From Candidatus Forterrea multitransposorum CG_2015-17_Forterrea_25_41 (GTDB taxonomy: Archaea; Iainarchaeota; Iainarchaeia; Iainarchaeales; CSSED10-239), in NCBI GenBank assembly GCA_009392915.1, contig CP045477.1:416001-480000 (forward strand): 64,000 nt of DNA, read 5' to 3'. Numbering within the stretch: position 1 is the stretch's first letter; the number at the start of each line of letters is the position of its first letter. The notes under the pieces were generated by a model, which saw only the letters and a list, made by a program, of their open reading frames with translations, made no database searches and had not been told where the DNA came from. The translations under genes were made by a program, and so were the position numbers. This document shows, one piece after another, positions 1-64,000 of this stretch.

Positions 1-140
1 GTTTTTTTACTAAATATATGTCTTAATAATCTACTCTTTCCAGAATTATTTCCACCTACAAAAATATTTAGTTTTGATAAACTATTAATAGTATCTGGAT
101 AACCTTCAAAATTTAATTTAATATTTTTAATTAATTCCAT
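1..140 (-). CDS. N-terminal fragment (approx 46 aa, truncated by window start) of an AAA_15/OLD-family-like ATPase. The ATG at 138-140 overlaps the hsdS stop codon.
   Basis: Reverse-strand translation MELIKNIKLNFEGYPDTINSLSKLNIFVGGNNSGKSRLL..., with a Walker A-like GGNNSGKS. The ATG overlaps the TAA of the upstream hsdS by 1 nt. Confidence 0.45.
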   Translation of the reverse strand, partial: MELIKNIKLNFEGYPDTINSLSKLNIFVGGNNSGKSRLLRHIFSKK

Positions 141-1432
141 TAATATTTCACCCTTATTTTTCCAGACATTAATTTAGGTAATAATAAATCTCTTATTTCA
201 GATAATTTCTTATTTTGCCTTTTATTTTCTGAAATTTTAATAAATGTACTTCTGATCATTGAATTATATTTTTTCAATATTTCATTTGATGGATTCAATA
301 TCTGTATTTTCTGAATGTTTTCATTATTAATTGCTTGCATTGTTGTACCATTACATAAGTTATTTTTTATTATTTCAAAATCATCATTTAATACAAAATT
401 CCAAATATAATACAAAGCATTTTCTTTTATGTCTAACCCAGCAAATCCAGTAGATAAAATTAAATTTTCTAATTCCCAAGCGCTATACTTATCAAAATAA
501 GTTATTTTTTTACTATTTTTCATTTTAGCAAACCACACTGTATTCTCTTTAGGTTGCATATTTGCTCTTGATGGTCTTTTTATAAATGTAATTTTAGTAT
601 TATAATTTATTATTTCAGAATTATCTATATCTGCAGTTGCAACATATGTTTTTTCATCAAAGTCTTCTGTACCAACCTTTGTAAAAGACGTTAGATTATT
701 GTCTCCTAAATGCCCAACATCCCATCCTTTAGGTATTTCTTTTTTTAATTCTTTATTATAAACCATTTCTCCTCCACTAGATTTATAAGGTTCTCCTTTT
801 TCATTTGGAAATTCAAAATCAACAAACCATCTTTTAAATAAAGTTTTTCCTATTTCTTCAAGTGTTTGATTCATTTTTCTGTTTAGTTCTATTTTTTCAT
901 CTAAATCAGAAAGGATTTTTGCAATTTTTAACATTTCATTATTATTTTTTGGAACTATAACTAGTAATTTTTTAATATCCCCTAAACTAAGTGTTTTTTG
1001 TGTAGAACCACCAACATTTTTTTCAATTTGATTTAAAATATATTTAGAATTTAAGGCATAATATAAAAAATAACTGTTTATATTCGGGTTAATTATCACC
1101 GTATTTTGCCCTAAACAAAATAATTCTGTTGTATTTACAAAACTTGTAATTCCATATGTTCCAACCCTAGTCATTATGATATCATTTTGCTTTGGGATAT
1201 AATTTTTAGTAAATTCATCATAAATAGATTTAGTAACTTTTAATGTATTTGATAAATCTAAACTACCTGATTTCACATCAGTTACTCTTACCATTGATAT
1301 TCCTTTATTAACATAAATTGGAGTTTTATGACAAGAATCAATAACTATAGATATATCATTTAATGATTTAACGTCCCAATCTTTAGGAATTAATCCAATT
1401 TCTGTTTTTTTAAATTTTATTTTATTAATCAT
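140..1432 (-). CDS. hsdS: Type I restriction-modification specificity subunit HsdS.
   Basis: 430 aa. Two target-recognition halves separated by a conserved central helix (KKLLVIVP...LDEKIELNRKMNQTLEEIGKTLFKRWFVDFEFP) and a C-terminal LLPKLMSGKIRV motif typical of HsdS. Sits in an operon with hsdM. Confidence 0.8.
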   Translation of the reverse strand: MINKIKFKKTEIGLIPKDWDVKSLNDISIVIDSCHKTPIYVNKGISMVRVTDVKSGSLDLSNTLKVTKSIYDEFTKNYIPKQNDIIMTRVGTYGITSFVNTTELFCLGQNTVIINPNINSYFLYYALNSKYILNQIEKNVGGSTQKTLSLGDIKKLLVIVPKNNNEMLKIAKILSDLDEKIELNRKMNQTLEEIGKTLFKRWFVDFEFPNEKGEPYKSSGGEMVYNKELKKEIPKGWDVGHLGDNNLTSFTKVGTEDFDEKTYVATADIDNSEIINYNTKITFIKRPSRANMQPKENTVWFAKMKNSKKITYFDKYSAWELENLILSTGFAGLDIKENALYYIWNFVLNDDFEIIKNNLCNGTTMQAINNENIQKIQILNPSNEILKKYNSMIRSTFIKISENKRQNKKLSEIRDLLLPKLMSGKIRVKY

Positions 1433-2400
1433 AATATTTCCAATTTATGTTCTGAATTAACAATTTCATAAAAATCATTAATATAAGTAATTATGTTTAA
1501 ATATATCGTATTATTTTTTACATCTGATACTTCTATGTGAGAAGTTATTTCAAAAATAGATCCTGTTCTTGTTTCTTCAGGAATATTAATATTCTCAGAA
1601 TACTCTAAAATTCTAAAATTTTTAATTTTAACTTTATCTTCTCCAATTTCAATTTGATTTAATTTAGACATATAATCATTAATATAACTTTTAAAATCAT
1701 ATGAATTGCTAAATTCCTCAATTGAATTAATAAAATTTTCTTCAGGATAAATATTATCTAATTTAATAAATAAACCATCACCTATCGGTTCTATAACTAT
1801 ATCTTTATTAAATAACTCTTTAAATTCTAATGCACAATTTTTATTAAATCCTAAATCCCTTGTAATTAAAAATACATTTTCATAATCATCAAAATCTTGA
1901 GATAATATTGTCTCCCATATCAAGGCATCTTTAAAACCAGAATCAGATTTTTTATCTTTATTAAAAGGAGACTTTTTTTCTAATGCTCTTATTTTTAGAT
2001 CATTAAATTTTTGAAAAATTAAATCATCAGAAATTTTTAAAATTTTTATTTTGTTTTCAAAAATATAATTTCCAATTTTATCCAAAATAAAATCTTTTAT
2101 ATTAAAATCATCTGAAATTTTAAATAAGTTAATTTTCGAATCAATATAAGCATATCTTTTTTTAATGTCACCTAATTTTCTGCTATCGGATTTAAAACAA
2201 TCTCTTCTTTGTTTTTCTAATTCAAATAAAGTTATATCTGTTATTGATAATTTAATATATTCAAACAAATTTTTTTTAAAAATATAATCATACAATTTTT
2301 TAAAATCATTATTAAATGTAAAAGTATGATAATAAATATTATCACTACTATTTTCTTTTAACACATTTGTATCAAAAATAATTATTGTTTTTGGCATCAT
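1429..2400 (-). CDS. PIN-like nuclease-domain protein (N-terminal approx 190 aa) with a C-terminal domain of unknown function.
   Basis: N-terminal IIIFDTNVL, plus downstream acidic residues including FLITRD (the hhTxD-type PIN motif). 4-nt overlap with both neighbouring genes. Confidence 0.45.
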   Translation of the reverse strand: MMPKTIIIFDTNVLKENSSDNIYYHTFTFNNDFKKLYDYIFKKNLFEYIKLSITDITLFELEKQRRDCFKSDSRKLGDIKKRYAYIDSKINLFKISDDFNIKDFILDKIGNYIFENKIKILKISDDLIFQKFNDLKIRALEKKSPFNKDKKSDSGFKDALIWETILSQDFDDYENVFLITRDLGFNKNCALEFKELFNKDIVIEPIGDGLFIKLDNIYPEENFINSIEEFSNSYDFKSYINDYMSKLNQIEIGEDKVKIKNFRILEYSENINIPEETRTGSIFEITSHIEVSDVKNNTIYLNIITYINDFYEIVNSEHKLEIL

Positions 2401-2879
2401 TTAAAATCAAATATTTTCTTTTTATTAGAATAATTAATTATTATTTTATATTTTAAATTGTTTTCTAAATTCATCTCTTTTTCAAAATTTTCTTTTGAAC
2501 TATAATTTAATTTAACTAATATTTTATCAGTGTGATTTGGTTGTAATAGAAATGGAAATATAACTGGTTTATATGATGGTAGAGGATAACTTGTTTTTAA
2601 ACCAACACCCAAACTTACAGATTCAGATACATTCAAATAAACTGAATTAGGCATAAATTTAGTTTTATTATGATATAATTCCATCTTCTTAATTGTAGTT
2701 GGTCTTTGACCAACATTACTTAAATAAAAATAAATCCAAATTTCATTTTCATCCATCTTAACTTCTAAAACTTCTTTTTCAACATATAATTTAGGTTTAT
2801 TTTTACTTTCTATATAAAAAGATAATAATATACCTAATATTGCAACTATTAAACCCAATATACTAATTATATATTCCAT
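2397..2879 (-). CDS. Small single-pass membrane protein with a beta-rich C-terminal domain, hypothetical.
   Basis: N-terminal hydrophobic helix ISILGLIVAILGILLSFYI. Overlapping start and stop with its neighbours. Confidence 0.4.
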   Translation of the reverse strand: MEYIISILGLIVAILGILLSFYIESKNKPKLYVEKEVLEVKMDENEIWIYFYLSNVGQRPTTIKKMELYHNKTKFMPNSVYLNVSESVSLGVGLKTSYPLPSYKPVIFPFLLQPNHTDKILVKLNYSSKENFEKEMNLENNLKYKIIINYSNKKKIFDFK

Positions 2880-3370
2880 TAGTTATCATTTTTCTTTTTA
2901 AACTTTCTAATTAATGCTAATAATAGTTCTTGTTTAAAAAATATTATACTTAGTAATTCTATACCAAAAGCAATATTTAAAACAACAGATAATTTAAAAT
3001 TATTAATTATTGTTTTGTAAATACTTATTTGACTATTTTCTATATTTTCAAATTTTTGATTTAAATTAGTTATTTGATACTGTATAATATTATAATCATT
3101 TTTTATTTCTTCAAAATCTTTTTTAGTTATATTTTCTGTTATTAATTTGTTATAGTCAGACTGACAATTTTTTAGTTGTGAACTAATCTGTATTATATTG
3201 TTATTTAATGTAATTTTATTTAATTCACAATTATTTAATTTATCTACAATAGGTTTACATTTATCCTCTGATAATAAACCAAACAATCCTTGTATAATTG
3301 GAATAAATATCATCACAATTATAAACACAACTAAAATACCTCCAATTATTGCAAATGGATTATCCGCCAT
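2879..3370 (-). CDS. Small membrane protein with two TM segments flanking a Cys-containing coiled-coil region, hypothetical.
   Basis: N-terminal TM helix (FAIIGGILVVFIIVMIFIPII), a Q/N/K-rich heptad-like middle region, and a C-terminal hydrophobic segment. Start lies 2 nt after the hsdM stop. Confidence 0.4.
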   Translation of the reverse strand: MADNPFAIIGGILVVFIIVMIFIPIIQGLFGLLSEDKCKPIVDKLNNCELNKITLNNNIIQISSQLKNCQSDYNKLITENITKKDFEEIKNDYNIIQYQITNLNQKFENIENSQISIYKTIINNFKLSVVLNIAFGIELLSIIFFKQELLLALIRKFKKKNDN

Positions 3371-3372
3371 AT

Positions 3373-4890
3373 CTATTTCACCTCAAAGCCGATTCCTTTA
3401 AGATTTTTCTTAATCTCTTCTTCTAATTTCTTAGATTCTTTAAATTGTTCGCTTAATTCTTTTGTAAGGCGAGTCATCTTTTCTTGAAAAACTTCAGGAT
3501 CTTCCTCTTCTTCCTTAAAACCAACGTAACGGCCAGGTGTAAGAATAAAGTCTTGCTTTTCAATCTCTTCAAGAGAGGCTGATTTACAAAAAGAAAGCTC
3601 ATCTTGATAACTTTTTTTGTTTATCGGGTCTTTTGACCTCCAAAGAGAAACAGTTTCTGAAATTTTTGTAAAATCTTCTTCAGTGAGTTCTCTTTGTCTT
3701 CTGTTAATCATTTGTCCAAGATTTCTAGCATCAATAAAAAGAGTTTCTCCTTTTCTATGTGCAGGTTTATTTCTATTAACAAACCAAAGACAAGCAGGAA
3801 TCATTGTATTATAAAATAATTGAGATGGAAGAGCAATAATACACTCTACAAGATCATCTTTAAGTATATTTTTTCTAATTTCTCCTTCTCCAGAAGTATT
3901 AGAACTTAAAGAACCGTTTGAAAGAACAAAACCAGCAATTCCTTTAGATCCTAAATGATAAATAAAATGTTGAACCCATGCAAAATTAGCGTTCCCTGCA
4001 GGAGGAACTCCATATTTCCAACGAGCATCCTCTCTTAATAGATCTCCAGACCAGTCTGAATCATTAAAAGGAGGATTTGCAATTATAAAATCAGCTCTTA
4101 AGTCTTTATGTTCATCATTTAGAAAACTACCTTCATTATTCCAAACAACTTTATTATCAATACCTCTTATTGCAAGATTCATTTTACATAATTTCCAAGT
4201 TGTTTGATTAGATTCTTGACCATAAATAGATATTTGACCTATTTTTCCACCATGTTTTTCAACAAACTCTTCAGATTGAACAAACATTCCTCCAGAACCA
4301 CAACAAGGGTCAAATATTCTTCCTTTAAAAGGTTGTATTATTTCAACTAATAATTTAACAATAGATTTAGGAGTATAGAATTGGCCTCCTTTTTTTCCTT
4401 CAGCAGAAGCAAATTGTCCTAAGAAATATTCATATACTCTTCCTAAGATATCTTTACTATTATCTTTAGAATTAAAAGAAATTGTTCCTATAAGATCAAT
4501 TAACGCTCCTAATTTTGTTTTATCTAAAGATGGTTTTGAATAATCTTTTGGAAGTATTCCTTTAAGTGTTGGATTTTCTTTTTCAATTAAATCCATTGAA
4601 TCATCAATAATTCTTCCAATTTCTATATTTTTTGCATTATCTTGAAGATATTCCCATCTTGCTTTTTTTGGAACATAAAATACTCTTTGAGAGACATATT
4701 CATCTTTATCTTCTGGGTCTGCATATTCTTCTTCTTTTAGTTTAGTATATAGTTCTTCAAAAGAATCAGATATATATTTTAAAAATATTAAACCTAAAAC
4801 TACATGTTTATATTCTGCAGCATCCATATTACTTCTTAATTTATCTGCTGCTTTCCAAAGCTTTTCTTCAAATCCTAAATCTTGAGTCAT
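3373..4890 (-). CDS. hsdM: Type I restriction-modification N6-adenine DNA methyltransferase subunit HsdM.
   Basis: 505 aa with an AdoMet motif ([10 protein letters not shown]) and the catalytic NPPF ([12 protein letters not shown]). N-terminal HsdM_N-like region present. Confidence 0.9.
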
Positions 4891-4960
4891 AATTAATCTC
4901 TTCTTTTATATAAATATAATATACATCTAAACACTTTTAAAGGTATTATGTATTAAAAAA

Positions 4961-5347
4961 CTATTCAAATCTAATCTCTTTTCTATCATCTTCTATTGCT
5001 TGTTTTATTTTATTATATTCTTCTTCACTTAACTCTATTATATTACTATAAGTATAATCTTCCTTTGCAAGCTTAAATCTTTCTTGTAAAGAACGTGCAC
5101 CAAGACCTTTATTAGATAAAAGTAATAAAGAAAGTTTAATCTGATAAGGATATGGTTTTTTCCAAGAAGTAAATTCATTGTCTACTTTTTTAATAACTTT
5201 AAATATTCCAAAAATTACTCCTTGACCATAATATACAATAATATCATCTAAATTAACTAAATCTCTTTCATTTTTGTCTATAAAACCACAATATTCTTTT
5301 GTTTTAACAAAAGATTCCCAAGAATGGTTAATTAAGTAATATTTCAT
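4961..5347 (-). CDS. EVE-like (PUA-fold) domain protein.
   Basis: 128 aa. Pattern MKYYLINHSWESF ... DDIIVYYGQGVIFGIFKVIK ... PYQIKLSLL resembles the EVE consensus (YWLxK..P..F / GDLxFFYHS..IVGIAEV). Lies 70 bp upstream of hsdM on the same strand. Confidence 0.4.
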   Translation of the reverse strand: MKYYLINHSWESFVKTKEYCGFIDKNERDLVNLDDIIVYYGQGVIFGIFKVIKKVDNEFTSWKKPYPYQIKLSLLLLSNKGLGARSLQERFKLAKEDYTYSNIIELSEEEYNKIKQAIEDDRKEIRFE

Positions 5348-5349
5348 TT

Positions 5350-6729
5350 TTAATCATATCTAAATCCATATTTTTCAGTTAATTTTTGCCATTCATCATG
5401 ATATTTTTTCCATTCATTATATTCAAATTCATCTAATACCTGGCCAGAACCATAACTATCTAATTTATTTTGCAAAAATTTTAATCTCAAATTATCATCA
5501 TATTCTTCTTTAACACTTTCAAAAGATTTACCTTCAGAAACAACATAAATATTTGGCTTTGAAATTAATTTACCTACTCCAATATAATCTCCATCACTAT
5601 CTGTAATAATACTTGGAGTTGTTGTTTCTATAAAACAATAACCAGAATTATTATAAGAATATTTAATTGGGCATTTTAATCCTATTGAAGCATGCTGCTC
5701 TAATTCAAAACTAAAAATTGCAACACCATAACCTAACTCTTTTAACATTAATGCAAGTAAATTTGTTTTATCCCCACAAACTCCTGTTTGATCATATAAT
5801 GTTTCATAAGCATATCTATTACTATAATTATGATTAAAAGAATCCCAATCATAAGGCATTGTTTGAACTAAACTGATTGCAATCCTTGCTTGATCATCAG
5901 TATTATTTGTTATTTTTTTAATTTCATTAATTAATGGTAGAATATATCTTTCTTGATCTTCAGTATTAACATACATTAATGACATATATTCAGAAGTAGG
6001 AGGAGATTCATAAGAAGAATAAGTTACTGTTCGAGGTAAATTTGACAAATAATAATTAAACCCATTATAGACAGTGTAATTAAAACTATTAGGTACACCT
6101 CTTAGAGTATAATTTAACTTAATTGGCTTAGGTTCAGTTTGCAATTTATGTAAACACTTCCCATTAATATAAATTTCATCTATATCACATAAACATTTTT
6201 CAGGAAACTCAATTAAATTACCTTTCTGACAAAAATAAGGCTTAATATTTGAACAATTATTATATAAAGTACCATCTTCACACCTATTAATAACAAAATT
6301 AAATAATAAATTCATAATTATATAAATTAGAATAATAATAATAACAATATTTCTTAATTGTTTAAATCTAATTTTTTTAAGTAAATGAATAACTAAAGTT
6401 AAAATTAAACTATTTAGTAAAATTATTATAAAAAAGTTAAAACTAACCTTTAATAATAGATAATTAAAACTTAATAAAATAATAACATAAACTAAAGTCC
6501 ATATAAATAAATAAAAATTAAATCTAAATTTATTTTTATAAATTATAACAGTTATTATGCGTGAAAATAAACTAAATATGATTGCTATAAATACTAATTT
6601 AGTGGTATTATTAACAATATTTAATAAATTTAAAAATAAAGAAGATAAATAATATAATAGACTATAAATTAATATCCAAAATAGAAACCAGTAAGATTTA
6701 TAAAATCTAAAAATATTATTATTTCTCAT
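5350..6729 (-). CDS. Membrane-anchored protein with a Cys-rich ectodomain and a transglutaminase-like cysteine protease core.
   Basis: First ~140 aa are multi-TM, followed by a Cys-rich segment. The C-terminus carries GVCGDKTNLLALMLKELGYGVAIF...EQHASIGL...GYCFIETT, which resembles a transglutaminase-like C/H/D triad. Confidence 0.4.
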   Translation of the reverse strand: MRNNNIFRFYKSYWFLFWILIYSLLYYLSSLFLNLLNIVNNTTKLVFIAIIFSLFSRIITVIIYKNKFRFNFYLFIWTLVYVIILLSFNYLLLKVSFNFFIIILLNSLILTLVIHLLKKIRFKQLRNIVIIIILIYIIMNLLFNFVINRCEDGTLYNNCSNIKPYFCQKGNLIEFPEKCLCDIDEIYINGKCLHKLQTEPKPIKLNYTLRGVPNSFNYTVYNGFNYYLSNLPRTVTYSSYESPPTSEYMSLMYVNTEDQERYILPLINEIKKITNNTDDQARIAISLVQTMPYDWDSFNHNYSNRYAYETLYDQTGVCGDKTNLLALMLKELGYGVAIFSFELEQHASIGLKCPIKYSYNNSGYCFIETTTPSIITDSDGDYIGVGKLISKPNIYVVSEGKSFESVKEEYDDNLRLKFLQNKLDSYGSGQVLDEFEYNEWKKYHDEWQKLTEKYGFRYD

Positions 6730-6746
6730 TTTATCACATTAATATT

Positions 6747-7028
6747 TCAATGTCTTTTTTTAATTGATCTTTTAGAAATATTAGAACTTCTATATCTTAC
6801 AGGTTTACTTTTTCTATAAGAATCTTTTAAAACAGAATCACTTTCATTTTTTAAATCATGAATAGTTGGTTCTTTATAACCTAACTGCTTTAAAGCAGAA
6901 TCAAATATCTTTGTAAAGCTTAAGTTATTCTCTTGTACAAATCTTTCTTGACTTTTTGTAATTCTCATATTTATTCTTATATTTCTTCTTTCTGGAGAAG
7001 TATCTCTTTTTACATCTTCTATATTCAT
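6747..7028 (-). CDS. Small ribbon-helix-helix-like DNA-binding protein (start taken at the internal Met, MNIEDVKRD...).
   Basis: A beta-strand (IRINMRITKSQ) followed by two helices. Basic C-terminal tail. Confidence 0.3.
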   Translation of the reverse strand: MNIEDVKRDTSPERRNIRINMRITKSQERFVQENNLSFTKIFDSALKQLGYKEPTIHDLKNESDSVLKDSYRKSKPVRYRSSNISKRSIKKRH

Positions 7029-7164
7029 ATAAATCAATCCCTTAAATACACTTTTCCCAATCAAGAGCATAGTGTATATACAACTTTGACACAACGAGTT
7101 TATAAATAGATCGATTACACTAAAATATAATAAAAAGAGAAGATTAAAAAATAAATCTTATCTA

Positions 7165-7890
7165 CTAAACTTTAATCTCTATTAAAACAGGATTATGGTC
7201 ACTAAATCTTCTAATTTCATCATTTTCAAGAACTTTGCAAGAAATAATGTTTTTAAAAATAGGTTTATTCATAAAAAAGTAATCATTTTGCCACTTAACT
7301 TTACTTTTTTTATGTCTTAAGGTCTGTACAGGATATTCTTTATCAGTTAAATCAAAAGCATCAAAAAAATTAAAATCTTTTAATCTATCAAAAAAAATCT
7401 TATGAGAGTTATTATATTTATATATTAAATCAAATTGAATACTTGCATTTAAATCTCCCCCCAATATAATATTTCTTTTACCATTAAGTTTACCATAAAA
7501 CAAAGGAGATAAATCAGATAACATGCTATGTAGATTAGGAATTGAATAACCATCTGTCATAAGACCATATAATGATATAAAAGTAAGTTTTTTATTATTT
7601 ATAACAGTATTTGCTATTGTTAAAGATCCATTAAATTTAGTATTTATTGTTTCCTGAGAAAGATTGTATTTTTTACTATAAATTCCAGATCCCCAATTAC
7701 GATTTTTATCAATTTTATTCCAAATAAGATTTGAATCTTTTTTAATATGTTCAGGAGGATTTGATTCTTGAAATAAATATATATCTGCATCAATATTATT
7801 TAAAAAATAATCCCAAATATCTTTATTTAGCTTTTTATTTTTCCAATAATCCATATTCCAAGTAACTATTTTAATATTCATTCTTATCAA
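7165..7890 (-). CDS. Endonuclease/exonuclease/phosphatase (EEP) family protein.
   Basis: N-terminal KIVTWNMDYW (TWN motif) and C-terminal RFSDHNPV (SDH motif), both characteristic of the EEP fold. Confidence 0.7.
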   Translation of the reverse strand: MIRMNIKIVTWNMDYWKNKKLNKDIWDYFLNNIDADIYLFQESNPPEHIKKDSNLIWNKIDKNRNWGSGIYSKKYNLSQETINTKFNGSLTIANTVINNKKLTFISLYGLMTDGYSIPNLHSMLSDLSPLFYGKLNGKRNIILGGDLNASIQFDLIYKYNNSHKIFFDRLKDFNFFDAFDLTDKEYPVQTLRHKKSKVKWQNDYFFMNKPIFKNIISCKVLENDEIRRFSDHNPVLIEIKV

Positions 7891-7898
7891 TTTTTATT

Positions 7899-8738
7899 TT
7901 AAATAACCTTCTTAATATTCTTTTCCAAGTAAACAATAAACTTATCTTTATTCTTTCCTTTTAACTTTTCCCAAGAATTATATACTTTTCTTATTTTATC
8001 TTCTAAAATAATATCTTCTTTATCATTATATCTGTATCTTGCATATTTTTCTTTATTATAACCTAACTTATATGCTAAAATATTTTCAATAGTAGATGTA
8101 AAAGTTTCACTAAATGACTGCTTTTTTATTCCACCATATTTATCTAAAATATATTTTTCAATTCTATTATATATTTCATTATTTGAATTAATTACATGAA
8201 TAAGTTCATGAATTAATAAAATATATATTCTATTTTTAGTAAATTTTCTATAATCAACATCATCTCCTATAGATATATGAAAAGATAAATTTGTTGCAGA
8301 ACCTCCAAAACCAGGCCTTGTATTATTTGCAACAAAGAAAGTAGAGCTTACTTTTGTAGAATTATAAATAACATCTAAATAAGGTTTAATTATTTTAAGT
8401 TCTTTCTCTTTAAAATTAGTTATAAATGTATTTAGAAAATCTTCTGATTTTTTATTAATAACAATAGGAAATAATTTTTTTAAAACAATTAGATGTTTTT
8501 TTTCAATATTACTTAATTTTTTTTTATTAACAATATTATCTATTAAATTTTTGTAATTAAGCCTATTTGTAGAAATAATACTATAATCTTTATTAATCAA
8601 AAAAATTAAATCTACCATTTCTTTTAATTGATTTTTATTAGCAAAAGTATAAACTTTATCAATATTACAATATGCTTTACAAGCAAGTCTTAAATCTTTT
8701 GAAGGTTTTATTAAGTTTAGTTTAATATCAACACTCAT
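7899..8738 (-). CDS. Hypothetical protein with a HExxH motif (possible zincin-like).
   Basis: LLIHELIHV motif. Start lies 8 nt upstream of the EEP gene. Confidence 0.3.
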   Translation of the reverse strand: MSVDIKLNLIKPSKDLRLACKAYCNIDKVYTFANKNQLKEMVDLIFLINKDYSIISTNRLNYKNLIDNIVNKKKLSNIEKKHLIVLKKLFPIVINKKSEDFLNTFITNFKEKELKIIKPYLDVIYNSTKVSSTFFVANNTRPGFGGSATNLSFHISIGDDVDYRKFTKNRIYILLIHELIHVINSNNEIYNRIEKYILDKYGGIKKQSFSETFTSTIENILAYKLGYNKEKYARYRYNDKEDIILEDKIRKVYNSWEKLKGKNKDKFIVYLEKNIKKVI

Positions 8739-8805
8739 AAAGATATCTATTAAATAAAGGTTTTTTAAAAGTTATGTTTAATAAGGAGCTATCATAAACT
8801 AAAAA

Positions 8806-9147
8806 TTAAACATTTACCCAAATAACACAACCTTTCTTATGAACGTAAGGTTTTGGAGAAGAATATCTTTTGATATCAGACAATACCCAAGCATGAGGAT
8901 TATTATATTTTAAATCTAAAACATCTTCTTTCTTTATTTGATGCTTTTCTAAGTTTTTAAATAAAATATCTTTGTTAATTTTTATTGAATCTTTAATAGT
9001 ACATTCACCATATACTTTTTTGCTGCCACTCATAATAAGAGCAATTCTTTCACCAATCTTTGAAGTATTAAAGTTTCTTATCTCCCAAGTCTTTTTTCCT
9101 TCTAAGATTAAATTTAACCATTTTTCTTTAATTATAAGGCCTTTCAT
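8806..9147 (-). CDS. ASCH domain (PUA-like) protein.
   Basis: 113 aa. KEKWLNLILEGKKTWEIR ... GERIALIMSG ... GECTIKD matches the ASCH pattern (K..w...i.sG.KtvE.R...gd.i.l......vvg.a.i). Confidence 0.6.
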   Translation of the reverse strand: MKGLIIKEKWLNLILEGKKTWEIRNFNTSKIGERIALIMSGSKKVYGECTIKDSIKINKDILFKNLEKHQIKKEDVLDLKYNNPHAWVLSDIKRYSSPKPYVHKKGCVIWVNV

Positions 9148-9244
9148 AAAAGATATCTATATTTCAAAAGGCTTTTAAACTCTTTTATGTAGTAATTAAA
9201 CTATTTATTAAAAAACAAAAATATATCTTAATTAAGATGATAAA

Positions 9245-10603
9245 TTATTTATCAATAACTTTCCAATATCCTGCTTTGTCTGAACCTATTCTTTTTATCT
9301 TCTTTTGCTCTTTTAATATTTTTAAATATCTTTCAATAGTCTTTGTACTTAAATTAAATTCTGTTGCCATTTGAGCATAAGTAACTTTATTATTAGCTTT
9401 AATTAATTTTAATATTTTTACACCGACATTTACACCGACATTTACACCGACATTTACACCGACATTTACAGTGTCTTTTACAGGTGCATTTACACCGACA
9501 TTCATAGTAGATTCTATTATTTTTTGTCTTTTAAAAACAATACAAAACCAATCAGTATCTATATTAAACTTAACACTTGGAAAAAGTTTTTTTATTCTTT
9601 TAATACCAGAACCAATCTTTTCAATAAACTCTGTTCTTTGTAAACAACCTGCTAAAATAGGATTTCTTAATATACTTACTTTTCCAAAATCTTTTGGACT
9701 AAAAAGAAGTTTTCCTGGATTTAATATTTCAACTCTATCTTCATACACTTCTACCAATATTCTTCCTTGAACAAAATAATCTCTATGAATCATGGCATTT
9801 AGTACTGCTTCCCTTAAAGCAGCCTCTGGTATTTCAGGGGTTTCAACTCTTCTTAAATTAATAATATCAGCCCGTGTTTTTGTATTTCTTAGGATAAATA
9901 ACACAGCATTTTCAAAATTTGATAAAAAGTCAGATTCAAATACTTTTTTATCAAGCATAACAGCCTTAGTATCTCCTTGGTATAAAACACAACTAATATC
10001 TGCATTTAAAAAGAATTTAGTAATTCTTTTTGAAAATAATAATGCACAGGCATTATTTGGAATATCATTTGTTAAAAGATTTAAATTTTTTAAAATATGC
10101 TCTTTTGATAGAGTTGTTGAAAATTTTGCTTTTTTTCTATATTTAAGAAATTTAGTATTATCTATATCTTTAAAATTAAATGAAGAAGTTTGTTTTTCAA
10201 AAGAAATTTTATTTTCGTTTTGTAAAAAATCAATAATTTCATTTCTATCTAGCTTTTGAGAGTTAGCACCTTGCCTTACATAAAAAGAACCACCTACTAA
10301 ATATGGTTTATCTTTTCCTAAAGGAACATATATTATACCAATATTATCTATGATTTCAAAATTAACAACTAAAGAGGGATCTATGTTTCTTGCAATTGTT
10401 TGTACTTCAGAGGAAAATCTATTGTTTATAGAAATACCTTTTATTTCTCCTTTATCTGTAACTCCTAAAAGAATTTTACCTCCATCTGAGTTTGCAAAAG
10501 CACAAATTGATTTTCCAATTTCTTTATGGTTTAAACTTTCTTTAAACTCAAGAGTATATCCTTCTCCTGTTTTTATAAGATTAAGTAAGTTCTTTTTATC
10601 CAT
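9245..10603 (-). CDS. AlbA_2 (Schlafen-like, formerly divergent AAA) + HATPase_c_4 + C-terminal wHTH putative transcriptional regulator.
   Basis: N-terminal LLNLIKTGEGYTLEFKESL...ICAFANSDGGKILLGV, a mid EAVLNAMIHRDY motif, and a C-terminal wHTH (TIERYLKILKEQKKIKRIG). Confidence 0.7.
   Translation of the reverse strand: MDKKNLLNLIKTGEGYTLEFKESLNHKEIGKSICAFANSDGGKILLGVTDKGEIKGISINNRFSSEVQTIARNIDPSLVVNFEIIDNIGIIYVPLGKDKPYLVGGSFYVRQGANSQKLDRNEIIDFLQNENKISFEKQTSSFNFKDIDNTKFLKYRKKAKFSTTLSKEHILKNLNLLTNDIPNNACALLFSKRITKFFLNADISCVLYQGDTKAVMLDKKVFESDFLSNFENAVLFILRNTKTRADIINLRRVETPEIPEAALREAVLNAMIHRDYFVQGRILVEVYEDRVEILNPGKLLFSPKDFGKVSILRNPILAGCLQRTEFIEKIGSGIKRIKKLFPSVKFNIDTDWFCIVFKRQKIIESTMNVGVNAPVKDTVNVGVNVGVNVGVNVGVKILKLIKANNKVTYAQMATEFNLSTKTIERYLKILKEQKKIKRIGSDKAGYWKVIDK
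9421..9504. repeat. 12-bp tandem repeat (CACCGACATTTA): four perfect plus three degenerate copies, in frame inside the regulator CDS (encodes the (VNVG)n linker).
   Basis: Read directly in the sequence: caccgacattta x4, followed by cagtgtctttta, caggtgcattta and caccgacattca. Confidence 0.85.
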
Positions 10604-10937
10604 TTATATCATTCTTTTTAAAATTATACTTTTCTTTTAATTATTAAAAATTATGTTTTTTTGGAAGGTAATCTCTTTTATAATATATATTAGGACCTTT
10701 AAACTACATATATATTTTGAAAGGGAGAGGCCTCGTGGCCGAGAAAAGAGCTTTATAATTAAAAGTTACTAAAATGCGCAAAATAAAATTAAAAAAAGAA
10801 TATATTTAACAAAAAAAAGTAAAATTATTTTATTTAAATAAAACATAAAGTAAAATATGTTTAAATATGTTTTGCAAAGAAGATATATATTATATATAAA
10901 AGAATATATAACAAAAATTAAAAAAATATGAAAACTT

Positions 10938-13307
10938 ATGGCCTTAGAAAACTGGAACAAAGATTTAGAAAAAGAAATCATTGAATTTGAAATTAAAAAT
11001 AAACTATTTAAGTTTAGAGAAGCAGAAGAAAAAGAAGTCTTTAGTATAGACACACCTCCTCCATACTTAAACAGACCAATACATATAGGACAAGCAACAA
11101 CTTATGCAATCATGGACATGATTGCAAGATATAGAAGAAAGAAAAACTATAATGTTATTTTTCCTCTAGGACTTGACAGAAACGGACTTCCAATAGAGAT
11201 GGAAGCTGAAAAAAAATATAACATGAATATTTTAACAACTCCAAGAGAAGAATATGTTGATAAATGTAGAGAAATTTTAATTGAATACTCTGGAGAAACA
11301 CAAAGTAGTTTTAGAAAAATAGGAATAAGCTTTAATTCCTATGAAGTAAATGAAGAAATAGGTTCAGTATATGAAACAGATTCTCCAAAATACAGACAAC
11401 TAACACAAAAAACATTTTTATCACTTTATAAAAAAGGACTAATCTATGAAGATGAAAAAGTTGTAAACTATTGTCCAGGCTGTAAGACAACAATTGCAGA
11501 TTCTGAAATTGATTATAAAGAAACAGAATCTTCATTTAATACAATTCTTTTCACAGTTAAAGAGACTGGAGAAAAAATACCAATAGCAACCACAAGACCA
11601 GAACTTATGTGCAGTATTGGTATGGTTATCTTTAACCCAGAAGATGAAAGATGGAAAAACTTAGATGGAAAAACAGCAGTAACTCCTTTATTTAACCTAG
11701 AAGTTCCAATAAAAGCACACACTCTTGCAAAACAAGACAAAGGAACTGGACTTGTTATGATGTGTTCTGCAGGTGATTATTCAGATATTAGATTTTTTAG
11801 AGAACATGGTATTAAACCAATAATCTCAATTAACATAGACGGAACAATGAACAGTAATGCTAAAGAGTTTGAAGGATTAAGAGTTAAGAAAGCAAGAGCA
11901 CAAATAATTGAAACTTTAAAAGAAAAAGGCCTTGTAACTGAAGAAAAGAAAATACAACATAAGGTTCCTATCTGTGAAAGAAGTAAAGATGAAGTTGAGT
12001 TTATTGCTCAAAGTGAATATTATTTAAAACAACTTGATTTTTTAGAAGATGTTAAAAAAATAGGAAATTCAATGAATTTTACAAATCCTGCAAGTAAAAA
12101 AATATTTGATGATTGGCTTAACACAGTTTCAACTGATTGGCCAATTTCAAGAAGAAGATATTATGCAACTGAAGTTCCTTTATGGTATTGTAAAGACTGT
12201 GGAGAAGTTATCTTAGGATCTGAAGATAAATATCAACAACCATGGAAAGAACTTCCAGAAACAAAAACTTGTCCTAAATGTTCTTCTGAGAACATAGAAG
12301 GAGATAAAAGAGTTTTAGATACTTGGTTTGATTCTTCAAACACTCCTCTTTATATACATCATTTTGGAAGTGATTTTTTTAATAAACATCCAGTATGTTC
12401 TCTAAGACCACAAGGTAAAGAGATTGTTAGAACCTGGCTTTATTATACAGTTTTAAAAGCTTATTTAATGAATGGTGGAGTTATCTTTAAAGATGTATAT
12501 ATCCATCAACATATCTTAGATGGAAAAGGATTTAAAATGTCAAAATCTAAAGGAAACATTATAGATCCTCAAAAAATCTTAGATAGTTATGGTGCTGAAA
12601 GTTTTAGATTATGGGCTGTAACTGAAGGTAATTTAGATCAAAAAGATTTTATGTGTTCTGAACAAAATATTAAAGCTGAACAAAAAACATTAAATAAACT
12701 TTGGAATGTTTCAAAGTTTATAACTCAGTTTAAAAAGAATGATTCTGTTGACACTAAGTTTACAGAACTTGATTTAACTTTAAGAAAAGAAATAAATGAG
12801 CTTGTAAAGCTTGCTGATAGAGATTATAATAGATATAATTTCCATATACCTATAGTTAAAGCAAAATATTTCTTAAACAATACTCTTTCTTCAAACTATT
12901 TAGAACTTGTTAAAAGTAGATGTTATAATGGAGAAGGAAAGTTTAAAGAGGAAGAAAAGAATGGTGCTATTGAGACTTTAAGATATGCTCTTGAGAAATT
13001 ACTATATATTCTTTATCCAGTAATACCTTTTACAACTAATATTATTGTTAAAGAAATATATGGAAAAGATATTAATGAAATTTATTTCCCTGAAGCTGAA
13101 GAAATTACAAGTAAGTTTACAATTGAAGATATTGAAACCTTAAACAACAGTATTTGGAAATATAAGAAAAATAATAATATTTCTCTAAAAGATTCTGTTG
13201 AAAAAGTTACTTTACCTTTAAAGTATGAGATTATAAAGGATGATATAAAGGTAACTCATAATATTATAAACCTAGAGTTTAAAGAAGGAGAAGAAATTAT
13301 TATTTAA
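10938..13307 (+). CDS. Class Ia aminoacyl-tRNA synthetase, most consistent with valyl-tRNA synthetase.
   Basis: 789 aa. PPPYLNRPIHIGQA (HIGH-region variant), KMSKSKGNIIDP at ~residue 533, DWPISRR, CP1-like insert with two C-x-x-C knuckles. HIGH-to-KMSKS spacing matches ValRS better than Leu/IleRS. Confidence 0.55.
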   Translation: MALENWNKDLEKEIIEFEIKNKLFKFREAEEKEVFSIDTPPPYLNRPIHIGQATTYAIMDMIARYRRKKNYNVIFPLGLDRNGLPIEMEAEKKYNMNILTTPREEYVDKCREILIEYSGETQSSFRKIGISFNSYEVNEEIGSVYETDSPKYRQLTQKTFLSLYKKGLIYEDEKVVNYCPGCKTTIADSEIDYKETESSFNTILFTVKETGEKIPIATTRPELMCSIGMVIFNPEDERWKNLDGKTAVTPLFNLEVPIKAHTLAKQDKGTGLVMMCSAGDYSDIRFFREHGIKPIISINIDGTMNSNAKEFEGLRVKKARAQIIETLKEKGLVTEEKKIQHKVPICERSKDEVEFIAQSEYYLKQLDFLEDVKKIGNSMNFTNPASKKIFDDWLNTVSTDWPISRRRYYATEVPLWYCKDCGEVILGSEDKYQQPWKELPETKTCPKCSSENIEGDKRVLDTWFDSSNTPLYIHHFGSDFFNKHPVCSLRPQGKEIVRTWLYYTVLKAYLMNGGVIFKDVYIHQHILDGKGFKMSKSKGNIIDPQKILDSYGAESFRLWAVTEGNLDQKDFMCSEQNIKAEQKTLNKLWNVSKFITQFKKNDSVDTKFTELDLTLRKEINELVKLADRDYNRYNFHIPIVKAKYFLNNTLSSNYLELVKSRCYNGEGKFKEEEKNGAIETLRYALEKLLYILYPVIPFTTNIIVKEIYGKDINEIYFPEAEEITSKFTIEDIETLNNSIWKYKKNNNISLKDSVEKVTLPLKYEIIKDDIKVTHNIINLEFKEGEEIII

Positions 13308-13393
13308 TTTCTTTTTTTATAAATTTTATATTTTACCCTGGAGAAACTACTTTTTTTAAATGTCCAGGGTAAAGAATAATTTTGTATTAAAAA

Positions 13394-14014
13394 CTATTTA
13401 TAGCTATTAAAAAGAAACTCTGCTTGCTTCCAATTTACAACATTCCAGAAAGCATCAACATACTCTGCTCTCTTGTTTTGATATTTAAGATAATATGCAT
13501 GCTCCCAAACATCTAAAGCTAAAATTGGTTTTAAGCCTAAAGAGATTGCAGAATCTTGATTTCTTGTCTGTATAATTTCAAGTTTTCCTTCCTTATTTAA
13601 AACAAGCCATACCCAACCAGAACCAAATAAAGTTAAAGCTTTTTCTTTAAATTTTTCTTTAAAGTTTTCAAAACTTTCAAAAGAAGTTACAATTTCTTTT
13701 TCTAAAGCTTCAAAAGGTGCTTTATTTGAGGTAGGAGATAAAATATCCCAAAAGAAATTATGATTGAAATATCCTCCACCATTGTTAATGATCGCTTGCT
13801 TTTTATCTTCTGGTAGAACAGATAAATCTTTTAATATATCAATAACTGACATGTTTTCAAGAGATGTACCTTCAATTGCTTTAATAAACTTATCATAGTA
13901 GGCTCTATGGTGTTTTGTATGATGAACACTCATTGTTTCTTTGTCTATAAATGGTTCTAAGGCATCATATTCATATGGAAGAGATGCAAATTGATTTATA
14001 TTGTTTTCACTCAT
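13394..14014 (-). CDS. sod: Fe/Mn superoxide dismutase.
   Basis: HHTKHHRAYYDKF and DVWEHAYYLKYQNKRAEYV signatures. Confidence 0.85.
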   Translation of the reverse strand: MSENNINQFASLPYEYDALEPFIDKETMSVHHTKHHRAYYDKFIKAIEGTSLENMSVIDILKDLSVLPEDKKQAIINNGGGYFNHNFFWDILSPTSNKAPFEALEKEIVTSFESFENFKEKFKEKALTLFGSGWVWLVLNKEGKLEIIQTRNQDSAISLGLKPILALDVWEHAYYLKYQNKRAEYVDAFWNVVNWKQAEFLFNSYK

Positions 14015-14153
14015 TTTAAAATCACACTCCTTTGGTTATAAGAATTTTTTTAAGTAAAAATATAAGAATAAGATTATATGAAATAACAATCATATATATA
14101 ATAATAGAGAAAAAGGTTTAAAAAGGGTAAGATTAAACCTTAAAACTTAACTT

Positions 14154-14945
14154 CTAAGAAATATTACCCCATTTAACTAAAGTTGCCTTTTCTATCTTTT
14201 TAAAAACTAATTCTTCCATTATAAGCCCAATAATAGCTATTAAAAATATACCAATTAAAACTTTATCAAAAGAAAAAGTCCATTGTGCAGTCCAAATAAA
14301 CTTTCCAAGTCCACCAAAAATTGAAATTAACATTTCAGCTCCAACTAAAGATCTCCAAGCAGAACCAAAACCTAATCTTATACCTGTCATAATTTCAGGA
14401 AGAGCACCAGGTAATATTACTTTTAAAATAATTTTAAATTTTGAAAGTCCAATATTTTTAGCAGCCAAAATCCAATTTGGATTAACATTTCTAACTCCAC
14501 TAATAGTACTATATATCATTTTCATAAAAGCAGAAATAAATATTACAATCCAGATAGTTTCTCTTGTAAATCCAAAAAATAAAATAATAAAAGGAATCCA
14601 TGCAAGTGAAGGAACTAAATATATGGCCCCTAAGAAAGGAGATATAATTTTTCTAAAAGTTTTATTAACTCCAATTAAGATACCTAATAATATAGAAGTA
14701 ATTAATGCAAGTATAAATGCAGGGATTGCATTTTTCATACTTATAAACAATAATCTAAATAATGTTCCATCTATTAATAATTTATAAAACTCCTTTAAAA
14801 CTAATAATGGAGACGGAAGCATCCAATGAGGTACCCATTGAAAAACATAGATTAATTGCCAAAGTACAATTAAAAATACAAATGGAATTGATCCAAGTAA
14901 TATATTTTTAATGTTTTTATTCTTTATATATCTCATATTGTGCAT
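14154..14945 (-). CDS. ABC transporter permease (NitT/TauT-type).
   Basis: Six TM helices. Sits in an operon with a substrate-binding protein and an ATPase. Confidence 0.7.
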   Translation of the reverse strand: MHNMRYIKNKNIKNILLGSIPFVFLIVLWQLIYVFQWVPHWMLPSPLLVLKEFYKLLIDGTLFRLLFISMKNAIPAFILALITSILLGILIGVNKTFRKIISPFLGAIYLVPSLAWIPFIILFFGFTRETIWIVIFISAFMKMIYSTISGVRNVNPNWILAAKNIGLSKFKIILKVILPGALPEIMTGIRLGFGSAWRSLVGAEMLISIFGGLGKFIWTAQWTFSFDKVLIGIFLIAIIGLIMEELVFKKIEKATLVKWGNIS

Positions 14946-15921
14946 TCTTTAATTTTTCTTCAAATCTTTTATCAAATAAATCATCAATAGTTAAATTAAC
15001 ATCTATTAAATTATTTTCTTGAGCATATATAGCATAATCTAAAAAATTATCTAAATCAACCCATAAATTAAATTTTAATAAAGATAAAGAGTTTATAACT
15101 TCTTCTTTAGAATAGGAAATTATATCTTTATTAACAGCATTAATATGCTTTTGTAAAAGATTATATGTTTCATCAGGATTTTCAACCATAAACCTATGAC
15201 TTTCAATATATCCATCAATAAATTTTTCAACAACTTCTGGATTACCTTCAAGATAATCAGTATTTACAACTAAAGAAGTATTTAAAAAATATCTTTTATC
15301 ATATCCTTTTTCCTCCCATTCTGGAAGAATAATTGCCCCTGATTTAAAAAATTCTTCTTTACCTTCAGCACCTTTCAATGCTGCAGAAATTATTTTTTTT
15401 TCAACTAAAGCAAGAGGGGTATATGCATTTTCAATATCAACATAAGTATATTGAATATCTAAATTATTTTCTTTTAAAATTCTATTAAGCACATAACCAC
15501 TAGTACTATCAACTCTTGTTGCAATAGAGGTATTATTTAAATCTTTTAAGGTTAAAATATCATTAGGTCTTACATAAGCCATACTTGGTGCTAGTGCCAT
15601 TGGAGCAATAAATTTAATATTTATTCCTTTTGAAATTGGATCTATAAAATTATTTGCACCACCAGTAACTAAATTTACTTGGTTACTTGATACTGCTTGA
15701 CGAGAATATTTAGTAGAACTAAAAGGAACATATTCTACAATAATTCCTTGTTTTTCAAATAAACCTAATTCTTTTCCAACAAATATAGGAGAATGACCAA
15801 AACTATCTTCACTATATCCAATAATTATGTCTGATTTTACTTTTGAATTATTATTAAAAATAAAAATTCCAATTATTATTAATATTATTATAATGGGTAT
15901 TACCCAAAATTTTAATTTCAT
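14917..15921 (-). CDS. ABC transporter substrate-binding protein (NitT/TauT SsuA/ThiY-like).
   Basis: N-terminal signal/TM anchor. Its position between the permease and the ATPase supports the call. Confidence 0.55.
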   Translation of the reverse strand: MKLKFWVIPIIIILIIIGIFIFNNNSKVKSDIIIGYSEDSFGHSPIFVGKELGLFEKQGIIVEYVPFSSTKYSRQAVSSNQVNLVTGGANNFIDPISKGINIKFIAPMALAPSMAYVRPNDILTLKDLNNTSIATRVDSTSGYVLNRILKENNLDIQYTYVDIENAYTPLALVEKKIISAALKGAEGKEEFFKSGAIILPEWEEKGYDKRYFLNTSLVVNTDYLEGNPEVVEKFIDGYIESHRFMVENPDETYNLLQKHINAVNKDIISYSKEEVINSLSLLKFNLWVDLDNFLDYAIYAQENNLIDVNLTIDDLFDKRFEEKLKNAQYEIYKE

Positions 15922-15937
15922 TTAATCTCAACTCCTT

Positions 15938-16768
15938 TTATAATTTAACATTTAATATTTTATTTTCCATATCATTACTAACAAAATCAGACTCTTTAGT
16001 TTTAATAAAATCCTCTTTCATTTCTTTTTCAATATCTTCTCTTAATTTAATGATTTCTAAACTATTAAGTTTTCTTGGTCTTTTATGCTTTAAGTTATAG
16101 ATTTTTTTAATCTTTGCAGGTCTTGGGGATAATAAATATATTCTATCTGCAAGATAAAGTGCTTCATTAATACTATGAGTTACAAAAATAACTGTTTTTT
16201 TTGTTTTAAGCCATATTTTTTCAATTTCTTCTCTTAAATGTTTTCTATATTGATTATCTAGAGCAGATAAAGGCTCATCCATTAATAATAATTTAGGATC
16301 TACAACTAAGGCTCTTGCAATTGATACTCTCTGTTGCATTCCTCCTGAAAGTTTATGAATATTCCACTCTTTAAAATAATCTAAACCAACTAAAGAAATA
16401 TATTTATTTACAGTTTTTTCTTTTTCTTTTTTACTAAGATTTGAATTTTCTAAAGCAAAAGAGATATTTTCAGAAACAGTTCTCCATGGAAAAAGAACAT
16501 AATTTTGAAAAACCATCATTCTTTCTGGAGAAGGAGCTATAATTTCTTTATCTAAAAATAAGATTTTTCCTTTAGTTTGTTTTAGAAAACCAGCTAAAAG
16601 ATAAAGTAAAATAGTTTTACCACAACCACTTGGACCTAAGATACAAATAAACTCTCCATCTTTAACAGAAAAAGAAATATCATCTATGATTTTAAATTCA
16701 GAATTATTTTCAAAAAAAGACATGGATACATTCTTTAAATCCAACATATATATTTTAGAAGAGAACAA
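15938..16768 (-). CDS. ABC transporter ATP-binding protein.
   Basis: Walker A GPSGCGKT, ABC signature LSGGMQQRVSIARAL, Walker B LLLMDEPLSALD. Confidence 0.85.
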   Translation of the reverse strand: MFSSKIYMLDLKNVSMSFFENNSEFKIIDDISFSVKDGEFICILGPSGCGKTILLYLLAGFLKQTKGKILFLDKEIIAPSPERMMVFQNYVLFPWRTVSENISFALENSNLSKKEKEKTVNKYISLVGLDYFKEWNIHKLSGGMQQRVSIARALVVDPKLLLMDEPLSALDNQYRKHLREEIEKIWLKTKKTVIFVTHSINEALYLADRIYLLSPRPAKIKKIYNLKHKRPRKLNSLEIIKLREDIEKEMKEDFIKTKESDFVSNDMENKILNVKL

Positions 16769-16824
16769 TTTTTAAATAATGATTATTTATGTTTAGAAAG
16801 AACCTTTATGTTTAAGTTTAAAAA

Positions 16825-17169
16825 TTATTTCTTTTTTAAGGACTTTTTAATAGATGTTATCCCATATTCTAAAGGGATGGTATCTAGATTTAAATGAACT
16901 CTATTAATCTCTAAGACTTCAAGAAACTCTCTATAGGAAAGACCAGCAATTTCTGAAGCTGCAGAAATGTTTACAAGATTATTTTTATAAGCTTCTATAC
17001 CCTTTGAAACCCTATACTCAGAAATATCTTTCTCAATTAAAGACCTGATATACTCTGATTCAGTAAGATTTTTCTCTTTTGCAATAGTATAAACAATACT
17101 TGATAAAGAATCTTTAAGTCTTAATGTTTTCACATTCATTTTATCTTTTTCATCTATTTTCTTAACCAC
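16825..17169 (-). CDS. UPF0175-family antitoxin-like protein with an extra N-terminal RHH-like segment.
   Basis: C-terminal EYRVSKGIEAYKNNLVNISAASEIAGLSYREFLEVLEINRVHL matches UPF0175 (LYKEGKISLGKAAELAGMS..EF..LL...GI). Confidence 0.55.
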   Translation of the reverse strand: MVKKIDEKDKMNVKTLRLKDSLSSIVYTIAKEKNLTESEYIRSLIEKDISEYRVSKGIEAYKNNLVNISAASEIAGLSYREFLEVLEINRVHLNLDTIPLEYGITSIKKSLKKK

Positions 17170-17184
17170 AATAAACCATCTCCT

Positions 17185-17697
17185 TTATTTTAAATAACTT
17201 TCAATATTTTTTAAATATTCTTTTGAAATTGATCTTTCAATTAACTTAATCTTTAAAAGAAAGTCTTTTTTAGATATTTTCTTTTCAAAGTATAAAAACA
17301 ACATAAATTCAATAATATTTGAAACTAGTATATTATTTTTTTTACAAAAATCATAAGGTCTTCCATTATCAATAAAAGATATATATCCTTTCTCTAAAGA
17401 TAAAGCAATACAGAATATTTCTCCAGAATTTTTTGAAACTTGACTTTCAAGCTCTTTTGAAACCTTTAAAGGATCTTTAATTATTATTATTTCTTTTTTT
17501 TTAAGTCTTCTATACTCTCTAACATCTAATGGTATAAAAACCTTATACTTAAAAGATTCAAAGAAAGTAAGTTCAGCTTCAACTTTTGAAGGAAATATAA
17601 TTTTAGAATAATATTCTAAAAATATATCTAAAAGATCTACTTTAACCAAATGTATCCAAAAGGAAGTATCTACTATAGCTATAGAGGCGTCTTTCAT
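17185..17697 (-). CDS. DUF3368 (COG2405) PIN-like toxin-like protein.
   Basis: IVDTSFWIHLVKVDLLDIFLEYYSKIIFPSKVEAEL and GEIFCIALSLEKGY...FIDNGRPYDF match the DUF3368 consensus. Confidence 0.55.
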   Translation of the reverse strand: MKDASIAIVDTSFWIHLVKVDLLDIFLEYYSKIIFPSKVEAELTFFESFKYKVFIPLDVREYRRLKKKEIIIIKDPLKVSKELESQVSKNSGEIFCIALSLEKGYISFIDNGRPYDFCKKNNILVSNIIEFMLFLYFEKKISKKDFLLKIKLIERSISKEYLKNIESYLK

Positions 17698-17752
17698 ATA
17701 TTATATATAGACCAAAAAGTATTTAAATGTATTACATAGTAATACGCATCAA

Positions 17753-18391
17753 TTAAATTTTTAATTTGTTTTTATCAACAATCTTAGATAAAAGAACAGA
17801 GTCTTTCTTTTCATAAAATTCAAAAGCATCTAAAATATCTAAATAAACATTTTCTAAAATATTGTTTGCAGTCTTTTTTGAAATCTTTTTAGTTTTATTT
17901 AATTTTTTTAAAAAAGAGATTACATCTTTAATGTCCTTACTTATATTTTTTTCATTAAAATTATTAAATTTAATAGTAAGGTCTTTTAATTTTAAAAAAT
18001 CTTTATCAACTTTGATAAATACAACTTCTTTTTTATTTACTTCTTTAAAAAACTTATAATGTTTCTTTAAAAAATCATAAATATCTTTATCAATTATGCT
18101 TTCTTGTATAAAATGTTTCTTATGATTTAATTTAGAGTATACAAAATGCTCTAAGAAACTATTTGTTTTACCTTCTTTTTTAAGAAGTAAAAGTAAATAG
18201 AAATAAATATGAAAGATACTATTTGAATAAAGATTATGCTTTTCACAATAGACTTTAACATAATTAAAAAAAGAATCTAAATCGTTTTTTAAAAGAAGTT
18301 TTAAAGATTTAGAAATAAACTCATCATTAATGTAAGAAGGTTTCTTAAAGTATTTTTTTAAAGTTAAATTATTTTTTAATTTTAAAAGCAT
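17753..18391 (-). CDS. Hypothetical K-rich protein.
   Basis: An ORF with coding-like composition and no recognisable motif. Confidence 0.3.
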   Translation of the reverse strand: MLLKLKNNLTLKKYFKKPSYINDEFISKSLKLLLKNDLDSFFNYVKVYCEKHNLYSNSIFHIYFYLLLLLKKEGKTNSFLEHFVYSKLNHKKHFIQESIIDKDIYDFLKKHYKFFKEVNKKEVVFIKVDKDFLKLKDLTIKFNNFNEKNISKDIKDVISFLKKLNKTKKISKKTANNILENVYLDILDAFEFYEKKDSVLLSKIVDKNKLKI

Positions 18392-18518
18392 AATTTATCA
18401 CTAATTAACATATATATTATATACATGTCCTTTTTAAATACATATTTTTTATTAATTTCAAACCAAATAAAATAAATATAAAAAAAGAGATAAAATATAA
18501 TATCAAGGAGGGATCTTT

Positions 18519-19175
18519 TTGGAGTATGATAAAGAAAAAATGGAAAAGGCAAATAATTTAGTTAAAATACTAGAAAAAAAAGAAATACCTATTGAAATAA
18601 CTAATTTTAAAGAAGAAACTATTAAAGAGTTAAATAATTTCTACAATTACAACATAAACCCTGATTTTAAAATCATTCTTTTAGATAAAAGAGAAGAGTT
18701 TGATATTATTTCTGGAGAAAAAACCAAAGATTGGATGATTGGTAGAACCATATATGTAATTGGAAAAATAATAATATTTAACATAGATGCAGTTGAAAGA
18801 GAAACAAATCACAAAAAAGAAGATTTTTATAAAACTTTAAAACATGAAATTGCACATCTTTATTTTTTTAAAATAAGCTCTAAAGGTCACCCTAAATGGT
18901 TAAATGAAGGAATGGGATATTTTCTTGCAAAACAAGACTATAAAGATCTTCCTTTAGAACAAGCAGTTGAAGCAATAGATCAATTTAATAGCTTTGATGG
19001 AAAACATTATCCACATAGTGCAAAATTAGTAAGATTACTAATAGAAAAATATGGAAAAGAAAAAATTATTGAATTAATTAACTCTTGGTACTATAAAAGA
19101 GATGAGTTTGAAAATAATTTTAAAGAGATATATGGTTTTAAGTTTACAAAAGAAGAGCTTATTAAAAATCTTTAA
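18519..19175 (+). CDS. Putative gluzincin-like metallopeptidase-fold protein.
   Basis: HEIAHLYF HExxH motif followed by WLNEGMGYF (a possible third ligand Glu). Confidence 0.3.
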   Translation: MEYDKEKMEKANNLVKILEKKEIPIEITNFKEETIKELNNFYNYNINPDFKIILLDKREEFDIISGEKTKDWMIGRTIYVIGKIIIFNIDAVERETNHKKEDFYKTLKHEIAHLYFFKISSKGHPKWLNEGMGYFLAKQDYKDLPLEQAVEAIDQFNSFDGKHYPHSAKLVRLLIEKYGKEKIIELINSWYYKRDEFENNFKEIYGFKFTKEELIKNL

Positions 19176-19768
19176 TATTGTCTAATCTTATCAATATTAA
19201 GCTCCATAGTTACCTTATGAACCTCTTCTGTTAATTCCATATCTTTTAAAAGATATTTTTCAATAGAGGCATAGTCTTTCTTATGACAAAGCTCTGCAAC
19301 CATAGATCCATCAATATCATCTATTAAAGAAACACCAATAGCTTCTCCAAACTCTTTTAAGGTTCCTCTGCTTTTACCATATCTAAAACAAGTAATATAA
19401 TCTCTTAAGTCAAGTATTTCTTTTAAAGAAAAATGTTGTATCTTTACTCTATTAATAAAGCTTCTTGTAACTAGAAAAGAAATATCAAAACTTTTAATAT
19501 TAAAACCAACTATTCTAAAGACAGGATATTTTGTTTTAAAATCTTTAAAGTAGTTCCAGAACTTTTCTAAAAGTTCTTTTTCATTCTCTCCAATTAAAAT
19601 AACTGAATCTTTATCTTTTTCTTTAAGACCAATAGCTATAACTTTTGAATCAACTGGGTTAATTAGCTTTTGTCTTTCCTCTTCCTCTTTTTCAAAATAA
19701 CCATCAAAGGTAACAGGACAGGTTTCAATATCTAAATATAAGTAGTTCATATAGATATATGGTAGCAA
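19172..19768 (-). CDS. DnaQ/DEDD-like 3'-5' exonuclease (PolB-exo related, RNase H-like fold).
   Basis: YLDIETCP (Exo I-like) and IVGFNIKSFDISFLVTR (Exo II-like). Confidence 0.5.
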   Translation of the reverse strand: MLPYIYMNYLYLDIETCPVTFDGYFEKEEEERQKLINPVDSKVIAIGLKEKDKDSVILIGENEKELLEKFWNYFKDFKTKYPVFRIVGFNIKSFDISFLVTRSFINRVKIQHFSLKEILDLRDYITCFRYGKSRGTLKEFGEAIGVSLIDDIDGSMVAELCHKKDYASIEKYLLKDMELTEEVHKVTMELNIDKIRQY

Positions 19769-19815
19769 AAATATATATCTTTATCTAAAGAGGGTATCTG
19801 GCCGAAGAAAGCTAT

Positions 19816-20352
19816 TTACACTTCTAAAAAATAAAAACAAAGATAATTTTCTTTTTCTTTTTTTCTCTTTACAAACTTAAAATTATTCTTTAAAATATTT
19901 ATTTTACTAAAAATATTCTTAGGGTTTACAGTAATTAATATCTTTTTACAACCTTTCTTCTTTAATATTTCAATTCTTTTCTTTATAAAAAAGTCCTGTA
20001 TTCCTTGTCCTCTATATTTAACATCTACAGCAGTTCCAAAAAGAAAAGCAGATTTTAACCCTTCTTTTTTTGAAATATTATATTTTTCAAAATCTTTTTT
20101 TACAGGAAAAAGATATCCACACCAAGAAATAATCTTATCTTTATCTAAAAGAAGTAAAAGTTTTCCTTTTTTTAATTTTCTTTCAAAATTTTCTTTACTA
20201 TGTAAAGGATAAAAATCTATAGTTGTTGTTTTTGCTATTCTTTTATCAAATAAACAAAGTGAAGGAATATCTTTTTTATTTGCAAACCTAAGTTTATATT
20301 TTTTTGAAATCATAATATCATAAATTACATGTATTTTAAATAATATATACAA
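19816..20352 (-). CDS. GNAT family N-acetyltransferase.
   Basis: GTAVDVKYRGQGIQDFFIKKRIE resembles the GNAT motif A (R/Q-x-x-G-x-G/A). Confidence 0.5.
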   Translation of the reverse strand: MYILFKIHVIYDIMISKKYKLRFANKKDIPSLCLFDKRIAKTTTIDFYPLHSKENFERKLKKGKLLLLLDKDKIISWCGYLFPVKKDFEKYNISKKEGLKSAFLFGTAVDVKYRGQGIQDFFIKKRIEILKKKGCKKILITVNPKNIFSKINILKNNFKFVKRKKEKENYLCFYFLEV

Positions 20353-20490
20353 AAGCTATATTTTTAAACAAATCTATTTAAATAAATATATATGAAGTAA
20401 CTACTTTATAATTTATAAAAAAAGTTTTCTTTATTTATATTTTTCTTTTTAAGAGAAGAAGACTTTAAAAAAATACAAAAAAACATATTT

Positions 20491-22314
20491 ATGAGTGAAA
20501 CTAAAGAAAAAACAAAAAAAGTTTCTTACAAAGAAAGAATAAAAACTTTAAAGTTAATCTTAAAGTGGTCCTATAAGTCATCTCCTTCAATATTTATAGG
20601 TGTAATTCTTTTAACAATTGTAAGTGGACTTTTAGTTGTTGTAACTCCATATGTCTACAAAATCTTAATAGATTACTTAACAACCTTAGACCTTACAACA
20701 ACAATAAAAGTGACTTCTTCTATAATATTTTTATTAATCTTATATCTTCTAACTATCTTTGGAGTTTATTTTTTCAATGAAATGAACTATCTTCTAAGAA
20801 CTAAAATGTCTTTAAGAATAGAAAAATATGCAAGTAGAAAGTTAATGGAAAAAACAACTTCTCTTGATTTAGAATATTTTGAAGATTCTGAGTTTTATGA
20901 TAGTTTATATAAAGCAAATCAAGTAATTGGACAAACACCAGGAATTTTAAGAGACTTTGTTTCAGTTTTTAGATTTTTAATAGCATCAGCTGCAATATTA
21001 ATCTCTTTAATTGTATATGATATAAAAATAGCTATACTTGTTTTAATAGGAACAATTCCAACATTATTAGTTTCTTTAAAATATGTAAATGTAAATTATA
21101 TGGTGTTTTCTTCAAACTCAAAAGAAAAAAGAAAAGCAAAATATTATCTTAATTTAATAAATACAGATAAAAAGTCTGTTAAAGAAATAAAACTATTCTC
21201 ACTTAAAAATACTTTTTTAAACAAATTTGAAGAACTTTTCAAAAGTGCAATAAAAAGACAAGATAAAGCAATCAACAAACACATGTTACTTGTATCTTTA
21301 AGTATTCTCTTTAACATGGCTGCAATGGTTTTTGCTTTAATAATTTCTATAAACCTATTTATTAAAGGACAAATAACCATAGGAACTATAGTTTTCTTAT
21401 TTGCTTTAATTACAGATTTTTCATATAATGTAAGTGTTCTTTTTGAATTATTTGGATATCTTAACACTTCAGTAACAGAATCAAATAGTTTAAGAGAAGT
21501 CTTAGTCTATAAACAAAAAATGATAACAAACAAGAGAAAAGTTTTCCCAAAGAAACTAAAACAAGGAATTACTTTTAAAGATGTATATTTTAAATATCCA
21601 AAAACAGAAAAATATGTTTTAAAAGATATAAACCTTACAATTAAGCCAGGGGAAAATATAGCTATTGTTGGAGAGAATGGCTCAGGAAAAACAACCTTTA
21701 TTAAACTTCTAACAAGGCTTTATGATACTTCTAAAGGAAATATCTTAATTGAAAATAAAGATTTAAAAGATTATAATTTATCAGAGATTCATAAAAACAT
21801 AGGTGTTATCTTTCAAGACTTTGTACAATATGAAGTAACTGTTAAAGAAAACATACATTTTGGAAATATTACAAAATCACCTAAAAATATTCAAGACTCA
21901 GCAGTAAAATCAGGAGCTCATAACTTTATAAAAGACTTTGATAAAAGATATTTAGAAAATTTAGGAAGAACCATTGAAAAAGATGGAAAAGAACTATCTG
22001 GTGGACAATGGCAAAAAATAGCTCTTGCAAGAGCTTTCTTTAAAGATTCAAAGATACTTATCTTAGATGAACCAACAGCTGCAATTGATGCAAAAGCTGA
22101 ATATGAGTTATTTAAAAGATTTAAAGCTTTAACCAAAAATAAAACAACTATCCTTATCTCTCATAGATTTTCAACTGTGAGAATGGCTGATAGAATCATT
22201 GTTATGGATAAGGGTAAAATTGTTGAAGAGGGTAGCCATAAAGAACTTATGGAAAAGAAAGGTGTCTACCATAACTTATTTACTCTTCAGGCTAAAGGAT
22301 ATGATATAGAATAA
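20491..22314 (+). CDS. ABC exporter, fused TMD-NBD (MsbA/MdlB-like).
   Basis: Six TM N-terminal half; Walker A GENGSGKTT, signature LSGGQWQKIALARA, Walker B ILILDEPTAAID. Confidence 0.85.
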   Translation: MSETKEKTKKVSYKERIKTLKLILKWSYKSSPSIFIGVILLTIVSGLLVVVTPYVYKILIDYLTTLDLTTTIKVTSSIIFLLILYLLTIFGVYFFNEMNYLLRTKMSLRIEKYASRKLMEKTTSLDLEYFEDSEFYDSLYKANQVIGQTPGILRDFVSVFRFLIASAAILISLIVYDIKIAILVLIGTIPTLLVSLKYVNVNYMVFSSNSKEKRKAKYYLNLINTDKKSVKEIKLFSLKNTFLNKFEELFKSAIKRQDKAINKHMLLVSLSILFNMAAMVFALIISINLFIKGQITIGTIVFLFALITDFSYNVSVLFELFGYLNTSVTESNSLREVLVYKQKMITNKRKVFPKKLKQGITFKDVYFKYPKTEKYVLKDINLTIKPGENIAIVGENGSGKTTFIKLLTRLYDTSKGNILIENKDLKDYNLSEIHKNIGVIFQDFVQYEVTVKENIHFGNITKSPKNIQDSAVKSGAHNFIKDFDKRYLENLGRTIEKDGKELSGGQWQKIALARAFFKDSKILILDEPTAAIDAKAEYELFKRFKALTKNKTTILISHRFSTVRMADRIIVMDKGKIVEEGSHKELMEKKGVYHNLFTLQAKGYDIE

Positions 22315-22321
22315 TTAAAAG

Positions 22322-22392
22322 TCCCCTCAACCGGATTTGAACCGATTCTAAAAGGTCTACAGCCCTTTGTGCTATCATTACACCATGAGGGG
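22322..22392 (-). tRNA. tRNA-Tyr (anticodon GUA).
   Basis: Manual fold: 7-bp acceptor CCCCTCA/TGAGGGG with C1:G72 (archaeal/eukaryal Tyr identity), D-stem GTGT/GCAC, anticodon loop CTGTAGA, T-loop TTCAAAT. No intron. Confidence 0.8.
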
Positions 22393-22447
22393 TTTTTTCT
22401 TCTTTAATATTTCTTCTTTTTAAAAAAATAAAAAAAGAGGTCATCTT

Positions 22448-22710
22448 TTATCCTCTAAGTCTCACCATCTTCTTTCTCAAATCATCTGTATCCATAGCTA
22501 TGCTTATAAGGTTATTTTTTAAAAGCCTACTCAGGTTATGCCTAAGCGTTCTATCAGATATATTCAATGATTGATTTAATTGAGAAATAGAAATTGACTC
22601 ACGACTAGATAACTCTTCTAATATCTTTTTAGATGTTTTTGTAATAGGGACACTGGGTTTTTATCCTTTTAACATCACTTAAAACCCAACACCTTTTATC
22701 GTCGTTCATA
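22448..22710 (-). pseudogene. Small Lrp/AsnC-type HTH protein interrupted by a frameshift at an A5 homopolymer (plus-strand T5 at 22659-22663).
   Basis: A 26-codon ORF from the ATG at 22710 stops (MNDDKRCWVLSDVKRIKTQCPYYKNI*). The +1 frame continues ...PITKTSKKILEELSSRESISISQLNQSLNISDRTLRHNLSRLLKNNLISIAMDTDDLRKKMVRLRG* with no start codon. Removing one A merges the two into an ~86-aa HTH protein. Confidence 0.35.
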
Positions 22711-22892
22711 AATAAGTAAATAAAGAGAAAAGCTTTTAAAGACAAAGAAAGTGGCAATTATTTAATTTTGTCCAAGAAATATAGAAATTACCTTTATAGA
22801 GAAAAATACATAAAGTTTATATATATTATGTTTATACTATATAAATATATTATATATATGAAAACTTATAAACAAACGAGGTAGACTTAAAA

Positions 22893-25400
22893 ATGAAAAA
22901 AATATTTTATATACTTATAATCTTTATGACTTTATTTTTTGCAGGAAATTTATTTGCATTCACACCAACATTTTATGTGGGAGACGGAGTAACAGGACAA
23001 GCAACTCAATGCCTTACTCCTAATTACAATACAATAACTGGAGCATTAGAAAATATTTATAGTAACAATATTCCAAATTCACTAATAATTCTTTGTGAAG
23101 GAACATATAAAGAAGATGTGTTTCTTTCAAGTGAACTTGGAATTACATTAATGGGAGAAAATGAAAATGTAATTCTTGAAGGATTAGATAATGAAAATAG
23201 TGTAATTTCTATTTTATATGGAAAAAAATTTTTTCTAAAAAATTTAAAAATTAATTCTGATTCACTATATGGAATTTTTTCAATACAATCAGAAAACATA
23301 AATCTAGAAGATATAGAAATTAATCTTTCTTCATCAACAATTAAAGATGAAAATTCATCAGGAATAAATTTTTCTTATTCAGATAATGTAACATTAAAAA
23401 ATAAAATAGAAATTAATGTTAGTTCTAAAGATAAAGATAAAATAACAGGAATTACAATTAATAATTCTCAAGTTAGTTTAGAAGCTGAAGATTTAATTAT
23501 AGAAAACTTATTTTCAACAAATAATTCAGCAATAATATATGGACTTGAGATTATAGATTCAGAAGTAGATTTAAAAGAAAATATTAAAATAAAAAATATC
23601 AGTGGACTTGAAGCAATTGGAATTTTAATAGATAATTCAGAAATTAATAATACATCTCAAATAAGTATTAATTCAGAGAAAATAGATTCAATGTCAATTT
23701 CTAAAGGAATAGAAATTAAAAATAATTCTCAAATTAATATTAATGGAGATACAATAATTAATCTATTAGAAATAGGTAATGGAAATTCAGAAGCTTATGG
23801 TTTATTTTTAGAAAATACCCAAATACCTTCTTTTGGAGAAATTAGTCTATATGATATTAGAGGAGATTATATTTCTAAAGGAATTTACATAAAAGATACT
23901 GATGCTTTCTTTATAAAAGAAATAATCTTTTCAGAGAATAAAACAAATGATCAAACAACTTTTGTTGAGATAATTAATTCATCAGGAGATATTTCAGAGA
24001 TATATGATTCAGAAGAATCTTTTACAAATTATTCTAATTTTAAATATATACATCTTAAAGAAAATTCAGATATTAGAATTAATAAATTTAATATATATAG
24101 TGGAGATGCTTTCCCTGAATGTTTATATATTGAAGAAAATTCAAAAATAGAAATTACAAATGGTAATTTTCAAAATTGTCTGACAGGTTCTATAAAAAAT
24201 AAAGATTCTCAAATAATATTAAAAGAGACAAATAATTTTAATGAAAATAAAATTATTTCTTTTCAAAGTAATGATTCTAAAATAGAAGTTTACAAACCAG
24301 TAAACTTAAGTTTTTATAAAAATGGAAATAAAATAAACTTAGATTTAATTAAATTTTATAATGAAGATGGATATTATACAAATATATTTTTACAAAATAA
24401 ATCAGATGTAAAAATTGATTTATTATACTATAAACTTGCTTTCAATAATGGTATTGCAGATACTAAAGAATACAAAAGTTATGGGATTAAAACAATTTAT
24501 GACAGAATAAATGAAAATCCAGAATATATTTCTCTTGAAGGATATCAAGAAAATAGTTATAATATAGAAACACAAGAAATGCCTACAGAATTTATTGAAA
24601 TGAGAGCAAAAGATGGTGAGGCAACAGAAACTTCTAACCACTTTTCAGTAGTTGAAAAAGAATGTAGTGTTATTAAAAGTAATACCTATAAATGTTATGA
24701 TATTAAAAAATCAGATTCAATTAATGGTACAGATTATGAAATTGATTTTAAAATACCTGTAAGTTGGATAATTGCAAATGAACTTAAAGGAGATAATATT
24801 TCTCTTTACCATTATGAAAATGGAAATTATAAAAAACTAAATACAGAAAAGAAAGAAATGATTAATAATTATCAAAAATATACTGCAAATATTGAATCAT
24901 TCTCAGAATTTAAGATTGGAGGAGAAGAAACAACTGAAGAAAGTTCATCTTCTCAAACAAATGATTCATCAAGTCAAGATACAACTACAAATAATGATAC
25001 AAATACAGTAGATCAAAATAACAATACACCAGAAACACCAGATCAAAATATTACAACACCAGAAACAATAGATGAAAATAAAGAATGTAATATCACTTGT
25101 GATCCTGTTTATGAATATTTAGACATTGATAATTGTGAATGTATAGATATATCAGATAGAGTAGGATGTAGAATAGAGTGTGGTCCAGGATATACAGTTG
25201 ATAGAGAAAATTGTGAATGTGTAGAAATTGTTCTTGAAGGTGTTAAAACAGGAATTAAATTCTTTAATGGTGTTCTTTATATAGTATTAATAATTGTTAT
25301 AATAATACTAAGTATAATAGTATTTAAAAAGAAAAAACCAAAAATGAGAAAAAATGATACCCACAATCCTAAAAATAAAAAAAACACTAGAAGAAAATAA
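22893..25400 (+). CDS. Large secreted surface protein.
   Basis: Signal peptide, an N/S/I-rich beta-helix-like repeat region, a T/N-rich linker, a Cys-rich stalk, a C-terminal TM anchor and a basic tail. The hydrophobic anchor is LYIVLIIVIIILSIIVF followed by KKKK. The Cys-rich stalk reads CNITCDPVYEYLDIDNCECIDISDRVGCRIECGPGYTVDRENCECVEI. Confidence 0.7.
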   Translation: MKKIFYILIIFMTLFFAGNLFAFTPTFYVGDGVTGQATQCLTPNYNTITGALENIYSNNIPNSLIILCEGTYKEDVFLSSELGITLMGENENVILEGLDNENSVISILYGKKFFLKNLKINSDSLYGIFSIQSENINLEDIEINLSSSTIKDENSSGINFSYSDNVTLKNKIEINVSSKDKDKITGITINNSQVSLEAEDLIIENLFSTNNSAIIYGLEIIDSEVDLKENIKIKNISGLEAIGILIDNSEINNTSQISINSEKIDSMSISKGIEIKNNSQININGDTIINLLEIGNGNSEAYGLFLENTQIPSFGEISLYDIRGDYISKGIYIKDTDAFFIKEIIFSENKTNDQTTFVEIINSSGDISEIYDSEESFTNYSNFKYIHLKENSDIRINKFNIYSGDAFPECLYIEENSKIEITNGNFQNCLTGSIKNKDSQIILKETNNFNENKIISFQSNDSKIEVYKPVNLSFYKNGNKINLDLIKFYNEDGYYTNIFLQNKSDVKIDLLYYKLAFNNGIADTKEYKSYGIKTIYDRINENPEYISLEGYQENSYNIETQEMPTEFIEMRAKDGEATETSNHFSVVEKECSVIKSNTYKCYDIKKSDSINGTDYEIDFKIPVSWIIANELKGDNISLYHYENGNYKKLNTEKKEMINNYQKYTANIESFSEFKIGGEETTEESSSSQTNDSSSQDTTTNNDTNTVDQNNNTPETPDQNITTPETIDENKECNITCDPVYEYLDIDNCECIDISDRVGCRIECGPGYTVDRENCECVEIVLEGVKTGIKFFNGVLYIVLIIVIIILSIIVFKKKKPKMRKNDTHNPKNKKNTRRK

Positions 25401-25791
25401 TATTAATTATTTTCTTTCTGGTGGATCTTCTCTTTTTTTAAGAAAAATAATTAAGAATACTAAGGATATTGATTTTTCTATAAAAGAAGAAGATTTAAAA
25501 AAAGCAAAAGAAGCTTTTAAAGAAGAAAAACTTTTAACTTCTAATAAAAAAGCAATTACATTCTATAAAGATGGATTTGAAATAGAACTACTTTTAACTT
25601 CTGAAAAAACAGATAAACTTTCAAATGATATTCTAGAAAAAAAGCTTTTTGATAAAATTAAGATTAAAAATGAAGAAATTAATTTAATTTCTTTAAAAAA
25701 TCTTCTTTCAATATATAGGTTTGTTTACTTAAGAGATGGTAAAGAAAAACATTTTGAAAGAATAAAGCTTATTGAAAAGTTATTAAAATAA
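25354..25791 (+). CDS. Putative nucleotidyltransferase-fold protein.
   Basis: YFLSGGSSLFLRKIIKNTKDIDFSI resembles a minimal NTase hG[GS]...DxD motif. Confidence 0.25.
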   Translation: MIPTILKIKKTLEENNINYFLSGGSSLFLRKIIKNTKDIDFSIKEEDLKKAKEAFKEEKLLTSNKKAITFYKDGFEIELLLTSEKTDKLSNDILEKKLFDKIKIKNEEINLISLKNLLSIYRFVYLRDGKEKHFERIKLIEKLLK

Positions 25792-25893
25792 TATTTTTAT
25801 TTGTATAATTATGCAAGTGTTTAAAAACCTTTTCTTACATAATTATATTACTTATTCTTAATAATTAACAAAAAAAATAAAAGGTGATTTAAA

Positions 25894-26544
25894 ATGACAG
25901 AAAATAGTTTTCCTTTAATAGGAGATAACTTACCAGAAATGAAAGTTCAAACAACCATGGGAGAAAAAAACTTACCAGTTGATTACAAAGGTAAATGGAT
26001 TGTTTTATTCAGTCATCCAGCAGACTTTACTCCTGTTTGTACAACAGAATTTTATTCTTTTGCAAAGAAAAAAGAAGAATTTGATAAAATAAATACAGAG
26101 CTTTTAGGTCTTTCAATGGATCAAGTTTTTTCACACATTAAATGGGCTGAATGGATAAAAGATAATTTAGATCAAGAAATAAATTTTCCAATAATTGCAG
26201 ATCACGGACAAATTGCAACTAAATTAGGTATGCTTCATCCAAGTAAAGGAACAAATACAGTTAGAGCAGTTTTTATAATTGACCCTAAAGGAATTATAAG
26301 ACTTATAATGTACTACCCACAAGAAATTGGAAGAAATGTAGATGAGATTATAAGAAGTATAAAAGCTTTACAATATGCAGATAAACATAATGTAGCAATG
26401 CCTGAAAACTGGCCAAACCACCCTTTATTAAAAGATAAAGTAATTGTTCCTCCTGCAAAAGATGTTCAAACTGCAGAAAAAAGAAAAGAAGAATATAAAG
26501 ATTCTTGCTATGACTGGTGGCTTTGCTATAAAGACATGGAATAG
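25894..26544 (+). CDS. Peroxiredoxin (AhpC/TSA family, Prx6-like).
   Basis: FTPVCTTE peroxidatic-Cys motif and overall Prx architecture. GGTGA RBS 6 nt upstream. Confidence 0.85.
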
Positions 26545-26573
26545 TTAAAAAAATATAAAACAAAGATTTCCAT

Positions 26574-27017
26574 ATGAGATATTTAATAAAGATATTTAAA
26601 AGTAATTATTGCAAAATAGTTTTTTTAATATCTTTATTTTTATCTTATCTTCTTTTACCTAAAAACATTCTATCTTCATGGTATTTAATTTTTGGAATAC
26701 TTTTTATGATTACAATATCTTTAACCATAACTTGCCTGGTTAGAAATATTAAAGAAAAAATAGTTATTGCAAGAACTTATAAAAACTCAATAATTAATAT
26801 TATTCTTACAGTTCTAGGAATTTCTGCACTTCAAGTATGCGGTATTGGAGCCCCTGTTTGTGCAGCAACTGTTTCAGCTGGATTTCTTGGAACTATTTTT
26901 CCAAGTTTATTTTTAAATTTAAGTAAAGATTTTACAATTATTATAATTATTCTTTCAATAGGAATACAAATATTTTCTTTATACTCAATGAAATGTTTTA
27001 AAGTCTGTTCTAAATAA
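26574..27017 (+). CDS. Small polytopic membrane protein, hypothetical.
   Basis: Four hydrophobic helices. Confidence 0.35.
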   Translation: MRYLIKIFKSNYCKIVFLISLFLSYLLLPKNILSSWYLIFGILFMITISLTITCLVRNIKEKIVIARTYKNSIINIILTVLGISALQVCGIGAPVCAATVSAGFLGTIFPSLFLNLSKDFTIIIIILSIGIQIFSLYSMKCFKVCSK

Positions 27018-27921
27018 CTTTTTTAACCTGCCCTTTAGATAAATATTTAGGGTTTACAAATCTTTTTTTACCTGAAAAAGCAGAATAGTCTTCTGGAACT
27101 TTTAGATTTTTATTTTTTAATTTATTAATAGTAAAAGAGACTAAAGGATCCTTAAATTTTTTAATCTTTTTAATAATATAGTCATCAGTCTTATAGAAAT
27201 CTCTTAAATAAATTATTTTTTCACTTAAAGCTTTTTTTAAAAGATCAATAAAAAGATTATACTTATACATGTGAAGTTTTCCACCCCAATGATTCTCTGC
27301 AAAATATTTATAGTTTTTATAAAAGTTTAAAGCTGATTTTTTAGTATTAAAAATAATTTCATTTTCTACAACAATTAAATCATTTACCATTCTCTCTAAA
27401 GTATTTTTATCTTTTTTATAATAATAAAACTCTCTAAAAGTATAATCAAGCCTATCTGCACAAAGGTCAGGTGCATCTCTTTCAAGTAAAGGATAGTTTT
27501 TAAAATCAGAAATTTCTTCTAAACTGATTTTGTATTTTTTAAATATTTTAATTATTTCTTTATCTTTTTTTAAAAAACCATAAAAAATATTGTCTCCATG
27601 TGCTTCTTCTTGATTCTCTAGAAGATAATCATAAAGATGAGAAAAAGCCATGTGAGAAGCGTCATGCAAAAGACCAGCTATCTTTTCTTTTAAAGGAGCA
27701 TTAAATTTTTCTAAAAGAAGTAAAACACCCACACTATGTTCATATCTTGAAAACTCAATACCATAGTGCCATTTTTTAGGTAAACCTTGCTGTCTAATCT
27801 CTTTTAATCTTAAAATTACTTTTGACTTTAAAAGAGCTATTAGTACAGGTTCAGTTATTTTAAAAGAACCATAGACAGGATCTTTAATAATAACATAATT
27901 TTTATAAAAAGTAAGTTTCAT
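27010..27921 (-). CDS. HD-domain phosphohydrolase.
   Basis: H...HSVGV and LLHDASHMAFSH (HD motif). Confidence 0.65.
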   Translation of the reverse strand: MKLTFYKNYVIIKDPVYGSFKITEPVLIALLKSKVILRLKEIRQQGLPKKWHYGIEFSRYEHSVGVLLLLEKFNAPLKEKIAGLLHDASHMAFSHLYDYLLENQEEAHGDNIFYGFLKKDKEIIKIFKKYKISLEEISDFKNYPLLERDAPDLCADRLDYTFREFYYYKKDKNTLERMVNDLIVVENEIIFNTKKSALNFYKNYKYFAENHWGGKLHMYKYNLFIDLLKKALSEKIIYLRDFYKTDDYIIKKIKKFKDPLVSFTINKLKNKNLKVPEDYSAFSGKKRFVNPKYLSKGQVKKVI

Positions 27922-27985
27922 ACAATAGATATTATACTTTAAAAAGATTTAAAAAAAGAAGTATTTTTTCTTTTTTAAAAAAAAA

Positions 27986-28732
27986 TTATACTTCCATTCT
28001 TGAAAATAATTTACTTGCAATTACAACAGAAAATATCATAAGTGTAATTAATATAATAATACTAATAACTACTGAAAAAGAATTAATTCCAATTAAAAAA
28101 TATCTAATTAAATCAACAGCATAAGTTAATGGGTTTAAAGAAGTAATTATTGAAATTGCTTTTGGAAGATTATCTAAAGGAAATAAAGCCCCTGATAAAA
28201 AAAATAAAGGCATTACTAAAAGATTCATCAGTAATTGAAAACCTTGCATATCTGTTAATTTAGAAGCAATTGCAGTTCCAATTGCTGTAAAAAGAATAGC
28301 TGTAATTAACATTGAAATAATAGATAATAAAGCAAACCAAACATTAAATATCTTAAATCCAAATAATAAAGAAATTAAAAGAATAATTATTCCTTGCATA
28401 ACAGCAATTGTAGCTCCACCTAATACCTTTCCAATCATTATTTTAAGTCTTGAAACAGGAGCAACTAATGTTTCTTTTAAAAAACCAAATTGCTTATCCC
28501 ATATAAGTTCAATTCCAGAAAATATTGATGAAAATAAAACACTCATAGAAATTATTCCAGGAACTAAAAATTGAAGATAACTTCCTTGACCTGCTTGTTC
28601 AAAAACAGGACCAAAACCAAAACCAAAAGCAACTAAAAAAAGTAAAGGTTGTGCAAAAGATCCTATAACTCTAGATTTATTTCTATAAAATCTTTTCAAT
28701 TGTCTTTGCCATAGAATATATACTGTGTTCAT
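27986..28732 (-). CDS. ABC-2 type transporter permease.
   Basis: Six TM helices. Lies immediately downstream of a DrrA-like ATPase. Confidence 0.65.
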   Translation of the reverse strand: MNTVYILWQRQLKRFYRNKSRVIGSFAQPLLFLVAFGFGFGPVFEQAGQGSYLQFLVPGIISMSVLFSSIFSGIELIWDKQFGFLKETLVAPVSRLKIMIGKVLGGATIAVMQGIIILLISLLFGFKIFNVWFALLSIISMLITAILFTAIGTAIASKLTDMQGFQLLMNLLVMPLFFLSGALFPLDNLPKAISIITSLNPLTYAVDLIRYFLIGINSFSVVISIIILITLMIFSVVIASKLFSRMEV

Positions 28733-28746
28733 AATTAATTCAAATT

Positions 28747-29535
28747 TTATTTTCTAGAGTGAAGTTTTCTTCCAAGTCTCATTCTATCAAGATTACTTGC
28801 TTCTTCTTCTCTTATGTTATAACCTGTAATCTTAATAAAAGCGTCTTCTAAACTTTTTGTTTTAGTTTTTTTAAGAATTTCTTTAATATTACCTGTTGTA
28901 ATTATTTTTCCTTTATCAATAATTGAAACTTTTTTTGCAACTTTTTCAACTTCGTCCATATAATGTGTTGTAAAAAAGATTGTTGTTTTTTCAGATTTAT
29001 TAATCTTTAAGATATATTCCCAGATATGTTTTCTTGTCTGAGGATCAAGACCTACTGTAGGTTCATCTAAAAATAATATTTTTGGAACATGTAAAAGCCC
29101 TCTTGCAATTTCAAGTCTTCTTTTCATTCCTCCAGAAAAAGTTGAAACATAATCGTCTTTCCTTTCATAAAGTTCAACAATATTTAATAATTTTTTTATT
29201 CTTTCCTCAATTTCTATTTTAGGAACTTTATATAAAACTGCATGTATTTTCATGTTTTCATAAGCAGTTAACTCATCATCAACACTAGGATCTTGAAAAA
29301 CAATACCAAAAGATTCTCGAACCTTCTTTGAATCTTTAAAAATATCAAAACCATTTAAAGAAACATTACCAGATGTTGGTTTTAAAATAGTTGTAAGCAT
29401 TTTTATAGTAGTTGATTTACCAGCACCATTTGGTCCTAAAAAAGCAAAGATTTCTCCTTTACTAACTTCAAGAGAAATATTATCAACAACTTTAGTTTTA
29501 CCATAAACTTTTGTAAGATTTTTAATTTTTATCAT
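28747..29535 (-). CDS. ABC transporter ATP-binding protein (ABC-2/DrrA-like).
   Basis: GPNGAGKST, FSGGMKRRLEIARGL, LFLDEPTVGLD. Confidence 0.85.
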   Translation of the reverse strand: MIKIKNLTKVYGKTKVVDNISLEVSKGEIFAFLGPNGAGKSTTIKMLTTILKPTSGNVSLNGFDIFKDSKKVRESFGIVFQDPSVDDELTAYENMKIHAVLYKVPKIEIEERIKKLLNIVELYERKDDYVSTFSGGMKRRLEIARGLLHVPKILFLDEPTVGLDPQTRKHIWEYILKINKSEKTTIFFTTHYMDEVEKVAKKVSIIDKGKIITTGNIKEILKKTKTKSLEDAFIKITGYNIREEEASNLDRMRLGRKLHSRK

Positions 29536-29586
29536 AAATAATCATTTTAAATAATAAAGTATACGTGAAAAAGAATATATTAGTAA

Positions 29587-30681
29587 CTATTTAAAAGAAT
29601 TAATGATTCCTCCACCTAAACAAACCTTTCCTTTATAAAAAACACAAAATTGCCCTATAGTTACAAATTTTTGTGAATTTTTAAAAACAACTCTCAAGGT
29701 TTTATTTTTTAAGTTAGGATAAACAATAGCATCTTGTTTTTCTTGACCATACCTTATCTTTACTTTTAATTTAATTTCTTTTTCTTTTAATATTTCATTT
29801 CCAGAAATAAAACTATAATCAGTAACAACTATTTCCTTTGAGAAAAGAGGAGTTTGCTTTTTTGTAACATAGATAATGTTTTTATTCCTATTAAAATCTT
29901 TTACAAAATATTTTTCAGGAAAACCTAGACCTTTTCTCTGTCCTCTAGTGTAAAACCATAAGCCTTTATGCTGTCCAAGATATCTTCCTTCATCATCATA
30001 AATAGGTCCTGGATTTTCTCCTAAACTTTCCTTAATAAACTCTGTTAAAGAGCTTCTATGTGCAAAACAAAAGTCTTGACTTTGTTTCTTTTTAACAAAA
30101 ATATCTAAATTATTTTCTCCAGCAACAAGACAAACTTCTTCTTTTGTAAAAGAAGAGACTGGAAACTCTAATCTTTTTATCCACTCTTGTGGAAGCATGG
30201 AAAGCATATATGTCTGATCCTTAAACTTATCTTTAGGTTCTATAAGTTGATAAGTTTTAAGTCTTTTGTTATATCTTTTAGATGCAAAATGACCAGTTGC
30301 AACTTTCTCAATACCATGTATATTCCCCCATTCAATTAAATGTTTTATTTTATGCTCTAAGTTACAATGAATACATGGATTTGGAACTCTTCCATTCTTT
30401 AGCTCTTTTAAAAAATATTTTACAACAGTTTCTTTAAATTCTTTTTTAACATCATAGATATGGTGCTCTATTCCTAAGTCCTTACAGACTAAAGAAACTA
30501 AGTTTAATGAATCAATTGTACAACAAGCATTTTCTGTATCAATATTTTTAGAACTATCCCATATTGGTAAAGCTAAAGATACAGCTATAGGTGTATATCC
30601 TTGTTTTTTAAGTAAAACTAAGGAAACCATAGAGTCAACTCCACCAGAGACTCCAACAACAATTCTTTTATCTTTTTCCAT
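29587..30681 (-). CDS. mnmA: tRNA-specific 2-thiouridylase MnmA-like.
   Basis: PP-loop VVGVSGGVDSMV, internal Cys residues, and a C-terminal GQFCVFYKGKVCLGGGII matching the MnmA C-terminus. Confidence 0.6.
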   Translation of the reverse strand: MEKDKRIVVGVSGGVDSMVSLVLLKKQGYTPIAVSLALPIWDSSKNIDTENACCTIDSLNLVSLVCKDLGIEHHIYDVKKEFKETVVKYFLKELKNGRVPNPCIHCNLEHKIKHLIEWGNIHGIEKVATGHFASKRYNKRLKTYQLIEPKDKFKDQTYMLSMLPQEWIKRLEFPVSSFTKEEVCLVAGENNLDIFVKKKQSQDFCFAHRSSLTEFIKESLGENPGPIYDDEGRYLGQHKGLWFYTRGQRKGLGFPEKYFVKDFNRNKNIIYVTKKQTPLFSKEIVVTDYSFISGNEILKEKEIKLKVKIRYGQEKQDAIVYPNLKNKTLRVVFKNSQKFVTIGQFCVFYKGKVCLGGGIINSFK

Positions 30682-30761
30682 ATTTAAAAAAACCTTATAC
30701 CTTTAAATAAACTTTCATCTTATATACTATTATAACAAAATATTTGAGGTGAAATTAAATT

Positions 30762-31040
30762 ATGACATATGAAGAAACATCAAAACTTTCTGAAAAAACA
30801 TTAAACCTTAGAAGAGCAATTGATTCTTTAAGAGAAGAGCTTGAAGCTGTTGACTATTACCAACAAAGAGCAGATGCAACAAATGACCCTGAACTTAAGA
30901 AAATCTTAGAACATAACAGAGATGAAGAAAAGGAACATGCAGCAATGCTTATTGAGTGGCTTAGAAGAAACGATTCTCGTTTTGAAAAAGAACTTAAAGA
31001 TTATCTTTTCACAGATAAAGAGATAGGACATCACGAATAG
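30762..31040 (+). CDS. EncFtn-type (encapsulated-ferritin-like) ferroxidase-domain protein, stand-alone and without an obvious C-terminal targeting peptide.
   Basis: REELEAVDYYQQRADATNDPELKKILEHNRDEEKEHAAMLIEWLRRND closely matches the EncFtn core (EELEAVDWY.QR.DA.TDPEL..IL.HNRDEEKEHAAM.LEWLRRND). Confidence 0.6.
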   Translation: MTYEETSKLSEKTLNLRRAIDSLREELEAVDYYQQRADATNDPELKKILEHNRDEEKEHAAMLIEWLRRNDSRFEKELKDYLFTDKEIGHHE

Positions 31041-31128
31041 ATTTTTTTTATAAAAAAAATCTTTTTCTTTTTTTCTTTTTATTTTGTTTTTAAAAAAACT
31101 TAATTTTCTTTTTCCCTTAAAACAAAAA

Positions 31129-32169
31129 CTATTCTCTTGAATAATAATTTTCAAGTTCCCTTATCTGGTCAACCTTAAACTCTTTTGTCATATCTTCAAG
31201 TAAACTTACCTCTTGAGGAGTAATGATTGGTTTTTTAAAGTTTGCAAAATCATCATATGCTATTCTTGGGCATGCAGTATTAACATAACAATCTATCTTC
31301 ATACCTAAAATATATTCTTCCTTTACATAATCTGATGCAAAGAGATATACTTTTTTACCTAATTTTTCTAATTTTTCTTGAATATGTCTTGCAAACCTTA
31401 ATCTAAACTGTCCATGCTTTGAACTTACTAAAATACCAAAAGTTTTAGAAGTTAAAGCTTTTGCAACTAAACCATATCTCTGTCTTACAAATCTATCATT
31501 AATTTCTAATTTTTTAGTTTCTCTTAAAATAGGATTAATAACATAGATATCCCTTTCTTCAAAAACAAAACCTAAGTTGTTTGGATGAAAGACTCCATCT
31601 CCTATGTAAATAATAGGGTTTTCTTTATCAATAATAGTTGAAGAATCACAACCTAAAACCATATGCTTTCTAACATGCATAGTTTCTTTTGAGTCTAAGA
31701 CTTCTATTCCTGAAGAAATTAATTCTTTTTTAATTTCTAAAATATCATCTAAGAAATTAGTTGTTGTAACTAAGTTTATTTTTTTTAAGTTAAGTTTTTT
31801 AATTTCTGAAAATATAAACTCTTTTTCTTCTTTTGAAAATAAATAACCAACAGGTACAAAATAAGTATTGATCAGTGGTTTGTTCATGTAGTTATGTCCA
31901 AAATGAACTAATGCCTTACATCCAAAATCAATAGCTTCTTGGTCTTTGATATCACAAGCACCAAAGCAAGGGTCAACAAACAATACTGGTTTATAGTCTT
32001 TTAATTCTTCAAGCATTTCTGTTGCATATTGTTTTAAGCCTTCAGGTATCTGTATAGCTAGAGGAGAATCTTTTTCTACAGCTAACTTTTCTTTTAATTT
32101 TATTATTTCTTTTAATATTCTTTCTTCATACATATAATTATCACTTTTTAATATATATTTAAGGGACAA
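31129..32169 (-). CDS. dph2: Diphthamide biosynthesis protein Dph2 (2-(3-amino-3-carboxypropyl)histidine synthase).
   Basis: 346 aa with conserved Cys residues (CFGACDI...) and the Dph2 domain organisation. An archaeal/eukaryal-specific gene. Confidence 0.65.
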   Translation of the reverse strand: MSLKYILKSDNYMYEERILKEIIKLKEKLAVEKDSPLAIQIPEGLKQYATEMLEELKDYKPVLFVDPCFGACDIKDQEAIDFGCKALVHFGHNYMNKPLINTYFVPVGYLFSKEEKEFIFSEIKKLNLKKINLVTTTNFLDDILEIKKELISSGIEVLDSKETMHVRKHMVLGCDSSTIIDKENPIIYIGDGVFHPNNLGFVFEERDIYVINPILRETKKLEINDRFVRQRYGLVAKALTSKTFGILVSSKHGQFRLRFARHIQEKLEKLGKKVYLFASDYVKEEYILGMKIDCYVNTACPRIAYDDFANFKKPIITPQEVSLLEDMTKEFKVDQIRELENYYSRE

Positions 32170-32309
32170 AAATGTTTATAAATATATGATAATTAACTCA
32201 TATATTCTTATACTGAAAGAATATTTTTAAGAAAGAAATAAATACTAAAATAATCTATATTATATAACACTTATAACAAAAAAATTAAAAAAAAAGAAAA
32301 TGATAAACT

Positions 32310-33395
32310 ATGAAATCAATATTAATGATAATTACAATAATTTTAATATTCTTTGCAATATACTTTTTTGGACTTTATTTTTCAATAAACAAATTATATT
32401 TTTATTTTAATATAAAGCCTCTTTTAAACCCATTAGTAATATCTTTAGTTATCTTTGGTTTAGTTTTTTTAAGTAATTTCTTGCAAGAAAAGTTTAGTAA
32501 TTATTTAACACAAGGCCTATACAATGGTGCATATCTTTTATTTGCCTTAGCCTTGATGCTTGTTTTTGTAACTGTTATCTTAGAGGGAATAAAGTTTATC
32601 TTTAAGATAAATATCTTAAACCAGACTTTTGGTTTTATAATAATTATAGTTACTTTATTGTTATTTATCTTTTCTTTTATAAATGCCTTAAGCTATAATC
32701 AAAAGGAGATTGTTATTAAGAGTGATAAGATATTAGAAAATACAAAAATTATTCATTTATCAGACATTCATCTTTTTGGTATTAACTCTAAACATAGGTT
32801 TGAAAATGTTTATAAAAAAGCAATTAAGAATAATCCAGACTATATTGTTATTACAGGAGATTTATTTGATAGACCAGGAAAAATATCTTTAGACACTTTA
32901 GAGATTACAAATAAAAATAACATACCTGTTATCTATGCTCATGGAAACCATGACCTTATGTATGGAAAAGAAAAAGTTTTAGATATTTTAAAAGATAGTA
33001 AAGTTATAAATCTTGATACTGATATTTATATAGATGAACAAAGAAACATCACCTTTAGTGGTGTTAGGTATGATAGAGCAAATGACTTTTTAAAAAAAGA
33101 GCTTTCTAAAATAGAGATTGATGCAAATAATTATAATGTTTTATTATACCATGAACCAATTGATATTCCTGTAGCTTCTTCTAAAAAAATAGACTTAATG
33201 CTTTCAGGCCATACTCATGGTGGACAGGCTTTTCCAATAACTCTTTTAGTTAAAGCAATGTATCCTTACTATAGAGGACTTTATGAGTATCAAGATATGA
33301 AAATAATTGTAAGTCAAGGAACAAACTTTTGGGGTCCTAAAATACGTTTAGGAACAAGAAATGAGATAATAACTATTAAACTTGAGAAGATATGA
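32310..33395 (+). CDS. Membrane-anchored metallophosphoesterase (calcineurin-like).
   Basis: N-terminal TM helices, then IIHLSDIHLFG, ITGDLFD, GNHD and GHTHGG motifs. Confidence 0.75.
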   Translation: MKSILMIITIILIFFAIYFFGLYFSINKLYFYFNIKPLLNPLVISLVIFGLVFLSNFLQEKFSNYLTQGLYNGAYLLFALALMLVFVTVILEGIKFIFKINILNQTFGFIIIIVTLLLFIFSFINALSYNQKEIVIKSDKILENTKIIHLSDIHLFGINSKHRFENVYKKAIKNNPDYIVITGDLFDRPGKISLDTLEITNKNNIPVIYAHGNHDLMYGKEKVLDILKDSKVINLDTDIYIDEQRNITFSGVRYDRANDFLKKELSKIEIDANNYNVLLYHEPIDIPVASSKKIDLMLSGHTHGGQAFPITLLVKAMYPYYRGLYEYQDMKIIVSQGTNFWGPKIRLGTRNEIITIKLEKI

Positions 33396-33652
33396 ATGAA
33401 CATTTAACTGAAGTTAAAGATTATCCTAGAAGCTTAAAGGAACTTGCAAATGAGGTTGGTTTTCTAAGGTATAAAGAAACAGCTGAATTTTTAGAATATC
33501 TAAAAGAGAATATTAAGGAACAATCAATTGCTGATTTTAAAAAGGATAGAAAAAAGTTATCCCAAAGATTAGAAGAATGTTCTAAGCATTTAGAGAATGC
33601 AAGAAAAGAAATGGAAGAAGCTTGGAATATCTGCGAGCCTTATATGAAATAA
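33392..33652 (+). CDS. Hypothetical small protein.
   Basis: An ORF with a 4-nt overlap to the upstream gene. Helical and charged. Confidence 0.3.
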   Translation: MNEHLTEVKDYPRSLKELANEVGFLRYKETAEFLEYLKENIKEQSIADFKKDRKKLSQRLEECSKHLENARKEMEEAWNICEPYMK

Positions 33653-33840
33653 TTTTAAAAGAGATTATCCAAATAATTTAACTAGTTCTTTTTTACTCAT
33701 TTTTTTAAAACCATATTTTTTAATATGTTTATTTTGAATATCATTAAGCTTTTGTATATATTCTTCTTTAGGAATAGTTTTAGACTTAATATTGTTTTTC
33801 ATAATTTACATCGGATACATATTATTTATTTTAATAAATT

Positions 33841-35403
33841 TTATTTTCTAATATCTTTCTTTCTTAAAAGCCTATTGTAAGTTATAGCAAACCTATGAGT
33901 CTCATCTCTTATCCTCTGTAAAAGCTTTAAAGCTTTTGATTTTCTTGAAAGCTTAAGAGGAATTAAATTATCTTCTAAAAAGATTTCTTCTTCTTTTTTT
34001 GCAAGAGAGATTAAATTTACTTTTTTATAAAGGTTTAAAGAATCAATTGCTTTCTTAGCAGAAGATAATTGCCCTTTTCCACCATCAATAACAATTAGAT
34101 CAGGAAAATCTTTACCTTCTTTTAAAAGTCTTAAATATCTTCTTTTAACAATCTCTTCAATTGCTAGAAAATCATTATTTCCTTCAAAAGATTTAATCTT
34201 AAATCTTCTATATTCTTTTTTATTTTCTCTTCCCTCTTTAAACTGAACCATAGAACCTACAGTAAACTTTCCTGAAAGATGAGAGATATCAAAACATTCA
34301 ATAACTTTTGGAATTTCTTTTAAAGATAAAGCATTTTTAAGTTCTTCTAAAGCAAAAGTGTTTTCTAAAAATTTAATCTCTATGTTCTTATATGCAAAAT
34401 CTAGAAGTTCTTTTTTTTCTCCAGTCTTTGGAACTATTAATTTTATTTTTTTATTTTTCTTTTTAAAATAATCAATAGTTGATTGTTCTGGAAGATAAGG
34501 TAAAATTATTTCAAGAGATTCTTTCTTTTCTAAATATTTATCTAAAATAAAATCATCTAAAATAGTTTCTTCTTCAAAAACATCTAAAGTATATTCTCTT
34601 TTGTTAACTAAGATTCCTTTTGAAATATTAAATATTACAAAATAAGCTTTATTCTTATGTAAAATATAATTAACTAAATCTTGATTATATGTTTTTGTTT
34701 TTTCAACATTTTGTTTTAAAGATAAATAATCAATGGCATTTATCTGATCTCTTAAAACTAAAGCAGACTCAAAATTATTTTCTTTTGAAAAAAATTCCAT
34801 TCTCTCTTTTAAACTTTTTAAAACATCTTCAGTTTTTCCTTTTAAAAGAGAAGAGATTGTTTCAATAGTTTGAAGATATTCTTCTTTTGATATTTTATTT
34901 ATGCAAGGAGCAGAACATTGTCCTATATGGTATCTTATACAAGGTGTTTTAGGTAAAGTTTTACATGTTCTTAGTTTAAAATATTTATTTATATATTTTA
35001 AAAGATTATCTCGTTTTTCAGCAGAAGTAAATGGTCCAAAAGCTATTTGATAATCTTTTGGTTTTTCTCTTAAAATAAATAATCTTGGGAAAGCTTCTTT
35101 GGTTAAGGAAAGATAAGAGTATTCTTTTGAGTCTTTAAAGATGATGTTGTACCTTGGTTTATGCTTCTTAATTAAATTGTTTTCTAAAAGAAGTGCCTCA
35201 AGTTCGTTTTTTGTAACTATAAAGTCAATTGAGGAGATGTTTTCAACTAAAGCCCTAGTCTTTGGGTCTAAATCTTCTTTTGTAAAGTAACTTGTAACTC
35301 TTTTTTTTAAGTTTTTAGCTTTACCTATATAGATTATCATGTTATTTTTATCTTTATAAAGATAACAACCAGGTTCTATAGGTATTTTTGATAGGTCAAG
35401 CAT
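33841..35403 (-). CDS. uvrC: Excinuclease ABC subunit C (UvrC).
   Basis: N-terminal GIY-YIG (GCYLYKDKNNMIIYIGKAKNLKKRVTSYF), a Cys-rich UvrBC region, a C-terminal RNase H-like/HhH region; length 520 aa. Confidence 0.8.
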   Translation of the reverse strand: MLDLSKIPIEPGCYLYKDKNNMIIYIGKAKNLKKRVTSYFTKEDLDPKTRALVENISSIDFIVTKNELEALLLENNLIKKHKPRYNIIFKDSKEYSYLSLTKEAFPRLFILREKPKDYQIAFGPFTSAEKRDNLLKYINKYFKLRTCKTLPKTPCIRYHIGQCSAPCINKISKEEYLQTIETISSLLKGKTEDVLKSLKERMEFFSKENNFESALVLRDQINAIDYLSLKQNVEKTKTYNQDLVNYILHKNKAYFVIFNISKGILVNKREYTLDVFEEETILDDFILDKYLEKKESLEIILPYLPEQSTIDYFKKKNKKIKLIVPKTGEKKELLDFAYKNIEIKFLENTFALEELKNALSLKEIPKVIECFDISHLSGKFTVGSMVQFKEGRENKKEYRRFKIKSFEGNNDFLAIEEIVKRRYLRLLKEGKDFPDLIVIDGGKGQLSSAKKAIDSLNLYKKVNLISLAKKEEEIFLEDNLIPLKLSRKSKALKLLQRIRDETHRFAITYNRLLRKKDIRK

Positions 35404-35437
35404 AAATATATAGTTAAGAGAAACATTATAAAAATAG

Positions 35438-36541
35438 TTATCTTGGTCTTTTTGGTCTCTTTATCATTGGGTAACCTTTTGAAGGTTTAATTCTTTTAAG
35501 TTTAAAATCTTTAGAAAATAATCTTTTAAGAAAGCTTTCTTTTTTAACTTTTTGTTTTTCTTTTTTTATTTTTTCTACTTTGTTATTTTCACTAACTTTT
35601 TCTTTTTTAACTTCTTCTTTTGGTCTTAATAATCTTAAATCTTTTTCTTTAATATCTAAAACTTTTTTATTTTTTGTTTTTCCTAAAAGATAATTAATTT
35701 CAATATAAAGACCAGCTTTATTTCTATTTGAAACATTTCTATGAAGATATAGTTCTAATTTTTCATTAGGTGCATAATAAAGAGCATAATTTCCAAAAGG
35801 AATCATTTTTCCATTTTTAGTATGTTCAAAACCAAATTGAACCATAGGCATAAATAAAACTTTTCCTTCTTTTATTTGTGTATGCCCTTGAATGGATAAA
35901 AATTGAGAGGATCTATTATTAGTGTATTTAAGACCAGAAGAATAAACTCCTTCTTGAAATTTAAAATCTAAAATTCCTTCATAACTTGTAATTTTTCCTT
36001 GATCTATTTTTATTGATGCTCCAGCACCTATTTTTTTAGAAGTAACTGAAGATTGTAAAGAGGTTTTATCTAAAGGTTTAATATCTTTTAAAACAAAATT
36101 TGAAATTTCTTTTGAAAAACCAAGTCTTACATCTAAAGGTGTTTTTAAAAGTTTTGATAAATAAAGAGTTGAATAGATTCTTGCAAAAGTTAACTCTGGA
36201 ACTAATTTTCCATTTAAATAAAGATTATTTTTCCCAACTTCAACTGCAAAATTATATTGATTATCTTTTTTAAATTTTTTTCCAAATCTATATTCAAATG
36301 CTTGTTCTATAAATTTTTTAGAAGAAGAATCTGCTTCAAAACCATATGTTTTTGAAGAAAAAACATGTCCTTCTTTATAGATTGTAGGATATAGTTCAGT
36401 TGGGCTTATAAACTGTAAAGATTGAGCAGATATTTTTTGAGAACCAACTATAAGAGATCCAGAAACAGCTAAAGCTGTTAAAATTTTCTTTGGATCTTTT
36501 AAAAAAGATTTAATAAATGTAACTGGTTCTTTAAATTGCAT
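35438..36541 (-). CDS. Hypothetical secreted/membrane-associated beta-rich protein with a highly basic C-terminal tail.
   Basis: Hydrophobic segment near the N-terminus, alternating beta-like pattern, and a K/R-rich C-terminus. Confidence 0.3.
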   Translation of the reverse strand: MQFKEPVTFIKSFLKDPKKILTALAVSGSLIVGSQKISAQSLQFISPTELYPTIYKEGHVFSSKTYGFEADSSSKKFIEQAFEYRFGKKFKKDNQYNFAVEVGKNNLYLNGKLVPELTFARIYSTLYLSKLLKTPLDVRLGFSKEISNFVLKDIKPLDKTSLQSSVTSKKIGAGASIKIDQGKITSYEGILDFKFQEGVYSSGLKYTNNRSSQFLSIQGHTQIKEGKVLFMPMVQFGFEHTKNGKMIPFGNYALYYAPNEKLELYLHRNVSNRNKAGLYIEINYLLGKTKNKKVLDIKEKDLRLLRPKEEVKKEKVSENNKVEKIKKEKQKVKKESFLKRLFSKDFKLKRIKPSKGYPMIKRPKRPR

Positions 36542-36724
36542 GATTAATTACTTATTTATATATTATATATAATATATAGAAACAGACATTTAAATATTTA
36601 ATGCTTTATTTTATTAAAAAATAGATATAAATCTTCAAAAATATAATAAATTTAGAAAAAAATAAGAATCAAAACCTTTAAACACTTTCTTACATAATAT
36701 AGTTATTAAGAAAAATTTAGAAGA

Positions 36725-37324
36725 ATGATAATTATGAAAAAAATTAAAGAAAAATTTAACCTAAAACATGAAACTAAAAAACATACGTTAAGAAAATTCA
36801 TTCTAGTTTTTTTAGTATTAATTACATATTTTTTAATAACTTCTTTAAAAATTGGTTTTAAAGAAGGAATTTCAATAACATTATTAACATGGTCTTTTTT
36901 TGTTTTGTCAACTCCGATTGCAGATGCTGGTTTTTTATTAGATTTTCCAATAAGATTAATTACAAAATTAAGAATGGTTTATTCAGAAATAATTGTATGG
37001 GTAATTGCAATAGCTTTAAATATTTTTTATTTTTTTACAAATCCTGAAAGTTATAATCAAACCATACTTCTATCTCTATTTAAACAAATATTATCTCAAC
37101 CATACCCTCTATGGATAATAATTATTCTATCGGGAATAGGAACTTTTCTATCAATAATATTTTTTGATGAACTAATGGATGTTAAGTATCATAAACATAG
37201 AAAAAAATATCACAAACACATTAGTAAATATCAATATATATTATTTGTATTCATTATTCTCTTAATAATTACAATATACTACTTTGTAATCAAACAACTA
37301 GGTATAAATATTCCTTTATTTTAA
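36725..37324 (+). CDS. Hypothetical polytopic membrane protein.
   Basis: Five hydrophobic helices. Confidence 0.35.
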   Translation: MIIMKKIKEKFNLKHETKKHTLRKFILVFLVLITYFLITSLKIGFKEGISITLLTWSFFVLSTPIADAGFLLDFPIRLITKLRMVYSEIIVWVIAIALNIFYFFTNPESYNQTILLSLFKQILSQPYPLWIIIILSGIGTFLSIIFFDELMDVKYHKHRKKYHKHISKYQYILFVFIILLIITIYYFVIKQLGINIPLF

Positions 37325-37327
37325 AAA

Positions 37328-40150
37328 TTAAGAGAAAAGAGGTTTAAGATACTTTCCAGTATAACTTTTCTTTTCTTTTAAAATTTCTTTTACAGGGCCT
37401 TCAAAGATTATCTCTCCACCTTCATCTCCACCCTCAGGACCTAAATCAATTATCCAATCAGAAGCTTTAATAACATCTAAATTATGTTCAATTACTAAAA
37501 CACTGTTTCCCTTGTCAACAAGTTTATTTAAAACTTCAATTAATTTTTTAACATCATGGAAGTGAAGTCCAGTTGTAGGTTCGTCCAACAAATAAAGAGT
37601 CTTACCAGTATCTCTTTTAGATAACTCTTTTGTAATTTTTATTCTTTGTGCTTCTCCACCAGATAAAGTTACAGAACTTTGTCCAAGCTTAATGTATGAA
37701 AGACCAACATCCATTAATGTTTTTAATTTTCTTTTAAGAGAAGGTATATTTTCAAAGAAAGTATAAGCTTCTTCAACTGACATATCTAAAACATCAGCAA
37801 TTGATTTTCCTTTATATTTTACATCTAAAGTTTCATGGTTATATCTTTTACCTTTACATTCTTCACAATCAACATAAATATCAGGCAAGAAATTCATTTC
37901 AATCTTAATTTGTCCATCTCCAGAACATGCTTCACATCTTCCACCCTTAACATTAAAAGAAAATCTTCCTTGATCATACCCTCTTATTTTTGCTTCTTGA
38001 GTTTGTGCGAAAAGACTTCTGATATCATCAAAGACTTTTGTATATGTTGCAGGATTTGATCTAGGAGTTCTTCCAATAGGAGATTGATCAATAGAAATTA
38101 CTTTATCTATTTTATCTTTATAAATAATTTCTTTATGCTTACCAGGACTTTCTTTAGATTTATAAATATCATTCATTAGTTGTTTATATAAAATATCATA
38201 AATTAAAGTTGATTTTCCTGAACCTGAAACACCAGTAACAGAAGTTAAAACACCAGTTGGTATTTTTACAAAAATATTTTTTAAATTATTTTCTTCAGCT
38301 CCAACAATTTCTATAAAGTCTTTTGGTTTTCTAGTTTCTTTTTTAATTTCAACTTTAAGTTCTTTTGACAAATATTTTCCTGTTAAAGAATTTTTATCAT
38401 TTAAAATTTCTTTAGGAGTTCCTTTTGAAACTATATAACCTCCATGAACACCAGCTCCAGGACCAATATCAATTACATAATCTGCTTTTAAAATAGTTTC
38501 ATCATCATGTTCAACAACAATTACAGTGTTACCTAAATCTCTTAGTTTAAATAAAGTTTCAATTAATTTTTCATTATCTCTTTGGTGAAGTCCAATAGAT
38601 GGTTCGTCCAAGATATATAACACACCTGTAAGGTTAGTTCCTAAGTTGGTTGCAAGTCTTATTCTTTGTGCTTCTCCACCTGAAAGAGTTCCTGCCTTTC
38701 TTGAAAGAGTTAAATATCCTAAACCAACTTTTTCTAAAAATTCTAAACGAGAATTAATTTCTTTTAAAATATGTTTTGCAATTTCTTCTTGTTTTTTTGT
38801 AAGCTTTAAATTTTTAAAAAACAAAATTGCATTATTAACAGACATATCAGTAATATCAATAATTGATTTTCCAGAAATTTTAACAGCTAAGACTTTTCTT
38901 TTAAGTCTTTTTCCATGACATTTAGGACATGGTAAAGTTTTCATATATTTTTCCATTTCTTGTTTTCTATAATCAGACTCTGTTTGATGATAAAGTCTTT
39001 CTGTTTGTGGAATTAAACCCTCCCATACACCACTATATGAAAAGTTAGAAGTTCCATTCTTTCCAGAAAGATTAAAATCAATTGGATTTTCAGAACCATA
39101 CATTAAGATATTATATTGTTTTTTTGTAAAATCCTTAATTGGCATTAAAGGAGTAAAACCATATCTTCTTCCAACAGCACTTAAATGTTGTCCTCTCCAT
39201 CCATCAACAGCATTTCTATAAACAGCAATTGCACCATCTGCAATTGATTTTTCTTTATCAGGAATAATTAAATCAGGATCAAAAATCATTTTAATTCCAA
39301 GACCAGAACACTCTTCACAAGCACCAAATGGAGCATTAAAAGAAAACATCCTAGGTTCAAGTTCTTCAAAGGAAAGACCACATATAGGGCATGCCATTTT
39401 TGAAGAATATATTTGTTCTCTTTTTTCTTTTTGAGAATATATTTTTACAAGTCCATCAGGAGATTTTTTAATAGCATTTGTAACTGCTTCTATAAGTCTT
39501 GATTTTTCTTTTTCTTCAGAAGATATTTTATCAATAACTATTTCAATATCATGTTTTTTATATCTATCTAAAGTTATTGTTTCATCAGTTCTTTTTATTT
39601 CTCCATTAACTCTAACTTTAGTATATCCTTCTTTGTTTAGTTCTTCAAAAACTCTTTCATAAGTTCCTTTTTTTTGTCTAATGATTGGTGAAAGAATAAT
39701 TATTTCATCTTTAAAAGAATCTAAAATATTTTCTGTTAGCTTTTGAGGAGATTGATTTTCTATTTTTTGAGAAGGATGATCAGGACAAAAAGGAGTTCCA
39801 ACTCTTGCATATAATAATCTTAAATAATCATAAACTTCAGTAACTGTTCCAACAGTTGATCTTGGATTTTTAGAAGTTGTTTTTTGTTCAATTGAAATTG
39901 CTGGAGATAAACCATCTATAGAATCTACATCTGGTTTTTTCATCATCCCTAAAAATTGTCTTGCATATGCAGAAAGTGATTCAACATACCTTCTTTGCCC
40001 TTCAGCATAAATAGTATCAAAAGCTAAAGTTGATTTTCCTGAACCTGAAAGACCAGTAATAACAACTAATTTATCTTTTGGTATATTTATATCTATATTT
40101 TTTAGATTGTGCTCTCTTGCACCCTTAATAATAATATCTTTTAATGCCAT
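37328..40150 (-). CDS. uvrA: Excinuclease ABC subunit A (UvrA).
   Basis: 940 aa. Two ABC cassettes ([10 protein letters not shown]; [10 protein letters not shown]), signature LSGGEAQRI in both halves, Zn-finger Cys pairs. Confidence 0.9.
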
Positions 40151-40504
40151 GAATTATCTTTCTTTTTAGCTTTAAGTATTTTTATAAAATAAATATAAAT
40201 ATGATTTTTAAATCATATAAAAGTAGTAATATAATATAGAGAGAAAATATTTATAAAAGGATGCAAGGTGCCTGGCCAATAAAGAAAATAAGAAGTTTTA
40301 AAGAAAATCTTTAACTTAAAAGGAGTAGATAAACCCAATAATACATATAAAATTAAAAAATAAGCATAAAATACACTTAAAACCTAAAATATACTAAAAG
40401 TTAACTATTTATTATGTAGTGAATATTTAAAATAAGGTATAAAGATTTATAAAGAGAAAAATACTATTTAAAATATTAAAAGTTTAACAATAAAAATAGA
40501 AAAC

Positions 40505-40785
40505 TATTAAGTGTACAGGCACTTACTGGTCGAAAAACAGTTCAAGAAAACATTTAGCTTTATAAAATCTCAAGTCCGCAACCCAAAAAGCATCAAACAC
40601 TTAGGATACTGCTGCTTCCTTCCGGATCTGACAGGGTTTACTAAGATATTCGATCTTAATGGACGAACCGTCAGCAATTTTACAAAGAGTGCCTCCTTGC
40701 TTATTTGCCTTCCAGTAATAATCACTCCGGCTATGTAGATTTCCGGTAACAGGAGACTACAACCCCCCCAGCTAGCCTATACAAG
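40505..40785 (-). ncRNA. Signal recognition particle RNA (SRP/7S RNA).
   Basis: Reverse strand contains GUCAGAUCCGGAAGGAAGCAGC, the conserved helix-8 motif (cf. GGUCCGGAAGGAAGCAGCC). It is a GC-rich ~280-nt island in AT-rich DNA, with an oligo-T run at the 3' end. Ends are approximate. Confidence 0.6.
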
Positions 40786-40941
40786 TAATTAAAGTGACGA
40801 TACATTTAAAAACACTTTGGACAATATATATAACATAAAAATAATGTATTAATTCACTAAAAAACAAAAAAAGGTGTGTTAATACCTTATATACAAAAAA
40901 GAAGCTTAATTTAAGCTTATTTTAATAATGAGGTGGATTGG

Positions 40942-42054
40942 ATGAGATCAATTGTATCAAATGCAGTAGAGCACAAATCTGCAGCTGCTGAGAACATAAA
41001 CGTTAAAGACAGCGAATTTGCAGCCCCAAAGATCATGGTTATGGGAATTGGTGGTGCAGGAAATAATTCTGTAAATAGAATCTGTGCAATGGGTGTTGCA
41101 GGTGCACAACTTGTAGCTATTAACACAGATAGACAACACTTAGGTATCATTTCAGATGATATAACAAAATTATTAATTGGAAAATCAGTAACTAATGGTT
41201 TAGGTGCTGGTGCATACCCTGAAATAGGTGCAAAAGCAGCAGAAGTTTCAAAAGCAGCATTAGAAGAAATCTTAGATGGTGTTGACATGCTTTTCATTAC
41301 TGCCGGAATGGGTGGTGGAACAGGAACAGGTGCAGCTCCAGTAGTAGCTCAAATAGCAAAACAACAAGGTGCAATTGTAATGTGTATAGTAACTTATCCT
41401 TTCGCACTTGAAAGAGCACGTTTAATTAAAGCAGAAGAAGGAATTGACCTTTTAAAAGATATTTGTGACACAGTTGTTGTTATTGATAACAATAGACTTG
41501 TTGAATTAGTTCCAAACCTTCCAATGCAAGATGCTTTCAGAGTAGCTGATGAAGTAATTGCAAGAACAGTAAGAGGAATTACAGAAACAATTACTCAACC
41601 TTCATTAATCAACCTTGATTACGCAGACATAAGAACAGTAATGGGTGGTAAAGGATTATCAGTTATCGCTGTTGGTGAATCACAATCTGTTAACAAAGTT
41701 GAAGAAGTTGTTGAAGACACATTAAAGAATGCTCTTTTAGATGTTGATATAACTGGTGCAACAGGTTGTTTAATCCATATTACAGGTGGAACTGAATTAA
41801 CTTTAGGTGAAGCTAACGCTGTTGGTGAAATGTTAACTGACCAAACAGATTCAAATGCAGCTGTTATCTGGGGTGCAAGAATTGATCCTACTTTTGAGAA
41901 TAAAATAGAAGTAATTGCTATTTTCACAGGTGTAAAATCACCATTCATCAAAGGAAGTAAAATGTTTAGAGGAAAAGATTCACCACAAAGCTACAACGGA
42001 AGTGGCAAAGGTGGAAGATCTTACGATGACAACTATGGATTAGATGTTTTATAA
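40942..42054 (+). CDS. ftsZ: Cell division GTPase FtsZ.
   Basis: GIGGAGNN and GMGGGTGTGAAPVVA tubulin/FtsZ signatures. Start taken at the ATG (MRSIV...), 5 nt after the GAGGTGG RBS; the ORF track uses a GTG 9 nt upstream. Confidence 0.85.
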   Translation: MRSIVSNAVEHKSAAAENINVKDSEFAAPKIMVMGIGGAGNNSVNRICAMGVAGAQLVAINTDRQHLGIISDDITKLLIGKSVTNGLGAGAYPEIGAKAAEVSKAALEEILDGVDMLFITAGMGGGTGTGAAPVVAQIAKQQGAIVMCIVTYPFALERARLIKAEEGIDLLKDICDTVVVIDNNRLVELVPNLPMQDAFRVADEVIARTVRGITETITQPSLINLDYADIRTVMGGKGLSVIAVGESQSVNKVEEVVEDTLKNALLDVDITGATGCLIHITGGTELTLGEANAVGEMLTDQTDSNAAVIWGARIDPTFENKIEVIAIFTGVKSPFIKGSKMFRGKDSPQSYNGSGKGGRSYDDNYGLDVL

Positions 42055-42211
42055 GTAAAACATCTTTTCCTTTTTTTCTTTTTTTTATTATTTTTCTATT
42101 TCTTTAAAACACAACAATTTTTTATAAAAATACACTATTTTTATACATTTCTTTACACTATTATATTAGTACTTTTAACAAAAATTACAAAAAAAAGGAG
42201 TTTGAAAACAA

Positions 42212-44125
42212 ATGAAAATAAAAATAACATTTCCAGATGGTTCCATAAAAGAAATTGACTCTGGAAAAACAGCAGAAGAAGTAATAAGAGAAGAGATCGG
42301 TGAAGGTCTTTTAAACGCAAGCATAGCTGTAAAAATAAATAATGATATTAAAGACTTATCAACTCCAATAACGAACGATTGTGATTTTAAAGTACTTACA
42401 ACAAAAGATATAGAAGCAAAAGAAGTTTTATGGCATAGTTCAGCACATATCTTAGCTTATGCTATAGAAAAAATATATCCAGAAGTAAAACTAACTATTG
42501 GACCTGCTATTGAAAATGGTTTTTACTATGATTTAGATTTAGACACACCAATAACAGAAGAAGACTTTGAAAAAATAGAAAAAGAAGCTGAAAAAATAAT
42601 TTCAGAAAAACTACCTTTCATAAGAAAAGAATTTAGCTATCAAGAAGCAAAAGAAATGTTTAAAGATAACCCTTACAAAATAGAAATGATTGAAGATTTA
42701 GAAAAAGAAAATCAACCAATAACATACTATTCTTTAGGAGACTTTAAAGATCTTTGTAGAGGACCACACTTAAAACATTCAGGAAAGGTAAAAGCTTTTA
42801 AAGTTTTAAAAACATCAGGTGCCTACTGGAGAGCAAATTCTAAAAATAAACAATTAAAAAGAGTATATGGTATTTCTTTCTTTTCAAAAGAAGAAATGAA
42901 AGAATACTTAATAAAACAAGAAGAAATTGCAAAAAGAGATCATAGAAAAATAGGAAGAGAACTTGATCTTTATTCTTTCCAAGAAGAAGCACCAGGTATG
43001 CCTTTCTTCCATGATAAAGGTTCTTTTATCTGGAATAAACTAGTTGAGTTTGTTTCACAGATAATGGAAGATAGAGATTATGAAGTTAATAAAACTCCAT
43101 TAATCCTAAACAGAAGTTTATGGCTTCAATCAGGTCACTGGGATCACTATAAAGAAAACATGTATTTTACAAAAATAGATAACCAAGACTTTGCAGTAAA
43201 ACCAATGAATTGTCCAGGAAACATCTTAATCTATAAAGCACATCAATATTCATATAGAGATCTTCCTATAAGAGCAGGAGAGTTTGGTTTAGTTCATAGA
43301 CACGAACTTTCAGGAGTTCTTTCTGGTCTTTTCAGAGTAAGAGCTTTTACTCAAGATGATGCCCATGTCTTCTGTACTGAAGAACAACTAAAAAATGAAA
43401 TTAAAGATTTAATTGATTTCATGGATGTTGTTTATAAAACATTTAACTTCTCTTACAGCATGGAACTTTCAACAAAACCTGATAAAGCTATGGGTGACCC
43501 TAAGATATGGGAAATGGCAGAAAATACTTTAGAAGAAGTTTTAAAAGAAATGAAAAAAGACTTTAAGATAAACCCTGGTGATGGTGCTTTCTATGGTCCA
43601 AAAATAGATTTCCATTTAACAGATGCTATTGGTAGAAAATGGCAATGTGGAACAATACAACTTGATTTCCAAATGCCTGAAAAGTTTGATCTAACATATG
43701 AAGCTGCAGATAACACTAAAAAAAGACCAATTATGCTTCACAGAGCTGTTTTAGGCTCAGTTGAAAGATTTATGGGTATTTTAGTTGAGCATTTTGCAGG
43801 TAAATTTCCACTTTGGATCTCACCTATGCAAGTAATTATCCTTCCAATAGCTGATAGACATAACGAGTATGCAGAAAACCTAAGACAAGCACTTAAAAAA
43901 GAAGGTTTTAGAGCAAAGATTAACGATAAAGCAGAGACAATGAACAAAAAGATAAGGTCTGCTCAACTTGAGAAAATAAACTATATTTTAGTTATTGGAG
44001 ATAAAGAGCAAGAAAACCAAACAATAAATGTAAGAACAAGAGATGAAAAGATTTTAGGTGAGATGAAATTATCTGACCTTATTGAACAAATGAAACAAGA
44101 AATTTTAAAGAAAGAGATTAAATAG
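42212..44125 (+). CDS. thrS: Threonyl-tRNA synthetase, bacterial/eukaryal-type with an N2 editing domain.
   Basis: 637 aa with an N-terminal TGS-like region, the editing-domain LWHSSAHIL motif, and a class II core (FRVRAFTQDDAHVFC, motif 2/3 regions). Confidence 0.85.
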   Translation: MKIKITFPDGSIKEIDSGKTAEEVIREEIGEGLLNASIAVKINNDIKDLSTPITNDCDFKVLTTKDIEAKEVLWHSSAHILAYAIEKIYPEVKLTIGPAIENGFYYDLDLDTPITEEDFEKIEKEAEKIISEKLPFIRKEFSYQEAKEMFKDNPYKIEMIEDLEKENQPITYYSLGDFKDLCRGPHLKHSGKVKAFKVLKTSGAYWRANSKNKQLKRVYGISFFSKEEMKEYLIKQEEIAKRDHRKIGRELDLYSFQEEAPGMPFFHDKGSFIWNKLVEFVSQIMEDRDYEVNKTPLILNRSLWLQSGHWDHYKENMYFTKIDNQDFAVKPMNCPGNILIYKAHQYSYRDLPIRAGEFGLVHRHELSGVLSGLFRVRAFTQDDAHVFCTEEQLKNEIKDLIDFMDVVYKTFNFSYSMELSTKPDKAMGDPKIWEMAENTLEEVLKEMKKDFKINPGDGAFYGPKIDFHLTDAIGRKWQCGTIQLDFQMPEKFDLTYEAADNTKKRPIMLHRAVLGSVERFMGILVEHFAGKFPLWISPMQVIILPIADRHNEYAENLRQALKKEGFRAKINDKAETMNKKIRSAQLEKINYILVIGDKEQENQTINVRTRDEKILGEMKLSDLIEQMKQEILKKEIK

Positions 44126-44181
44126 TTTCTCTTTATTCTCTTTTCTTTTTTTTTCTTTCGTTTTACTTTTTTTTAAAAAAA

Positions 44182-44481
44182 CTATTCTTCAAAATAATAA
44201 TTATTATCATCTTCAAGCTTTATAGCTTTTCCATTTACTAAAGCAGAAGAAATCTTTTTTCTAGCATCAATTAAAAGTCTATGAAAAGTAGGTTGAGAAA
44301 TATTCATTCTTTCAGCACATTCTTTTTGCTCTAAACCTAAAAAATCTTTAAGCCTAATAGCTTCAATTTCAACAAAGCTTAATACTTCTTCTTCAATTTC
44401 TCTTAAAGGTATTCCAGCTGGTTTAAAATAATTAGAGGATGGTTTATGTGAAATATTTCTCATTCTTCTTTTTCTTGGCAT
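44182..44481 (-). CDS. DUF134 (UPF0251) family putative DNA-binding protein.
   Basis: MPRKRRMRN...YFKPAGIPLREIEEEVLSFVEIEAIRLKDFLGLEQKECAERMNISQPTF...ARKKISSALVNGKAI matches the DUF134 consensus. Confidence 0.7.
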   Translation of the reverse strand: MPRKRRMRNISHKPSSNYFKPAGIPLREIEEEVLSFVEIEAIRLKDFLGLEQKECAERMNISQPTFHRLLIDARKKISSALVNGKAIKLEDDNNYYFEE

Positions 44482-44500
44482 ATTTTAAAACCTTTTTTTC

Positions 44501-44836
44501 TTAATGTTTACAAGGAGTATTTAAATCTTTTAAATCAGCTATATTTTCAATTACTTCTTTTAAGAAATTATAATCTCCTGTTTTAAGAATAATATTTTTT
44601 TCTACAAATAAATCAATTGCTTTTTTACCCATACCTTTACTAAAAACTGTATCTATATTATTTTCTAAAATTTGATCTACTGGAGATTTAGAACTATTAT
44701 GATCTAAATAATTTTTAATAATTTTTAATTCTTTTAAAACTGTATCATATATTGCAAAAAAATTACAAGTTCCAAAATGATTGCTTAATTTTGAATCTAA
44801 ATTATTATTATCTTCTAATGAAATTAAAATTTTCAT
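44501..44836 (-). CDS. NifX/NifB-like dinitrogenase FeMo-cofactor-binding family (Nitro_FeMo-Co) protein.
   Basis: MKILISLED...LSNHFGTCNFFAIYD matches the HFG(R/H)APYF.I(V)D motif. Start taken at the second ATG, which is preceded by a GAGGA RBS. Confidence 0.55.
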   Translation of the reverse strand: MKILISLEDNNNLDSKLSNHFGTCNFFAIYDTVLKELKIIKNYLDHNSSKSPVDQILENNIDTVFSKGMGKKAIDLFVEKNIILKTGDYNFLKEVIENIADLKDLNTPCKH

Positions 44837-44932
44837 AAATAAATCCTCTAGTATCATTTAATATTTTTAAAATTAAATATTTAATGAATATATATAAATA
44901 TATAAAGAAAAGAAATAAAAGAACTACTCTTT

Positions 44933-45067
44933 TTAAAGAGTAGCTCTTCTTCTAAGACCCCTTCCTTTTGTTTGAGAAACACTTTCTCTTTCAGGATTGC
45001 ATCTTCCTCTTTTCATTCCAGTCATTGATCCTTTTCCATCAGGACCAGTTCCGTCTTTATTCGGCAT
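44933..45067 (-). CDS. DUF5320-like small Gly-rich protein (44 aa), not in the supplied ORF track.
   Basis: Translation MPNKDGTGPDGKGSMTGMKRGRCNPERESVSQTKGRGLRRRATL. The GPDGKG..TGRG..C pattern fits the family usually adjacent to DUF134 and NifX-like genes. Confidence 0.5.
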   Translation of the reverse strand: MPNKDGTGPDGKGSMTGMKRGRCNPERESVSQTKGRGLRRRATL

Positions 45068-45228
45068 ATTAAATTCCTCCTTTTCTTTTATGAATCTATA
45101 TTCATAATCATGTTACGAACAGTTTATAAAGCTATTGAATATATATTCATTTAAATAAAATACAAATATTTATAAAGATAATTAACAACATTAATTTATT
45201 AACAATAATAAATATAGGTGATATTAAT

Positions 45229-46158
45229 ATGGGATTATTTAAAAGAAAAACACCAGTTGTTCAAGAAAAAAAATCAGAATATGGACCAATTAACAGACTT
45301 GTAAGAAATGCTAAAGCAAAATCACAAGCAAAACAAAAAGCAAGAACACTAAAAGAAGTTGCAGAAATTAAATTTAATAAAATAAAAAGTGCTTTAAGAC
45401 TAAGACCTGCAAAAGTAAAAATAACTTATGAAGTTTTATCTAAAGAATATTCTTCTGCAGAAATTAAAAAAATAGATCAAAAACTTGCAATGCTTGAAAA
45501 AAGAGCAGAAGAAAGTCATAAAAGAATACTTGAACTTAAAGGTAAAACATTAAAAGATAATACAAATATCGAAGTTATTAATAGAAAAAAAATTGCACAA
45601 CAACTTCTTAAAGGAGAAGAAGTTAAAAGTATACCTAAAAGAAACGCAATTAATCCTGAAAGCTTAGAGGCAAATAAAGGAACAAAAGCATCTACTAAAA
45701 CCTTAAAAGAAATTGAAGCAGGAGATAAAAAAGTTTTAAAAACAAGAGAACTTGACAAACATTTTACTTCAGAAAAGAAAAGAGCAATGGTTTCAAAAGA
45801 AATAAGAAAAGAAATTGAGAATGCAAGATTAATAAATAAAGAAATTGCAAGTATTCAATCAATAAAATTTAATGACATTATAAAAAATCAACTAAAATCT
45901 TTTGGAACAATAGCAGAAACTAAACAAGCAAGAGAAGAAATTATTAAATCTCTTTACAATAAATATGAAAAAGGAGCAATTAATTTATCTGGTTTAAGAG
46001 ATTTAATTAAATATTTATCTGTTGAAGTTGAGATTGGTAAAAAAATGAATATTATAAATTCTGTTGAAAATGCAAACACTTATCTTTTAGGAAATGCTCA
46101 ACTTATAAATGAAATAAAAGATATTTCTGAAATAAAAAAGAAATTTAAGTTTTTTTAA
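45229..46158 (+). CDS. Hypothetical K-rich coiled-coil protein.
   Basis: A 309-aa ORF with strongly helical, charged composition. Confidence 0.35.
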   Translation: MGLFKRKTPVVQEKKSEYGPINRLVRNAKAKSQAKQKARTLKEVAEIKFNKIKSALRLRPAKVKITYEVLSKEYSSAEIKKIDQKLAMLEKRAEESHKRILELKGKTLKDNTNIEVINRKKIAQQLLKGEEVKSIPKRNAINPESLEANKGTKASTKTLKEIEAGDKKVLKTRELDKHFTSEKKRAMVSKEIRKEIENARLINKEIASIQSIKFNDIIKNQLKSFGTIAETKQAREEIIKSLYNKYEKGAINLSGLRDLIKYLSVEVEIGKKMNIINSVENANTYLLGNAQLINEIKDISEIKKKFKFF

Positions 46159-46164
46159 AAAAAA

Positions 46165-46728
46165 TTAAAGTTTCTTTGAATAAATACCCCAAAGATAATC
46201 TTTTTTATCTTTGTGGGTTCCTATTTTTTTTAAATTAAAAGAAAGATGCTTATTAATTGATCTTTTATTTTTTATTGGACTTTCTAAAATCTCACAAATA
46301 TATAATGAAAAGTCTAAAGACTTTGCATGTTTAAACATCTCTTTATTTAAAGACTCTCCAATTTTTGGAAAACTTCTATTTGAGACTAACTGTTTACCAA
46401 AAAGAACTTTATTTTCTTTTAATAATTTTTCATCAACATCTATTTCTTCTAAAAAACTAGGATTAAGTTTAATATATTTCTTTAAACTATAAGCTAAAAA
46501 ATAACCAACAACTTCTTCTTTATTTTTTGCAACAAAAAGGAAAGTATTTTTACATCTTAAAGATTTTAAAAGATTTTCAATTGAGACTTCATAGACTAAA
46601 AAACCATTATCTGTAACTTCTTTTTTATTTATTTTTAAATTATATTCTAAAAGTTGAGATTTTTGTAAATTATATATTTGTAAAATATCGTTTTTTTTAG
46701 CTTTTGTAATATTTATTTCTGAATTCAT
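46165..46728 (-). CDS. Hypothetical protein, possibly GNAT-fold.
   Basis: LFVAKNKEEVVGYFLAY resembles a GNAT core strand. Weak. Confidence 0.25.
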   Translation of the reverse strand: MNSEINITKAKKNDILQIYNLQKSQLLEYNLKINKKEVTDNGFLVYEVSIENLLKSLRCKNTFLFVAKNKEEVVGYFLAYSLKKYIKLNPSFLEEIDVDEKLLKENKVLFGKQLVSNRSFPKIGESLNKEMFKHAKSLDFSLYICEILESPIKNKRSINKHLSFNLKKIGTHKDKKDYLWGIYSKKL

Positions 46729-46774
46729 AGGTTATTACCAATTAAAATTATATTTTTCTTTTTAAAAAAAAGAA

Positions 46775-46856
46775 TGCAGGGTACAGGATTCGAACCTGTG
46801 AAGCACTAAGCAATGGATTTTGAGTCCATCCCCTTTGACCGCTCGGGAAACCCTGC
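46775..46856 (-). tRNA. tRNA-Leu (anticodon CAA), class II with a long variable arm.
   Basis: Manual fold: acceptor GCAGGGT/ACCCTGC, anticodon loop CTCAAAA, T-arm AGGTTCGAATCCTGT region, ~14-nt variable arm. Confidence 0.8.
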
Positions 46857-46920
46857 TATATAAATATATTAAGAGAAGATATGTTTTTAAAAAGAAGTTA
46901 AAAGAAAATAATATTTATTG

Positions 46921-47520
46921 TTACTTAAAAAGATTTAAAATTAATAAAAAAACAGACAAAGAAATAAAAAAGAACAATTCAAAGATACCAGTGAAACCAA
47001 ACAAAAATAACATTAAAAGAGAGCCTCCTAAAGTTATTAAAAACCAATTAAAAGATTTTAGATATATTTTCTTATTATAAGAAGAAAGATATTTAGAGAA
47101 TAAAAATAAAGAAAACATTAAGAACAAAGAAAACAAAAAAGCAAATATATTATGAAAATTAAAAAAAGAAGTATTTTTAATTTCATAATCAACAAACTCA
47201 TAATCATTTTCAACAAAAGTGTTATCAATGGTTGGAGTTAAAACAGTCAATACTAAAAAAAGTATTGAAAATAAAAGAAATTTAAAAGATTTTTTATCAT
47301 GATAATTATATTTTTTATAAATATTATATATAGTTATAAATAATAAAATACCAGTTATCAATCCCCAAACTATAAACTTAAGCTTATAATCAAATAGATT
47401 TCCTATCTTACTTAAAGTATACTCAAAAGGAGATTCATTAAAGCTAAACCATAAAGTAAACAAAGGTATGCTTATTATAAAATAAGTTAAAACAGTGTTA
47501 TTAAATTTAGTAAAATACAT
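46921..47520 (-). CDS. Hypothetical polytopic membrane protein.
   Basis: Five or six hydrophobic helices. Confidence 0.35.
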   Translation of the reverse strand: MYFTKFNNTVLTYFIISIPLFTLWFSFNESPFEYTLSKIGNLFDYKLKFIVWGLITGILLFITIYNIYKKYNYHDKKSFKFLLFSILFLVLTVLTPTIDNTFVENDYEFVDYEIKNTSFFNFHNIFAFLFSLFLMFSLFLFSKYLSSYNKKIYLKSFNWFLITLGGSLLMLFLFGFTGIFELFFFISLSVFLLILNLFK

Positions 47521-47606
47521 ATATATTCTAATATAATATCATGCAATAATTATTAAAAATAGTATTATTTTTAAAATAAAAAAAAATAGAAAAATAATTC
47601 TAAAAA

Positions 47607-48038
47607 TTATTCTTCTAATGAAGTTCTACCTAGATTTTTATTTACACAAACTTTATTTTCACAAGTACAATCTTCTGGAGAGTAAGCTGCCTCATACATG
47701 AAAATCATTGTACAAATTTCTGGTTTTGTAAATTCAGATTCATATTCTTTGTTTATACAAGAAGTTGGATGACAATCAGAAGGCAAAGGAATACAGTCAT
47801 CATCTATTTGACATCCTTGAAATTGATCTAAAGAATCTATTTGTTTTGTAAAAATACCACCATCTTCTGCAATACATTTTTCAGGATAACTTTCTAATAT
47901 AGGATTTCCTGCAGCAACACATTCTTCAAAATTTGTAATTATTAGCTTATCTTTTACAAAAATAACAGGAAGTAAAATTCCAAGTAAAACAACAATAATT
48001 AATAATACAACTCCTAAAATAATATATTTTTTATTCAT
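47607..48038 (-). CDS. Membrane-anchored Cys-rich small protein, hypothetical.
   Basis: N-terminal TM helix, then about 12 Cys in a ~110-aa ectodomain. Confidence 0.35.
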   Translation of the reverse strand: MNKKYIILGVVLLIIVVLLGILLPVIFVKDKLIITNFEECVAAGNPILESYPEKCIAEDGGIFTKQIDSLDQFQGCQIDDDCIPLPSDCHPTSCINKEYESEFTKPEICTMIFMYEAAYSPEDCTCENKVCVNKNLGRTSLEE

Positions 48039-48084
48039 AATTATACTACACCTTTTTATTTAAAAAAAAGAAAAAAAGAAAAAA

Positions 48085-48963
48085 CTATCTTTTCTTTGAA
48101 TTCTTTTTATTTCTTGAAACTAAATAAACTATCCAACCTAAAAATGCAAATGGAATTATTACAAATAAAAATTTCAATAATGCATTTACACTATTTACAA
48201 AAGATCTTACAAGATCAGATAATTTAACAAGTGCTATATTAGAATAACTGTATTTTTCAGAAATATTTAAATTAATTGTAGAATAATCAACTCTTTGATC
48301 CATGTTCTTTAATGAATCTTCTAAATATTTAATTGTTCTTTCTTGATTAAATATTCTATCATTTAATTCTATTTTATCTGAAATTTTTTCAGCACTATTA
48401 TACATTTCTTGATATCTTAAAAGTCTTTCTCTTTCAACTTCAAGTTCAATTTCTCTATTAGTATAACTTCCAGTTATATCATTTGAATTTTCAGTAAAAT
48501 AAGTAACTTTACCAATCTCTCTTAATTGAGAAACAACAGAATCAAGTTTTGAAGATTCAACTTTAATAGAGTAAGAACCATAATATTCTTCTTTATTACC
48601 ATTTTCTCTTGTATTTAAACTTTCATTTAAAACTATTGAATCAGAAGAAGAAACAATTGACTTTACTTTTGAATCTGCAAGTTTAAATTCTCCACCTTTA
48701 ACTTCTAAAGAAAGACTAGAATTTTTTGTAATTTTTCTATCTTCAACTTCTGGTGCAAAATCTTGACTATAGCTTAAACCATAACCACCAGCATATTCCA
48801 TAGATTTAGAATACATGGCACTATCATTCATTGCAAAAGAATCTCTTGCAGAATAACTAGTTCCATTTGAAACTAAAAAAGTTAAAACTAAGAATGCAAC
48901 AACAACTAAAAGAATTATTAACCAATTTTCTTTTAATCTTATTAATTGTTCTTTAAAGCTCAT
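48085..48963 (-). CDS. Hypothetical protein with N- and C-terminal TM helices.
   Basis: The ORF is flanked by hydrophobic segments. S-rich. Confidence 0.3.
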   Translation of the reverse strand: MSFKEQLIRLKENWLIILLVVVAFLVLTFLVSNGTSYSARDSFAMNDSAMYSKSMEYAGGYGLSYSQDFAPEVEDRKITKNSSLSLEVKGGEFKLADSKVKSIVSSSDSIVLNESLNTRENGNKEEYYGSYSIKVESSKLDSVVSQLREIGKVTYFTENSNDITGSYTNREIELEVERERLLRYQEMYNSAEKISDKIELNDRIFNQERTIKYLEDSLKNMDQRVDYSTINLNISEKYSYSNIALVKLSDLVRSFVNSVNALLKFLFVIIPFAFLGWIVYLVSRNKKNSKKR

Positions 48964-49092
48964 TTTTTTTATTCACCTCGTAACTATAAGTTTAATTAAC
49001 TAATTATTATATAAAAAGATTTAAAAAGAGGAACAAATACTTAGGAAAAAACCTTAAAGAACATTTCTTTTAAAAAATAAAAAAGATTAAAG

Positions 49093-49175
49093 CGCAGAGG
49101 ACGGGATTCGAACCCGTGTAGTCGTGAGACTCTAGCTTAGCAGGCTAGCGCGTTTGACCACTCTGCCACCTCTGC
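49093..49175 (-). tRNA. tRNA-Ser (anticodon GCU), class II.
   Basis: Manual fold: acceptor GCAGAGG/CCTCTGC, anticodon loop CTGCTAA, long variable arm, T-arm CGGGTTCGAATCCCG. Confidence 0.8.
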
Positions 49176-49247
49176 TCTATTTGTTTTATTCTTCTTATAA
49201 ACAATTAGTAAATATTTATGCTTCTAAAAGTATTTAAAGGTATTTTT

Positions 49248-50150
49248 TTATTTTTTAGAGAAAACCTTTCCTAAAAAAACCTTTTTATTAACACCATACC
49301 TTTTAACATCAATATACCCTTTACCTTCTAATTTTTTAAGGTTTCTTGAAACAGTACCTTTTGGTAAAAAACATTCTTTTGAAAGATTTTTTTGCAAAAT
49401 ACCATTCTTTTCTAAAACAATTTTAATTATTTTTTGCTCATTTTCATTAAGTCCTAAAAGAAGATCTTCAGCTTCTATTTTTTCTTTATTTGAAGAAATT
49501 AAAGATTTTTTCTTTTTTAAAATAAACTTAACTAAAACAAAAAATACAAAAAAAGAAATAAAAAATATCATAAAAAACAAAAACCAATTAAATGGTTTTT
49601 TATCAATCATAGAAGAAAAATGAATTGAATAATTAATATCAAAATAAGAAATTGGCTCATTATAAGTTACTAAAAACTTATTATCTTGTATAGTTACATT
49701 TCTATAATCTAGAGAAAGAGAAATTATTTCTGTTTTTTTAGGTAAAATTAAAGAAAAACTATCCACATATTCTTTAAAAATAGGTAAATAACTAACAGAC
49801 CAAACATTTCCATTCTTAAAAGAATAAACATCAGTTAAATAAATTATTTCAAGAGTTAAAGAATTATCTAAAATACAGCAATTATTTAGATTAATTGTTA
49901 AAGTATTAAATGAATAATTATAATTAATATCTTTATTTGTATTCTTTATCTTAAGATCATAAACAGGAATAATTGGAAGAACAATAGAATCTCCTTTTTT
50001 AATTTCTGTAAATAAAACTATATCGTTTACTTGTAAAATACCATTCTCATTAACAGTAATAGAAGTATCTATTTTTTCTATATTATATGCAAAAGAATTA
50101 ACAGAAAATAAAACAATTAATAATAATAATAAAAAATAATAATTTTTCAT
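49248..50150 (-). CDS. Membrane-associated protein with a C-terminal winged-HTH (MarR/TrmB-like).
   Basis: Signal/TM at the N-terminus, a mid TM helix, and a C-terminal LSKECFLPKGTVSRNLKKLEGKGYIDVKR wHTH. Confidence 0.4.
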   Translation of the reverse strand: MKNYYFLLLLLIVLFSVNSFAYNIEKIDTSITVNENGILQVNDIVLFTEIKKGDSIVLPIIPVYDLKIKNTNKDINYNYSFNTLTINLNNCCILDNSLTLEIIYLTDVYSFKNGNVWSVSYLPIFKEYVDSFSLILPKKTEIISLSLDYRNVTIQDNKFLVTYNEPISYFDINYSIHFSSMIDKKPFNWFLFFMIFFISFFVFFVLVKFILKKKKSLISSNKEKIEAEDLLLGLNENEQKIIKIVLEKNGILQKNLSKECFLPKGTVSRNLKKLEGKGYIDVKRYGVNKKVFLGKVFSKK

Positions 50151-50229
50151 AATAATATATAGTATATTAAAATATTTAAAATGTATTATTTAATTTTTAT
50201 TAAAAAAAAAAGAAAAAGAAGAGAAATAA

Positions 50230-51753
50230 CTATTCAGTTATCTCTACATCTTCAGAAGCATTTAAAGAAACATACTTTTCTCTATGTCCAAAAGGAATAA
50301 AACCAAATAACTTTCTTTGTTCTTTAACCTTTAAAACATATTCAAGTTTGCTATCTACAGAAACAAGTTCAACATTTCCAATAACATTTTCTGTTTTAAT
50401 ATTATTTTCAATTAAAACATTGTTAATTGGTTTTATTTTTCTAACCTTTTCTTGATTTGAAATATACATTTCAGTCATACTTTCATCTGTAAATACTTCA
50501 TAGTCTTCTAAAGTCTCAATTAAAACATCATCACCTTTTTCTTTTCTAAGGTCTTTTTTAGCTTCAGCATTTATTGAAACATTAGATATCTTTACTTGTT
50601 CTTGAACAATCATTCTATTTTGAAGTTTTTCTTGAGCTTTTTCTGAAAGTGTATCAATTGGAGCAAAAGCTACAACAAAATTTTCAGAAACTATTGTTTT
50701 GTAAAGAGGATCTTGACTATCAACTATTCTTCTATTAACTAAACTTACTTCAATAGAATATTTGTTATCTCTAAATTCTTTCCCAAATACTTTTTCAATT
50801 AAATCTAGATTATTTTTTATAGATACTTGATAATTATAAGTATATACTCTTCTCATTTCAGGTAATACACTATTTGCTTGATTTCTAGTAGCAACTGATG
50901 TATTTGCTGAAACTGATCCAGAACCAGAATTATTTACTTGATTTGAAGCAGAAACAGATGCTCTTACTCTTTCAATATTCTTAATAGATTCTAAATTTTG
51001 TGATGAAGAAACTTGAGTATAAACTTCAGCTTTCACAGTTGAAACATCAATTTCAGAAGATTCATTTACAGAAACACTTGAATCAATTCTTTCTGTTGGA
51101 ACTGTTATACCACCTTCACGATCTACCATTAAATAAACTACTTTATCTGATGTTGATATATCAACTAAAGGAGTCATTTTAAAAACTAAATTATATTCTT
51201 CTTTTAAAAGTTCTTTTGAAGAGATTACTCTTGCATGGATTTTTGAATTATTATAGATAAATCCAGAATTATCGTTTACAACAGGAGTAAATTTAACACT
51301 TAAACCTAATTTATTTTCAGTTACTGGAGGTTTAGGTTTTTCTATAAATTTTTCAATACCAACTTTACATTCTTGTTCAGTTTCAAAAGATCTGATATTG
51401 TTAACTCCACAACCACTTCCACATTCTACAAACTCACAAGAATATTCTATTTCAGATTCTTGATTATAATTTGTTTTAGAATCTTCTTCTTGAACATCTA
51501 CATTAGTATGAACTTCAGAAGATATTACCCACATAGGAATACAAACAGCAGGACAGATTTCATCAATATTTCCTTGAGAATTATCAATTGTATCTATATT
51601 AATATTTGCATTCATATTAAGATTAGGAGTATTATCATCAACTACAATCATTTCTGTTACATAATCTGCATTTATTGGAGGAACAGCTAAAATTCCTACA
51701 GCAAATATAAAAGCTAACAGAATAACTGAAATTATTTTTTTTATAACATTCAT
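50230..51753 (-). CDS. Hypothetical secreted protein.
   Basis: N-terminal signal-like helix. Cys cluster (CPAVCIPMW...CEFVECGSGCG). Confidence 0.35.
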   Translation of the reverse strand: MNVIKKIISVILLAFIFAVGILAVPPINADYVTEMIVVDDNTPNLNMNANINIDTIDNSQGNIDEICPAVCIPMWVISSEVHTNVDVQEEDSKTNYNQESEIEYSCEFVECGSGCGVNNIRSFETEQECKVGIEKFIEKPKPPVTENKLGLSVKFTPVVNDNSGFIYNNSKIHARVISSKELLKEEYNLVFKMTPLVDISTSDKVVYLMVDREGGITVPTERIDSSVSVNESSEIDVSTVKAEVYTQVSSSQNLESIKNIERVRASVSASNQVNNSGSGSVSANTSVATRNQANSVLPEMRRVYTYNYQVSIKNNLDLIEKVFGKEFRDNKYSIEVSLVNRRIVDSQDPLYKTIVSENFVVAFAPIDTLSEKAQEKLQNRMIVQEQVKISNVSINAEAKKDLRKEKGDDVLIETLEDYEVFTDESMTEMYISNQEKVRKIKPINNVLIENNIKTENVIGNVELVSVDSKLEYVLKVKEQRKLFGFIPFGHREKYVSLNASEDVEITE

Positions 51754-51986
51754 ATGTTATTACCACCTTTTTATTTTTTGTATAAAATTATATAAAAGAT
51801 TATAACTTACTTTAATTAGCCTTTTAAAAATAATTAAAGCTACATTAAGTTATAAACTACAAAATACTTATAAACTTTATTATTTAAATAGAATAGGTGA
51901 AACATTGCGAAACTTTACGAAAAATAAGCTTAAAAACCAAAGAAAACTATATAATTTTAAAAGTTTTTTAAAAATTAGATAATAAG

Positions 51987-52058
51987 CGCCCCAGGCGGGA
52001 GTCGAACCCGCCCCACAACCTTGACAGGGTCGTATCCTAACCGATAGACTACTGGGGC
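51987..52058 (-). tRNA. tRNA-Asp (anticodon GUC).
   Basis: Manual fold: acceptor GCCCCAG/CTGGGGC, anticodon loop CTGTCAA, T-arm GGGCGGGTTCGACTCCCGCC. Confidence 0.75.
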
Positions 52059-52174
52059 TTTTTGTTAAAGATTTTAAATTTATACTAAATAAAATAGTTA
52101 AACTATAAATAAATTAATGCACAAAAACATTTATATTTGTATCTTCTAACAAAATTACATCTAAAAACCATGTA

Positions 52175-52777
52175 TTATTTTATCTTTTTTAAAAAATACC
52201 AAAAAGCAATAAATAACACTACAAAACCAACTAAAAAAATCATTAAAACATTAAAATAATTTAAAACTGATTTTGAAATCTCTTCTCCAAGCTTATAACC
52301 AAGAATTGTTAAAAAAGAAACCCATAAAAAAGATCCTAAAAAAGTGTAAAAAATAAAATCTTTTAAAGGCATTTTTGAAAAACCAGCAGGAATAGAAATA
52401 TACTGTCTTACAACAGGTATTAACCTTCCAAAAAAAGTTGCTGATTTACCATATTTTTTAAAAAACAATTCTGCTTTTTCTAGATGAGAAATATTTATAA
52501 AGAATATTCTTTGGTGTCTTAAAAGATATCTCCTTCCTAAATAATAACCTATAGAATAATTTATTAATGCACCAAAAACAGAACCTAAAGTTCCTAAAAG
52601 AATTACAAGAAATATATTTAAATTACCTACATATGCAAAAGCACCTGCAGGAACCATTATGATCTCTGAAGGAAAAGGAATAAATGAACTTTCAATAGTC
52701 ATTAATAAAAACACCAATAAATGTCCAACAAATCCTGTTAAATAATCAGACAAAAATAAAATCATTTCTTCAAACAT
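52175..52777 (-). CDS. DedA/TVP38 family membrane protein.
   Basis: GHLLVFLLMTIESSFIPFPSEIIMVPAG matches the DedA core. Confidence 0.65.
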   Translation of the reverse strand: MFEEMILFLSDYLTGFVGHLLVFLLMTIESSFIPFPSEIIMVPAGAFAYVGNLNIFLVILLGTLGSVFGALINYSIGYYLGRRYLLRHQRIFFINISHLEKAELFFKKYGKSATFFGRLIPVVRQYISIPAGFSKMPLKDFIFYTFLGSFLWVSFLTILGYKLGEEISKSVLNYFNVLMIFLVGFVVLFIAFWYFLKKIK

Positions 52778-52805
52778 AAGTTTTCGTCATTTCTTTTTAA
52801 GATAT

Positions 52806-53510
52806 CTAAACTATATAACTAGATACAAAAAAGATTAAAAGACTTACTGGAAGTAAAAAACATAAATAAATCCAAACTTTCTTTGAATTACTATCAATCT
52901 GTGATAAATAAATTGAAGAAATTATAACATATTCAACTAAATATACAATTGCACAATAATAACTTACAATAAACAAACTAGAATTAGAAGTTAAACCAAC
53001 AACTGAAATATCAACAATTCCAGTTAAACTTTTAACCAAAGAAATTACAACCCCTAAAATCCCAGGAACAATAAAACCACCTGCAAAAAGAATAGTGTAT
53101 TTTTGCATTAAAAGAATTGAAGTTCTTTCATCAAACAATTCTCTTGATTTTAAAAAATCTTTAACTAAATTTTTATAATCTTTAGAAGTAACTGTTCCAG
53201 TAAAAACTGAATATTCTAAAAGATCTAAAAAATTTGAAAGAAAAGAAGAATTATATTTATTTTTTAAAATATTAAACACTTCTTTAGGGGTATGCCCTTT
53301 GTTTATTTTATTTAAAATTAATTTAAATTCAGAAGATATTAATTGATTACTGGAAGATGCAAGCTTTACTAAAATTACTTTTAGATCATTTGTTTTAACA
53401 AACCCAGAGATTCTTAAAACTTCATCAATTAAAGCATCTTCAAATTTCTTTCTCTTAATACTAAAAAAATAATCTCCAAATAAGTAATTTAAATACTTCA
53501 TTAATTTCAT
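52806..53510 (-). CDS. Type II/IV secretion-system F-domain membrane protein (TadC/FlaJ-like half).
   Basis: Cytoplasmic helical domain followed by three TM helices. Adjacent to a similar protein and a secretion ATPase. Confidence 0.45.
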   Translation of the reverse strand: MKLMKYLNYLFGDYFFSIKRKKFEDALIDEVLRISGFVKTNDLKVILVKLASSSNQLISSEFKLILNKINKGHTPKEVFNILKNKYNSSFLSNFLDLLEYSVFTGTVTSKDYKNLVKDFLKSRELFDERTSILLMQKYTILFAGGFIVPGILGVVISLVKSLTGIVDISVVGLTSNSSLFIVSYYCAIVYLVEYVIISSIYLSQIDSNSKKVWIYLCFLLPVSLLIFFVSSYIV

Positions 53511-53533
53511 AATTAATTAACTCTCATTTTTAT

Positions 53534-54280
53534 TTATGGAAGATTAGCTTTCATTGTTAGGAATATAAACATATCAATTATTGGAAATAAAATAACAATT
53601 ATAAAAATAACAGATAAAGGTGTAAAAGATAATTCTAAAAAATTACTACCAACTAATAAAAACATTAAAAACAAAGCAGGAACAATTGCAGAAACAACAA
53701 TATAGATTAAAGATAAAAGACTTAATTTAGTGGAATAATTTTTAATTAAATAATTTTGTTTTTCAATAATACTTGAAGATAATGTTCTTAAAGATTCAGA
53801 TTTATTTAAAGAACCAGTAGATAAAACATCTTCAATCTGATAAAAAACTCTCTTTAAATCTGAGTTTTCAACACCCACAGAAATAAAAGATTCAGAAAGA
53901 GAATAACCTAAGACATTTACTTTATATAAAACTTTTTTAATAATTTGCCCAATTAAAGAAGAATCAACTCTATTTTCTAAAGCAATTTTTAAAGAAATAT
54001 TCTTATCTAAATCATTTGCAAGGTTATTTAAGAAAAAAGGAATTTCTTTATTTATTTGTCTTTGATGATTTTGAAGCTTAATCTTGTATTTAAAAAAAAT
54101 AATAAAAAAGAACATAAAGAAAAACATAATAAATAAATTAAATAAATAACTATAAGATAAACTAATAACCACTGAATCAATTAATAAAAAAATAATTAAA
54201 ATTATTAAATAGAGAATAATAAATAACAAAAAGTTCTTTCTTGTAAATATTTCTTTCTTTAAAAAAATATAATCAATCAT
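53534..54280 (-). CDS. Type II/IV secretion-system F-domain membrane protein (TadB/FlaJ-like half).
   Basis: TM helices flank a T2SSF-like cytoplasmic domain (IGQIIKKVLYKV...). 8-nt overlap with the ATPase gene. Confidence 0.45.
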   Translation of the reverse strand: MIDYIFLKKEIFTRKNFLLFIILYLIILIIFLLIDSVVISLSYSYLFNLFIMFFFMFFFIIFFKYKIKLQNHQRQINKEIPFFLNNLANDLDKNISLKIALENRVDSSLIGQIIKKVLYKVNVLGYSLSESFISVGVENSDLKRVFYQIEDVLSTGSLNKSESLRTLSSSIIEKQNYLIKNYSTKLSLLSLIYIVVSAIVPALFLMFLLVGSNFLELSFTPLSVIFIIVILFPIIDMFIFLTMKANLP

Positions 54281-56036
54281 AATCTTTTCTAATTAATATT
54301 TCATCAATTATTTTTTCTTGTTTCTTATAAACTTTAAGATAATCTTTTTTATTTTTAATATCAAATGCAAATTTTAATTTATCATAGATTTTAATAGAAT
54401 CATTAACTTTAATTAATTTATTTTTATAAATATCAAAATAAAATAAAACATTTAAAGAAATTTTTCCATCTTTATATATAACTTCACAGATTTCAGTAAT
54501 ATTTCTTAAATCAATAGATTTACCTTTTAAATATTTATTATATCTTCTTTGAGTTATAATTAAATCAATTACACCTAAATCAGTTTCTAAAACACCATAT
54601 GACTTAAACCTTAATAGAGCTTCATTAGCACTTTGAGAATGGAAAGTTGTATATGTACCTTTTGCTTGACCACAAAGCATAGATTCAATTAAATATTTTG
54701 ATTCTTCTCTACTTCTAATTTCTCCAATAACAACTCTATCAGGTCTCATTCTTAAAGTGTTTATAACTAAACTTTCAAGATTAATTCCAATCTCAGGATT
54801 TACAAGTGTAAAAACTTTATGTTTATGAGGGATATTTATCTCTCTAACTTCTTCAACAACAACAAATCTTTCATCTAAAGGAACAAAAGAAAGTAAAGTG
54901 TTTAAAGTGGTTGTTTTTCCAGAACCAGTATTTCCAACAACAATTATATTTGAATCTGTTAAAAAACAAAGACTTAAAAAAACTAAAGCTTCTTTTGAAA
55001 CTGTATTAAAAGAGATTAAATCTTTAATTGTAAATGGTTTTTGAGAAAATTTTCTAATAGTAATACAAGCACTTTCAGTTATTGGGTTTATAACTGCATT
55101 AAGTCTTGAATTATCTTTAAGATAAGTATCTAAAATTGGATTTTTTAAAGTAATATATTTATTTGAGTGCCAAGAAAGTTTATTAATTAAATCCCTTATT
55201 ACTTGAGAAGAAGAATAAGAAAGATTACTTTCAAGCCAACCATAATATTTATGATAAACATAAAGTGATTTTCCTTCTCCAATAATTACAATTTCTTCAA
55301 GATAAGGATCTTTTAATATTTCTGTTAATGGTCCATAATTATAAAGATTATTAAAAGAAATATCTATAATATAATTAAATTGATCTTCTTCAAGCTCTAT
55401 GTTATTAACATAACAATAATCAATTAATTCTTTTTCAATATCTTCTTTTATTCTTTCAGTTGAAACTTTTTCAATATATTCTGTTCTAGTTTTATAAGAA
55501 TCTAAAATAAAGTTAATAACTTCAATTTCTTGGATTGAAAGATTTTGATGAAAAATTAAATATCTTTTAGAAGAATCTTTCATTTCAAATACATTTTTAG
55601 AAATATTTCTTAAGATTTCTTTTTTTAAATCTAAAACAACATAACCTAAATATCTATTAAGAATATATTTCTTTTCATCATCAGTAAACTCATCCATTAT
55701 CTTTAATAAAGCAGGATTATTTTTATAACAAAACATAGAAAAAGAACTTAAAGCACATAAATCACATTTATAAGCTTTATTTTTTCTTAAGATAATAGCA
55801 TTATGTGGACAAGCTTTAAGACACTCACCACACCCATCACATTTTTCAGAATCAATTGCTACAACGCCTTTAGAAACATAATAAATAGCATTTTTTTTAC
55901 AAGCTTTAATACAAGGAGCATCTTTACAATTGGTACAATTGAATACACAAGAAGAGTCTTTTTTTGTAAAATTGTAAGGACAATTTAGAAAAACATCTGT
56001 ATCTTTGATAAAATCTTCTGTTTTCTTAAGATACAT
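54273..56036 (-). CDS. FlaI/CpaF/VirB11-family secretion ATPase with an N-terminal 2[4Fe-4S] ferredoxin-like domain.
   Basis: N-terminus: CTNCKDAPCIKAC and CDGCGECLKACP (CxxCxxCxxxCP). C-terminal core: Walker A VVGNTGSGKTTTL, Asp box VVVEEVREI, Walker B RMRPDRVVIGEIRSREE. Confidence 0.75.
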   Translation of the reverse strand: MYLKKTEDFIKDTDVFLNCPYNFTKKDSSCVFNCTNCKDAPCIKACKKNAIYYVSKGVVAIDSEKCDGCGECLKACPHNAIILRKNKAYKCDLCALSSFSMFCYKNNPALLKIMDEFTDDEKKYILNRYLGYVVLDLKKEILRNISKNVFEMKDSSKRYLIFHQNLSIQEIEVINFILDSYKTRTEYIEKVSTERIKEDIEKELIDYCYVNNIELEEDQFNYIIDISFNNLYNYGPLTEILKDPYLEEIVIIGEGKSLYVYHKYYGWLESNLSYSSSQVIRDLINKLSWHSNKYITLKNPILDTYLKDNSRLNAVINPITESACITIRKFSQKPFTIKDLISFNTVSKEALVFLSLCFLTDSNIIVVGNTGSGKTTTLNTLLSFVPLDERFVVVEEVREINIPHKHKVFTLVNPEIGINLESLVINTLRMRPDRVVIGEIRSREESKYLIESMLCGQAKGTYTTFHSQSANEALLRFKSYGVLETDLGVIDLIITQRRYNKYLKGKSIDLRNITEICEVIYKDGKISLNVLFYFDIYKNKLIKVNDSIKIYDKLKFAFDIKNKKDYLKVYKKQEKIIDEILIRKDYD

Positions 56037-56140
56037 CTATAATTTAATTATAGAATAAAAAGATTAATAAATAGATCCTAAAATCTATAAAACAGGTTTT
56101 TTAAAAAGATATTTATATCTATCTATATTTAAATATAAGT

Positions 56141-57061
56141 ATGGAAGATGAATATATTATTATTTCAACAAACAAAGAAAAAGCCCAAGCAACAACAATT
56201 GCAAATAAACTAAATCTTACACTTGGAGATATTAATATAAAACAAGTTCAAGGTTCAGAAACAAGTGTTGATGTTAAAAGTTATGTAAATTATAAAAAAG
56301 TATTTTTAATATATAACATATCTCAACCAGTAAATGAATCAATAATGCAACTTTTATTTATAGCTGATGCCATAAGAAAAGAAGGTGCTGAAAAAATATA
56401 TTTAATTACTTCTTATCTTCCTTACACTAAAATAAAATATAGAACAGAATATAAATTAAATTTTAGTTTATTTTCAAGACTTTTACAAGAAACAAATATT
56501 GATAAAATATATACTTTTGGTCTTTATTCTCCAAAAATAAGTTTTTATCTTAAAATACCTCTTTACAATGTTCCTTTAATAAATCTTTTTTCAAAAGTTA
56601 TTGAAGATAATTTCACTAAAAATAAAAATCTAATAATAACTACAATAGATTATGAAATGCAAGAAACTTCAAAAGATATTGCTAAAAAAACAAAATCAGA
56701 AGTTATTTTTCCAACAAAAGACATAATTAACAATAAAATTAAATTTAATATCTCAGGAAATGTTAATGGAAAAGATATTTTAATAATTTCAGATTCAATA
56801 TTTACTGGAGAAAACATTATTGAATATTCAAACTATTTAACACTTAAGGGTGCAAAAAACATATCAGTTATAGCAACACATGGTATTTTAGATAAAAAAG
56901 CAATACCTCTAATTGAAAAATCTGTGATTAAACAAATATATGTAATTAATCATAATTATCAAAAATCAGAAAAAATAAAAATAGTTTCAACAACTAAGAT
57001 AATTGAAGAAATTATTAAAAGAACTGTAGATAAAAAGAACCTTAAAAACGTATTAAAATGA
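56141..57061 (+). CDS. Ribose-phosphate pyrophosphokinase-like protein (divergent PRPP synthetase).
   Basis: The N-terminal half aligns with Prs (IISTNKEKAQ...SETSVDVKSYVNYKKVFLIYNISQPVNESIMQLLFIADAIRKEGAEKIYLITSYLPY). PRTase-like ILIISDSIFTGENI. Confidence 0.5.
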   Translation: MEDEYIIISTNKEKAQATTIANKLNLTLGDINIKQVQGSETSVDVKSYVNYKKVFLIYNISQPVNESIMQLLFIADAIRKEGAEKIYLITSYLPYTKIKYRTEYKLNFSLFSRLLQETNIDKIYTFGLYSPKISFYLKIPLYNVPLINLFSKVIEDNFTKNKNLIITTIDYEMQETSKDIAKKTKSEVIFPTKDIINNKIKFNISGNVNGKDILIISDSIFTGENIIEYSNYLTLKGAKNISVIATHGILDKKAIPLIEKSVIKQIYVINHNYQKSEKIKIVSTTKIIEEIIKRTVDKKNLKNVLK

Positions 57062-57132
57062 TTTAAATATCTTTCTATACTATATAATATATACTTGTTT
57101 TTGTAAACAATAATTAAAGGTTGTGATGAAAA

Positions 57133-57612
57133 ATGATAAAAAGTGGAATGAAAAACCAAAATGAAAATAATGATAATTATTTAACAATTATCCTTGATGA
57201 TGGGGATGAAGTTGTTTATTGTGTAGAATCTGCTTTTAAAGAAAACTCTATCAAGAAAGCTATATTAGTTTCTGCAGATGGAAAACTAAGAGATTCAAAA
57301 ATGGCAATCTCAAGAGCAGGAAACCTAAGACAAAGAATATATTCAGAACCTTTAAAGATTAAACAAGTTTCAGGAGAATTTAATAAAATAAATGATGATT
57401 ATTTTGGAGATGTTAACATCTCTCTTGAAAAAGACCCAATCCATACTGTAAGTGGAGCTTTACTTAAAGGAATTGCAGATGGAGAAGTAACAATTAGATT
57501 TAAAATAATTAAAGATCTTGATTATCAACCTAATAATACAAAAACAATGGTTAAAGAAAAAATAATACAAGAAACTGTTAAAAAAGAACCTAAGCCTATG
57601 ATTATAGCTTAG
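57133..57612 (+). CDS. PCC/DUF296-like domain protein, hypothetical.
   Basis: KAILVSADGKL and VSGEF...DVNISLEKDPIHTVSGALLKGIADGEV resemble PPC-domain motifs. Confidence 0.3.
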   Translation: MIKSGMKNQNENNDNYLTIILDDGDEVVYCVESAFKENSIKKAILVSADGKLRDSKMAISRAGNLRQRIYSEPLKIKQVSGEFNKINDDYFGDVNISLEKDPIHTVSGALLKGIADGEVTIRFKIIKDLDYQPNNTKTMVKEKIIQETVKKEPKPMIIA

Positions 57613-58376
57613 TTTTTTTCTATTTTTTTATATATTTTTAAAATTATTTTTCTTATATTTCTTTTTAGTTTGTTTTTAAAATTTGGATTATTCTTACAAT
57701 AGTTATAAGAATATATTATAAAAAGCAAAAAAACAATTACAAAAAAATAAACTAAAGTATAATCTTTTTCTTCTTCTTTATAGACTACTATTTTTTCTAA
57801 CCTAAAGGGAAGATAACTTTGAGAAAAATCATCTGTTAAATAACTAAAGTTTCTATCAATAATATAAAATTTATTTAAAGATTCTGAAAATACACTATTT
57901 GTTTTAATTATATCTTTTGGAAAATCATAATAAACATTTAAATCATGTAAAGAATAAGTTACAAATAAATAATCTTGATAGTCTTTTTTAGAAATTACCC
58001 TTAAATGAATTTCTTTCTTTGAAATATTTAAAGAATCGTAAAGTTGAGTATAACCAGAAATATTTAAATCTTTTTTTAAAGAAATTTCTTTTTCAGAAAT
58101 AATTTTAAGTTCTGGAAGAGAATCATATTCTTTTAATATCTGCTCATATCTTAAAGAATCATTAGCATCTATTATGGAAAAATCAATTAATGGAAAATCT
58201 AAAAGATAATTATTAAATTCATTTTTTAAAAGATTATAATCTTTTTCTAAAAGATAAAGATTACTTTCAAAATCACTTGCATAAATAAAAGGTGTAAAAA
58301 ATAAGAAGAAGATAAATATTAAGATACAAAAGTAAGATTGTTTAAATAAAGAATTAAGTAAATCTTTATTATTCAT
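57609..58376 (-). CDS. Hypothetical protein with an N-terminal signal/TM helix and a C-terminal TM helix.
   Basis: ORF with hydrophobic termini. Confidence 0.3.
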   Translation of the reverse strand: MNNKDLLNSLFKQSYFCILIFIFFLFFTPFIYASDFESNLYLLEKDYNLLKNEFNNYLLDFPLIDFSIIDANDSLRYEQILKEYDSLPELKIISEKEISLKKDLNISGYTQLYDSLNISKKEIHLRVISKKDYQDYLFVTYSLHDLNVYYDFPKDIIKTNSVFSESLNKFYIIDRNFSYLTDDFSQSYLPFRLEKIVVYKEEEKDYTLVYFFVIVFLLFIIYSYNYCKNNPNFKNKLKRNIRKIILKIYKKIEKN

Positions 58377-58415
58377 TATAAAAATATTAGTTATTAGAAA
58401 ACTATTTAATTATTA

Positions 58416-59180
58416 CTATTTTTTAAAACCAGATATAAAAAATAAAGTTTTCTTTTCAAAAACTTTAAATAACTCAAATCCCTTAAACTCAGGAGAATAT
58501 TTAAGAAGAGAAATATTTTCTTCTAAAAACCATTTTTTAACTTCTTTGATAGTATGGTAAGACTCAAAAGGAACTAAATATCTATCATAAATAGAATTTT
58601 TTGGAGCATTCTTTAATGGTTTTAATAAAAAAGAATGATTAAAATAATAATCTAGTTTTTTAGGATCTTTTGAAAAGAAAGTATGTAGTAAAAACCTAAT
58701 AATTCTATACCTTAATCTTGCAAATTTATGATAAAGTGCAATAGTTATGACACCATTTTTTTTTAAAAGAGAAGTTAGTTTTTTAAAACCTTTAAAAGCA
58801 TCTTCTGTATGATGTAAAACCCCTATTGAAAAAATATAATCAAATGTTCCTAAATCACTTAAATCATCATTTAAAATATCTTTTTGAAAAATTTTAATAT
58901 TTAATTTTTCATCAATTACTCTCTTTCTAAGAACAGACAACTGTCCAGAAGATAGATCAATTGAAGTAACCTTTGCCCCTTTTTTTGCAAGAAAAATAGA
59001 TTTTTCTCCAGTTCCACATCCAGCATCTAGTATTTTTTTACCTCTTAGGTCTTTTAAGTCTGCTTTAGAGTAAGAAATAATACCAGAAATTAGTTTATTA
59101 TGTTTTTTTCTTTGACGATTAGTATAAAGTTTAATTAAAGGATAATTATAGTTATCATAATAATTTTTTACTTCTTTCAT
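58416..59180 (-). CDS. Class I SAM-dependent methyltransferase.
   Basis: Motif I KILDAGCGTGEKSIFLAKKG followed by the post-I acidic residue (VTSIDLS). Confidence 0.7.
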   Translation of the reverse strand: MKEVKNYYDNYNYPLIKLYTNRQRKKHNKLISGIISYSKADLKDLRGKKILDAGCGTGEKSIFLAKKGAKVTSIDLSSGQLSVLRKRVIDEKLNIKIFQKDILNDDLSDLGTFDYIFSIGVLHHTEDAFKGFKKLTSLLKKNGVITIALYHKFARLRYRIIRFLLHTFFSKDPKKLDYYFNHSFLLKPLKNAPKNSIYDRYLVPFESYHTIKEVKKWFLEENISLLKYSPEFKGFELFKVFEKKTLFFISGFKK

Positions 59181-59836
59181 AATTTAATCAAAGACTTTAG
59201 TTTATTTAAAGTTATTTCTTTAGTACTTTTTACAATTAAAGAAGCTTTTAATTTTTTAAAATCAGAAACTGTAGTAAATTCTGATAACACACCTACAGAT
59301 TTTAGACCAGCTCTATGAATAGAAACAATACCTTGAAGAGAATCTTCTATTCCTACACATTCATTAGATGAAAGTTTTAAAAAAGTTAAAGGATTATAAA
59401 AAGCATCTTTGTAAGGTTTATGTCTTTTAATATCTTCAGAAGTTAAAATTAAATCAAAATAATCTAAAAGATTAAATTTATTAAGTAAAAACAAAATATT
59501 TTCTTTTTCATTTGAAGAAGAAATAACAATTTTAATATTATTTTTCTTTAATGTTTTTAAAAGATTAATTATACCTGGGTTAGGTTTTATTTCTTTTAAG
59601 AAAGAATAAAAAATATCATGTTTTTCAGAAATATAATCTGAAAGCTTTATTGAAAGATTATATTTTTTATTTACATATTTTAGAAAATCTTTAGTTGTTG
59701 TTGCAAGATTTTCTTTTTGTTCTTTTTTTGTAAATTTTATATTATATTTTTTAAAAAAAAGTTCTCTAGTCTTAAGATAATATTTAGCAGAGTTAAATAA
59801 TACTCCATCAAAATCAAAAATAACAGCTTTTAACAT
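59177..59836 (-). CDS. HAD-superfamily hydrolase (beta-phosphoglucomutase-like subfamily).
   Basis: N-terminal VIFDFDGVLFNS (DxD motif I) and downstream S/T and K/D motifs. Confidence 0.7.
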   Translation of the reverse strand: MLKAVIFDFDGVLFNSAKYYLKTRELFFKKYNIKFTKKEQKENLATTTKDFLKYVNKKYNLSIKLSDYISEKHDIFYSFLKEIKPNPGIINLLKTLKKNNIKIVISSSNEKENILFLLNKFNLLDYFDLILTSEDIKRHKPYKDAFYNPLTFLKLSSNECVGIEDSLQGIVSIHRAGLKSVGVLSEFTTVSDFKKLKASLIVKSTKEITLNKLKSLIKL

Positions 59837-59908
59837 AAATTTACACCTATAAAAAAAATGATTAATAATAAAAAAAAAGAAAAAAGAAAAAATGATTTTA
59901 AAAAAAAA

Positions 59909-60370
59909 TTATCTATCTTTCCATGCAACAAGACCTATTATTACTAAATATGCAATTCCAACAAAAATATTTACTATTGGAATAATAGCTAAAATAGGTA
60001 CTAAAGCAAGCCATCCAGGATACTTTCTTTTCTCAAAGATTCTCCACATGGATATTAAAGCTAGAACCATTACAGCAGCCCATCCTAAAACAGGAACTAA
60101 TAGTAAGAATATTAATGCCCAATGGAATCCACCAAGCTCTAAGATCATTGCATAATTTGCAATTGGGATCCATGCAAGCCAAGCTTTTTTATATTTTAAT
60201 TTTTTTCCAATAGTTTGGAATGCAAGTGCTGTATAAATATATAAAGCAACACCAACTATACCAGCTAATAAAGCCATACCAGCAATTAAAGCAATTATAC
60301 CACCTAATGCTTCAGGACTAGCTGTCATATTAGTGCTATCAACTGCAGCAAATAACATATTTGAAAACAT
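59909..60370 (-). CDS. Small polytopic membrane protein (A/G/L-rich, higher GC), hypothetical.
   Basis: Four hydrophobic helices. Composition distinct from its AT-rich surroundings. Confidence 0.45.
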   Translation of the reverse strand: MFSNMLFAAVDSTNMTASPEALGGIIALIAGMALLAGIVGVALYIYTALAFQTIGKKLKYKKAWLAWIPIANYAMILELGGFHWALIFLLLVPVLGWAAVMVLALISMWRIFEKRKYPGWLALVPILAIIPIVNIFVGIAYLVIIGLVAWKDR

Positions 60371-60475
60371 TTATTACGCCTCCGTTTTTAATTGTAATTT
60401 ATAACATATATAACATATAAAAGATTTATAAAGGTATTATTTTTAAAAATACCCTTAAATTTCTTTTAAAAACCC

Positions 60476-60946
60476 TTAAATTTCATCTACAGAATAAACA
60501 AAATCTAAATCTATTTTATCATATGAGAATAATTCTTCATCTTTAAAAAATCTTGCAATTTCAATATCTGAAGAAACTTGTGAATCTGAAGCATGTACAA
60601 CATTACATTGCCCACTTAAAGAATAATCTCCTCTAATAGTTCCAGCTTCTGCTTCATAACCTTTTGTAACACCTACAAGATTTCTTACAACAGTAATAGC
60701 ATTTACACCTTCAATTACAAGTAAAACAGAAGGAGCACTTTGCATAAATCTTTTTAAATGAGGGAAAAAAGGCTTATCTTTTAAATGAAAATAATGTTCA
60801 CCTATTAAGTCATCATTTAAGTGCATCATTTTAAGTCCTACAAGTTTTAGTCCTTTTCTTTCAAATCTATGTAGGATTTCTCCAACAAGACCTCTATTTA
60901 ATGAATCTGGTTTAAAAATAACTAATGTTCGTTCCATATTTGACAC
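60476..60946 (-). CDS. ndk: Nucleoside diphosphate kinase.
   Basis: ERTLVIFKPDSLNRGLVGEI...NVVHASDS (active-site His region), 156 aa. Confidence 0.85.
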   Translation of the reverse strand: MSNMERTLVIFKPDSLNRGLVGEILHRFERKGLKLVGLKMMHLNDDLIGEHYFHLKDKPFFPHLKRFMQSAPSVLLVIEGVNAITVVRNLVGVTKGYEAEAGTIRGDYSLSGQCNVVHASDSQVSSDIEIARFFKDEELFSYDKIDLDFVYSVDEI

Positions 60947-60954
60947 CTCTAAAT

Positions 60955-62145
60955 TTATTTTCTTTCTAAAATGTATATGTATCTATTGATTTTTGAATCG
61001 TTTGCAGCTGCATAAAAAATAGGATTTTCAATTGAAATTTGGTTTGTAATTTTTGATGTATCTAAATAATCAAAACCATTATTTAAAAATACAGAATCAG
61101 AGACTTTTAATAATTGATTATCATATGTCTTAAGTTCTGGTAAGATACAAACAATTCTTGTTTTTGGTTTTAAATTACTATAAAGATTTCTAAATAAATC
61201 AGAATAAAGTTTATTTAAAGAATCAACTATACTTTTAGCTCTTAAAAAATTTGGTAATTTAGAGATAAAAGGACCCATGTATGGTTCAAAAACAACTCCG
61301 TCTACAGAAAAATTAAGTTTAGATGAATCACCATGAAGTACAGTAAAATCATTTGTATATTTAAAATAAGAAACAGCCCAGGCTAAATTTTTCTTAGAGC
61401 TTATAACTTTTTCTCTTTCTTTGTCAATTCCTAAAACATTATATCCTTTAGATAAACCTTCTATTAAAAAATTTCCAAAACCACAAAAAGGGTCTAAAAT
61501 TCTTTTTCCTTTTTTAAGACCTAAAATATTTATCATTATTTTAATAAGTCTAAAAGAAGTTGAATATAATTTTTCTTGTTCAGGTCTTAAAGTATCTTTT
61601 TTAATTATATCTTTAGGAGAATAACAAACAACTGCATATCCTAAATAATATTTATTATCAACTTTTGTAAAAAAGATTTCAAAACCTTTATCTAAAGAAT
61701 AAGAAAAATAATTATTAGGATTAATAATTGTGTTTTCTTTTTTATCTTTAAACTTTTTTGCTTTTTTTAAAACACCTTTAACTTTCTCTAGTTTAAATTG
61801 TTCTTTAAAAGATTGTTTTAAAAAATCAAGATCATCTTGAGAAATAAATTTATGTGAGATTCCATAATTAAATTTATTTGAATAATCTTTATCAAAAAAA
61901 TTTAAAAAATCACTAGATAGTTTATTAGAACTATAAAAGACTTTATAGATCCTTGTAGTTCCACCTAAATCATCTATGATTTTTGAAAAATCTACTTTTT
62001 GTTTAAAATCAAAAATAGCATAAGTATCTGTACTTGTAATATAAGAAAAGGAAATATTATTTAGTTTAAAATAAGAAAATACCTCAAGTATTGATAATTT
62101 ATAATCCCTTCCAAATAAAAATAAGTACATATATTTCAAACACAA
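60955..62145 (-). CDS. Putative RNA (guanine-N2) methyltransferase, Trm11/THUMP-family-like.
   Basis: Motif I ILDPFCGFGNFLIEG (DPFCGSG-type) and a motif IV-like FEPYMG. The N-terminal half could be a THUMP-like domain. Confidence 0.4.
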   Translation of the reverse strand: MCLKYMYLFLFGRDYKLSILEVFSYFKLNNISFSYITSTDTYAIFDFKQKVDFSKIIDDLGGTTRIYKVFYSSNKLSSDFLNFFDKDYSNKFNYGISHKFISQDDLDFLKQSFKEQFKLEKVKGVLKKAKKFKDKKENTIINPNNYFSYSLDKGFEIFFTKVDNKYYLGYAVVCYSPKDIIKKDTLRPEQEKLYSTSFRLIKIMINILGLKKGKRILDPFCGFGNFLIEGLSKGYNVLGIDKEREKVISSKKNLAWAVSYFKYTNDFTVLHGDSSKLNFSVDGVVFEPYMGPFISKLPNFLRAKSIVDSLNKLYSDLFRNLYSNLKPKTRIVCILPELKTYDNQLLKVSDSVFLNNGFDYLDTSKITNQISIENPIFYAAANDSKINRYIYILERK

Positions 62146-62190
62146 TTGTTTTTATTTTTTTTAAAAAAATGAAAAAATAAAAGAAGAAAA

Positions 62191-62919
62191 TTACTTCTTC
62201 TTTTTATCATCTTTTTTAGCAGCAGGAGCAGCTTTACCAGCTGGAGCTTTTGAATCTTTACCAGCAACAACTTTACCTTTTGCAGCTTTAAGTTCTTGAG
62301 CTTTTGCTTCTTCTGCTTTCTTTTCTTCTTCTGCCATAGCAGCAAGTTTTCTTCTCTTCTTTGTAGTTCCAACAGATTTTAAGTTGTCTTTATTTTCTTC
62401 AATTACAACTTTCATTCTACAAGGAAGTTTAGAATCAAGTCTTTCAAAGACTTTTTTTACAAATTCAACATTTGCTTCATCAACTAAAACACTAAATAAT
62501 TTTTGATTAGATTTAACTCTTGCAGCAACACCAACAACTTTTCCAAAAGGGCATTGACTCATACCTTGTTGAATTCTGTCGGCTTTAGCACCTTGAGCTT
62601 GTTTATTTTCTCTTAAGAAAAATTGAGGATATACTCTTAATTTCATATAGAAATTTTGAGCAGTTAATTTTTTATTTAAGTTTCTTACAACAGTTGTTCT
62701 TACAGATTCTAAAGCTGAATCTCTAATTTGTATTTTTTCAGAAGTTACATAATGAACTACATGAGAATATTGTTTTTCTCCAAAACCCATATGGTATTGT
62801 CTAACTTTAATACCTGGAGTTCCGCCTACATAGTTCTTTCTATGCACTCTTTTTGCAACTCTTGTATATGCTCTTTTATTTACTTTTGGATTATAACAAT
62901 GTCCTGGTCTAACACCCAT
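62191..62919 (-). CDS. rpl10e: Ribosomal protein uL16 (L10e) with a ~60-aa K/A/E-rich C-terminal extension.
   Basis: MGVRPGHCYNPKVNKRAYTR...GTPGIKVRQYHMG...LRVYPQFFLRENKQAQGAKADRIQQGM...FGKVVGVAARV aligns with the archaeal/eukaryal L10e. The tail ...KKRRKLAAMAEEEKKAEEAKAQELKAAKGKVVAGKDSKAPAGKAAPAAKKDDKKKK is additional. Confidence 0.8.
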   Translation of the reverse strand: MGVRPGHCYNPKVNKRAYTRVAKRVHRKNYVGGTPGIKVRQYHMGFGEKQYSHVVHYVTSEKIQIRDSALESVRTTVVRNLNKKLTAQNFYMKLRVYPQFFLRENKQAQGAKADRIQQGMSQCPFGKVVGVAARVKSNQKLFSVLVDEANVEFVKKVFERLDSKLPCRMKVVIEENKDNLKSVGTTKKRRKLAAMAEEEKKAEEAKAQELKAAKGKVVAGKDSKAPAGKAAPAAKKDDKKKK

Positions 62920-62925
62920 AAATAC

Positions 62926-62930
62926 TCACC
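62926..62930 (-). promoter_or_regulatory. Shine-Dalgarno GGTGA, 6 nt upstream of the uL16 ATG.
   Basis: Reverse strand reads GGTGAGTATTTATG. The same GGTGA / GAGGTGG motif is seen upstream of the prx, ftsZ and thrS starts. Confidence 0.5.
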
Positions 62931-63290
62931 TATAATTTTAAATTTTTTTATAAATTAACTCCTTTATTTTAAAGTTTTACTTAGTAACAAAGAAATTGTC
63001 TAATATAATATATATATAGAAAAGTATATAAAGTAATATTTTAGAAGTAAAAATAAGATTAAAACTTAATTAAATTGAAAGTAAGAACAGGGATCTGTTA
63101 TATAGGATAACAGTGTGCTCTTACCTTCTTCTTTCTGCCTTTTTTTTCTATTTGTGAAATTAGGTAATAGATTACCGTAAATATTATTGATAAAACTCTT
63201 TTTATAGGTATGGGGGTTGTAAAAAAAAACTAAAATAAGAAAAAAGTTTAGAAAACTAAACTCTTTTATGTTGAAGATAAATTAATAAAA

Positions 63291-64000
63291 TCATCCATAA
63301 GTAGTTGCTTTAATACTTTTAACTACACCACTTACAAGAACCCAGCCACCCCATTGACCAGTATTTCTGGATGAATTGGTTACAGATAAAGTCCAACCAG
63401 GTTCACTGTCACCAACTTCCCAATATTTACATTTTTTAGAAGAACCAAAAGCTTCTACTTTAATATTATAATTACCAGCAGGAACTTTCCAAGATCCATC
63501 TTTATCAGTTGCAAGTTGTGAACCACCATATTTAAGATATAAACCATCATTTCCATAATCATTAGTTATTGAACAAACATATGAAGCACTTGTTGAAGAA
63601 TAATTAAAAGTGAGACCTGCTTGAGAAGTATCATTTTCAGAAGCTAAACTAACTACTCCTTCTAAAACTAAATTACCTTGTGTACTTAAACCCTGGTAAA
63701 AGAAACCTGCAGAAGACCAAAATTCATTTAATTTAACACCACCACCTGAGAACGCAGGCTGAGCTACAACTGTACCACCTGATTGCGACCAACCAGACAA
63801 ACTAGTAATACTAGTTTGATTTAATAAAACTACAGCAGGAGCTGATAGAACAAGATTAATACTTGAACTTGTTGCTGTTCTTGAAGCACCATCTGTTACA
63901 GTTACTCTAATATATTTTGTACCAGTAGTTGAAAATGAATAAGTTGGATTTGAAACTGAAGTTCCAAAAACAATCCAAGTACTTTGATTTGTACTATATT
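63291..64000 (-). CDS. C-terminal ~236 aa of a larger G/S/T-rich secreted surface protein (5' part beyond the window end), beta-rich, with a local GC rise.
   Basis: The reading frame stays open upstream of the TTG chosen by the ORF track, through 63801-63833 at least. Composition is SGGTVVAQPAFSGGG...GSWKVPAGNYNIKVEAFG. Confidence 0.45.
   Translation of the reverse strand, partial: YSTNQSTWIVFGTSVSNPTYSFSTTGTKYIRVTVTDGASRTATSSSINLVLSAPAVVLLNQTSITSLSGWSQSGGTVVAQPAFSGGGVKLNEFWSSAGFFYQGLSTQGNLVLEGVVSLASENDTSQAGLTFNYSSTSASYVCSITNDYGNDGLYLKYGGSQLATDKDGSWKVPAGNYNIKVEAFGSSKKCKYWEVGDSEPGWTLSVTNSSRNTGQWGGWVLVSGVVKSIKATTYG

Follow-up and report, generated by a model that had tools for sequence, protein, structure and literature searches.

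The association between stand-alone EVE proteins and type I restriction-modification (R-M) systems is already known from the work of Bell, Wolf and Koonin (2020, BMC Biol 18:159, PMC7641849), who reported that these proteins are closely associated with type I systems, mostly in archaea. According to the model put forward there, type I systems would also restrict modified DNA recognised by the EVE protein, and the mark deposited by HsdM would itself go unrecognised by EVE (PMC7641849). Many slow-evolving EVE proteins are described there as housekeeping factors (PMC7641849). The published association is purely computational, and the searchable literature yielded no experiments on a stand-alone EVE protein paired with a type I system.

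The way in which an EVE domain handles a modified base has been described for VcaM4I, a fused EVE-HNH enzyme that acts alone. Its EVE domain flips 5mC or 5hmC into a hydrophobic pocket, where the base is sandwiched by W82, Y130 and P24 (PMC7897488). The original EVE paper, in so far as it is cited in PMC7897488, had stressed residues W26 and Y82 of 2eve. Stand-alone archaeal EVE proteins of the UPF0310 group are represented by the structures of PH1033 from P. horikoshii and MJECL36 from M. jannaschii (1wmm, 2hd9 and 2p5d). To our knowledge, no function has been established for either of them. The m6A-reading YTH domains, which include the archaeal YTH-like N-terminal domain of McrB, form a further point of comparison; in readers of the McrB type, the domain is part of a fusion with an AAA+ GTPase. 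In addition, a defence protein with a PUA domain has been reported to bind m6-dAMP (PMC12871103).

Here, a locus of this kind is examined in a 64-kb stretch of DNA, referred to below as the window, that comes from an AT-rich archaeon (about 24% GC). An archaeal SRP RNA located on the minus strand at 40512-40783 (118 bits) confirms the host as an archaeon, and four tRNA genes (Tyr, Leu, Ser and Asp) are found elsewhere in the window. The locus resembles an arrangement illustrated by Bell et al. (Fig. 10), in which a stand-alone EVE gene lies next to hsdM, hsdS and hsdR in an archaeon and an ASCH gene is found nearby. On the other hand, it departs from the published description in that the DPANN family to which its EVE protein belongs has diverged beyond the reach of the Pfam EVE model, in that the linkage reaches adenine methyltransferases (MTases) other than those of type I systems (at the loci designated L004 and L014), and in that the ASCH gene, said to be present "often", is here separable from the EVE gene (in the related strain L027) and absent from all other EVE loci.

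The EVE gene (4961..5347, minus strand, ATG start) encodes a stand-alone protein of 128 aa. Sixteen homologous clusters with 46-93% amino acid identity to this protein were recovered among 5.8 billion sequences, and its closest copy, at locus L013, shares 93% of the amino acids and about 83% of the nucleotides. On the basis of these clusters and of the excess of protein over nucleotide identity, the ORF can be regarded as a real gene. The family is small and under purifying selection, and its hosts are DPANN archaea, represented by Iainarchaeota/Ainarchaeum-like MAGs whose labels read Candidatus Ainarchaeum/Iainarchaeum or "uncultured archaeon". Its invariant motifs are INHS(W)ES, TKEYCGF and W62-K-x-x-Y-P-x-Q-x-K. 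Direct searches with the 128-aa protein returned no Pfam match at E <= 0.1, the EVE model (PF01878) included, and the NCBIfam and PADLOC scans at E <= 0.1 were equally empty. A single-sequence phmmer search against PDB sequences gave chance matches only, and a precomputed Pfam domain is present on none of the 16 clusters.

Profile searches were based on an alignment of the family. When this profile was compared with PDB sequences, the best two matches were PH1033 (1wmm, E 0.033) and MJECL36 (2p5d, E 0.17). An exhaustive hmmsearch of 1.84 billion representatives returned 27 proteins at E <= 0.001, and seven of the ten that were scanned, chosen as the weakest or as multi-domain or longer members of the 27, are positive for Pfam EVE. 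These distant matches include P0043, with an EVE match at 1.3e-16, P0036 and P0042, both above the cut-off, and P0040, an EVE-HNH fusion. Consistent with this, hhalign aligned the family with Pfam-EVE-positive proteins at 99.2% probability (E 1.4e-19). The AF2 model of the 128-aa protein has a pLDDT of 88.8 and a pTM of 0.83, and the top three Foldseek matches to it are MJECL36 and PH1033; the next-best structural matches after EVE are the m6A-reading YTH domains, with 9-14% sequence identity.

From the predicted structure and the profile comparisons, the 128-aa protein is best described as a divergent EVE domain, predicted to form the six-stranded barrel of the PUA superfamily in its archaeal PH1033/UPF0310 version. 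The EVE-like PUA fold proposed in a first-pass annotation of the window, made from the sequence alone, is therefore borne out by AF2/Foldseek, by the family profile and by hhalign; a fold outside the PUA superfamily, which would have spoken against it, was considered, and the predicted fold falls inside, within the EVE type. In comparison with PH1033 and MJECL36, members of the present family are shorter by ~15 residues and have an extra conserved Trp (Trp62). Unlike VcaM4I, the protein consists of the EVE domain only, and lacks a fused HNH, PD-(D/E)XK, GIY-YIG or PLD nuclease; such fusions appear only in distant relatives (P0040). It likewise differs from the McrB-type readers in standing alone. 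The calculated pI of family members is near neutral (5.2-9.3), and strong non-specific DNA binding is therefore not obvious.

The putative ligand pocket of the protein departs from those of characterised EVE and YTH domains. The invariant K-E-Y-C-G-F of the family is aligned by hhalign with K-V-W-G-V of a canonical relative, so that relatives with the canonical motif, such as P0043, read "VWGV" where this family reads "YCGF". In this alignment the invariant Cys20 falls where canonical EVE proteins have their N-terminal pocket Trp, the same substitution that separates the family from VcaM4I-type proteins. Tyr19, beside Cys20, and His8 are invariant as well, Trp62 is an additional conserved residue, and the alignment also indicates that the aromatic-rich strand Y66-P-Y68-Q has been kept. 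H8, Y19, C20, W62 and Y66 may line one pocket, as judged from the alignment. An intermediate clade (P0032-P0042) carries Ile or Met at the pocket Trp position and, like the family, has a conserved His following strand 1 and a conserved Trp ahead of the YPxQxK strand. The 128-aa protein has no Pfam match to YTH, and the YTH aromatic cage (Trp-Trp-Trp/Leu) is not reproduced; if EVE positions are mapped onto YTH as we infer, the first cage Trp position is occupied by Cys. With the pocket remodelled in this way (Trp to Cys20), the ligand is not assignable by homology from either VcaM4I (5mC/5hmC) or YTH (m6A). The invariant Cys in place of the canonical pocket Trp, as the alignments place it, is the new detail that this family contributes.

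The EVE gene is separated from hsdM by a spacer of exactly 70 bp (4891..4960, minus strand), in agreement with the earlier claim, now supported by the ORF coordinates, that it lies 70 bp upstream of that gene. A T6 run directly follows the EVE stop. About 20 nt ahead of the hsdM ATG there is an A/T-rich, TATA-like sequence, TTTATATAAAA; within a genome of 24% GC, these elements could possibly represent a terminator and a separate hsdM promoter. Given a spacer of 70 bp with a T-run, co-transcription of EVE and hsdM is not assured. A conserved promoter or operator in this spacer was also considered and rejected, since only ~50 nt after the EVE stop are common with L013 and the corresponding sequence of locus L009 differs. 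On the other side, a gene (5350..6729, minus strand) stops 2 nt short of the EVE start codon; its product is a multi-pass membrane protein of 459 aa whose Transglut_core match (E 1.8e-4) is below cut-off. Homologs of this membrane protein are absent from every other EVE locus.

The hsdM gene (3373..4890, minus strand) encodes a type I N6-adenine DNA methyltransferase of 505 aa (Pfam N6_Mtase 3.9e-111 and HsdM_N 1.1e-27; TIGR00497 8.8e-56) that is 81% identical to the HsdM of L009. It is followed on the same strand, after a 2-nt gap, by orf163 (2879..3370), the product of which has only weak coiled-coil-type Pfam matches and, by eye, an N-terminal membrane segment and a coiled coil. Next comes orf160 (2397..2879, minus strand), encoding a small protein with a hydrophobic N-terminus by eye and a homolog of 64% identity at the same operon position in L009. 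A gene for a PIN_12-domain protein of 323 aa (1429..2400, minus strand; Pfam PIN_12 E 3.3e-11, 44.3 bits vs a cut-off of 32) overlaps the genes on both sides by 4 nt and is followed by hsdS (140..1432, minus strand), whose 430-aa product has NCBIfam matches to S subunits and is 57% identical to the HsdS of locus L011. The order is thus membrane protein, EVE, hsdM, two small ORFs, PIN_12 and hsdS, and the type I operon leaves the left edge of the window 139 nt after hsdS.

No hsdR homolog was found in the 64-kb window with three divergent HsdR queries, and a 940-aa ORF considered as a candidate (37328-40150, minus strand, beside the SRP RNA gene) was rejected, as it encodes UvrA. By analogy with L009 and L013, hsdR would be expected beyond the left edge of the window. 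Of the type I neighbour announced in the first-pass annotation, then, hsdM and hsdS are confirmed by Pfam and NCBIfam, while hsdR is not within the window. The genes embedded in the type I operons of other family members are different again (Abi_C, DUF3800, SduA_C, AlbA_2). The type I operons of the family are carriers of variable accessory genes, defence-related in look.

The surroundings of the other family members were annotated using precomputed Pfam tables, tblastn with the window proteins and the three HsdR queries, ORF listing and Pfam scans; L019 was excluded from the locus comparison, as its contig is too short to judge. Several arrangements place EVE ahead of the type I genes. In L009/L010 an HNH_3 gene is followed by EVE, hsdM, DUF3800, two further genes, hsdS, another gene and hsdR, and in L013 the order is simply EVE, hsdM, hsdS, hsdR. 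At the opposite end of the operon, EVE closes the series hsdM, Abi_C, a further gene and hsdR in L001-3; hsdM, DUF3800, a further gene, hsdS, SduA_C, a further gene, hsdR and a rhomboid gene in L011; and hsdM, a further gene, AlbA_2, hsdS, a further gene, hsdR and one more gene in L012. The same holds for L017 (hsdM, hsdS, hsdR, a further gene, EVE) and for L018 (hsdR, hsdM, hsdS, EVE), and in L007/8/15 the order hsdM, hsdS, hsdR, EVE is continued by a gene for a protein with a DpnI catalytic domain. In L016, hsdM and EVE are divergent and 50 bp apart. Finally, EVE follows a gene for a 792-aa N6_Mtase protein in L004-6, and a series consisting of a D12 (Dam-class) MTase, a further gene, GrpB and DUF4268 in L014.

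When these arrangements are grouped into locus types, EVE is found co-directionally at the margin of a type I R-M operon or of another N6-adenine MTase gene in 10 of the 11 informative types other than that of the window; the eleventh is the divergent L016. A DNA adenine MTase lies within about 3 kb of EVE in all 11, at most one gene intervenes between EVE and the edge of the system in 10, and restriction genes are present in 10. The link between EVE and type I R-M is accordingly not a coincidence of one window, as it recurs at every informative homolog locus: type I linkage itself is seen in L001, L007, L009, L011, L012, L013, L016, L017 and L018, and the linkage extends to adenine MTases of other kinds in L004 and L014.

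The partner with which EVE is found is decoupled from EVE itself. Identities to the EVE and HsdM proteins of the window are, respectively, 93 and 35% in L013, 74 and 81% in L009, 69 and 27% in L001, and 60 and 25% in L004. The DNA homology between the window and L013 is restricted to the EVE gene and ~50 nt after its stop, with both flanks differing. Within a single HsdM lineage (74-81% identical), EVE is located 5' in the window and L009 and 3' in L011 and L012, and one MAG (SMAG_U8115) harbours two EVE copies, L017 and L018, each beside its own type I system. Because the partner is decoupled, the flanks differ and position and copy number vary, the linkage between EVE and R-M appears to have been selected, rather than to reflect the shared ancestry of one island. 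The EVE-restriction link is real across unrelated HsdM lineages, and there is evidence of cassette-like exchange of the EVE gene. The idea that EVE serves as a fixed "anchor" for R-M insertion was discarded, given that the flank away from the R-M genes differs everywhere and that the end of the operon occupied by EVE changes within one HsdM lineage.

Some individual loci deserve comment. DpnI carries a C-terminal winged-helix sensor domain. The gene directly after EVE in L007 (9547-9975, plus strand; also present in L008 and L015), separated from it by a 2-nt gap, encodes a protein of 142 aa whose DpnI match is confined to the catalytic domain (profile positions 33-151 of 183); it is too short to contain the winged-helix sensor domain as well. 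EVE and this DpnI-like protein may constitute a split sensor-nuclease pair. The region of L014 at 1102-4874 (plus strand) is, alone among the EVE loci, without type I genes and contains the D12 MTase, GrpB and a 416-aa DUF4268 protein whose gene abuts EVE; these genes are preceded by two NUDIX genes, and the D12 MTase gene is co-directional with EVE and 2.8 kb upstream of it. In L013, the HsdM-like gene beside EVE (548-3058, plus strand) is unusually long, 836 aa by the ORF call with a GTG start, which may reflect an extra domain or a mis-called start.

Further upstream in the window, the genes from 140 to 10603 all lie on the minus strand, so that the co-directionality noticed earlier stands, as does the position of an ASCH gene about 3.5 kb upstream of EVE. 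The latter (8806-9147, minus strand) lies 3.46 kb from the EVE gene and encodes a protein of 113 aa with a Pfam ASCH (PF04266) match of 28.6 bits vs a cut-off of 21.2. In addition to this above-cut-off match, an ASCH-like fold was found for the protein, and its closest solved structures are a Zymomonas ASCH protein, which we take to be a ribonuclease, and the ac4C amidohydrolase YqfB. The description of ASCH as a known reader of 5mC, 5hmC or m6A is thus a loose one. Between ASCH and EVE, on the same strand, are orf279 (7899-8738), which has no family match and whose motif LLIHELIHVIN, of HExxH type, suggests a metallopeptidase-like protein of 279 aa; a gene for a 241-aa EEP-family protein (7165-7890) with a marginal Exo_endo_phos match (25.9 bits vs a cut-off of 24.5); and orf115 (6747-7094), encoding a basic protein of 115 aa (pI 10) without a family match. 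On the far side of ASCH lies a gene (9245-10603, minus strand) for a protein of 452 aa that combines SLFN_AlbA_2, HATPase_c_4 and wHTH in a COG2865-like architecture, a type mentioned by Bell et al.; it contains a (VGVN)n low-complexity linker and has a PADLOC pAgo-associated match (E 4e-19). In L007 and L012, too, AlbA_2-domain genes are found within or next to the type I operon.

Comparison with the L027 strain, 98.4% identical at the DNA level over window positions 9183-7099, divides this region in two. L027 keeps ASCH, orf279 and EEP in order, and its synteny with the window ends sharply at 7099, just upstream of orf115. Past this breakpoint it carries LemA, HNH_3, NUDIX and 2'-5' RNA ligase genes and no EVE or hsdM; everything from orf115 to the left edge of the window (membrane protein, EVE and type I genes) is absent at that site. 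The breakpoint at 7099 indicates that orf115, the first gene of the variable block, together with the membrane protein gene, EVE and the genes from hsdM to hsdS, forms a strain-variable unit separate from ASCH-orf279-EEP; the other boundary of this block falls outside the window. That the trio is kept in L027 is, at 98% nucleotide identity, not independent evidence. Near all other EVE family members, homologs of the ASCH, EEP, orf279, orf115 and membrane proteins of the window are absent. ASCH homologs at 43-50% identity, where contigs are longer, have neighbourhoods that resemble phage or plasmid gene arrays or consist of unrelated genes (holin, GH25 lysin, Phg_2220_C, a ParM-like ATPase, HNH and a TraG-like protein), and type I R-M, orf279 and EEP genes are absent beside them. 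ASCH-orf279-EEP, located 1.8-3.5 kb upstream of EVE, is a separate module. The small HNH_3 protein (70-76 aa) of L027 (3072-3284) is 77% identical to that of L009 (9747-9977), where its gene directly precedes EVE, a likeness suggesting that these variable regions draw on a common stock of small mobile genes.

Taken as a whole, the family provides an accessory gene to restriction systems that have an N6-adenine DNA methyltransferase at their core and are for the most part type I HsdRMS. We consider it somewhat probable that the EVE protein senses modified bases in trans on behalf of the restriction machinery encoded beside it. The analyses show that the protein is an EVE homolog in both fold and sequence and that it represents a family with conserved gene linkage; that it binds nucleic acid and reads a base, we infer. 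Following Bell, Wolf and Koonin (2020), the protein would bind nucleic acid. It would flip a modified base into its conserved pocket and work in trans with the adjoining restriction machinery, perhaps through contact with HsdR or HsdM. In this manner, a system whose attack is otherwise limited to unmethylated DNA would gain from EVE a type IV-like, modification-sensing input.

In contrast to a type IV-style sensor of foreign modifications, EVE might instead be the reader in a writer-reader pair, recognising the host's own m6A made by the adjacent MTase in order to regulate or shield, not to target; we regard this as possible, if on balance unlikely. Roles of this sort could include the control of restriction alleviation, the marking of hemimethylated sites after replication, or the sensing of m6A nucleotides from chromosome degradation. 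The only feature that every informative locus shares is an N6-adenine MTase, and this belongs to at least three classes (HsdM of several lineages, the 792-aa N6_Mtase protein and the D12 Dam-class enzyme). The m6A-reading YTH domains are the best structural matches after EVE, binding of m6-dAMP by a PUA-domain defence protein has been reported (PMC12871103), and in L007 EVE abuts a catalytic-domain-only relative of the m6A-dependent DpnI. Moreover, EVE is far more conserved than its partners HsdM and HsdS, which fits a ligand independent of sequence context. However, the YTH cage is not reproduced, with Cys at its first Trp position, the DpnI-like neighbour is confined to one locus type, and "restriction" is an equally good common denominator, with such genes in 10 of the 11 informative locus types besides the window. 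A nuclease input directed by m6A would put the host's own methylated DNA at risk, and therefore, if the ligand were m6A, the output would more likely be regulatory or protective. Within this line of thought, the specific proposal that the remodelled Cys/His/Tyr/Trp pocket reads the host's type I m6A, in DNA or as m6A nucleotides, and thereby gates restriction is one we hold to be doubtful; an enzymatic action of EVE on the modified base through the invariant His8/Cys20 pair is more remote.

The genes that abut EVE also bear on the proposed function, since they could make it one half, the sensor, of a type IV enzyme encoded by two genes, the other half being a small adjacent nuclease, with the type I adjacency resulting from the clustering of defence genes. 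Nuclease-family genes are indeed placed in this way in L007 (DpnI domain, 2-nt gap) and L014 (DUF4268, 2-nt gap), as is the 76-aa HNH_3 protein in L009/L010 (23-nt gap), and EVE-HNH fusions are represented both by P0040, among the nearest out-group relatives, and by VcaM4I. Nevertheless, the nuclease partner is not conserved: the abutting gene in the window encodes a membrane protein, nucleases of this sort are missing next to EVE in L001, L004, L013 and L018, and the linkage to MTase and R-M genes is far more consistent, all of which renders a split enzyme improbable. The single island envisaged by the first-pass annotation, in which EVE, ASCH, the EEP nuclease and the type I system would jointly sense modified bases, is very improbable and is not supported by the comparison. 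The genes from 140 to 10603 are co-directional and the ASCH protein weakly matches the PADLOC candidate PDC-M11B (E 7e-5), but in L027 ASCH-orf279-EEP is kept and the EVE/R-M block is replaced by unrelated genes, homologs of ASCH, EEP or orf279 are absent from all other EVE loci, and the ASCH homologs of 43-50% identity are without type I R-M, orf279 or EEP. It is scarcely credible, finally, that EVE is a housekeeping protein that binds modified RNA and has no functional tie to restriction. The near-neutral pI of the family would suit such a protein, as would the housekeeping nature of many slow-evolving EVE proteins (PMC7641849). Against it are the DNA adenine MTase near EVE in all 11 informative other locus types despite otherwise unrelated flanks, the occurrence in one MAG of two EVE copies with a type I system apiece, and the location of EVE within a strain-variable block.

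The modified-base sensor reading bears directly on the 2020 prediction that a stand-alone EVE protein lets a classical type I system attack modified DNA too. For this prediction, the DPANN family offers a compact test case: a protein of 128 aa with a confident model, complete EVE and hsdRMS operons in L007, L013 and L018, a near-identical EVE cassette beside two different type I systems, and one MAG with two EVE/type I pairs. What is added here is the remodelled pocket, the linkage to adenine MTases outside type I systems, the signs that EVE is exchanged as a cassette and the finding that the ASCH module is separate. The family also illustrates that part of EVE diversity is missed by current Pfam models and that rebuilding of the ligand pocket, from Trp to Cys, is possible. 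It thereby contributes a member and neighbourhood detail to a known association, the overall picture of which is unchanged.

What the first reader, a model, noticed from the sequence alone, without database searches (positions are those of the whole stretch)
9421..9504. In-frame 12-bp tandem repeat (CACCGACATTTA x4 perfect plus 3 degenerate) inside the regulator CDS
Four identical 12-bp units in frame are rare in an AT-rich genome and typical of slipped-strand or recombinational length variation. The repeat encodes a (VNVG)n linker between the HATPase_c_4 domain and the C-terminal wHTH, so copy number would change linker length without a frameshift. The repeat is also much more GC-rich than its surroundings.
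Basis: seen in the sequence. Interest (0 to 1): 0.5.

Follow-up and report, generated by a model that had tools for sequence, protein, structure and literature searches.

The report
Hypervariable conserved DNA repeat in Schlafen gene
A 12-base repeat inside an archaeal Schlafen-type defence gene gains and loses whole units between otherwise identical genomes, and across bacteria and archaea its DNA sequence, not the peptide it encodes, is what is conserved next to a swappable DNA-binding domain.

Summary
Four perfect units of GTAAATGTCGGT (minus strand, 9422-9469) plus three degenerate units (9470-9505) lie in frame in ORF 9245-10603(-). They encode the disordered tether between a Schlafen(AlbA_2)+GHKL body and a C-terminal wHTH.

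Copy number does vary. Conspecific contigs with zero mismatches over 6.5-20.6 kb differ only by 12 or 24 nt here, giving 2, 3 or 4 units.

The array is not an ordinary linker.
- About three quarters of homologues (bacteria and archaea) carry an array at the same site.
- Array plus wHTH are exchanged as one cassette between 94-98% identical backbones, including an orthologous locus (L003).
- Unit nucleotides are conserved across phyla: 91% same codon, against about 40% in the flanks.
- Related arrays have an 11-nt period and are translated through all three frames.

So the DNA (or RNA) unit, with a period near one helical turn, is the conserved entity and the peptide is a passenger.

The best reading is a slippage-prone array of a conserved nucleic-acid element, probably the cognate site of the adjacent wHTH. 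That last step is inferred, not shown. I found no description of this in the searchable literature.

The parts
9422..9469 (-). Four perfect 12-nt units GTAAATGTCGGT (VNVG x4). This is the part that varies in copy number.
   Evidence: Alleles with 2, 3 and 4 units occur in otherwise identical contigs.
9470..9505 (-). Three degenerate units: ATGAATGTCGGT, GTAAATGCACCT, GTAAAAGACACT (MNVG, VNAP, VKDT). AAAGACACTGTA is the same unit found in KDTV-type arrays of other archaea.
9440..9511 (-). Predicted disordered tether, aa 365-388.
   Evidence: AlphaFold2 on a 98-sequence alignment: mean pLDDT 89.5, and aa 365-388 is the only segment below 50.
9248..9418 (-). C-terminal winged helix-turn-helix, aa 396-452.
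   Evidence: HTH_11, HTH_24 and HTH_DeoR hits. Model shows helices 390-403, 409-416, 420-432 and a beta hairpin 436-449. Foldseek matches small wHTH domains.
9248..9523 (-). Swappable 'array + wHTH' cassette, aa 361-452.
   Evidence: L003, the orthologous syntenic locus, is 97.3% identical up to window nt 9524. From there it carries a VGSK-type array with a different wHTH. Similarity returns in the last 56 nt of the gene.
9587..9763 (-). GHKL-type ATPase-like domain (Pfam HATPase_c_4, PF13749).
   Evidence: Foldseek hits to histidine-kinase CA domains and PDK. Invariant N269, H273 and Y276 in the family alignment.
10250..10564 (-). Schlafen AlbA_2 nuclease-like domain. The Ex4ExK motif (E14, E19, K21) lies at 10541-10564.
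   Evidence: E 8e-21. E14 and K21 are invariant and E19 is at least 90% conserved in 98 homologues. The motif is defined in PMC13056530. Foldseek matches SLFN13/11/12/14/5 N-domains at E about 1e-4.
9245..10603 (-). Whole gene, 452 aa: Schlafen-GHKL ('Schlatpase') body, repeat tether, wHTH.
   Evidence: (3LMM).

Best explanation
The feature is a slippage-prone tandem array of a conserved 12-nt nucleic-acid unit. It lies in the coding sequence for the disordered tether that joins the Schlafen-nuclease/GHKL body to the C-terminal wHTH of a Schlafen protein in a defence island.

Shown:
1. The array gains and loses whole units at a rate far above the point-mutation rate, always in frame. Alleles have 2, 3 or 4 units.
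2. The array is the 5' part of a portable 'array + wHTH' cassette. This cassette is present in most family members in bacteria and archaea and is exchanged as a block between nearly identical backbones.
3. Within a gene the units are homogenised at the DNA level.
4. The unit's nucleotide sequence is conserved across phyla far beyond the neighbouring synonymous sites.
5. In a subset of relatives the same unit family has an 11-nt period and is read through all three frames. The peptide is therefore a tolerated passenger.

Inferred:
- The unit is sequence-specific, travels and diversifies with the wHTH type, and has a period of 10-13 nt, about one DNA helical turn. From this I infer that the units are the cognate DNA (less likely RNA) sites of the wHTH encoded directly behind them.
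- Slippage would then change both the number of sites and the tether length. That would tune autoregulation or cis-tethering of the nuclease, and its coupling to the sensor domain.
For: Hypermutability:
- L004 (20.6 kb) and L005 (13.3 kb) have 0 mismatches to the window and one 24-nt gap, in the array.
- L087 (6.5 kb) and L086 (2.5 kb) have 0 mismatches to L001/L002 and one 12-nt gap, in the array. The two haplotype backgrounds differ by about 3-5%, so at least two independent events occurred.
- In ten 90%-identity clusters of homologues, 5 show differences in unit number.

Family-wide array:
- 136 of 183 homologues have a repeat 50-80 aa from the C terminus. The peptide period is 4 aa in 92, 8 in 22 and 11 in 19.
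- The DNA period is 12 nt in 56 of 82 loci, 24 in 7, 11 in 8 and 33 in 3.

Homogenisation within a gene: the same codon is used at 525 of 556 amino-acid-identical repeat positions, against 264 expected.

Cassette behaviour:
- N-terminal and wHTH identities are almost uncorrelated (Spearman 0.16).
- Of 1103 pairs with at least 60% N-part identity, 634 have wHTH identity below 40%.
- Recent swaps: window/P0122 (96% vs 39%), P0074/P0105 (98% vs 27%), P0089/P0120 (96% vs 34%), P0067/P0083 (94% vs 38%).
- The breakpoint against L003 lies at window nt 9524.
- Motif similarity is 38% within wHTH clusters and 1.3% between them.

Nucleotide-level constraint:
- In 26 pairs among 26 loci with N-part identity of at most 60%, the same codon occurs at 95/104 positions (0.91) in the unit. 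Codon usage predicts 0.39. The adjacent wHTH gives 0.40 and the N part 0.42. The conservation profile peaks exactly on the array.
- The window's own unit recurs as GTCGGNGTAAAT in Nanohaloarchaea, Patescibacteria, Aminicenantes and a 54%-GC viral contig.

Frame independence:
- 11-nt arrays such as AAATCGGACAC x4 are translated as KSDTNRTQIGH.
- Each 11-aa repeat peptide has exactly one 11-nt periodic solution, whereas 0 of 20,000 random peptides have any.
- All 48 distinct 12-mers align cyclically to one consensus (8.27 bits, against at most 6.8 in nulls), in two main reading frames.

Sensor position: in Schlafen-GHKL proteins the domain after GHKL is the sensor.
Against: - No binding data exist, so the step 'units are the wHTH's own sites' is inference only.
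- Neither the window nor 60 related loci carry extra copies of their own unit in the promoter or flanks beyond chance. A classical promoter-operator role is therefore not supported.
- A minority of homologues lack an array: 3 of 82 loci, and for example the Methanococcus maripaludis protein P0095. The array is thus not indispensable.
- The common 12-nt consensus could largely reflect common descent, since 40 of 48 units form one single-linkage cluster.
- Among closely similar units the reading frame is usually the same, in 64 of 68 pairs.
- A 12-bp spacing is not exactly one helical turn.
- The copy-number alleles come from assemblies, not from reads.
Confidence: 0.7

Rival explanations
1. Ordinary low-complexity linker. 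The repeats arise and decay by neutral slippage in a region that tolerates any flexible peptide, and nothing is selected except approximate length.
For: The linker is predicted to be disordered. The peptide motifs are extremely diverse and share no chemistry. Some homologues have no repeat.
Against: Neutral arrays would not keep identical codons across phyla, yet the units show 0.91 same-codon identity against 0.40 in the flanks. They would not keep a 10-13-nt period regardless of frame, nor stay at one site in about 75% of homologues.
Confidence: 0.07
2. The arrays are recombination sites: att-like sites or homology handles. New 'array + wHTH' cassettes are captured, stacked or exchanged through them. 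Sequence conservation keeps cassettes exchangeable.
For: - Cassettes are swapped between near-identical backbones.
- Multi-module proteins carry up to 9-11 wHTH modules, many preceded by their own array.
- Silent or remnant cassettes lie directly downstream of the stop codon in about 9 of 79 loci.
- In Methanosarcina hadiensis (L039) a second SEKS array plus the first 6 codons of a wHTH lies beyond two inserted LGEK-type cassettes, as if an array had been split by an insertion.
Against: In the recent swaps the divergence starts upstream of the array, at the end of the GHKL domain (window nt 9524). The array therefore travels inside the cassette rather than being the crossover point. Unit sequences are specific to wHTH type, whereas a shared recombinase site would be uniform. 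No recombinase is linked to the locus.
Confidence: 0.15
3. The conserved unit acts at the RNA level, for example as a binding platform on the protein's own mRNA, as a target of the Schlafen RNase, or as a translational pause between domains.
For: Conservation is strand-agnostic in my tests. Many units contain GGAG followed by an A-run, which resembles a Shine-Dalgarno sequence. NCBI names some homologues 'RNA-binding domain-containing protein'.
Against: Many unit types (ACTACCCAAGAA, ACCCCCCAAGCT) have no SD-like or pairing potential. Nothing matches Rfam. A period of 10-13 nt has no obvious meaning for RNA. Pausing codons would not be the same in 25% and 53% GC hosts.
Confidence: 0.08
4. The copy-number differences are assembly artefacts: collapse or expansion of a short tandem repeat.
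For: All alleles come from metagenome assemblies, and no reads were inspected.
Against: The whole array is at most 84 nt, shorter than the k = 141 implied by the k141_ contig names. Each allele recurs in independent samples: 2 units in ERZ27293389, ERZ27293386, ERZ27252304 and ERZ27252280, and 3 units in Ga0334884 and Ga0334898. The differences are exact multiples of 12 nt. The same kind of variation is seen in five other protein clusters.
Confidence: 0.03

Closest known systems
Prokaryotic Schlafen proteins of the Schlafen-GHKL ('Schlatpase') class with a C-terminal HTH (pSlfn 'HisKinase-HTH'; PMC13056530; bioRxiv 10.64898/2026.05.29.728809)
   Same: The domain order is PF04326, then PF13749, then HTH. 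The Ex4ExK motif is present (E14, E19, K21). The gene sits in a defence-island neighbourhood with a type I R-M system, PIN and ASCH. A sensor-type domain follows the GHKL domain.
   Different: Term searches of those two papers found no mention of tandem repeats, and neither reports tests of this architecture: the HTH class was not among the four architectures tested, and the HisKinase fusions that were tested gave no defence. Nuclease or defence activity of this protein is untested.
Simple-sequence contingency loci and in-frame VNTRs in bacterial genes (from my own knowledge: Haemophilus/Neisseria phase-variable genes, staphylococcal SD-repeat proteins)
   Same: There are perfect short tandem repeats. 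Unit number differs between otherwise identical genomes. The mechanism is slipped-strand mispairing.
   Different: The 12-nt unit never switches the gene off. The unit sequence is conserved across bacterial and archaeal phyla, and the array is tied to a particular downstream domain type. Only the 11-nt arrays in relatives could frameshift.
Iterons inside the coding sequence of RepA_N plasmid initiators (from my own knowledge: pAD1/pSK41-type replicons, where the origin repeats lie in the central, variable part of rep). The paper I read (PMC7145576) states only that iterons bind RepA_N proteins.
   Same: Direct DNA repeats lie in the part of a gene that encodes a variable linker. The gene encodes a DNA-binding protein, and the DNA function coexists with coding.
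   Different: There is no replicon here, because the locus is chromosomal and syntenic. The binding domain is a C-terminal wHTH, not a RepA_N N-domain. Binding is not shown. The units are 10-13 nt.
Cassette-based variation systems (from my own knowledge: pilE/pilS, vlsE, type I hsdS shufflons)
   Same: A constant backbone carries a C-terminal specificity module that is replaced as a block. Some relatives hold silent cassettes just downstream.
   Different: There are no silent cassettes in this window and no linked recombinase. The exchange looks like allelic or horizontal replacement rather than programmed switching.
DIP2311 of Corynebacterium diphtheriae (PDB 3LMM)
   Same: It is the only solved relative: phmmer E 1.5e-6 and Foldseek E 7e-22 over all domains.
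   Different: Identity is 16-18%, and the function of DIP2311 is unknown. I did not examine whether it has a repeat linker.

Membership tests
Prokaryotic Schlafen, Schlafen-GHKL-HTH class | SLFN AlbA_2 domain (PF04326) | tested here: met
   E 8.1e-21 over aa 14-118. Foldseek matches SLFN13/11/12/14/5 N-domains.
Prokaryotic Schlafen, Schlafen-GHKL-HTH class | Catalytic Ex4(E/D)xK motif | tested here: met
   E14-x4-E19-x-K21 in GEGYTLEFK. E14 and K21 are invariant and E19 is at least 90% conserved in 98 homologues. The motif is defined in PMC13056530.
Prokaryotic Schlafen, Schlafen-GHKL-HTH class | GHKL ATPase-like domain PF13749 after the Schlafen domain | tested here: met
   E 2.3e-14 over aa 281-339. 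Foldseek hits to histidine-kinase CA domains. The PADLOC pAgo profile matches aa 26-308.
Prokaryotic Schlafen, Schlafen-GHKL-HTH class | Location near known defence genes | tested here: met
   L004 has no mismatches to the window apart from the 24-nt array indel and is annotated with HsdM, HsdS, PIN_12, AAA_15 and ASCH within 10 kb.
Prokaryotic Schlafen, Schlafen-GHKL-HTH class | tRNA cleavage and phage defence | not testable with these tools
   This needs experiments. The HTH class was not among the architectures tested in PMC13056530.
Simple-sequence contingency locus | Perfect tandem repeat whose unit number is polymorphic among near-identical genomes | tested here: met
   Alleles with 2, 3 and 4 units, with zero mismatches elsewhere over 2.5-20.6 kb.
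Simple-sequence contingency locus | Unit changes switch expression on and off by frameshift | tested here: not met
   The unit is 12 nt, so all alleles stay in frame. Only the 11-nt arrays in relatives could do this.
Iteron-like cis element bound by the adjacent DNA-binding domain | Direct repeats with a period near one helical turn, next to a gene segment for a DNA-binding domain | tested here: met
   Periods are 12 nt (56 loci), 11 (8), 13/14 (2), or multiples of these. The array always ends at helix 1 of the wHTH.
Iteron-like cis element bound by the adjacent DNA-binding domain | Nucleotide sequence conserved independently of coding | tested here: met
   Same-codon identity is 0.91 in the units and 0.40 in the flanks. 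11-nt units are read in three frames.
Iteron-like cis element bound by the adjacent DNA-binding domain | Unit sequence co-varies with the binding domain | tested here: inconclusive
   Unit identity is 11.0/12 at wHTH identity of at least 0.6, and 6.1/12 at baseline. Co-inheritance within one cassette explains this equally well.
Iteron-like cis element bound by the adjacent DNA-binding domain | The protein binds the repeats | not testable with these tools
   No binding assay or DNA-complex modelling is available.
Cassette-switching variation system | Variable module replaced as a block on a constant backbone | tested here: met
   Window against L003/P0122, and at least three other recent swaps.
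Cassette-switching variation system | Silent donor cassettes and a dedicated recombinase at the locus | tested here: not met
   The window has neither: 97 nt separate the stop codon from the ASCH gene. Remnant cassettes are present downstream in about 9 of 79 related loci, for example L039, L031, L040 and L081. No recombinase is seen in the neighbourhoods.

The most novel reading that the evidence does not exclude
The linker-coding array would be the cognate binding site (an intragenic, iteron-like operator) of the wHTH encoded immediately behind it. 'Array + wHTH' would then be a self-contained cis/trans cassette that moves between Schlafen-GHKL backbones in bacteria and archaea. Through it the nuclease would be tethered to, or autoregulated from, its own gene. 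Slippage in the array would retune this by changing site number and tether length together. In the 11-nt versions, slippage would switch the sensor domain out of frame.
Probability: 0.35. Interest if true: 0.85.

Novelty: new variant of a known kind. Interest (0 to 1): 0.72.

Why it matters
Prokaryotic Schlafens have only just been shown to be antiviral tRNases. The Schlafen-GHKL-HTH class makes up about a fifth of them, and nobody knows what its HTH senses or how it is controlled.

This finding gives that class a concrete, testable handle. A short DNA unit sits in the linker-coding region, is conserved from Patescibacteria to Methanosarcina, travels with the HTH, and is hypermutable in copy number.

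If the units are the HTH's own sites, each cassette comes with a ready-made protein-DNA recognition pair. That would also be a new way in which a coding sequence doubles as a cis element. If they are not, the conservation of synonymous sites and the three-frame read-through of 11-nt arrays still need an explanation.

There is also a practical point for annotators. The odd peptide repeats in thousands of 'RecG-like/putative DNA-binding' proteins (VNVG, SEKS, TPQV, KSDANPTQIRR and so on) are translations of one family of DNA repeats.

Tried and rejected
- A word-index search with the 62-aa wHTH alone found nothing, and one call used a wrong frame. The exhaustive representative search replaced them.
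- Rfam at E up to 1 over 9000-10800 gave no match.
- The promoter/terminator scan around the gene found no more sites than shuffles, and no internal terminator.
- I searched for extra copies of the unit, as promoter operators, in the 64-kb window and in the flanks of 60 related loci. Nothing exceeded chance outside the genes.
- Viral contigs gave only a handful of hits. One is a gene remnant carrying the identical VNVG array (L090). One is an intergenic TTCGGAGAAAAG array near a terminase gene in two related phages (L092/L093). The rest are unrelated coding or low-complexity matches. This is too little to claim that phages carry the target.
- I tested whether near-identical units in the same wHTH cluster often lie in different frames. 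They rarely do (4 of 68). The frame-independence argument therefore rests on the 11-nt arrays and on the family-wide consensus, not on close pairs.
- I considered an RNA hairpin, because GUCGGU is self-complementary with G-U pairs. I dropped it because most other unit types cannot pair.
- I considered an antisense ORF (9381-9767 on the + strand, FTPT repeat). It is a by-product of the repeat.
- Literature searches (AlbA_2/HATPase_c_4, COG2865, tetrapeptide repeat + winged helix, Schlafen + prokaryotic) found no description of these repeats.
Full report
**1. The observation**

Window 9417-9470 is a perfect 54-nt tandem repeat of a 12-nt unit (4.5 copies). Tandem Repeats Finder extends it to 9417-9502 (7.2 copies, 83% matches). 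Its score of 116 is the highest among the TRF rows listed for the 64-kb window. It is also the only perfect repeat of at least 3 copies with a period above 6.

The repeat lies in ORF 9245-10603 on the minus strand (452 aa). Read on that strand, the units are:
- ATGAATGTCGGT, GTAAATGCACCT, GTAAAAGACACT (MNVG, VNAP, VKDT; 9505-9470);
- four copies of GTAAATGTCGGT (VNVG; 9469-9422);
- then GTAAAA, which runs into the next domain.

The repeat is 41.7% GC, in a gene of 26% and a window of 24.5%.

**2. The gene**

Pfam finds SLFN_AlbA_2 (aa 14-118, E 8e-21), HATPase_c_4 (aa 281-339, E 2e-14) and HTH_11/HTH_24/HTH_DeoR (aa 396-439).

An AlphaFold2 model built on 98 homologues is confident (mean pLDDT 89.5). 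The exception is aa 365-388, which falls below 50. The repeat therefore encodes a disordered tether, and helix 1 of the winged helix starts at about aa 390.

Foldseek finds the uncharacterised DIP2311 (3LMM, E 7e-22). It then finds the N-domains of mammalian SLFN13/11/12/14/5, histidine-kinase CA domains and small wHTH domains (sequence match to 3LMM).

The motif E14-x4-E19-x-K21 is present and conserved in the family. It is the catalytic Ex4(E/D)xK motif of Schlafen tRNases (PMC13056530). That paper lists 'HisKinase-HTH' fusions as 19.2% of prokaryotic Schlafens, and the HTH class was not among the architectures it tested. A 2026 preprint names the AlbA_2 + PF13749 pair the 'Schlatpase' supradomain. 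It shows ATP-driven tetramerisation, with a sensor attached after the GHKL domain.

The neighbourhood is a defence island. L004 has no mismatches to the window apart from the array indel. Its annotation shows ASCH, an EEP-family protein, HsdM, PIN_12, HsdS and AAA_15 within 10 kb. The names of the closest homologues point to a DPANN-type archaeon. 'Regulator' is the old label for this family. 'Schlafen-GHKL-wHTH defence-island protein' is more accurate, although its activity is untested.

**3. Copy number varies, and very fast**

Syntenic contigs from other samples carry the same gene with different unit numbers:
- 2 VNVG units (444 aa): L001 and L002 (P0001), L004 and L005 (P0121);
- 3 units (448 aa): L086 and L087, from two JGI metagenomes found with a flank pattern;
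- 4 units (452 aa): the window.

L004 aligns to the window over 20,603 nt with 0 mismatches and one gap of 24 nt at 9470. L005 does the same over 13.3 kb. L087 (6.5 kb) and L086 (2.5 kb) have 0 mismatches to L001/L002 and one 12-nt gap.

The two haplotype backgrounds differ from each other by about 3-5%, so at least two independent changes occurred. Each happened faster than a single substitution accumulated in up to 20 kb.

The array (at most 84 nt) is shorter than the assembly k-mer implied by the contig names, and each allele recurs in independent samples. Assembly error is therefore unlikely, but I did not inspect reads.

The same behaviour is general. In ten 90%-identity clusters of homologues, five contain members that differ by whole units.

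**4. The array is a family feature**

Among 183 homologues (database proteins plus genes from 80 GTDB species representatives, both archaea and bacteria), 136 have an internal repeat 50-80 aa from the C terminus, directly before the wHTH. In shuffled sequences the repeat score has a 99th percentile of 4, whereas the window scores 13.

The peptide motifs are very diverse: VNVG, VKDT, VNDT, NAPV, VGSK, LGEK, SEKS, EKTV, TTQE, TPQA, FPEK, KYPQ and others.

Within a gene the units are identical at the DNA level. The same codon is used at 525 of 556 amino-acid-identical positions, against 264 expected from codon usage. This is concerted evolution by slippage.

An exhaustive search with the wHTH alone found 3669 representatives. 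Among the best 150, 101 of 229 wHTH modules have such a repeat just upstream, with a period of 4, 8 or 12 aa in 92 of them. Some proteins carry up to 9-11 modules.

**5. Array and wHTH form one exchangeable cassette**

P0122 sits in the same 90% cluster as P0001 and is encoded at the orthologous, syntenic locus L003. It is 97.3% identical in DNA to the window up to nt 9524 (aa 360). From there it carries MGSK/VGSK units and a different wHTH. Similarity resumes in the last 56 nt of the gene and downstream.

Across the family, identity of the N-terminal part and of the wHTH are almost uncorrelated (Spearman 0.16). Of 1103 pairs with at least 60% identical N parts, 634 have wHTHs below 40%. Other recent swaps are P0074/P0105 (98% vs 27%), P0089/P0120 (96% vs 34%) and P0067/P0083 (94% vs 38%). 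More are seen inside 90% clusters.

The repeat motif follows the wHTH type. Motifs are similar in 38% of pairs within a wHTH cluster, against 1.3% between clusters, counting only pairs with distant backbones.

In about 9 of 79 loci, extra or decayed 'array + wHTH' cassettes lie just after the stop codon. In Methanosarcina hadiensis (L039) the gene sits between hsdR and hsdS. It is followed by three further arrays and a wHTH with an internal stop. The window has none of these.

**6. The unexpected part: the DNA unit is what is conserved**

Units that encode the same tetrapeptide are identical in nucleotides in very distant organisms whose genes differ in GC content:
- TCGGAGAAAAGT in a Pacearchaeote, Methanococcoides, Methanosarcina and Iainarchaeum;
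- GAGAAAACTGTG in two archaea and an Omnitrophota bacterium;
- ACTACCCAAGAA in Desulfobacteria, Saccharibacteria and a Nanobdellati archaeon;
- GTTGGTAGTAAGTTGGTAGAAAAG in Nanohaloarchaea, Pacearchaeota, Mesoaciditoga and ANME-1.

I measured this over 26 pairs among 26 loci whose N parts are at most 60% identical. The same codon is used at 95 of 104 unit positions (0.91). The two genes' codon usage predicts 0.39. The value is 0.40 in the adjacent wHTH and 0.42 in the N part, all at identical amino acids. Along the cassette, synonymous conservation peaks exactly on the array and drops at its edges.

The window's own unit fits this pattern. GTCGG-GTAAAT recurs in a Nanohaloarchaeon (GTAAATGCCGGT), a Patescibacterium (GGTAAAAATGTC), an Aminicenantes genome and a metagenome contig (GTCGGGGTAAAT). 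It also recurs unchanged, four times, in a 54%-GC viral contig. This explains why the repeat is GC-rich in a 25% GC genome.

**7. Frame independence**

The DNA period of the arrays in 82 loci is 12 nt in 56, 24 in 7, 11 in 8, 33 (three 11-nt subunits) in 3, and 13, 14, 23, 25 or 36 in 5. Three loci have no array.

The 11-nt arrays are translated through all three frames. AAATCGGACAC x4 gives KSDTNRTQIGH, AAATCCGAAGC gives KSEANPKQIRS, and AAAGTACCAGA gives KVPEKYQKSTR.

Each of six '11-aa' or '10-aa' repeat peptides seen in the family has exactly one periodic DNA solution of 11 or 10 nt. One imperfect 33-nt class has none. None of 20,000 random peptides has a solution.

The 11-nt units are 12-nt units with one A fewer, for example AAAGTTGGGAG against AAAAGTTGGGAG.

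All 48 distinct 12-mers can be aligned cyclically to one consensus, roughly SSAGWAAANKWC. Its information content is 8.27 bits, against 4.85, 5.46 and 6.52 (maximum 6.82) in three nulls. Relative to this consensus, 31 units are read in one frame, 16 in another and 1 in the third. Much of this may be common descent, because 40 of the 48 form one cluster at 9 or more of 12 identical positions. Among close pairs the frame is usually the same (64 of 68).

Taken together, the peptide is a tolerated passenger in a disordered segment. The constrained object is a nucleic-acid repeat with a period of 10-13 nt.

**8. What it most likely does**

Shown:
- the array is hypermutable in unit number;
- it belongs to a mobile array+wHTH cassette;
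- its nucleotide sequence is under a constraint that is not the protein code.

Inferred: the unit is sequence-specific, is inherited and diversifies with the wHTH type (unit identity 11.0/12 when wHTHs are at least 60% identical, 6.1/12 at baseline), works in both bacteria and archaea, and has a period near one helical turn. The simplest reading is therefore that the units are the sites of the wHTH that follows them. The cis element and the trans factor would travel together.

Slippage would then change the number of sites and the tether length at once. In analogy with Schlafen-pAgo, this could tune how the sensor domain controls assembly of the nuclease, or how the protein is held at or regulated from its own gene.

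Points against this reading:
- there are no binding data;
- no extra copies of the unit occur in promoters or flanks;
- some homologues lack arrays;
- co-inheritance alone explains the co-variation.

Rivals:
- Att-like or homology sites for cassette capture. This is supported by stacked and remnant cassettes. It is weakened by breakpoints that lie upstream of the arrays and by type-specific unit sequences.
- An RNA-level role. There is no Rfam match, many units cannot pair, and no common SD-like core exists.
- A neutral linker. This is contradicted by sections 6 and 7.
- Assembly artefact (see section 3).

**9. Comparison with known systems**

The protein meets the sequence-level criteria of the Schlafen-GHKL-HTH class, and its activity is untested.

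The array resembles a contingency locus in mechanism, but it never frameshifts here. It resembles the intragenic iterons of RepA_N initiators in that repeats in a linker-coding region could double as the protein's DNA sites. That comparison rests on my own knowledge, and no replicon is involved here. The cassette exchange resembles pilS/vls/hsdS-type variation, but without silent copies or a recombinase in this window.

Searches of the held literature found no description of these repeats.

**10. Verdict**

The finding extends to a family-wide, apparently undescribed feature. I rate it a new variant of known kinds (hypervariable in-frame repeat, swappable sensor cassette, coding sequence that doubles as a nucleic-acid element). 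Interest is 0.72.

Noticed in passing
window 140-9147 (- strand genes): The Schlafen gene heads a defence-type island. L004 has no mismatches to the window apart from the array indel, and its annotation gives these genes in order: ASCH (8806-9147), a 279-aa protein, an EEP-family protein (7165-7890), HsdM (3373-4890), two small ORFs, PIN_12 (1429-2400), HsdS (140-1432), then AAA_15. This looks like a type I R-M system with inserted genes.
   Followed up: partly
L003 11466-12263 (NCBI GCA_015657875.1, NPID01000316.1): The strain with the swapped VGSK-type cassette also has a KilA-N gene inserted between the Schlafen gene and ASCH, exactly at the 3' edge of the replaced segment.
   Followed up: no
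L001/L002 19447-20934: The P0001-type strains carry a second Schlafen-GHKL protein (495 aa) that ends in a Fic-like_C domain instead of a wHTH, about 8 kb downstream and next to a Bro-N gene. The window has no such paralogue.
   Followed up: no
L039 4366-4878 (Methanosarcina hadiensis CP136241, between hsdR and hsdS): The 510 nt after the stop codon hold three more 12-nt arrays (GTGGGGTGAAAA/GTTGGGAGAAAA types and a second GTTCGGAGAAAA array), a complete LGEK-type wHTH with an internal stop, and the first 6 codons of a SEKS-type wHTH. This is a stack of displaced cassettes. Similar remnants occur in L022, L026, L031, L040, L048 and L081.
   Followed up: partly
P0123-P0131 (representative search): Proteins of 270-1180 aa consist of 4-11 tandem copies of this wHTH type. 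Some have signal-peptide-like N termini, one follows a helicase-like domain (P0127), and one follows a GHKL-like N terminus (P0130). In these the inter-module linkers are conserved 'EGDQPDD'-type peptides, not 4-aa repeats.
   Followed up: no
L090 7017-7268 (IMG/VR UViG_3300020172_005639, 54% GC): An 83-aa ORF looks like the end of a GHKL domain followed by four perfect GTAAATGTCGGT units, identical in nucleotides to the window, and then by unrelated sequence with no wHTH.
   Followed up: partly
L092 7709-7732 and L093 3181-3204 (two related about 60% GC viral contigs): TTCGGAGAAAAG x2-3 (the SEKS-type unit) lies in what appears to be an intergenic spot next to a large-terminase-like gene, preceded by an AT-rich stretch. 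It could be chance, or it could be a phage-borne copy of the element.
   Followed up: partly
L038 (bacterium MAG, JAOZNZ010000452.1): The array AAAACTGTGGAG, normally read as KTVE, is read here as KLWR. The ORF stops 5 aa later and the wHTH continues in another frame about 107 nt downstream. This is either a frameshifted allele or a sequencing error.
   Followed up: no
window 25010-25081: A second notable tandem repeat in the window has a 30-nt period, 2.4 copies and TRF score 95. It lies inside the long ORF 22872-25397 (+).
   Followed up: no
window 9381-9767 (+): An antisense ORF across the array reads (FTPT)n. It is a by-product of the repeat and is not supported as a gene.
   Followed up: partly

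Follow-up and report, generated by a model that had tools for sequence, protein, structure and literature searches.

Two conserved operators and a predicted autoregulated DUF134 module with NifX-fold and DUF5320 partners in an Iainarchaeota archaeon

In the 64-kb stretch of archaeal DNA analyzed here (hereafter the window), the DUF5320, NifX-like and DUF134 genes are preceded by regulatory DNA with two conserved operators 5′ of the DUF5320 gene, a feature that, like the DeoR homology and the domain fusions described below, goes beyond the initial annotation. Our preferred reading, to which we assign a probability of roughly 60%, is that the three genes of this Iainarchaeota (DPANN) archaeon form one autoregulated transcription-control module of the DeoR repressor type, with DUF134 on the operator, the NifX-fold protein as metal/Fe-S effector module and DUF5320 as third partner. 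DUF134 would be the DNA-binding subunit, sitting as a dimer on the palindrome (T)TATGAA-TATATA-TTCATA(A). Occupancy of the two operators, which bracket a TATA-like box (Table 1), would block the promoter and repress the operon transcript; we infer repression solely from where the operators lie. The NifX-fold protein would fill the place of the DeoR/SorC effector-binding domain, holding a metal or Fe-S-type cofactor via His20, His46, Cys109 and nearby residues, and would relay the metal, Fe-S or redox state to DUF134.

All three open reading frames were found as adjacent genes on the minus strand, as initially annotated, and a check by Pfam hmmscan upheld the three family assignments, each of which scored above its Pfam cut-off. 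DUF134 matched PF02001 (E 1.1e-22, 80.9 bits vs cut-off 27) with residues 3-90 aligned to profile positions 6-91 of 98, the NifX-like protein matched PF02579, Nitro_FeMo-Co (E 1.1e-12, 48.5 bits vs cut-off 26.3), and the 44-aa protein matched PF17253, DUF5320 (E 3.9e-8, 34.8 bits vs cut-off 27). The description of DUF134 as sigma-70 region-4-like agrees with a Sigma70_r4_2 match that was likewise above cut-off (26.8 vs 25.7); the NCBIfam equivalog PRK04217 stayed below its cut-off (61.4 vs 115). The 44-aa gene had been reported as missed by the open reading frame track, which happened solely through the length threshold, and it appears once frames of at least 30 aa are listed. For the NifX-like gene, the second ATG (44836) is most likely the start rather than the one upstream, because all 14 homologues begin with MKILI or MNILI and GAGGA sits 8 nt 5′ of it.

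Table 1. Genes and predicted regulatory features of the module (positions in the window)
Feature	Position	Strand	Remarks
T7 run	44175..44181	-	directly after DUF134 stop codon; from sequence
DUF134 gene	44182..44481	-	99 aa; stand-alone DeoR/SorC-type, sigma-4-like HTH, predicted DNA binder
NifX-like gene (Nitro_FeMo-Co, COG1433/ORP-type)	44501..44836	-	111 aa; other upstream ATG at 44857
Hairpin, 15 bp	44917..44950	-	DUF5320 stop codon in loop, then T-rich tract; terminator-like scan
DUF5320 gene, short form	44933..45067	-	44 aa; PF17253, 60-homologue alignment, JGI gene call
Shine-Dalgarno GGAGG of DUF5320 gene	45076..45080	-	from sequence
Proximal operator	45088..45107		perfect 20-bp palindrome TTATGAAT-CTAT-ATTCATAA; core TGAATNNNNATTCA at 45091-45104
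TATA-box-like element TTTATAAA	45123..45130	-	between operators; predicted archaeal operon promoter, function inferred
Distal operator	45135..45150		TTGAATATATATTCAT; core 45136-45149; 5′ of TATA-like box

The module was compared across 80 related loci (764 kb), which are the best matches to the window DUF134 protein and hence skewed towards relatives within DPANN; we made the gene calls and two of the three HMMs for neighbouring genes ourselves, with Pfam checks on samples and tallies. The initial annotation had proposed a conserved archaeal trio, but the co-occurrence counts supported only the pair of DUF5320 and DUF134, and not the trio, as the conserved unit. In 54/56 archaeal species-level loci, DUF5320 and DUF134 share a strand with DUF5320 located 5′, an adjacency far beyond chance, and DUF5320 is an almost obligatory partner of DUF134 in archaea. 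The conserved core consists of DUF5320, then zero to three genes, then DUF134. In contrast, a NifX-like gene was found within 3.5 kb at varying positions in only about 29% (19/65) of archaeal loci and in 5/14 bacterial loci. The families are also not confined to archaea, but occur in Clostridia, Deltaproteobacteria and Chloroflexota, where they are often accompanied by MinD-ferredoxin ATPases and an MrpORP-like protein as in orp-type clusters, which were reportedly defined by Fievet et al. 2011. Other cargo of the module outside the window comprises ZIP, CDF, EncFtn, peroxiredoxin, DsbD-like, thioredoxin and MinD-ferredoxin proteins. Among 150 diverse DUF134 representatives, 20 were fused to Nitro_FeMo-Co, three to DUF5320 and four to Zn ribbons, and examples were confirmed one by one; in the DUF134::NifX fusions (13% of representatives) the HTH comes first, followed by the NifX domain.

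The AF2 model of the NifX-like protein (pLDDT 90.7) shows the stand-alone COG1433/ORP group, rather than NifX or NafY, to be nearest in fold, with TM1816, PH0822, TM1290 and the D. gigas orange protein (TM 0.81) as best Foldseek matches (E 5e-8 and TM 0.78-0.81 for TM1816 and PH0822). Fold and size are shared with the stand-alone COG1433 proteins (TM1816, TM1290, PH0822, MJ0327, MTH1175; Foldseek E 5e-8 to 3e-5, TM 0.73-0.81), and to our knowledge such stand-alone NifX-fold proteins have remained orphans of structural genomics for 25 years. The window protein differs from them in belonging to a DPANN subfamily in which His20, His46 and Cys109 are invariant (14 homologues aligned) and in its context: each subfamily member looked up (3/3) is embedded in a DUF5320/DUF134 module. 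H20, C24, H46, C109 and H111 are candidate metal/Fe-S ligands, and judging by these residues the ligand of the protein is probably a metal or Fe-S-type cofactor. Its HFG-T-C (residues 20-24) and C-K-H (109-111) are similar to CxHFGHCE and CDH in the [3Fe-4S]-binding Di-Nase domain of MrpORP (PMC6345978). Thr is found in the window protein where the subfamily has His23, and Ser replaces the first Cys of the MrpORP CxHFGHC motif. The module had been annotated as functionally undescribed. This holds for DUF134 and DUF5320, for which no functional description was found in the searchable literature, where they are mentioned incidentally in an RG-motif list (PMC7565180) and as a transposon hit in Tsac_2480 (PMC5886521). 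The NifX-like branch, however, has characterized relatives in the Desulfovibrio ORP complex and MrpORP (PMC6345978, PMC8359166).

These relatives raise the alternative that the NifX-like protein could be the regulated product instead of the sensor. The window would then encode a minimal ORP-type metalloprotein system, in which the NifX-like protein, perhaps with DUF5320, is a component for Fe-S/metal-cluster handling or cell division and DUF134 is its local regulator. The ORP complex is described as anaerobe-specific with a putative tie to cell division (PMC6345978, PMC8359166), and the D. vulgaris system comprises Orp3/4/5/8/9 and MrpORP under the control of sigma-54/OrpR (PMC6345978, PMC8359166, PMC3897727). 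Besides the very close match to the D. gigas orange protein, both systems share PF02579 (Di-Nase/ORP-fold) proteins, specificity to anaerobes and the Cys/His motif pair HFGHC ... C-x-H of the [3Fe-4S]-binding Di-Nase domain. In bacterial loci, MinD-ferredoxin ATPases and Mrp::Di-Nase fusions accompany the DUF134, DUF5320 and NifX-like genes; both are also present in some archaeal relatives. However, phmmer searches of the 64-kb window with representatives from related loci found no MinD-ferredoxin ATPase (Orp3/4-type), no Mrp (Orp9-type Mrp::Di-Nase) and no second NifX-like gene, and the regulator would be DUF134 rather than OrpR/sigma-54. The low share of archaeal modules with a NifX-like gene also speaks against this alternative, as does the HTH-then-NifX order of the fusions, which is the architecture of a one-component regulator and not of a regulator plus target. 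The presence of FtsZ near the module would fit a cell-division role, but this link was set aside, as the adjacency concerns about 3/82 loci with no clear excess over chance. Overall, we consider an ORP-type system unlikely, if still worth serious attention, and partly compatible with an autoregulated repressor module.

FtsZ is encoded two genes from the module in the window, adjoins it in locus L085 and is near it in L036.

Coming back to the repressor module, the proximal operator is located 21-40 bp 5′ of the DUF5320 ATG, overlaps the predicted transcription start and is the sole exact match in the 64 kb. Only two matches to TGAATNNNNATTCA occur in the window (0.42 expected in 64 kb), and both fall in the 161-nt region 5′ of DUF5320; the centres of the distal and proximal operators are 45 bp apart. 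In the promoter alignment, the proximal operator is conserved, the distal one is conserved in L083, L085 and L004, and the TATA-like element is kept as TTTA(T/A)AAA in a four-way comparison. The order operator, TATA, operator and Shine-Dalgarno sequence is kept in four relatives, the intergenic DNA of which has otherwise diverged. Scans with a PWM and with mismatches allowed revealed no convincing operator 5′ of the NifX-like gene, of DUF134 or of the EncFtn-like (30762-31040) and peroxiredoxin (25894-26544) genes of the window, which speaks against the module model. The sole candidate, a 2-mismatch half-site at 44885-44898, is indistinguishable from the AT-rich background. Scanning the window for sigma-70 promoters gave 10 matches vs 9.9 expected, with a bacterial consensus that is uninformative for an archaeon.

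Across the 80 loci, the core ATGAATNNNNATTCAT of the consensus palindrome was found 65 times, compared to 0.38 expected occurrences. Most of these sites (52/65) lie within 150 nt 5′ of DUF5320 or DUF134, a region that makes up 2.9% of the sequence. The genes behind the sites are DUF5320 (about 40-49), DUF134 (10), DUF134::NifX fusions (3-4), EncFtn (2-3) and Prx (1), and 9/10 of the sites preceding DUF134 end 0-4 nt from the ATG. The palindrome is also present in Deltaproteobacteria loci (L034, L076, L082) and is therefore more than an archaeal TATA box. These loci have just one DNA-binding protein in common, DUF134, which on the strength of these sequence comparisons most likely binds the palindrome as a dimer.

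The recognition helix and the operator change together. Every locus with a TATATA-centred site encodes SQPTFHR, and those SRPTF proteins with an identified palindrome all have a CATATG-centred one (5/5; L040, L057, L089, L091, L092). The Gln/Arg switch at the position equivalent to DeoR R34 thus covaries with an operator change between T:A and C:G, with n=5 Arg-type operators only, and seven other Arg-type loci from Clostridia showed no clear palindrome. The base pair that switches falls on the base contacted by DeoR R34 in our own alignment of operator sequences, which maps the covarying base to DeoR T12/C7.

This likeness to DeoR extends to the protein. The HTH of DUF134 is homologous to the DNA-binding domain of Bacillus subtilis DeoR and represents a DeoR-type N-terminal HTH. 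The window protein carries the N-terminal MPRxR...Y-F-K-P-x-G and the HTH motif ISQPTFxR, with N-I-S62-Q63-P-T-F-H-R68 as recognition helix, and has all residues that are invariant across 112 DUF134 sequences (F19, K20, P21, G23, S62, P64, T65, R68). DeoR and DUF134 share the helix pattern NIS-R/Q-PT-x-x-R-LL, in which R34 corresponds to the covarying Q63 and R39 to the invariant R68. In DeoR these two arginines contact bases, as seen in a DeoR-OL18 structure at 3.7 Å, about the base contacts of which the authors are cautious (PMC11229326). The DeoR operator ATTGAA-CAAAAT-TTCAAT (PMC11229326; PDB 7bhy, 8r7y) has the same TGAA-N6-TTCA geometry, with ATTGAA-N6-TTCAAT for DeoR and (A/T)TGAA-TATATA-TTCA(T/A) at the DUF134 loci, and both systems have two operator halves around the promoter. 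DUF134 differs in its own conserved N-terminal MPRPR...FKPxG segment and a small beta-sheet, in its partners (a NifX-fold protein, DUF5320 or Zn ribbons, separate or fused) and in being present in archaea as well as bacteria. The SorC sugar-phosphate effector-binding domain of DeoR is absent: Pfam detected neither this nor any further domain in the 99-aa protein, which therefore falls outside the SorC family. Its mode of DNA binding is nevertheless probably the same.

It could be argued that the palindrome is bound by another factor or acts as a hairpin in the 5′-leader RNA, with DUF134 serving a non-transcriptional role. DNA binding by DUF134 is a prediction, the TATATA centre does resemble an archaeal TATA box, and several sites directly adjoin the start codon of DUF134, where co-transcription of the genes would carry them into the RNA. 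However, the motif tracks DUF134 in archaea and bacteria, including bacteria without TATA-box promoters, its sequence covaries with the Gln/Arg switch in the recognition helix, and the operator geometry equals that of the homologous DeoR domain. A function as RNA was rejected, as the RNA forms only a weak hairpin (-5 kcal/mol, z -0.9), with the Shine-Dalgarno sequence and ATG left free. We therefore regard this explanation as improbable.

A regulator of the repressor type is also favoured over a sigma factor. Only region-4 models matched DUF134 (residues 38-81), with no match to sigma region 2, and it therefore cannot be a sigma factor; archaea have no sigma factors. Small, often zinc- or thiol-based anti-sigma partners are known for ECF sigma region 4, and small anti-sigma proteins grip sigma-4 domains. 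The module resembles such ECF sigma/anti-sigma pairs in its small co-encoded partner with conserved Cys and in the predicted autoregulation of the gene pair, and differs in the missing region 2, the archaeal host and the dyad-symmetric operator. The comparison, which is an analogy only, suggests DUF5320 as a small modulator.

The 44-aa DUF5320 protein contains an MPxxDGTGPxGxGxxTGxxxGxC motif and a basic tail without coiled coil. It falls short of the full-length architecture, in which the N-terminal Gly-rich Cys motif is followed by RG/GFGRG repeats and, at the C-terminus, by an amphipathic coiled coil. Short forms without the helix were found in the window and in L004, L035, L051, L083 and L085 (60-homologue alignment). 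One might suspect that such a short, low-complexity frame, which matches only profile positions 1-39 of 99 through its Gly-rich N-terminal motif, is no real gene and that the triad is an annotation artefact; a homologue search with the 44-aa query returned three matches only, owing to its shortness. We nevertheless conclude that the gene is real, because it has a GGAGG Shine-Dalgarno sequence, conserved orthologues of 44-53 aa in relatives, which share the C-terminal GLRRRAT, and the conserved operator pair in front of it. The score above the Pfam cut-off, the most frequent position of the gene directly behind the conserved operator and the existence of natural DUF134::DUF5320 fusions likewise render an artefact very improbable. 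The JGI gene caller also calls the 44-aa gene on an identical 663-kb contig.

Finally, a leftover or part of the pathway for nitrogenase cofactors (NifX, NifB, NafY), as the Pfam family name and a weak structural similarity to NifX and NafY (Foldseek E ~1e-3) might suggest, can practically be dismissed for a single-domain protein of 111 aa without radical-SAM domain that scores 17.8 vs a cut-off of 112 for the NifX equivalog TIGR02663, has stand-alone COG1433 proteins of non-diazotrophs as nearest structures and is encoded in a regulator module with no nif genes seen in the window or related loci, in agreement with the initial annotation, which had described the organism as one that does not fix nitrogen.

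DUF134 is a large (3282 cluster representatives) and very strongly conserved family without assigned function, with about 55-65% identity between DPANN archaea and Clostridia. The autoregulated repressor model would replace “three DUFs in a row” by a concrete proposal that is cheap to test, with a DNA site and base-level predictions, including a Gln-to-Arg specificity swap, and with DUF134 as binder, the NifX-fold protein as effector module and a metal or Fe-S cluster as ligand class. Few regulators are recognisable in DPANN archaea, and the module would, if the model is true, be among their first defined transcription-factor/operator pairs and would give the puzzling ORP gene clusters of anaerobes a regulator. 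Taking the evidence jointly, the module may represent a previously unrecognised split, sometimes fused, one-component regulator of archaea and anaerobic bacteria, with a DeoR-type HTH on a near-invariant TGAA-N6-TTCA operator, a nitrogenase-cofactor-carrier fold as recruited sensor of Fe-S or metal-sulfur clusters or redox state, and a Gly/Arg-rich anti-sigma-like modulator. We put forward this wider reading tentatively, as a possibility with somewhat less than even odds. It would imply a major switch of metal/redox homeostasis in DPANN archaea and many strict anaerobes, and, outside Desulfovibrio, the so far missing regulator of orp-type clusters.

Two further elements concern the extent of the transcription unit. 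The 15-bp hairpin at the 3′ end of DUF5320 has a folding energy of -18.8 kcal/mol (z -3.2 by RNA fold); it may attenuate or partly terminate transcription between DUF5320 and the NifX-like gene and could split the transcription units. Oligo-T stretches are a termination signal for archaeal RNA polymerase, and the T7 run following DUF134 is likely the terminator of the unit.

The three adjacent minus-strand genes described in the initial annotation were found head to tail in the AT-rich window (24.5% G+C), with a convergent ThrRS gene on one side and, on the other, a divergent gene for a 309-aa orphan protein. Their assignment to the DUF134, NifX-like and DUF5320 families held in HMM searches, with all three above the Pfam curated cut-offs (PF02001, 80.9 bits; PF02579, 48.5 bits; PF17253, 34.8 bits). 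The DUF134 protein shares 97% identity with one from a 'Candidatus ainarchaeum sp.' MAG, which assigns the window to the Iainarchaeota (DPANN). For the NifX-like gene, the start should be placed at 44836, since all homologues begin with MKILI and GAGGA precedes this ATG. The DUF5320 gene, which was also called by the JGI pipeline on a 663-kb contig with the identical region, matches positions 1-39 of 99 of the PF17253 profile only. Family members share a remarkably well conserved N-terminus, MPxxDGTGPxGxGPxTGRGxGxC, after which come GFGRG repeats and, as a rule, an amphipathic helix; the window protein retains the motif and a basic tail only and is a short form without the usual coiled coil.

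Features of the DUF5320/NifX-like/DUF134 module and structural RNA genes, in window coordinates
Feature	Position	Strand	Remark
Promoter and predicted operators	45088-45150		followed by DUF5320
Distal palindrome core	45136-45149		TGAATNNNNATTCA match
TATA-like TTTATAAA	45123-45130		between the two palindromes
Proximal palindrome core	45091-45104		TGAATNNNNATTCA match
GGAGG (SD)	45076-45080		before DUF5320 ATG at 45067
DUF5320 gene	44933-45067	-	44 aa
15-bp hairpin	44917-44950		stop codon in loop, T-rich tail; after DUF5320, before NifX-like
NifX-like gene	44501-44857 or 44501-44836	-	alternative starts
DUF134 gene	44182-44481	-	99 aa
T7 run	44175-44181		after DUF134, end of predicted unit
Archaeal SRP RNA	40512-40783	-	Rfam RF01857, 118 bits; confirms that the window is of archaeal origin
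tRNA-Tyr	22321
tRNA-Leu	46775
tRNA-Ser	49092
tRNA-Asp	51986

One genome per GTDB species was scanned with a degenerate pattern, which placed DUF134 relatives in at least 582 species, and the best 80 loci (mostly DPANN, with Methanosarcinales, Thermoplasmatota, Clostridia/Bacillota, Deltaproteobacteria and Chloroflexota) were analyzed with our own ORF calls and iterated HMMs, including a Pfam check on cluster representatives and tallies. Within these 80, DUF5320 precedes a same-strand DUF134 gene in 54 of the 56 archaeal loci with enough upstream sequence, separated by zero to three genes, and a NifX-like gene occurs within 3.5 kb, on either side of DUF134, in 19/65 archaeal and 5/14 bacterial loci. 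The exact order of the window was seen again in another Iainarchaeota genome (L083) and, with an inserted split permease, at five other loci (L025, L043, L046, L052, L085). The co-occurrence counts thus uphold the DUF5320-DUF134 pair but not a NifX-like gene as its constant neighbour: the families of the proposed archaeal trio are widely found together, but the trio represents one arrangement of a DUF5320/DUF134 module whose range extends beyond archaea, as the same families also cluster in bacterial loci.

An inverted-repeat search upstream of the DUF5320 genes returned a recurring motif, GTT-ATGAAT-ATAT-ATTCAT-AAC. Its core ATGAATNNNNATTCAT has 65 exact copies in the 80 loci (764 kb), spread over 52 of them, while first-order Markov simulations gave an expectation of 0.38 and a maximum of 2. 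The 150-nt stretches ahead of DUF5320 and DUF134 genes make up 2.9% of the sequence and hold 52 of the 65 copies; those left over mostly stand before EncFtn, peroxiredoxin or another module gene, and at others the ORF start had been called too far upstream. In many loci, a second copy abuts the DUF134 start codon, 9/10 such sites ending 0-4 nt before the ATG and seven of these exactly 1 nt before it. The palindrome also precedes DUF134::NifX fusion genes in Deltaproteobacteria (L034, L076, L082), which argues against a mere archaeal TATA element, and as RNA it forms a weak hairpin that leaves SD and ATG uncovered.

In the 64-kb window, TGAATNNNNATTCA occurs exactly twice (0.42 expected), both times inside the 161-nt region upstream of DUF5320, and the order of distal site, TATA-like box, proximal site and SD is kept in L083, L085 and L004, where the remaining intergenic DNA has diverged. 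The proximal site would coincide with the expected archaeal transcript start, ~25-29 nt downstream of the TATA centre; an operator over the transcript start is the typical placement for archaeal repressors. Operator pairs show two spacings, ~22-25 bp with adjacent dyads (L006, L024, L029, L053, L074) and 44-54 bp flanking a TATA-like box, as in the window's clade (window, L004, L083, L085), which suggests higher-order, possibly tetramer-like binding as in DeoR. No description of this palindrome was found in the searchable literature.

DUF134, the sole DNA-binding protein common to these loci, is most likely the protein that would bind the palindrome, mainly because of covariation and of homology to a solved protein-operator complex. 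In its AF2 model (pLDDT 89), three helices form an HTH that packs against a small sheet made up of the conserved strands at both termini. When 112 DUF134 sequences were run as a profile against the whole PDB, the single match was the DeoR DNA-binding domain of Bacillus subtilis (7bhy/8r7y, E 6.4e-6; lEAirLkd..QeeaAkkmniSqPTfhRll in DUF134 against IEAARLYY..QQQIAEQLNISRPTVSRLL in DeoR), and NCBIfam gives a weak DeoR match for the window protein. The DeoR left operator, ATTGAA-CAAAAT-TTCAAT (PMC11229326), and the DUF134-associated palindrome have the dyad TGAA-N6-TTCA in common, and the arms TTGAA...TTCAA are found literally in the window distal site and in the L083 and L085 sites. In the DeoR-DNA structures, on which the authors are cautious (3.7 Å), R39 touches G4/T14 and R34 touches T12 (PMC11229326); via the chain-to-residue offset, these residues would correspond to the invariant Arg68 and to Gln63 of DUF134.

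Position 63 splits the family, with 63/150 representatives carrying SQPT (Gln-type) and 45/150 SRPT (Arg-type). Every locus with a TATATA-centred palindrome encodes SQPTFHR, and five Arg-type genes have perfect CATATG-centred palindromes directly upstream (L040, ATGGACATATGTCCAT; L057, ATTGACATATGTCAAT; L089, ATGAGCATATGCTCAT; L091, ATGAACATATGTTCAT; L092, ATGGACATATGTCCAa). These five are the only Arg-type operators found, seven Arg-type Clostridia loci showing no clear palindrome, and ATGnnCATATGnnCAT is absent from ~730 kb of Gln-type loci. The switching base pair is T:A with Gln and C:G with Arg; Gln-adenine and Arg-guanine are the textbook pairings. In our operator alignment, it would fall on the C7/T12 position of OL18, the base touched by R34.

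Pfam analysis of 150 diverse DUF134 representatives, out of 3282 at E ≤1e-3, revealed fusions to Nitro_FeMo-Co (20), DUF5320 (3), Zn_ribbon_8 (4) and HypA-like Zn sites (3). At the sequence level, the fusions verified in L034 (DUF134 3-95, PF02579 146-236) and L087 (DUF134 2-96, DUF5320 109-166) tie the three families physically. One-component regulators typically have their HTH at the N-terminus and a ligand-binding domain at the C-terminus; exactly this layout is found in DeoR/SorC, whose C-terminal domain binds the effector. Since the fusions share this layout, the NifX-fold protein would be the effector module of DUF134, encoded in the window as its own gene. DUF5320 is near-obligatory in archaea, lies directly behind the operator and is occasionally fused to DUF134, which suggests a partner or modulator rather than ordinary cargo. 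Long-form DUF134 proteins (150-215 aa; A1/A3 alignments, L057 5941-6528, L043, L047, L025) continue through a Gly/Arg-rich linker into a zinc-ribbon tail with four Cys (CxCPxCG...CPxCG), which may be an alternative built-in metal/redox sensor; some bacteria encode this ribbon separately, in a 75-88-aa gene adjoining DUF134.

The NifX-like model (pLDDT 90.7) is nearest to stand-alone COG1433 proteins and the Desulfovibrio gigas orange protein and matches NifX and NafY weakly; the module is unrelated to nitrogen fixation. His20 (HFG), His46 and Cys109 (C-terminal C-x-H) are invariant in the DPANN subfamily. In the MrpORP Di-Nase domain, CxHFGHCE ... CDH was proposed to hold a [3Fe-4S] cluster (Pardoux et al., PMC6345978); the NifX-like protein has the same motif pair, with Ser for the first Cys. 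Variable cargo genes within or just after the DUF5320-DUF134 bracket comprise Nitro_FeMo-Co proteins (16/118), ArsP_1-type permease halves (10), ZIP transporters (7), EncFtn-like ferritins (6), DsbD-like membrane proteins (5-6 by Pfam, 23 loci by clustering), MinD/ParA ATPases with ferredoxin inserts (5) and thioredoxins (4), besides a CDF transporter, peroxiredoxin and DUF123. The ZIP, CDF, EncFtn, peroxiredoxin, DsbD/thioredoxin and Fe-S ATPase cargo elsewhere, together with the motif pair, suggests metal, Fe-S or redox status as the signal.

The split ArsP_1-type permease (~140 + ~170 aa genes) is repeatedly found in the module, accompanied by one or two NifX-like genes (L085 2728-3976; L087 2068-4348, with an additional ArsA/ParA-like ATPase and ArsP_2 permease; L025, L043, L046, L052), which hints at transport of metal/metalloid species tied to NifX-fold proteins. 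In other DPANN genomes, EncFtn and peroxiredoxin families lie inside the module behind their own operator copies; the window genes for an EncFtn-like ferritin (30762-31040, +) and a 1-Cys peroxiredoxin (25894-26544, +) are unlinked to the module, and neither has an operator that could be recognised.

In the window, neither the NifX-like gene nor the DUF134 gene has an operator in front of it, so either one transcript covers all three genes and is attenuated after DUF5320, or NifX-like and DUF134, 19 nt apart, have their own unregulated promoter. The hairpin after DUF5320 has -18.8 kcal/mol (z -3.2). Overall, the module most likely behaves like a DeoR/SorC-type autoregulated repressor, but, as it lacks the effector domain of SorC, it falls outside that family. 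This model is specific and directly testable; as initially noted, no function was found for DUF134 or DUF5320 in the searchable literature. In Deltaproteobacteria and other bacteria, orp-like clusters hold DUF134 or a DUF134::NifX fusion and DUF5320, together with a small Zn-ribbon-like protein, one or two MinD-ferredoxin ATPases and an MrpORP-like protein. The ORP clusters of sulfate reducers are related but not the same, being regulated by OrpR/sigma-54, and neither a MinD-ferredoxin ATPase nor Mrp was found in the 64-kb window.

The FtsZ gene (40933-42054, +) lies two genes from the module; FtsZ is directly beside it in L085/L086 (L085 600-1703) and within 3.5 kb in L036, a co-localisation (~3/82 loci) not clearly beyond chance. 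The Desulfovibrio ORP complex has been tentatively tied to cell division (PMC6345978, PMC8359166). The 309-aa Lys/Glu-rich ORF (45229-46158, +), found in this species only and without a Pfam match, is divergent from the DUF5320 promoter region and, with its ATG 79 nt downstream of the distal operator, might be co-regulated with the module. A T2SSE-family (PF00437) type II/IV secretion ATPase (587 aa, 54273-56036, -) carries N-terminal 4Fe-4S ferredoxin domains in the JGI Pfam record of the identical contig, an unusual fusion for a pilus/archaellum-type ATPase. In L083 (4703-6124; GCA_028700115.1, Iainarchaeota), a RuBisCO large-subunit gene directly follows the triad on the same strand.
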